From NCBI GenBank assembly GCA_002269645.1, contig NIVC01005050.1, positions 1 to 27,771 of the forward strand: a DNA stretch of 27,771 nucleotides. Reading direction: 5' to 3'. Of the stretch, positions 1 to 27,771 are shown piece by piece. Every line of letters begins with the position of its first letter. Position 1 is the stretch's first letter. The notes under the pieces are model-generated. The model saw nothing but the letters and a program-made list of their open reading frames with translations, did not search any database and was not told the DNA's origin. Made by a program: the position numbers and the translations under genes. Origin of the DNA: Macrostomum lignano. Taxonomy: Eukaryota.

Positions 1-2883
1 AGTGACTCTTTGGACTTCACACAGATCTTTGAGTTTTTCCACTCTTCTTCAGCCAGCTTGTAGATGCAGTCCGTAGCGTACAGATCCTCGCATTCAGCAA
101 ATTTCCACCAGTTCTAAAATAGTGTGCCGCTGAGTCTGCTGTGACTCGTCGCCGCAGCATGCGAGCGCTCTGCTGCTTTCATCGTCGGCAATGCTAAACT
201 TTGGTCCTCCGACGTCACCTCTATTGTAATTGAAATAAAAGCTGCCTCTCTTCACCGTTCGCATTCAAGTATAGTTCGTCAGAGTGTTTACAGCAATGCT
301 GATGACTTTGCTCTTGAGGCGCTTTAGCTGGTCATGGCTCTCATCAGTTTTGGCCTTTTTTTCTTTCAGCTGAATGATCAGCAGAATGCAGCTGGGAATC
401 AGCTCGAATTGCCTTGTCAGAATGAGGTCGGGAAGAAGATCGAGCTTGTCGCGTCTAAGCGCAAGGTCAACTATTCGCATCTCTTCTTCGTTTTCCTCAA
501 TGCATTTATCGCCAGGATGCTTCTTTACCCAATACCGAATGAACTTTGTTTTAGTATCTGAACTTACTGGGTCCAGCTTAAGTGCACTTCGAAGCGCCAT
601 TGTCGAGCCGTCCTTCCAGACAGCCTCGAATACGGAGACTTCAATCGAAGGCTTGCTTGCTACGTCAGTCGAAGGGTTGGCCTGGCCTGTCTGTGCTTTT
701 TTTTAAATTGTGACTGGCCTCGTTCTACGTCATCTATCACCGGTTGATCGACAATCTTACTAATGTGCTGCTGGCATGGCGGCGACTCGGTCAGGTAGTT
801 TCAAGGCTGCTTGAGCCGGATCCAGAAGGCGGAGAAATTTAATTGGCGGTTCCTGACCTTCCTGATTCTTCAACTTCGTTTCCACCACCTCCACCAGCCT
901 TTTAAGCTGGTCAGCGTTGCGAGCATAATCTACGCAAGTGTGCCCGTCGCCGTCTCTGGCGTAGATGCTGAGGCTCTTATTCTGTAAGTAAAAATGTTGG
1001 CCTGGTGACCTGCTCGGCAGGCGAAGTGCAGGCAGGTTGCACCCTTAAAGGGACCCTCTCGACTTTCTTGCTCCGCAGTTCGGCTTTCTTCACTCCAGCA
1101 ATCTTAGAAAGGGGTGTCATCAGTGCCCTCAGGTTGTACCTGCAAGCGAACTCGTGAACTACGTGAACGCCGTCCTTGCTGAGAAAAACTTCTTTCAGTT
1201 TTTCTTCCCAGTTATGTTTTTGCATCATTTAATATTTCAATAAGAATTTCTTCTTTTACCTGGGAGCAGTGAAGAAAGTTTTTTCCCATATTATTTTCCC
1301 GCTTAATGCTACCAGTCATTTTTTCAGCTAAGAAGTTTAGAGCTTGAAAAAAGTTGTCGGAGGAATGTTTCTCATCGGTTTCGGGATTCAAAAACAGGGC
1401 GTGCAAAAGACTGTTTCCATCGGTATCGGCTTCTGTGAAAGCATCAGGTTTCTCTAATTCAACATTAAAAAAGAAGAAATTCCAGCTCATGCAGGCGTAG
1501 AAAAGCATGTTTCTGCTTCTGCTGTCGCGCTCACCAAGGACTCTCCCCAAATCAAAGAGGGGAAGTTTCTCCTTCAGAATCTGAAATAGTTCATCTTTGC
1601 TACTGGCAGCAAGGAAAAAAACGGTTTTGCCATCGACATTGCTTTTGTCTTTAATTTGTTTGATGCATTCATCATTTTCACGAGCTTTAAGCATCAGCTC
1701 CAATATCTTGCCGAATGTTTGTACTTTTTTGTACATCGCGGCAAAGTGCAGGTAACTGTTCTTATACTTATCGGTGTGCGTAAAAAGCTGATCTATATTG
1801 TATTTCGCGAATTCCTCTACCATCTGTTCAGCCGTGCTGTCTGGGCTGTACTCGATGACTGCCTGCAGCACTGTCTGATTCATTGAGTTCCTCCAGTTAA
1901 GACATTCTTGGCCAAACAGCTGTTCCACTTCCAGGAACACTGCGCCCTTATCGCAGCTCGGATTCCGGTTCCTAGAGGCGCAGTGGGCCAGCGTGTTTCC
2001 GTCGGAGTCTTTCAGATTTTTCATTTTCTCGATGGCCCCCCCGTGCCTTCCATTTTCGTGCCCTTTTGTTTGCGCTCGCACTTGTTTCGTCTTCTTCATC
2101 TTGTTGATGGTCATTGCTCTCATCTCTCAGGCTCAGTGGAATGAAGTGATTTATCCCCTGGCTAAGGAGATACTTTACAGTTTCGGCACTGCAGTGCTCA
2201 ACTGCCTCATGAAGCACCGTGCTGCCTCTGTTGTTTTGCCATAGCAACCGATCGGACTTGTTGCCGTGGAGCACCGATTTGATGAATTTTTCATCGCTAG
2301 TATTTCTAGCAGCAAAGTGGGCCAGCGTGTCTCCCACTTTATTCCGATAATTTGAGCTCCGCAACTCCTGTTCCGCACCTAGAAACAGATCACTAAACTG
2401 CTGCAGTGAATAGTTCTGAGCAGCATAGTGAAGTGGAGCTACCGAGTTGCAGTCCTCATGCCTCAGACAGGAAGTACCCAATCTCTGTACTAATTTCTTG
2501 AGCAGTTCTGCTCCTTCAGGACTCATTCCGGCATAGTGAGCGGCAGTTCTCTGGTGCTTGTCTCGCTGCAGTTGAAGCTGTCGATCGGGCACGCCTCCAA
2601 CAAATTCAATCGCTTGTTTAAACTGTCCCTCAATTGCAAACGCCAGCAGATTTCCCATAAATTTGTGATCCAGAGGCTTCGTGTCCGGCAGCTTATCATC
2701 ATCCACATCGTCATCAGAGTCTGGATCATCCTCTTCTGTCATCATCAGTATGTCAGGCCACTCGGTCGGGTCAAATCCGTCAAACGTAGCGTGCCTGTCG
2801 GCTGAGACTGTTGGCTGGTCTGAGACTGATCTGCCTGAATCCTCACTGCCCTGCTCATGGGCAGCAGAGTGAGCAGTAGCCAT
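1..2883 (-). CDS. Ankyrin-repeat protein, probably the N-terminal part of a TRPA-like channel; apparently one long exon, frameshifted about 9 times, continuing beyond the left edge
   Basis: About 14 ankyrin-like motifs across ORFs 1972-2883, 1212-2123, 977-1228 and the frames between them (RTAAHYAG, APLHYAA, DTLAHFAA, STVLHEAV, NTLAHCAS, NSYLHFAA, NSLLHALF, GATCLHFAC, DGDGHTCVDYA). The rebuilt segment at 39-123, TILELVEFAECEDLYATDCIYKLAEEEW, has the spacing of the TRP pre-S1 motif (TxLxLA...W). The frames join by +/-1 nt at homopolymers. Confidence 0.75.
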
Positions 2884-3058
2884 GGAGACCGGTTAAGAAC
2901 TAGCTATTTCCTGTTCAAAAAAAAGTTTCCAGAATTATATTAGCTGCCTGTTTTTTCTATAATGCATAATTGAAAATTAAGTAAAGTGGCGAAACAGCTG
3001 CATGGCCTACTGAAACACCGCTCCCCTGATCCATTTTCTAGTATATCAAGTCTCAAGT

Positions 3059-3235
3059 CTCAAGTCTGCCGCGGCGTAGCTAAGTTGCGTCACTCGCAAA
3101 GATTGAGAGATTTTACCTGCACTCTCAAATGTGGCCACCACGGACGGAATCTTCTGTGATGGCGACTTTTTGATGTTGCTGAGACTCTCAATCTTTGCGA
3201 TTGACGCAGCTCAGCTACACCGCGGCAGACTTGAG
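3059..3235. mobile_element. MITE-like hairpin, 51-bp inverted arms and 75-bp loop
   Basis: 3059-3109 (ctcaagtctgccgcggcgtagctaagttgcgtcactcgcaaagattgagag) is the reverse complement of 3185-3235 with 4 mismatches. No clear TSD. Confidence 0.65.
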
Positions 3236-3813
3236 TTGACGAATGAAGTGCAGAGGAGCGGTGTGCGAGGTTTGGGCGGATTAAAGCTACCCCGATCAGT
3301 TTTCTCGTATCTTTCATTTCAGAATAGTCCAAGAGAAATTGCTCACTGTCGCACAGAGTGGCGACTTTTCAATGTTGCTGAGTATTTTTTTCCACTTTTA
3401 AATTTGATTTGATTTGACGAAGAGATGGGGTGGGTGAATTGATCGGTCACTTGGACAAAGAGTATGGTGTACATTGATTACGCGTGGCGAGGGACAGTTG
3501 AATTGACAATCAGATAAGATAATTGGCGAAAGTCTACCGGATAACTGAATCATAGATTTTTAATTAGTTTGTTAATAAAATCATAATCGTATAATGCTCT
3601 CATCAATTTAGAAAAATCTGCTGGTGGAGTCGCTGAGAATGGTGTAACAACTATATGGCAGTTTTGACTTGTCATTGTGTCTTGGTAAAAGTTCTTTACA
3701 TTCATTGTAATCTACTCTCGCCTAAACCATAACTATTGACTAAAGGATATTCGATGTTGACTTAAAAAATACGTACACTGCCTTGAGTATTAATTGGTAC
3801 CGCAAATTCTGAG

Positions 3814-4350
3814 GGGTCGCTTTCATAAGACCGAAATTTCACAACGCCGAAAACTCAAAATGCAAGGCCCTTAACAAGACCGAAACTTCATAAGACCGAA
3901 ATTTCACAACGCCTAAAACTACTGCACGATCTTTCACAAGACCGAAACTTCATAAGACCGAAATTTCACAACGCCTAAAACTACTGCACGATCCTTCACA
4001 AGACCGAAACTTCATAAGACCGAAATTTCACAACGCCTAAAACTACTGCACGATCCTTCACAAGACCGAAACTTCATAAAACCGAAATTTCACAACGCCT
4101 AAAACTACTGCACGATCCTTCACAAGACCGAAACTTCATAAGACCGAAATTTCACAACGCCGAAAACTCCTGCACGATCCTTCACAAGACCGAAACTTCA
4201 TAAGACCGAAATTTCACAACGCCGAAAACTCAAAATGCAGGGCCCTTCACAAGACCGAGGCGTTGTGAAATTTCGGTCTTATGAAGTTTCGATCTTGTGA
4301 AGGATGGTGTTTCGGCGTTGTGAAATTTCGGTCTTATGAACCCCCCCCCC
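3814..4350. mobile_element. Foldback-type non-autonomous DNA transposon with internal 62-bp tandem units
   Basis: Seven units of about 62 bp (ttcataagaccgaaatttcacaacgcc...) at 3822-4257, then inverted partial copies at 4258-4340. There is a 31-bp perfect subterminal inverted repeat and an 8-bp direct repeat ATTCTGAG at 3806-3813 and 4351-4358 (TSD). Confidence 0.8.
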
Positions 4351-4821
4351 ATTCTGAGATGTCAGCCTCACACTCATTATATAGCACTTTTAGAGACCAG
4401 TTAAGTGTGTTTTAAATTTTCTTCAGTCATGTGAGCAGAAAATAACAGGAAAATGAAACCTGTTGCAAAAATAATTAAGCAAAGAAGATAGTGAGCCCAA
4501 CCTGCAGGCGCGAACAATAGAAAAAAAGAAAGCGAGAGCTTTGAGCTTGCTTGAGTTCGAAGCCGCGCGCCCTATTCTAACCTTTAACCACCCCGTTTGC
4601 CCAAGACTCCTGTGTTTTTTGACAAGAAATGCACTCAGCAGAAACACTATAAGTAATGCTCACAGCGGTTTGACAATTTTCAGTCTCAAGTTTCATATTT
4701 CGGTGACTATAGGGCCATCTAATGCGAGGCGAGTATCTTGCTACTGCTATGGCTATAGTAAGTAGTATATAGTTGCCGGCAGGAATGAAAAAAAACTGTT
4801 TCATGGTTTAAATGTTAATGT

Positions 4822-6081
4822 ACAGCACATGTACCTCTGTAGTATAGCCATGGTGTAGAGTACATGTGCCAATGTAGTATAGCCATGGTGTAGTGTACAT
4901 GTACCTCTGTAGTATAGCCATGGTGTAGTGTACATGTGCCAACGTAGTGTAGCCATGGTGTAGAGTACATGTGCCATTGTAGTATAGCCATGGTGTAGTG
5001 TACATGTGCCAATGTTGTGTAGCCATGGTGTAGAGTACATGTGCCATTGTAGTGTAGCTATGGTGTAGTGTACATGTGCCAATGTAGTGTAGCTATGGTG
5101 TAGTGTACATGTGCCAATGTAGTGTAGCCATTGTGTAGTGTACATGTGCCAATGTAGTGTAGCCATTGTGTAGTGTACATGTGCCAATGTAGTGTAGCCA
5201 TTGTGTAGTGTACATGTGCCATTGTAGTGTAGCTATGGTGTAGTGTACATGTGCCAATGTAGTGTAGCCATGGTGTAGTGTACATGTGCCATTGTAGTGT
5301 AGCCATTGTGTAGTGTACATGTGCCATTGTAGTGTAGCTATGGTGTAGTGTACATGTGCCATTGTAGTGTAGCCATTGTGTAGTGTACATGTGCCATTGT
5401 AGTGTAGCTATGGTGTAGTGTACATGTGCCATTGTAGTGTAGCCATTGTGTAGTGTACATGTGCCATTGTAGTGTAGCTATGGTGTAGTGTACATGTGCC
5501 ATTGTAGTGTAGCCATTGTGTAGTGTACATGTGCCATTGTAGTGTAGCTATGGTGTAGTGTACATGTGCCATTGTAGTGTAGCTATGGTGTAGTGTACAT
5601 GTGCCAATGTAGTGTAGCCATGGTGTAGTGTACATGTGCCATATATTGTAGTGTAGCCATTGTGTAGTGTACATGTGCCATTGTAGTGTAGCTATGGTGT
5701 AGTGTACATGTGCCATTGTAGTGTAGCCATTGTGTAGTGTACATGTGCCATATATTGTAGTGTAGCCATGGTGTAGTGTACATGTGCCATATATTGTAGT
5801 GTAGCCATGGTGTAGTGTACATGTGCCATATATTGTAGTGTAGCCATGGTGTAGTGTACATGTGCCATTGTAGTGTAGCCATTGTGTAGTGTACATGTGC
5901 CATTGTAGTGTAGCTATGGTGTAGTGTACATGTGCCAATGTAGTGTAGCCATGGTGTAGTGTACATGTGCCATATATTGTAGTGTAGCCATGGTGTAGTG
6001 TACATGTGCCATATATTGTAGTGTAGCCATGGTGTAGTGTACATGTGCCATATATTGTAGTGTAGCCATGGTGTAGTGTAC
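4822..6081. repeat. 35-bp minisatellite (gtagtgtacatgtgccattgtagtgtagccatggt), about 35 copies, with 39-bp variants
   Basis: Tandem units are directly visible. Minus-strand ORFs repeat with 35-aa (3 units) and 13-aa (39-bp unit) periods. Confidence 0.97.
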
Positions 6082-6651
6082 AGGTTAATTAGGGTAAAAA
6101 GGGTTTGACTCAAGGGGCTAAGGTTTAGGGTATATGGTTTAGTCATGGCTCAAGGAGTTGTTGAAAAGCCAGCTCATCTTTCAGAAAAATAGCTAACGAT
6201 GCAGACTTGCAGAAAGCAATGATGGATAAAGAAAATGTTCCTATAGCTTAGAGAGTAAAACTGCAACGCTTACCTTTGATCGAAATTGCTCCCGTAGTTC
6301 CAGAAAGCGAAACTGGAGACTCATTTTTAGGAGCATAATTATAAAGAGTGCTAGATCTTTTTGCAATATAATTTTCAACCAATAAAATCTGTGCCTGCAC
6401 AATATCTAAGAGAATAGGGTAGAGTGATGCATTTTTGCATCGAGTTTAACAGAATAACTGAGAAGAAGCTGCATAAAATAGAATGGAGAGGACCGTGACC
6501 CCTGTTAAACAGTTTCAGTAAGTACTGTAAGTAGTGTGGGTTGGCAGGCCCTGACGAACACTGGAGATAGGAGGGCAGAAAGTGACAGAGGGCCAGTGGA
6601 GGTGAGATGGTGGGACGGCAATGGTGAGGCAACAACAATCTATCTTGTTGT

Positions 6652-7147
<496 letters not shown>

Positions 7148-7445
7148 CGAGAAAGAGCGAGCGAAGCGAGCTCTTTCGAGCTTGCTTGCCGCAGCCAATC
7201 AAGCTGAATGCACGCACACAAGATCACCGGAAACGATTAAGGCAGCTGGAAAGCCAATGGGCGCGGTAAGCGCTTTTATCCAGAGGAACTACCTGCTGGA
7301 ACCAGCCTGCCGTTCGAAAATCAGACTACTCAAGTAGTGCAAAAGAGTGCGAGCAACTACCGAGAAATCTAATTTTCGTAACCGCTCCGGTGCAGGTCCT
7401 GGCAATAGATGGTAGATAGCGAGAAAGAGCGAGCGAAGCTGTCTA

Positions 7446-7754
<309 letters not shown>

Positions 7755-8141
7755 CCCTTTTATCCCTTTATATAAGGGATAAGATATTTCCCTGACAGTC
7801 CCTTTATAAGCTTGAGCAAAAGAATAGACGACTCATCAACACCCCCCTCTATTGGTCTATACCCTGCCGCATTAACCTTGATTTGCGGCACAAATGCCCG
7901 ATGCACACCGCCCCTCCCTGCAAGCTGAACTAACTGAGCTACCATAGACTAAAACTCCCATCTCGCTTCAAACCTGTGATAGTAAAAGAATAAGACTTTG
8001 TAGCAAGAAGCAGTTACTAACTTGCTAATTGCTTTTTAAAAGAGCTTCTACAGATCTTTGGCGTACTGCTTTGTCATCAGCCGGTCTGTCCAATTCGACT
8101 TGAGCCTTGATTAATTTCGAATCTCAACAACTCAAAACGCC

Positions 8142-11100
8142 ATGGCCAACGAGAAACGCGTCAGCTCCTTGATAGCTTTGGAGGAGTTGCAGAAATCTAG
8201 CGACATGCAGGAAATGACTCAACGAATGGAGGCCCAGAAAAACATGGAGATCGTGCGGTCCAAGGCTACGGATGTGCTAAGTCTGGTGGCTCTGTCACCA
8301 GAGTTCAATCAGTTGTTCTTAGTGCAATCCGTTGAGGACATGAGCGCCTTTGTGTTCAGTTATAAGAGCGATAGAACTATCATTATTGACATGCTGGCAA
8401 GGTGAGTTTATCGTACAGGTATTAAAATCCGTTTAACCGTTAGATTGTTTCACGAGTTAGACAACCCAGATGACCTGTTAGACACACCAGTTCACTCGTT
8501 AGACACACAAGTTCACCTGTTAGACACACCATTTCACCTGTTAGACACACCAGTTCACTCGTTAGACACACAAGTTCACCTGTTAGACACACCAGTTCAC
8601 TCGTTAGACACACAAGTTCACCTGTTAGACACACCATTTCACCTGTTACACACACAAGTTCACCTGTTAGACACACACAAGTTCACCTGTTAGACACACA
8701 AGTTCACCTGTTATGCACACACAAGTTCACCTGTTAAACACACCATTTCACCTGTTACACACACCATTTCACCTGTTAGACATACCATTTCACATGTTAC
8801 ACACAATTTCACCTGTTAGACACACCATTTCACCTGTTACACACACAATTTCACCTGTTAGACACACCATTTCAGCTGTTAGACACACACAAGTTCACCT
8901 GTTAGACACACCATTTCACCTGTTACACACACTATTTCACCTGTTACACACACCAGTTCACCTGTTAGGCACACCATTTCACCTGTTACACACACTAGTT
9001 CACCTGTTTGACACACCAGTTCACCTGTTAGACACACCAGCTCACCCGTTACACACATAATTTCGACACCTGTTAGACACATAACTTTATCCGTTAGACA
9101 GACCTGTTCACGAGTAGATCAAGTTCACCAGTTCCAAATCCCCCAATCCCCACCCGCAGATGCCCTCGCGAACAGATCGCCAATTTCGAGACCTACAAAT
9201 TCGCTTCCCACCCGGAGTTCGAGAAGAAGATCAGTCAGTACACGCGAACCGCTGAGAAGCCGAACAACCAGTTAGCTAAATGCCGGCCCTGGGACGTTGC
9301 CCTCTGTGTGATACTGAAGATCGAAGCCCTCGACAGTGAGGCAATGCAGCAGCCCCACATGAGGCTGCTATTCCGAGAGAATCTCATCATTAAGCACCTG
9401 TGGGACAATTTCATGCGAGAAACAATGGAACTAGACGAGATGACAGGAATTCCTATTGTGTTTAAATACGACGAAGTGTCAAATCCGACTTTTAACTACG
9501 ATCTGGCCGAGTACAAAGTCTACGATGTCTATGGCAATTTAGTGCCGTGGAAATCCGAGAGCCGGAGCACTCTGTCCTACCTGTGCATGGAGCAGTTGGG
9601 CCCAAATCTGCAGTACCTCACGGAAGTCATGGTGTCCGGGAAACGACGCGGATATGTGTTCGATGTGGACACCGCTTTGAAGATTTTTGATCAGCTGCTG
9701 TGCCGCTGTTTGCAGGTTAAATACGAACTGCAACTTACTGATGACTATCCTCATCCTGTCACATCCTTATCCTGTCACATCCTTATCCTGTCACATCCTC
9801 ATCCTGTCACATCCTCATCCTGTCACATCCTTATCCTGTCACATCCTTATCCTGTCACATCCTCATCCTGTCACAGCCTTATCCTGTCACATCCTCATCC
9901 TGTCACAGCCTTATCCTGTCACATCCTCATCCTGTCACATCCTCATCCTGTCACATCCTCATCCTGTCACATCCTCATCCTGTCACATCCTCATCTTGTC
10001 ACATCCTTATCCTGTCACATCCTTATCCTGTCACATCCTTATCCTGTCACATCCTTATCCTGTCACAACCTCAGCTTGTCACATCCTTATCCTGTCACAT
10101 CCTTATCCTGTCACATCCTTATCCTGTCACATCCTCATCCTGTCATAGCCGTATCCTGTCACATCCTTATCCTGTCACATCCTTATCCTGTCACAACCTT
10201 ATCCTGTCACATCCTTTTTCTGTCACATCCTTATCCTGTCACATCCTGACCCTGCCAAATCCTTATCCTCTCTCACATTTTTATTCCGTCCCATTCTTAT
10301 CCTCTCACATCTTTATCCTGTCACATCCTAATTCTGTCACATTCTTATTCTGTCACATCTTTATCTTGTCACATCCTTATTCTGTCACATCCATATTCTG
10401 TTACATTCTTATCCTGTCACATCTTGATCCTGTCACATCTTTATTCTGTCACATCCTAATCCTGTCACATCCTTATCCTTTCACATCCTGAACCTGTCAA
10501 ATCCTTATCCTCTCACATTTTTATTCCATCCCATCCTTATTCTGTCACATCCTAATCTTGTCACATCCTAATCCTGTCACATCCAAATCCTGTCACATCC
10601 TAATCCGATCACATCCTTATCCTGTCCCATTTTTCCTTCGCATACTTACCTTTCACAACCCAACCAAGATGTAAATAATCAAAATTGTTGTTACGTCCCC
10701 AAATACCGCCTCAGATTCACAGATTCGGCGTAACTCACAACGCCATTGAGCCGCACAATCTCTACTTCGGTCGCAGCATCGCTTTCAATGTTCTCTACAT
10801 TGCGAATTTCAACGTGGCCACGCTGTTCGATCCCAAAGATCCCAATAATATGCGCAAGAGCGGCTCGGATAGCGAGCTGTACGGTCACCTGAGATTTGCA
10901 TCGCACATCAGGATGAAGGGAGGTCAGGCTCACCCGGTGCATGACCTTGAGTCCGCTTTCTACACCTTAGTGGCCCTGCTAACCAACAACTTGCCTTGGG
11001 ACTCATGTCTAAGCACTGGCGGCTCTAGTAGCAAGGTTGGTTTTAGCGTGGGTTAGTTGTTGTTATCTTGTTTGTTTGCTGGTTTGCTGGTTGTGTTGTT

Positions 11101-12236
11101 TGCCAGTTTGGTTGTTTGTTTGTTACAAAGCAATCACACAACCAATCAAACTGTCCCTCAGACGGGCGCCGCAGGCCGCGGCTCAGTCGTTGACAACATC
11201 AACCTGTCCAACACGGTCAGCAACCAGTCGGACATCACTAAATCGATCGAACGAAACAGCATGATGCAGAAATTGCGCGAATTTAAAACCAATTTTTGGA
11301 AGTCTAATAACGGCATTGCACGCGTGCTGGCCGACTTGCAATACATGGCTTTTGGAGTTGACAGGTGGGGTTGCATTTTTCTCATAGTTTTGTTTATTTA
11401 TCGCGTAGCATCTTATTACATGACCACCAGGTCATTGCATTCTTTAAGCATCAGATCATGACATTCCTTAAGCATCAGATCATGACATTCCTTAAGCATC
11501 AGATCATGACATTCCTTAAGCATCAGATCATGACATTCCTTAAGCATCAGATTATGGCATTCCTTAAGAATCAGATCATGACATTCCTTAAGAATCAGAT
11601 CATGACATTCCTTAAGCATCAGATCATGACATTCCTTAAGCATCAGATAATGAAATTCCTTAAGCGTCAGATCATGACATTCCTTAAGCATCAGATCATG
11701 ACATTCCTTAAGCGTTAGATCATGACATTCCTTAAGCATCAGATCATGACATTCTTTGAGCATCAGATCATGACATTCCTTAAGCATCAGGTCATAACAG
11801 TTCGTAATTCGTCGCTTAATAAAGTTAAACCCAATTCGTACTCAGGCATCGCGTCTCACTAACCGTGGAGATCATCAAAGATTTGTACGCGAAAATTCGC
11901 GACCTGATAAACACTGTGGGCAGCGACTCGCCGCAGGCAAGTTTCTTCAGCAACTTGCTTCTGCAGCACACCACCGAGTACCAGACCTACACTGACCTCA
12001 GACGAACCGTGCTCATGATGTACCGCTTCGAGTCAATCAGCGCTTTCATCAATACGCCAACTTATCAAAAGAAAATCGAATCACTCGCGCACGACGAAGT
12101 TGACGTCAACGTTCGCCTAGCTTGGAATCTCACCAACTGGTGCTTCAACGGCGTGGAAGTCAACGTTCTGGCTAACAACACCACCAGCGTTGTGAAGAGT
12201 ACAGCTAAAAATGTGGTTGCTAGAACGGTTGAATAA
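8142..12236 (+). CDS. Casein kinase 1-family pseudokinase, 576 aa; exons 8142-8401, 9160-9715, 10715-11035, 11162-11364, 11846-12236
   Basis: All four introns are GT..AG with matching phases (2,0,0,2) and the exons total 1731 nt (577 codons). CK1-like motifs appear in order: VILKIE, GIPIV, LCMEQLGPNL, TALKIFDQLL, GHLRFAS, HDLESAFYTLVALLTNNLPW. The catalytic motifs are altered (HNAIEPHN, IANFNVA). Confidence 0.88.
8455..9110. repeat. 21-bp minisatellite (acacaccagttcacctgttag) in pseudokinase intron 1
   Basis: Tandem units; the ORFs show a 7-aa period (LLDTPVH). Confidence 0.95.
9747..10630. repeat. 16-bp minisatellite (atcctgtcacatcctt) in pseudokinase intron 2
   Basis: Tandem units that degenerate toward the 3' end; the ORFs show a 16-aa period. 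Confidence 0.95.
11445..11795. repeat. 24-bp minisatellite (catcagatcatgacattccttaag) in pseudokinase intron 4
   Basis: About 14 tandem units; the ORF shows an 8-aa period (FLKHQIMT). Confidence 0.96.
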
Positions 12237-13415
12237 GAATTGCAACCAGCCTACCTGACCAGCTTCGCTTAAATTTTCAGTTTTGAAATACGCATTTTGA
12301 CGCACAATTTTATTCGACAGAAAAAATGCTCAAAACTTGCGACGACGTTTTTTTCTTCAAATGCAGTTTTTTTCGGTTTTGGGTTTGGATTTTTTATTCT
12401 TGTCTACTTGTGGATGTCAAGAAACAAAATAAAGGAAAAAACGACAATATTTTGATTTTTTGCATTATTGGAATCGGCTCTATTCAATGGACTTTGACTT
12501 AACTAAGCAATAACTTTTCTTGTAACAACTATCAAGTCAGGAATCCGAGTACCGACTTAATCTCGACTGGTCCCGACTGGACAAAAGTCTCGTATCGAAC
12601 GTTTTCTAAAAATACGACTCTTCAGATAGTCTGTACATTTATAAAGCAAGCCAGGACGGCAGTAAAGAAGACTCTGGATTGCCCTATGGAATGTATACTT
12701 GAGGATGTCATGATCTGATGCTAATGAATGCCATGATCTGGTGCTTAGGTATGCTTAAGGAAGATAACAGCAATCCCTAAAGTAACTTTTGTAGCTATTA
12801 TAATTTAGTAAACTAAAGACTACCATACCTATATGGTAATAGTAGTCAGAAAATGTCTGCCATTCATATTACATACAATTTTAAGTGTACAACCACAATG
12901 GTCATATCAAGTTAGTCTCATTCATTGTTTAGACACGAGGGCTCAGGTTAAATTTCGAGTCGATTGCGAGCACGTACATTGCTGTGTCTACGAGTAAGAT
13001 AGAGATGGCTGGCCGAAAGAAAATCCACGAACAATAGGTAGTTGCACAGGGAGGGGTATGCAGACTCTGCGATGACGTGTCTCTAATAAGCACGTGCGCC
13101 GGCCGAACTCAAAAAGCCCGAGAGAGAGAGAAAGACGCAAGAGACAGAGCAGAGAGATTTAGTGTGAGGCTTATGCAGAGTACGGAGATACGAATGCAAA
13201 TACTGAAGATTGGCAGTGTGCTGGTTTAGCATAGCATGAGGTAAGTTGGGGGAATAAATCTCCATTTGAAACATTACCAATTGAATCAATAACAGAAATA
13301 TTTGTTAAACTAAACGACCAGGTTACCCAGCCGGTGTAAAGCGTATTTGTTAAAATCGAGAGCTCGTTATCTACTCACTGTGCCAGACTCGATTCTGACT
13401 CGCACAGCTGACCGA

Positions 13416-16118
<2,703 letters not shown>

Positions 16119-16380
16119 TCACGGTGTTACGCGTTGATAATCTAGTTATTATAGGCATGAAATTGTCAAATTAAAACTGTGTTTTGTTATACTCTTATAG
16201 CAATAGAAACATTACATATATAAGTTCTCATCGACTGCAGTGCTTCTGAATAAACAAATAAATTTATAAATGTACCAGCTGTAAATGTGCTGGGCACAAT
16301 TAAGTCTACTGGTAACTCGTGAAACTGATCAGTTTTTTGTCAGGGGTGTCGGGAAAGACCACTTTGATGGGTCAGAGGTG

Positions 16381-16563
16381 CCACTTTATAGTGAGTCATG
16401 GAAGCGCCGCAATGATGAGTCACTGGGAGCGCCACTACAATGAGTCACTGAAAGCCACTATGATGAGTCACTGGAAGCCACTATGATGAGTCACTGGAAA
16501 CCCCTATGATGAGTCACTGGGAGCCACTATTATGAGTCACTGGAAACCACTATGATGAGTCAC
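16381..16563. repeat. 23-bp minisatellite; each of 8 units carries TGAGTCA (AP-1 consensus)
   Basis: TGAGTCA starts at 16392, 16416, 16441, 16464, 16487, 16510, 16533 and 16556. Confidence 0.93.
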
Positions 16564-16911
16564 ACGGCAACACCGTGAAGCCTACACAGCACCATATTCA
16601 CAACTTTAAATTAAAACATGTTAGCTTAATACATACAGAGCATCAAGCCTTCGTGTGGAAACTGAATGCTTCCGGAAATATTTATTTTGAAGAGATAGAG
16701 TTTAAATTCTTATTAAAATGAAGCTCGAGGTAATTAGAATAAGTTTGCGCATCGTTACAAAATGTATAATATAATCGATTGTAGATATGTATTGTTTTAA
16801 AGTATGTGCAGTGAAAAAAATAGATAAATCAAATCAACTACTATTAGTACATATAGAGCGGTTATTATTTAGCTATTGCTGTTGTATTAGGCACTTTACA
16901 TCTATCAGACA

Positions 16912-17023
16912 ATCTCTGTCTGCCAATCTCTATCTGCTAATCTCTAATCTGGCAATCTCTATCTGCCAATCTTTATCTGCCAATCTCTATCCGCCAATCT
17001 TTGTCTGCCAAACTCTATCTGCT
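16912..17023. repeat. Degenerate 14-bp repeat (aatctctatctgcc), about 8 copies
   Basis: Tandem units are visible. Confidence 0.8.
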
Positions 17024-17189
17024 AAACATAATCTGCTTTCTCTTTCCACCTATCAATCACTGTCTATCAATCTCTACACAGTCTGTCTAATTATTTACCT
17101 GACACTATCTTACATATATCTTACATACTTCCAGCTACCCAACTCAAAGGATCTAACGGGCATCTAACCCATCAGTTTGTCTGTCCCTA

Positions 17190-17401
17190 CCTACACGTGC
17201 AGAGTCTAATAGTACATATAGCAGCAACATGAGCGGCGGTCCCAATCAGTGAACATTAAGATTCACTCCCACAGCCACGGTGCCTGTGGCGGCGGCCTAC
17301 ACGTGCAGAGTCTAATAGTACATATAGCAGCAGCATGAGCGGCGGTCCCAATCAGTGAACATTAAGATTCACTCCCACAGCCACGGTGCCTGTGGCGGCG
17401 G
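17190..17401. repeat. 106-bp tandem duplication covering the 3' end of the DUF1330-like gene
   Basis: 17190-17295 and 17296-17401 are identical except for one base. Confidence 0.95.
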
Positions 17402-17987
17402 TCAGCGCGAAATGATGCACCCGGACTCCGTTAGCCTGGCGATATCTCCGCCAAGCCTCAACGTCTGGCCACTGGTTGATGACCAGGTACTTCGGGCTCC
17501 AGCTGCTGCGCAGCCTGTACTGCAGATAGTCCGGACAGGCCACCACATTCCATCGGCCGTCGCTTGGATCGTTCAACTCGGCCAAGTACTCGTTCTCAAA
17601 CGCCGTCTGATCTCGGAAGTCGGACCAATCGTTGATCTCCACAACGGACATTGCTTTGTCGAAGGCGCCTCTAGCCGGGACCAGGAGAATCGCGGCCGAC
17701 CAGAGCCAGTCCTGCTGTCGCACCTCATTAGTGCACTCATACCAATATTTAGCCGCTTCGAAGCTGGGAAAGTACAACAAACCGTAGCCGTATTGTCGAC
17801 GATCCTCGCCTTCGATTAGCTGCACGTCTGGCAGGAAGGCGCAGTCCTGACCGTTGTGACTCCGCTGAATAATCGAAGCAATACGCTTGATGCTGTTGTG
17901 ATAGTTGTAGGCGATGTCTTTGCCGAAGCGGATCACGGCGTAGTAGCCGACATTCTCGGGCTCCTTGAGTCCGTGATAAGATGCCAT
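17352..17987 (-). CDS. Intronless tandem DUF1330-like (dimeric alpha/beta barrel) protein, about 211 aa
   Basis: The first ATG is at 17987 (the track start at 18020 is TTG). VQLIEGE..YGYGLLYFPSFEAAKYWYE matches the DUF1330 pattern leG.w....vi.Fps.eaA.aWy, and a second copy reads WSPKYLVINQWPDVEAWRRY. Confidence 0.75.
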   Translation of the reverse strand: MASYHGLKEPENVGYYAVIRFGKDIAYNYHNSIKRIASIIQRSHNGQDCAFLPDVQLIEGEDRRQYGYGLLYFPSFEAAKYWYECTNEVRQQDWLWSAAILLVPARGAFDKAMSVVEINDWSDFRDQTAFENEYLAELNDPSDGRWNVVACPDYLQYRLRSSWSPKYLVINQWPDVEAWRRYRQANGVRVHHFALTAATGTVAVGVNLNVH

Positions 17988-19930
17988 GCGATTATGCTCG
18001 GGTGTAGAATTTGCTGCCAACGAATTTCAAACTGCCTGCCCCAATGCAGCTGCTCTTTTCCTTGCGATCTCGCATTTTATTCTCAGCTATGCTCTATCTG
18101 CGGAATGTTTTCCTTTCTCATTCTCATTACTCCGTTGCCTAGGGACTAAGGCACGTACGCGGCATTGTACTTGAAGCCACAAGGAATACTAAAATTGAAT
18201 AACGAATCTAGACTCGTCTTTGCAAGAGGCTAGAAAAAAAGCGTTTCAATCCAAGAATGTAGAAACTATATTTAGGCTATAGGACGTCGGTAGGGCGTCG
18301 ATAGAACTAATCATACGACTCGATATGGCCGACTCTGAAGGCGGAACAATTTACAATTTATCGCAAAACGGAAGCTAAAAGAATGTTAAAAAATGGATGA
18401 GAGAACAAGCATTAACTCGTTTTTTACTTTAATTTAATTGCCAATGCATTTCGACCCTTGTAGGTCATCGTCAGGGCAGTAGTGAAATTGAAAATTCTAA
18501 TAAACAGTTGAATAAATATACCTGTGAGAAGTTGAATACACAATATAAATTATTGTACGTAGTTTTCAATCGAAACAAGTTAACACACGGTGCAGTAGCG
18601 TGTGTTAACTTGAATGTTAACCAGAATGTTAAAAAAATTCATCAAATAAGCTGTACAACTTTCTGTGAATTTCAACTGTTCTCAGTTGCCGTCCAATCCA
18701 GACGTCTTTAACTTAAGTCGTCCATGGCCTAGGCAATTCTAAAATAAACTCTCTATAAGCTGAATTGCTTTGCCCATTATATAAAAAAGATGAGGTGCAT
18801 CAGATCAAGTAGAAGAGGTTCTTCAAAGCACAGACTTGCTTCAATTCAGTCTCTATATTTGAATAGAATGTTATGGAGCAGTGTGTCGAGAGTAGCTCTG
18901 AATGAGTTTCTTAGCGACCTGTCCAGTGCCCCCGATGCAGTTCAGACGGAAGACAACTGTGCATTCTTGCGGAAGTCAGCCAAAAAATTAATAAAGATGA
19001 TCAGTGCTAATAATTGGCTATTAGGTATAGGAAGTTTGTATTTACATTGTTTCACACGATCTTGTACTAATCATCTACCAGGTCAACTCTACTCTACCTT
19101 ATGTACCCACTAAAATATAACAAATATTTAATTATTCGCTGAAGGGCTAGTGAGCACCCAGATGATATCGTCCCGCATTTCTAGAGCCAAGCCTGAATGC
19201 GCACTCATACACACAGCTCACGCAGGGTGTACAGCGGCTCTGACTTTCTAATCGTCAGGCATGTACACTCTCCGAGCCTTGGGAGGCAGGCACTCATGAC
19301 TTTTTGTGCACACAAGCGCCAAATGAATGCTGGCCGCTAATGAAATCGAATCAGAGGAGTCGTTTCTCGAGAGTCAGACAATTTCTACTTCAGCAGTCTC
19401 CTACTACAGTATTCAAACTGGTATATGCTCTCAACTCAACTGTTGGTCATTTGGGTTTCCAATTGAGTACTGAATGCGTTAATTAATTCAGCCAGCACAC
19501 TATATACCATCAACCAAATGCGTTTATAATTATGAAGTGGCTACCCGTAGTTCTTTTGAGCATCCAAAAACTTCTCCTTGCAGCTTATGGTCTTTAACTC
19601 ATTGCTGGCAGCACAATAGCGGTATGGGCACAACCATGCTCTACCCATTTAGCTTAATTTCGAGCATCGCTAACTAATGTACAGTGTAGTCGGTTTACTA
19701 TTCTCCGTTCTGAGTCTTCTCATTCTTCTGCCTTATATTTGACTAGAAATAAGTTTGGCTAGGCGTTCCAAGCGACCCTACTAATCAACCGCAGAAGTTT
19801 TAAGCTTAGTGTATTTTATTAGAGTAAACTCAAACAACTTTAATTCACTTGAAATCAAACTAGCGCTGTTCAGTATAGAGAGAATAGATAGAAAAAAAGG
19901 GTCTATTAAGTAGGAAAACACACTGGGCAA

Positions 19931-22900
19931 ATGTCTTCAGATAGTGAGTCATTCACGTCGCATTCTGGCAGCCTTGTTGAGCAGCAGTTGAACTCGGCGC
20001 TTGAAACTGCAGCAGTCAGCTCGCAACCCAGAGTCACTGGTGCTGCTGCAGCGCCGTCTCCCAGCGGCTCTGTTGGGTGAGAGTTCTAGCATTGACATTT
20101 TTGAGCAGCCTAGTCCCATCATCAGGCATGTATACAGACACTTACAAAAAACGTGCAATTTAGTTTTAATTTAACCCACTACTAGCAAACATTATTTTGT
20201 TTGAATAAAGTCCAAATAAAAACAATTTATAGGTTTATGATTTGAAGTTTCGGTATACCTAACGTATCCGGCTCAAAGATAGCTGGTTTTATGGGGATAG
20301 CGGGATTACCTGTTAATAATGCCGAACCTACTCTAGTAGATATTATAGAAAACATATTATTGCATCGCTTGCAGAAATCATCGAATTGTCGAAAACTCCT
20401 CCGAGTCGTCATTTTCTGACGAGGTAGGCGACGGCGAAGGCGGCGGTGTCGAACTAGCAGATCAACTAAACCATAGTTCAGAATCCGGAATGCAACAGCA
20501 GCAACAAGTCGCTCCAGATGATTTCCACGGTAGTGCCGGTAAGAAGAATTTGGTTTAGTTTGTTCTTGTAGACTTAGAACTATCTTAGGGCTTTTACGTT
20601 TACGAAGTAGACTGGTAGTTAAGGATCGAACTGCATGTAACTCGTAGCTTGACTCAGTTCGAGTTATAGGTTTATAATTATTAGACTAACTAAATTTGAC
20701 TGGAGTGATAACTTCACCACTTACAAGCAGCCCGTTGCAGCCAGCTTAAAGTAGCTGGCATTCTCAGGGACCTTGATAGTTCTGTGGCTCTATCAAGAAT
20801 TATATTGCGGTTTCGTAGCTGGCGCCCCGTCTGTAGCTGGCGCCTCCCCTCTGTAGCTGGCGCCTCTCCTCTGCAGCTGGCGCCCCTGCAAAATAATTGT
20901 GTTTCTGCCAGATTAAACTGCCCAAAAGAACAACATGTACTTTTTGTTCATGTGAAAAGCAATCTCACATTTTCAGTTCCTCGCGAGAACGGTCAACTCG
21001 AAGACGACTGGTCAGTCAGTCAGGTTCCTCCTGTGCAGCGGACCTCCAGTCACATGGAATTCAGCGGTCGCGACCTCGAGCTCCGTTCGTTGTCGCGTCA
21101 GCTGTGCAAAAAGTCTGCTCGGCGCGGTTTCGACTTCAAGCTGATGCTAGTCGGCGAGAGCGGCATCGGCAAGACCACCCTGATCGACTCTTTGTTCAAC
21201 GTTGAGAGTACACGAAATCTTGGCAGCCAATACGTCAGAGGCCAGCGCGATGCCACCAGTACAACTAGACTGTGCGAACGGTTCTTCGAGCTGGAAGAAG
21301 GCGGAGTTACGGTTCGGCTGACTGTGATTGACACGCCCGGATTCGCCACCGAGCTGGATAGCAACGGCTGCGTGCAGCCAGTGCTCAGCTACGTGGAACG
21401 CCAGCTGGACGACTTTTACCGAATGGAACAGGGAACTGACAGGTCCAAACTGCAGGACGGACGTGTCCACGCCCTGCTGTATTTGATTAATCCGTCTAGT
21501 CGCGGTTTGAAGCAGTTAGACCTGATGTGCTTGAAAGCGTTGCACAGCAAGGTTAATATTGTTCCGGTCATTGGCAAAGCCGACACTCTGACGACAAGCG
21601 AGAAGGCGAACCTGAAAGCCTGGATTCTGCAGGATCTCAGCCGGCACGGCATCTCGGTGTACACTCTCCCAGAATTTGACGAATGCTTCGGCAACCAAGC
21701 CGATCAACACGGCGACGATGTCTACCTGAGGAATCAGTACGATAGCCTCAGAAGCTGCATGCCGTTGGCTGTTGTTGGCGCCAATCAGCTGGTGAAAAAT
21801 GCCAACGGTCAATGGGCCAGGGTGCGAGAATATCCCTGGGGAGTGGTCGATATTGACAATCCGGAGTTCTCCGATTTTTTGAAACTGCGCGAACTTCTCA
21901 TGTGAGTATATTTGGAGGTTAAGCCGTGGACTCTCCAAAATAGTGCAGTGCGTCAAGTAATTGGGATGATAGAAAGTTTTAGGTCCTTTAAAAATAACTA
22001 TTTTCAGTAGTTCTGAAGTATTGTGAATATCTAAATGACTGAACCTGAAAAAACAAACACCAAGTATACTTGAACATCCATTCAACAGAATGTACATGGA
22101 AGACTTTAAAGACAAGACGCACGAGGTGATCTATGAACAGATTCGGCTCAACAGACTGAGGCAGAGCGACTGGCAAATGTCGAGGTGAGTGCATGGCACC
22201 AACATAAGCAACGCTTGTTACGTAAGTCTTATACAAACCCGTACAATAATACGACGCGTCTAGCTACGTACATGAAATGACGTCGCCATGACAAGTGGGT
22301 AGGCCGACGGATCAAGACATTATGCCGAACATCCGTCCAAGGACTACTGAAGTAGAAGGACGGGGAAACAATATTTCTTGGAAAATCTTTAGGAGGCAGG
22401 TTTTACAACAAGTCGGTATTTGATCATTGCCTGAATCTTATGTAGTCCAGTAATAACATTTGTTTAAGGCCTACAAGAAGCGCAGAGTCCTGCTGGTTTT
22501 TAGTTTGTCAGTAACTTGTAAGGCAGGAGTCGGCAATCTTTTTTTACCCCCAAGGGCCAGATAGGGGAACCTAGAGCATGACTGCGGGCAAGAGGAGGGG
22601 AAAGAGGAAATGGAATAAAGAGGAGAGAAGAGAGATAGGAGAAAAGAGAAGCGAGGAAAATGAGAAGATACGAGAGGAGAGAACAGAGGAGAAGAGAGAA
22701 GAGGGGAGAGGAGAGAAGAGTAGAGATGAGAAGGGATATGAGAAAAGAGAGGAGAGGAGAGAGAAGGAAGAGGAGAGGCGAGAGGAGAAGACAGAGGACA
22801 GATTAGAGAAAATAGAAGAGGTGGTTAAAGAGAGGAGAGCTGAGAAGAGACTCAAACCTTGAGCAGGTCGGATTGGTATTGTGAAGTTTCAAAGGACTCG

Positions 22901-23631
22901 AGGTCCGGATGGAGAGGCTTTGCGGGCTGCATGTGGCCCGCCGGGCCGGAATTTGCGACCCCTTTTGTAAGGAAATGTATAAGAGCTGGGGGCGGGAACT
23001 TTTGGGAAAATCAAGGCAACAGTTCAACCCGAAGCCTACAGTTTGCTGTCCCCTAGCCGTAGATACGGTACGTGAGAACACACGCAAGCACTCACAGAGG
23101 CCTGTAGCCTTGGAATTGTAAGTCGCACGACACGTCTCAAGCCAATATTTGGCGCACAATTATCCCATATTAGCGGATTCGAGTGGAACTGTCTTCTATC
23201 CGCCTCTTTGCGCTGTCTACAGGATGACCAAGACTCTAGCGGAACGCGAGCGTTTACTCCGAGAGAAAGACGAAGAGCTTCGCAGACTACGCGACGCAGT
23301 TGAAGGCCTACAACGGGCCAGCACAGCAGCGACAGCAACAGCAAGTCGTCGAGTCTACCAACAGCAGCGTCGCAGGCAGATCGCTATCACCAGGCCGGTC
23401 CTAGCTCCAGAACACTTGGGTCAAACGGTGCATCGACTCGTCTGGCGTCGAGTAGCTCGGCCGCCTACAGTGGTCAACTGCGCAGTCGTGCTCAAGCTCG
23501 GAGTAGCTATTACAATTAGTTGCCATACCAACCTCATAAGAAACGCACACGTGTATAAGCTACTTTGCTCCATTTGCAATTCGGAAGTCCAGAAAGTGAG
23601 ATTTATTCACTTCAACGTCCTTCAAATTTAG
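19931..23631 (+). CDS. SEPT2-like: Septin, SEPT2 group; exons 19931-20076, 20375-20538, 20977-21901, 22089-22184, 23223-23631 (or stop at 23519 if a frameshift is corrected)
   Basis: Polybasic KKSARRGFDF, P-loop GESGIGKT, DTPGF, GKAD, septin unique element REYPWG..DNPEFSDF, MEDFKDKTHEVIYE, and the SEPT2-group coiled coil LLREKDEELRRL. Intron phases match (2,1,2,2). The two 5' exons and the C-terminal tail are less certain. An alternative in-frame exon 4 acceptor lies 24 nt upstream. Confidence 0.9.
20815..20890. repeat. Short repeat of about 20 bp (tgtagctggcgcc...), about 4 copies, in septin intron 2
   Basis: Tandem units are visible. Confidence 0.8.
22524..22964. mobile_element. hAT (Buster/Charlie-type) non-autonomous element with an internal GA-rich tract, in septin intron 4
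   Basis: Termini are caggagtcggcaa and tttgcgacccctt, resembling CAGGGGTCGGCAA-type hAT TIRs. An 8-bp TSD TTGTAAGG lies at 22516-22523 and 22965-22972, with the central TA typical of Buster TSDs. A purine tract spans about 22588-22850. Confidence 0.85.
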
Positions 23632-26188
23632 TTTCAAATAATTATTACTGGTAGTTGCTATAAGGAAAACCAATTCCGCATGTACAGTGCCAACCAGTGC
23701 TAACCTTTATTTAGTTGAATGTAATGCGGAATGGCTTAAGATCGATCTGTATATAATAAACTTAGATTATGTGGGAATCTTTAAATCATAATTGATTCAT
23801 CTTTCATGCTTTGCTGTGCTCAAATGTAGTAGTGTATTCACATGTGTGCTCAAACTTTCGACTCTGCATATATAACTGTAATTTACGTCACTAATGCGTG
23901 GCCATGAAAAATAGTGCTTTTTAATCCTTATCAAGCGTGCTGTTCTGCCACTAGCGCTTTTTGTTCCTTGTTGGTCGATCTTGAATCTGTGCAGGACATG
24001 ACGACAATCAGTGACGCTATATAAGTAATAAGCTGTGTGACACTTCAGCATTTTTTCGAATGTAGATTATTTCACCTAAAAGCTAAAATCACCTAAAATA
24101 GCTGTGTATTCTTACCGTGCAGTGTAAATTATTTAAATTGCTTGCCAGTTGTACCGGTGTGAGCCGACGCGTTCTCGACGCGCGTCTAATCGATTATGTC
24201 GCTACATGACCATGTACTTTTGCATTACATCGACGGATAACGACGACTATACCCTAAAGCACAACGTGTGTGCTGATGATTAGGAGGAGCAATAGAGAAT
24301 AGTGTGAAAATGTTACGTATTACTTTACACAGTAGCCTATAAAAGCTACATACATTTACATGTATGCATATGTTGATGCGCCTTAAAATAGACACGACTT
24401 TGGCCTGGCCAGTTTTGTAGTAAAAGTAACTAACGTAACATTGTTTATGTAGTGATTATAGCCTTTGCAGCCCGTCCTAAAGCCGCTAAATTCAGTTTGC
24501 ATGAACGCAGGCCTGTAGCCCAGCGCAGCCATAACTGTGTGTTGTGTCGATTAAAAGCGTGTGGACTTGCAATGTATGTTTTGTCGAGAGTCCATAGGCA
24601 ATAATTTTGGTGTTATATGGCTATAAATAAAGATTTTGACACGTACTACGCTATATGTCTTCAATTATGCGTGCAGCAGCTACATGTATGGGGGTCTTTG
24701 CACAGCCGATTCGAATTATCTCCTTGGCAGAAAGGCGTACGTGAGCATAGCCAACGCCAACGTTTGGGCATTGCCTACGCTTACCCCAACCGTCGAAACA
24801 GTAGTAGTCCATGTACGTCTCGGTATTGCAGATTACGATATACCACAAGGTCCCACTAAGTTGCCTAAACGATTTATCCAAATTTCCAGTGCGTAAGTGT
24901 TTCTTGCAGCTTCTCAGCTGCAAGGGCAATGAAAAACTGCTGTAAGAAATCGGCTCTGCACCACAAAGGTCTTTGGACGTGAGAAAATACAGCAGTGAGT
25001 GCAGCAGTTCGTGCACCAGTCGTTCTTTCTTGGTTGAAATGGTTCTACCGGCCGGAACTTAATACAGCTATAGCTGTCAGCTATCTATACACATACCTTA
25101 TACATGATTATATTTTCACATGTTTATTTGCTAGCGCTAAAACTTATTTAAAAAATCTTTAGAATACTGTGTCATAGAGAAATTTACCATATTGTCATAT
25201 TTTAACTTAATAGAAGATTTTTGTTTATTTTAGTATTTTTCTTCGAATTCGTATAATTTCTCTATTTTTAATTTTTAATTTGTTAAGCTTTATACGCAGT
25301 TGGCGCGCACATCGATCAGCCACGTGCATGTGGGCATTACGCCATTACTGACATATAAGAAACGATATTCCGAAGCAATGCGCATTTAGAATTTAGCTAT
25401 AGCAACAATAACTTTATAGTTTAATTTGGCTTGCCTTTACTTTATTTGTAATACTTTTGGTTTAATAGTTCCCCTTGAAACTTAAGAGGTTCAAAGTAAG
25501 ACATAGAACACATAGCCATAGCCCATAGCATACATACATAGGCCTACCGCCTACGCTCTAAGCTTACTTTAGGCCCCCACTTCCTTCCTTCAGTTTCTTC
25601 ATTTGGGCTCTAGTATTATTTCACTAGCTATATTGCAACTTTTATTTTAGGAATCAATAGGCCTATACATTTTTTATATTAGATTAGACCTGTCACCTTT
25701 TTCTTTTGGCATTTCTGTAGGAGTCTCACTCGAGGCCTAGCAGTGGACCATAGGCGTATATCATCATGAAAATTTACCCTCAACAGTTAGTCTTATTAAT
25801 ATTCCCCAACATCAATTCTTAATGTACTTCAATCAAATAATCTTAAATTTCCTAATGATAATGTTGCACAATTTGTTGCACTGCATTTACAAAAACTCAA
25901 TTCAAATCAAGCCCTCCATGTTATCTCGAATTGTAAGTATTTAATATTGTGTTATTTTTATTGATTTGTTATATTCTTATTAATGTTAAATAATGGTGTA
26001 TTGTTCTATTTGGTATGACTATCTGTTGATAAACCAACAAAGTTTATCAAAATAGTGGTTTTTATACTAATAATGCTAATAGATATTGTCATAGTAGGAC
26101 CTAGGAGCCTAGCCATGTTAATTAAAGTTTTTATCATTTTTAGGCTTTTTACATGGCTATTCTAATCCATACCATAGTCAAGAAGGTG

Positions 26189-26898
26189 ACCTATATAACT
26201 TTCGCCAACAGATTTTCAGACAGATCTTCTGACACTTTTTTCCAACACTTAAAATGTTACAAAAAGTGTCAGAAAAAGTGTCGTAACAGCTTTAACTTTC
26301 ACCGACACATTTTCAGACAGATCTTCCAACACAAAATGTCACAAAAAGTGTCGTAACTGTTGACATTCGCTGCACATATTTTCCAACACCTAAATTAATG
26401 CTGCAAAAAGTGTCTGAAAAAGTGTCATATAGTTAAATTAGAGATATTTTCAGTGTTAAATTTACAAAATGGTAGCTATATCTATATACTAAAGACAATA
26501 CTAAATACTAGACAATACATAATACTATGTATATATGTATATCAATTAAAATGATGCGCAACACAATTGAAATGTGCACTACAGGCTGCTGCGTAGTGCA
26601 TACTTAAACAATATGCATGTAAGCTTACATGAAAAGTACAAGCTACATATATATCACCTAGCTCTAAGAACCGACATTTCAAGTGTCGGAAGATGTGTTG
26701 GCAAAATTTAACCATACGACACTTTTTTTAGACACTTTTTGGGACATTTTAAGTGTCGGAAGATTTGTCTGAAAATGTTTTGGTGAAAGTTAAAGCTGTT
26801 ACGACATTTTTTCCAACACTTTTTGCAATATTTTAAGTGTTTGGAAAAAAGTGTCGGAAGATCTGTCTGAAAAATGTGTCAGCAAAAGTTATATAGGT
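26189..26898. mobile_element. Mutator/foldback-like non-autonomous element with long, internally repetitive TIRs
   Basis: The ends are acctatataactt and aagttatataggt. Imperfect inverted arms of about 200 bp are built of gacacttttt/aaaaagtgtc subrepeats. The 9-bp flanks aagaaggtg and aggaaggtg are 8/9 identical (probable TSD). Confidence 0.8.
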
Positions 26899-26940
26899 AG
26901 GAAGGTGGCACAGTGTGCGCCAGAATAATTTTTTGGGACG

Positions 26941-27420
26941 ATTTGTGCGCCATCTATGCACCATCTATGCGCCATCTATGCGCCATTTGTGCACTGTCTA
27001 TGCGCCACTCTTCACGAGTAGAGTTTTCTAAGAAAGGCCTTCGTACAAAAAGCCTTTTTAAAATGTTACACATATTTTCATTTTAAACAAACTTAAATTA
27101 TACCTACAAATAGAGTAATGCAAAATTGACGTTTTTAGCAATAATTTATACTAATTTTATTTACTGTTAATTTTAAAGAAGCAAAAAGTTTATCACTGAC
27201 TTTCTAGACTATACAAATCTCCTTTATTTTACGTAAAATTGTTAATTTGCATTACAATTTTCATGCATGTCAGGGACCTTATGCGCCGCAATTATGTGCC
27301 CCATGCGCTAGGGACCTCAGTGTGCGCCATGATTGTGCACCAAATGCGCCAAGGAGTCCTTGGCAAGGACCCTTTGTGTGCGCCGCACTTGTGCGCCAAT
27401 GTGTGCCAAGACCCTTTGTG
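26941..27420. repeat. Two clusters of short tgtgcgcc/tatgcgcca repeats (about 26941-27008 and 27280-27420)
   Basis: The repeated motif is visible; probably subterminal repeats of an unidentified element. Confidence 0.55.
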
Positions 27421-27771
27421 TGTGCAGGAATTTTCCCCCTCAGAGGCCACCTTCCTGACTATGGATTCTAATGAGCCACTTATTAATCATGGGTGCTGGT
27501 AAATTCATCTACTGGTAAATTTGTCAAATGGTAGCCTATATATATTTATCAGTATAGTACAGTATGTGCAGCAGTCTACATGCTCAGATATAATAATAGA
27601 TTCATAAAATTTATGAGCCAAATTGTGTCATTGTAATGCTAGTTTTTAGGCACAGGACATGAAAATTGTCAATCATGATAGATAATGCTTGCAGATTGTC
27701 TATTGCTGGAATGTCTTTTCACCAGATTGACTAGATAAAAGACAGCAGCGCACTGCAGTACCCAGCAGTCT

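What the first reader, a model, noticed from the sequence alone, without database searches (positions are those of the whole stretch)
8142..12236. Unusual CK1-family pseudokinase with all catalytic motifs replaced and unrecognised flanking domains
The rebuilt protein keeps the CK1 scaffold and the beta3 Lys (VILKIE). HRDxKPxN becomes HNAIEPHN (10736-10759), losing the catalytic Asp and reversing Lys to Glu. DFG becomes NFN (10805-10813), and no GxGxxG loop precedes beta3. It also has inserts of about 10 and about 30 aa around GIPIV, plus N-terminal (about 120 aa) and C-terminal (about 190 aa) regions I do not recognise. Frame and splice phases are intact over five exons, so it looks like a maintained gene rather than a decaying copy. 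Loss of these motifs predicting catalytic inactivity is established kinase knowledge; a scaffold or allosteric role is inference.
Basis: partly seen in the sequence, partly recalled or inferred. Interest (0 to 1): 0.7.

Follow-up and report, generated by a model that had tools for sequence, protein, structure and literature searches.

The report
Flatworm CK1-derived pseudokinase gene family
This is a real, transcribed and selectively maintained gene of the flatworm Macrostomum lignano that encodes a casein-kinase-1-like protein without its catalytic residues; it belongs to an undescribed family of such pseudokinases seen only in this species, which is a modest find.

Summary
Five GT..AG exons (8142-8401, 9160-9715, 10715-11035, 11162-11364, 11846-12236) give an intact 576-aa protein. 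It is identical to GenBank PAA46105.1 (BOX15_Mlig022212g5, Macrostomum lignano), a model derived from transcripts.

The protein is a CK1-type kinase fold:
- Family profile against CK1 delta, E = 2e-27.
- hhalign against CK1 representatives, E = 4.6e-36.
- AlphaFold pTM 0.84, and the top 50 listed Foldseek hits are all CK1-group kinases.

HRDxKxxN is HNAIEPHN, DFG is NFN, and the Gly-rich loop is a glycine-free turn. The beta3 Lys, alphaC Glu, and the catalytic-loop His and Asn are kept. This is the same keep/lose pattern as in the known CK1-group pseudokinase VRK3.

The gene is under purifying selection. Against a 1.4%-diverged copy there are 18 synonymous and 6 non-synonymous changes (dN/dS 0.09, P = 4e-8).

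The "unrecognised" termini are not shown to be separate domains. The N-terminal part is a long helix, a degenerate beta1-beta2 hairpin and a conserved beta2-beta3 insert. The C-terminal part is a helical region that probably continues the C-lobe.

The gene belongs to a monophyletic clade of at least 8 M. lignano pseudokinase paralogue groups. Their sister paralogues keep GxGxxG, HxD and DFG. No relative of this architecture was found outside M. lignano.

Function is inferred to be non-catalytic binding or regulation. Interest is modest.

The parts
8142..8401 (+). Exon 1 (aa 1-86 plus 2 nt). Encodes the long N-terminal helix (about aa 11-49) and the degenerate beta1-turn-beta2 hairpin (aa 69-85, nt 8346-8396). 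The turn is S76-D77-R78 and stands where GxGxxG would be.
   Evidence: ATG at 8142 and a GT donor at 8402. Secondary structure of the AlphaFold model. Aligned with the GSGAYG and GAGAFG loops of paralogues P0009 and P0011.
8402..9159 (+). Intron 1 (758 nt), almost entirely a 21-bp minisatellite (8449-9111, about 31 copies).
   Evidence: A related array of about 23 bp, with a different copy number, sits in the same intron of copy g6.
9160..9715 (+). Exon 2 (aa 87-272). Contains the conserved beta2-beta3 insert (HPEFEKKISQYTRTAEKPN), beta3 VILKIE (K140 at 9317-9319), alphaC (R159-E160, with E160 at 9377-9379), an 11-aa insert (9404-9442), GIPIV (from 9446), a 29-aa hairpin insert (9473-9559), the CK1 hallmark LGPNL, and alphaD-alphaE.
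9716..10714 (+). Intron 2 (999 nt), filled by a 16-bp minisatellite (9747-10630, about 55 copies).
   Evidence: Copy g6 has 28 copies.
10715..11035 (+). Exon 3 (aa 273-379). Contains the degenerate catalytic loop HNAIEPHN (10736-10759), NFN in place of DFG (10805-10813), the activation segment with RFAS (CK1 has RYAS), alphaF HDLESAFY, and LPWD (10991-11002).
11036..11161 (+). Intron 3 (126 nt, no tandem repeat).
   Evidence: One difference in 126 nt against copy g6.
11162..11364 (+). Exon 4 (aa 380-446 plus 2 nt). Encodes a low-complexity loop predicted to be disordered (aa about 376-401), then helices with the conserved K421..F424-W425.
11365..11845 (+). Intron 4 (481 nt), with a 24-bp minisatellite (11438-11799, about 15 copies).
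   Evidence: Copy g6 has 144 copies, in an intron of 3574 nt.
11846..12236 (+). Exon 5 (aa 447-576 plus the TAA stop). Encodes C-terminal helices with the family-invariant R499 (12000-12002), the conserved motif WNLTNWCFN (12123-12149), and a tail predicted to be disordered (aa 546-576).

Best explanation
The locus is a transcribed, selectively maintained gene of Macrostomum lignano (BOX15_Mlig022212g5). It encodes a casein-kinase-1-derived pseudokinase.

What is kept. The protein keeps the bilobal CK1 fold and the residues that hold that fold in an active-like shape. These are the beta3 Lys140 - alphaC Glu160 pair, catalytic-loop His280 and Asn287, the Phe of the DFG position, and the alphaF HDLES motif.

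What is lost. The groups needed for phosphotransfer are gone. The catalytic Asp is Ala282, the catalytic-loop Lys is Glu284, the Mg-binding DFG Asp is Asn303, and the Gly-rich loop is a glycine-free turn.

Inferred mechanism. It most likely acts without catalysis, as a binding module. It could dock CK1-type partners or substrates, or pair with the active-looking sister paralogues (PAA70460.1 and PAA64235.1 types). In that way it would scaffold, sequester or allosterically tune signalling, as other pseudokinases do next to their active relatives. Candidate interaction surfaces are the family-specific additions: the N-terminal helix, the beta2-beta3 insert with HPxFE..YTR..KPN, the beta4-beta5 hairpin, and the extra C-lobe helices ending in WNLxNWCFN.

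Shown: gene structure, CK1 homology and fold, loss of the motifs, purifying selection, family structure.
Inferred: inactivity, and the binding or regulatory mode of action.
For: Gene model.
- The model is intact and identical to a transcript-derived public annotation (annotation method from PMC5730564).

CK1 homology and fold.
- Sequence: E = 1e-8 for the single protein, 2e-27 for the family profile, and 4.6e-36 by hhalign.
- Structure: the AlphaFold model built on 81 sequences has pLDDT 78 and pTM 0.84. The top 50 listed Foldseek PDB hits are all CK1, TTBK or VRK kinases, each with probability 1.0.

Motifs.
- The motif losses are read directly from the sequence and are conserved in paralogues at 34-48% identity. 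H280, N281, P285, N287, N303, K140 and E160 are invariant.

Selection.
- Against copy g6 there are 18 synonymous and 6 non-synonymous differences, giving dN/dS 0.089 and binomial P = 3.6e-8.
- All 6 replacements fall in aa 14-153 and none in aa 154-576.
- The two loci of paralogue P0002 differ by about 1.2% in their flanks but by only 1 synonymous site in the 1647-nt CDS.

Family structure.
- The pseudokinase clade is monophyletic in 100 of 100 bootstraps. It is sister to paralogues that keep GxGxxG, HHDLKPDN or HLDLKPDN, and DFG or DYG (94 of 100), and these pass Pfam Pkinase.

Precedent.
- The pattern "structural residues kept, catalytic ones lost" is documented for the CK1-group pseudokinase VRK3 (PMC2639636).
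Against: - No biochemical data exist, so inactivity is predicted from motifs only. Some kinases with aberrant motifs are active (CASK, WNK, Titin; listed in PMC2639636).
- No partner, expression site or phenotype is known. I found no expression data for this gene.
- The transcript support cannot be assigned to this copy as opposed to its three near-identical copies.
- The invariance of N281 and N303 within the sub-clade might reflect a retained ligand-binding function and not only architecture.
- AlphaFold used CK1 sequences in the alignment, so the kinase-like packing of the divergent termini is partly model-driven. I could not inspect the coordinates.
Confidence: 0.6

Rival explanations
1. 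It is a nucleotide-binding but non-catalytic pseudokinase. ATP or ADP binding, perhaps without metal, would act as a conformational switch or stabiliser that controls partner binding, as in STRAD-alpha or the JAK JH2 domains.
For: - The Lys140-Glu160 pair, Asn287 and a hydrophobic residue (Ile138) at the adenine-pocket position of VAIK are kept. PMC2639636 states that V/I/L/M are acceptable at that position, and that some pseudokinases with degraded G-loops still bind ATP.
- Asp to Asn at the DFG position is isosteric, and it is invariant in the sub-clade.
Against: - The Gly-rich loop is replaced by a tight Ser-Asp-Arg turn that contains an acidic residue. This is the kind of change PMC2639636 associates with loss of ATP binding.
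- Glu284 replaces the gamma-phosphate-contacting Lys and would repel phosphate.
- In two paralogue groups (P0155, P0008) the beta3 Lys is itself lost. Nucleotide binding is therefore not a family-wide requirement.
Confidence: 0.2
2. It is an enzyme with non-canonical chemistry. The altered but conserved pocket (H280, N281, E284, H286, N287, N303) would catalyse phosphotransfer by another route, or a different reaction, as kinase-fold enzymes such as SelO or SidJ do.
For: - Several pseudo-active-site residues are invariant among sub-clade paralogues at 34% identity.
- Kinase-fold proteins with other chemistries exist (my own knowledge; a SidJ preprint is listed).
Against: - The catalytic-loop residues vary across the wider pseudokinase clade: HNA, HNG, HND, HCD and LGN at the HRD position, and NFN, NFG, NFR, NYK, SFD, ELG and YDC at the DFG position. 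That pattern looks like progressive decay and not a new conserved catalytic constellation.
- The retained residues are the ones known to be architectural in VRK3.
Confidence: 0.07
3. It is a decaying duplicate or an annotation or assembly artefact with no function.
For: - The genome is highly redundant and repeat-rich (PMC5730564).
- One near-identical copy (g3) carries a 1-bp deletion in exon 5.
- Pfam does not recognise the domain.
Against: - The reading frame is intact across five exons in three of the four copies.
- dN/dS is 0.09 with P = 4e-8.
- Motifs are conserved through paralogues at 34% identity, including in the termini.
- The gene model is transcript-based.
Confidence: 0.03

Closest known systems
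Casein kinase 1 family (CK1 delta/epsilon/alpha; CK1 group of eukaryotic protein kinases)
   Same: - It is the best sequence and profile match: 99 bits and E = 2e-27 to CK1 delta/epsilon.
- It has the same predicted fold.
- CK1 hallmarks are kept. LGPNL corresponds to LGPSL. D..TALKIFDQLLCR..IH corresponds to KTVL.LADQ...R.E..H. RFAS corresponds to RYAS of the S-I-N segment. HDLES corresponds to DDLES, and LPWD to LPWQ.
   Different: - There is no Gly-rich loop. HRD is HNA, the catalytic-loop Lys is Glu, and DFG is NFN.
- There are large insertions: about 50 aa between beta2 and beta3, 11 aa and 29 aa around beta4, and about 40 aa of disordered loop after LPW.
- It has an N-terminal helix of about 50 aa and extra C-terminal helices.
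- It scores below Pfam Pkinase reporting.
VRK3, the vertebrate CK1-group pseudokinase (PMC2639636)
   Same: It shows the same logic of degradation. The G-loop is degraded and gains an acidic residue. The beta3 Lys - alphaC Glu pair and the catalytic-loop His and Asn are retained. The catalytic Asp, the catalytic-loop Lys and the DFG Asp are lost. The fold is conserved.
   Different: It is not an orthologue. VRK chains score only about 36 bits, against 99 bits for CK1 delta. The loss is independent and lies in a flatworm lineage. The insertions differ, and the protein belongs to a multi-paralogue expansion, whereas VRK3 is a single gene.
Lineage-specific kinase/pseudokinase expansions (the nematode CK1-group expansion, from my own knowledge; coccidian ROPK kinases and pseudokinases such as ROP5, PMC3682881, listed)
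   Same: It is a taxon-restricted radiation in which catalytically degraded paralogues coexist with active-looking ones from the same clade.
   Different: The lineage and parent family differ from ROPK. There is no signal peptide or secretion signature that I could see, and no functional data. Its relationship to the nematode CK1 expansions was not tested. The nearest hits outside M. lignano were generic CK1-like proteins.

Membership tests
Eukaryotic protein kinase fold, CK1 group / CK1 family | Significant sequence similarity of the catalytic domain to CK1, better than to other kinase groups | tested here: met
   - phmmer against PDB: CK1 alpha and delta, E about 1e-8.
- Family profile: CK1 delta/epsilon 2e-27, CK1 gamma about 1e-19, TTBK about 1e-17, VRK about 1e-8, other kinases about 1e-7.
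- hhalign against CK1 representatives: E = 4.6e-36.
Eukaryotic protein kinase fold, CK1 group / CK1 family | Bilobal kinase fold | tested here: met
   The AlphaFold model has pLDDT 78.4 and pTM 0.84. The top 50 listed Foldseek PDB hits are CK1, TTBK or VRK kinases, with probability 1.0 and TM-score normalised to the target of 0.53-0.63. Caveat: the alignment used for the prediction contained CK1 sequences.
Eukaryotic protein kinase fold, CK1 group / CK1 family | CK1 signature motifs (LGPSL, S-I-N in place of APE, DDLES, LPW) | tested here: met
   LGPNL, RFASHI (Ser kept, Asn not), HDLES and LPWD were read from the alignments.
Eukaryotic protein kinase fold, CK1 group / CK1 family | Scores above the Pfam PF00069 (Pkinase) gathering threshold | tested here: not met
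   There is no Pkinase hit at E <= 10 for the window protein. Paralogues P0002, P0003 and P0008 give none, and P0004 and P0005 give 16-17 bits against a cut-off of 31.7. The active-looking P0009 and P0011 pass with 56 and 51 bits.
Catalytically competent protein kinase | Gly-rich loop GxGxxG between beta1 and beta2 | tested here: not met
   The beta1-beta2 turn is S76-D77-R78 with no glycine. It aligns with GSGAYG and GAGAFG of P0009 and P0011.
Catalytically competent protein kinase | beta3 Lys and alphaC Glu ion pair | tested here: met
   K140 (VILKIE) and E160 (FRENL) are invariant in the sub-clade.
Catalytically competent protein kinase | Catalytic loop HRDxKxxN with the Asp base and the Lys | tested here: not met
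   The loop reads HNAIEPHN. Asp is Ala282 and Lys is Glu284. His280 and Asn287 are kept.
Catalytically competent protein kinase | DFG Asp (metal binding) | tested here: not met
   The motif reads NFN. Asn303 is invariant in the sub-clade, and no member of the pseudokinase clade has Asp at this position.
Catalytically competent protein kinase | Measured phosphotransfer activity | not testable with these tools
   This needs recombinant protein and a kinase assay.
Pseudokinase (kinase fold lacking at least one of the VAIK Lys, HRD Asp or DFG Asp) | Kinase fold plus loss of key catalytic residues, with evidence that the gene is maintained | tested here: met
   Fold. Two of the three key residues are lost. 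dN/dS is 0.089 with P = 3.6e-8.
VRK3 orthologue | Closest relatives are VRK kinases | tested here: not met
   VRK1 and VRK2 chains score 34-36 bits, against 99 bits for CK1 delta.
Non-functional (decaying) pseudogene | Disrupted frame or neutral evolution (dN/dS about 1) | tested here: not met
   The ORF is intact. There are 18 synonymous and 6 non-synonymous differences, whereas neutrality predicts about 5 and 19.

The most novel reading that the evidence does not exclude
The Macrostomum clade may be a self-contained kinase/pseudokinase regulatory system. In this reading, the pseudokinase paralogues use their conserved lineage-specific additions (the HPxFE..YTR..KPN insert and the WNLxNWCFN C-terminal motif), and possibly a retained nucleotide pocket, to pair with and control the active sister kinases. 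Alternatively, the invariant His/Asn/Glu/Asn pocket of this sub-clade may carry a non-canonical ligand-binding or catalytic function. Either would be a new, independently evolved CK1-based signalling module specific to flatworms.
Probability: 0.12. Interest if true: 0.65.

Novelty: new member of a known kind. Interest (0 to 1): 0.3.

Why it matters
Pseudokinases are a recognised class, and the CK1 group already has a structurally characterised one (VRK3), so the principle is not new.

What is new is modest but concrete. This is an undescribed clade, seen only in M. lignano, of at least 8 CK1-derived pseudokinase paralogue groups with a distinctive architecture. Pfam's kinase model misses it. 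It sits next to active-looking sister paralogues in a flatworm that is tractable by transgenesis and RNAi.

That gives a natural series (active, partly degraded, strongly degraded) for studying how a kinase fold is repurposed after catalytic loss. It also flags a set of proteins, named only "hypothetical protein" or "Protein kinase domain-containing protein" in public records, for correct annotation. It does not open a long-standing question.

Tried and rejected
- Pfam scan of the full protein found no kinase hit, only a chance sub-threshold match to a phage HU-inhibitor model.
- A first AlphaFold run on a 5-sequence alignment was unusable, with pLDDT 40. A second run on 81 sequences worked.
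- A second word-indexed homologue search, using the family alignment, returned the same four proteins and added nothing.
- The C-terminal region (LPW to the end) searched alone as a 10-sequence profile found nothing significant in PDB (best E = 0.2, a designed or Rop helical bundle) or in Pfam.
  - Its equivalence to CK1 alphaG-alphaI therefore rests on the whole-chain model and on weak alignments.
  - MAFFT and the hhalign alternative pair R499 with the CK1 "Y..LR" Arg and W545 with the CK1 terminal "DW". The top hhalign path instead pairs "FRFE" with "FDW". I could not resolve this without the model coordinates.
- MAFFT placed the Gly-loop equivalent differently in two alignments. I followed the AlphaFold hairpin at aa 69-85 and the by-eye register with P0009, P0011 and P0005.
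- I looked for the site of expression or a phenotype. The gene ID appears in no held full text and in no supplement of four M. lignano papers.
- Literature searches for a described flatworm CK1 pseudokinase family found none. The large pseudokinase catalogue of Kwon et al. 2019 (my own knowledge) is not in the library, so I could not check whether it lists these UniProt entries.
- A decaying pseudogene was rejected on dN/dS and paralogue conservation.
- VRK3 orthology was rejected on score ranking.
- The bacterial genome, metagenome and phage/plasmid collections were not searched, because they are irrelevant to a metazoan gene.
Full report
**1. What is in the sequence**

The window is eukaryotic DNA rich in minisatellites. 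On the + strand, five exons join through GT..AG introns of 758, 999, 126 and 481 nt. The exons are 8142-8401, 9160-9715, 10715-11035, 11162-11364 and 11846-12236. Together they give an uninterrupted 1731-nt reading frame of 576 aa.

- HNAIEPHN is at 10736-10759.
- NFN is at 10805-10813.
- VILKIE has its Lys140 codon at 9317-9319.

**2. Identity of the locus**

The 576-aa translation is, residue for residue, GenBank PAA46105.1. That record is "hypothetical protein BOX15_Mlig022212g5", Macrostomum lignano, UniProt A0A1I8GDS4 "Protein kinase domain-containing protein". The window is that protein's entire 27,771-bp contig in assembly GCA_002269645.1.

The GenBank annotation of this assembly was built only from RNA-seq and de novo transcripts (StringTie, TACO, TBONE and TransDecoder; PMC5730564). 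The four junctions and expression are therefore supported indirectly. Reads cannot be assigned to this particular copy.

There are four copies:
- g1 differs from the window CDS by 1 nt.
- g3 has exons 1-4 identical and a 1-bp deletion in an A-run of exon 5, giving a 537-aa product.
- g5 is the window copy.
- g6 differs from the window CDS by 24 nt.

**3. Is it a CK1-type kinase domain?**

Yes.
- Pfam's Pkinase model does not report it even at E <= 10.
- phmmer against PDB sequences finds CK1 alpha and delta at E about 1e-8 over residues 189-370. In that alignment HRDIKPDN lies over HNAIEPHN and DFG over NFN.
- A profile of ten family members ranks CK1 delta/epsilon (2e-27, 99 bits) above CK1 alpha, HRR25, CK1 gamma (about 1e-19), TTBK1/2 (about 1e-17) and VRK1/2 (about 1e-8).
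- hhalign of the pseudokinase clade against 68 CK1-like representatives gives probability 99.9% and E = 4.6e-36.
- An AlphaFold model from an 81-sequence alignment has mean pLDDT 78.4 and pTM 0.84. The top 50 listed Foldseek PDB matches are all CK1, TTBK or VRK kinases, with probability 1.0 and TM-score normalised to the target of 0.53-0.63.
- CK1 hallmarks can be read directly: LGPNL, RFAS, HDLES and LPWD.

**4. State of the catalytic machinery**

Lost:
- The Gly-rich loop. The beta1-beta2 hairpin at aa 69-85 has the turn Ser76-Asp77-Arg78.
- The catalytic Asp, now Ala282.
- The catalytic-loop Lys, now Glu284.
- The DFG Asp, now Asn303.

Kept:
- Lys140 and Glu160.
- His280 and Asn287.
- The DFG-position Phe304.
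- A hydrophobic Ile138 at the adenine-pocket position.

This is the split described for the CK1-group pseudokinase VRK3 between "structural residues retained" and "functional residues lost". VRK3 has the G-loop TRDNQG, FSLK, HGN and GFG, and its K-E pair and its His and Asn are retained for architecture (PMC2639636). Predicted inactivity follows from established kinase knowledge. It has not been measured.

**5. The "unrecognised" termini**

Paralogues P0009 and P0011 keep GSGAYG and GAGAFG. These loops align to the hairpin region of the window protein. The paralogues also possess the about 40-50-aa beta2-beta3 insertion; in P0009 it carries the HPGF.E.I signature.

The N-terminal 135 aa therefore break down as follows:
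- a long helix (about 11-49) and a short helix (53-59);
- the degenerate beta1-beta2 hairpin (69-85);
- a conserved family-specific insert (86-135, HPEFEKKISQYTRTAEKPN) that precedes beta3.

After LPWD (365-368) the model shows:
- a loop predicted to be disordered (about 376-401);
- six helices (401-530);
- the conserved WNLTNWCFN motif (540-548);
- a disordered tail (546-576).

The whole chain is modelled as one globule with pTM 0.84. Arg499 is invariant in all ten family members. Together with Trp545 it can be aligned with the CK1 alphaI "Y..LR" and the terminal "DW".

Searched on its own, however, the C-terminal region matches nothing significant in PDB or Pfam, and the alternative alignments disagree. 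So it is probably the remainder of the C-lobe with extra lineage-specific helices. That is inference from a model whose coordinates I could not inspect.

**6. Is it maintained?**

Yes.
- Window (g5) against g6: 18 synonymous and 6 non-synonymous differences over 374 synonymous and 1354 non-synonymous sites. This gives dS 0.050, dN 0.0044 and dN/dS 0.089. The binomial P for so many synonymous changes is 3.6e-8.
- All six replacements lie in aa 14-153. Residues 154-576 carry 11 synonymous changes and no replacement.
- The intronless paralogue P0002 is encoded at two loci. Their 7.4-kb alignment differs at 68 positions, but the 1647-nt CDS differs at one synonymous site.
- At greater depth, paralogues of 34-48% identity keep K140, E160, H280, N281, P285, N287 and N303, together with the N- and C-terminal motifs.

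**7. Family and distribution**

An exhaustive HMM search of 1.84 billion representative proteins found only nine proteins below E = 1e-30. The nine, and two further relatives (P0010, P0011), are all from M. lignano.

They comprise:
- The window's group plus seven further pseudokinase groups. Their catalytic loops read HNA, HNG, HND, HCD or LGN. At the DFG position they read NFG, NFR, NYK, SFD, ELG or YDC.
- Three more distant groups that keep GxGxxG, HHDLKPDN or HLDLKPDN, and DFG or DYG. Two of these (P0009, P0011) were scanned against Pfam and pass the Pkinase threshold.

Beyond these, the hits are generic CK1-like proteins covering only the C-lobe.

A neighbour-joining analysis on 293 well-occupied columns recovers the pseudokinase clade in 100 of 100 bootstraps. 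The whole family, including the active-looking groups, is recovered in 94 of 100, against 68 CK1-like outgroups. Long-branch effects cannot be excluded.

The simplest history is a Macrostomum-lineage CK1 offshoot that first acquired the inserts. One branch then lost the G-loop and the DFG Asp once, radiated, and degraded further.

A curated kinome of the parasitic flatworm Fasciola hepatica lists only 8 CK1-group kinases and nothing of this kind (PMC12837073). Other Macrostomum species are apparently not represented in the protein collections searched, so the age of the family is unknown.

**8. Mechanism**

My best-supported reading is a catalytically dead CK1 fold that works by binding. It would act as a scaffold, a decoy or an allosteric partner, possibly of the active sister kinases. 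It would use the conserved C-lobe and the conserved family-specific additions.

Rivals, in decreasing order of likelihood:
- a nucleotide-binding switch (K140, E160, I138 and N287 are kept);
- a non-canonical enzyme;
- a non-functional relic, which is effectively excluded.

I found no data on expression site or phenotype.

**9. Verdict**

Three corrections apply: not all motifs are replaced, the flanks are not shown to be separate domains, and the gene is one of a family. The protein is an already-annotated but uncharacterised one. It adds a new, taxon-restricted family to a well-known category (pseudokinases; CK1 group, VRK3-like degradation). Interest is modest at 0.3.

Noticed in passing
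window 8449-9111, 9747-10630, 11438-11799 (introns 1, 2, 4); L001 3308-4130, 4774-5225, 6033-9487: Three of the four introns consist almost wholly of minisatellites with units of 21, 16 and 24 bp. The same 16- and 24-bp units, and a related unit of about 23 bp, occupy the same introns of the homeologous copy g6. Copy numbers differ greatly: 55 against 28 for the 16-bp unit, and 15 against 144 for the 24-bp unit. The splice sites and the repeat-free intron 3 are conserved.
   Followed up: partly
window 3822-4258, 4827-6082, 6652-7754, 13645-14057, 14367-14844: Further large tandem arrays lie outside the gene: 62 bp x 7, 35 bp x 35, TAGA x 273, 21 bp x 20 and TAAC x 120. This fits the reported 15% simple and tandem repeat content of the M. 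lignano genome.
   Followed up: no
L002 and L003, 3001-4647: The closest paralogue group (P0002, 48% identity) is encoded by a single uninterrupted 1647-nt ORF, whereas the window gene has four introns. The paralogue may be a retrocopy that stayed functional. Its two loci differ by about 1.2% in the flanks but by one synonymous site in the CDS.
   Followed up: partly
L005, about 5204-5593 (copy g3, PAA47603.1): Copy g3 is identical to the window in exons 1-4. It has a 1-bp deletion in an A-run of exon 5 (near codon 522), which removes the conserved WNLxNWCFN end and gives a 537-aa product. This could be a real inactivating frameshift in one copy or a long-read homopolymer error.
   Followed up: partly
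window 11036-11161 against L001 5631-5756: The repeat-free intron 3 shows 1 difference in 126 nt between g5 and g6, although synonymous divergence of the CDS is about 5%. The sample is too small to interpret. Possible causes are chance, constraint on the intron, or local gene conversion.
   Followed up: no
window 1212-2883 (-), 17352-18020 (-), 20784-21905 (+): These are the neighbouring coding regions. Of the two overlapping 303-aa ORFs on the minus strand, the one scanned (1212-2123) has ankyrin repeats (Ank_2, E = 3e-9). A 222-aa ORF has only a weak, sub-threshold DUF1330 match. There is also a clear septin exon (Pfam Septin, E = 3e-77).
   Followed up: partly
P0012 (ENA metagenome protein, 662 aa) and P0013 (Orchesella cincta ODM93064.1, 667 aa): The best non-Macrostomum hits are proteins with two tandem CK1-like domains. 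In P0012 both domains read HRNIKPGN or HRNIEPGN, so the catalytic Asp is replaced by Asn, while DFG/DFA is kept. This looks like another, unrelated case of CK1 degeneration.
   Followed up: no
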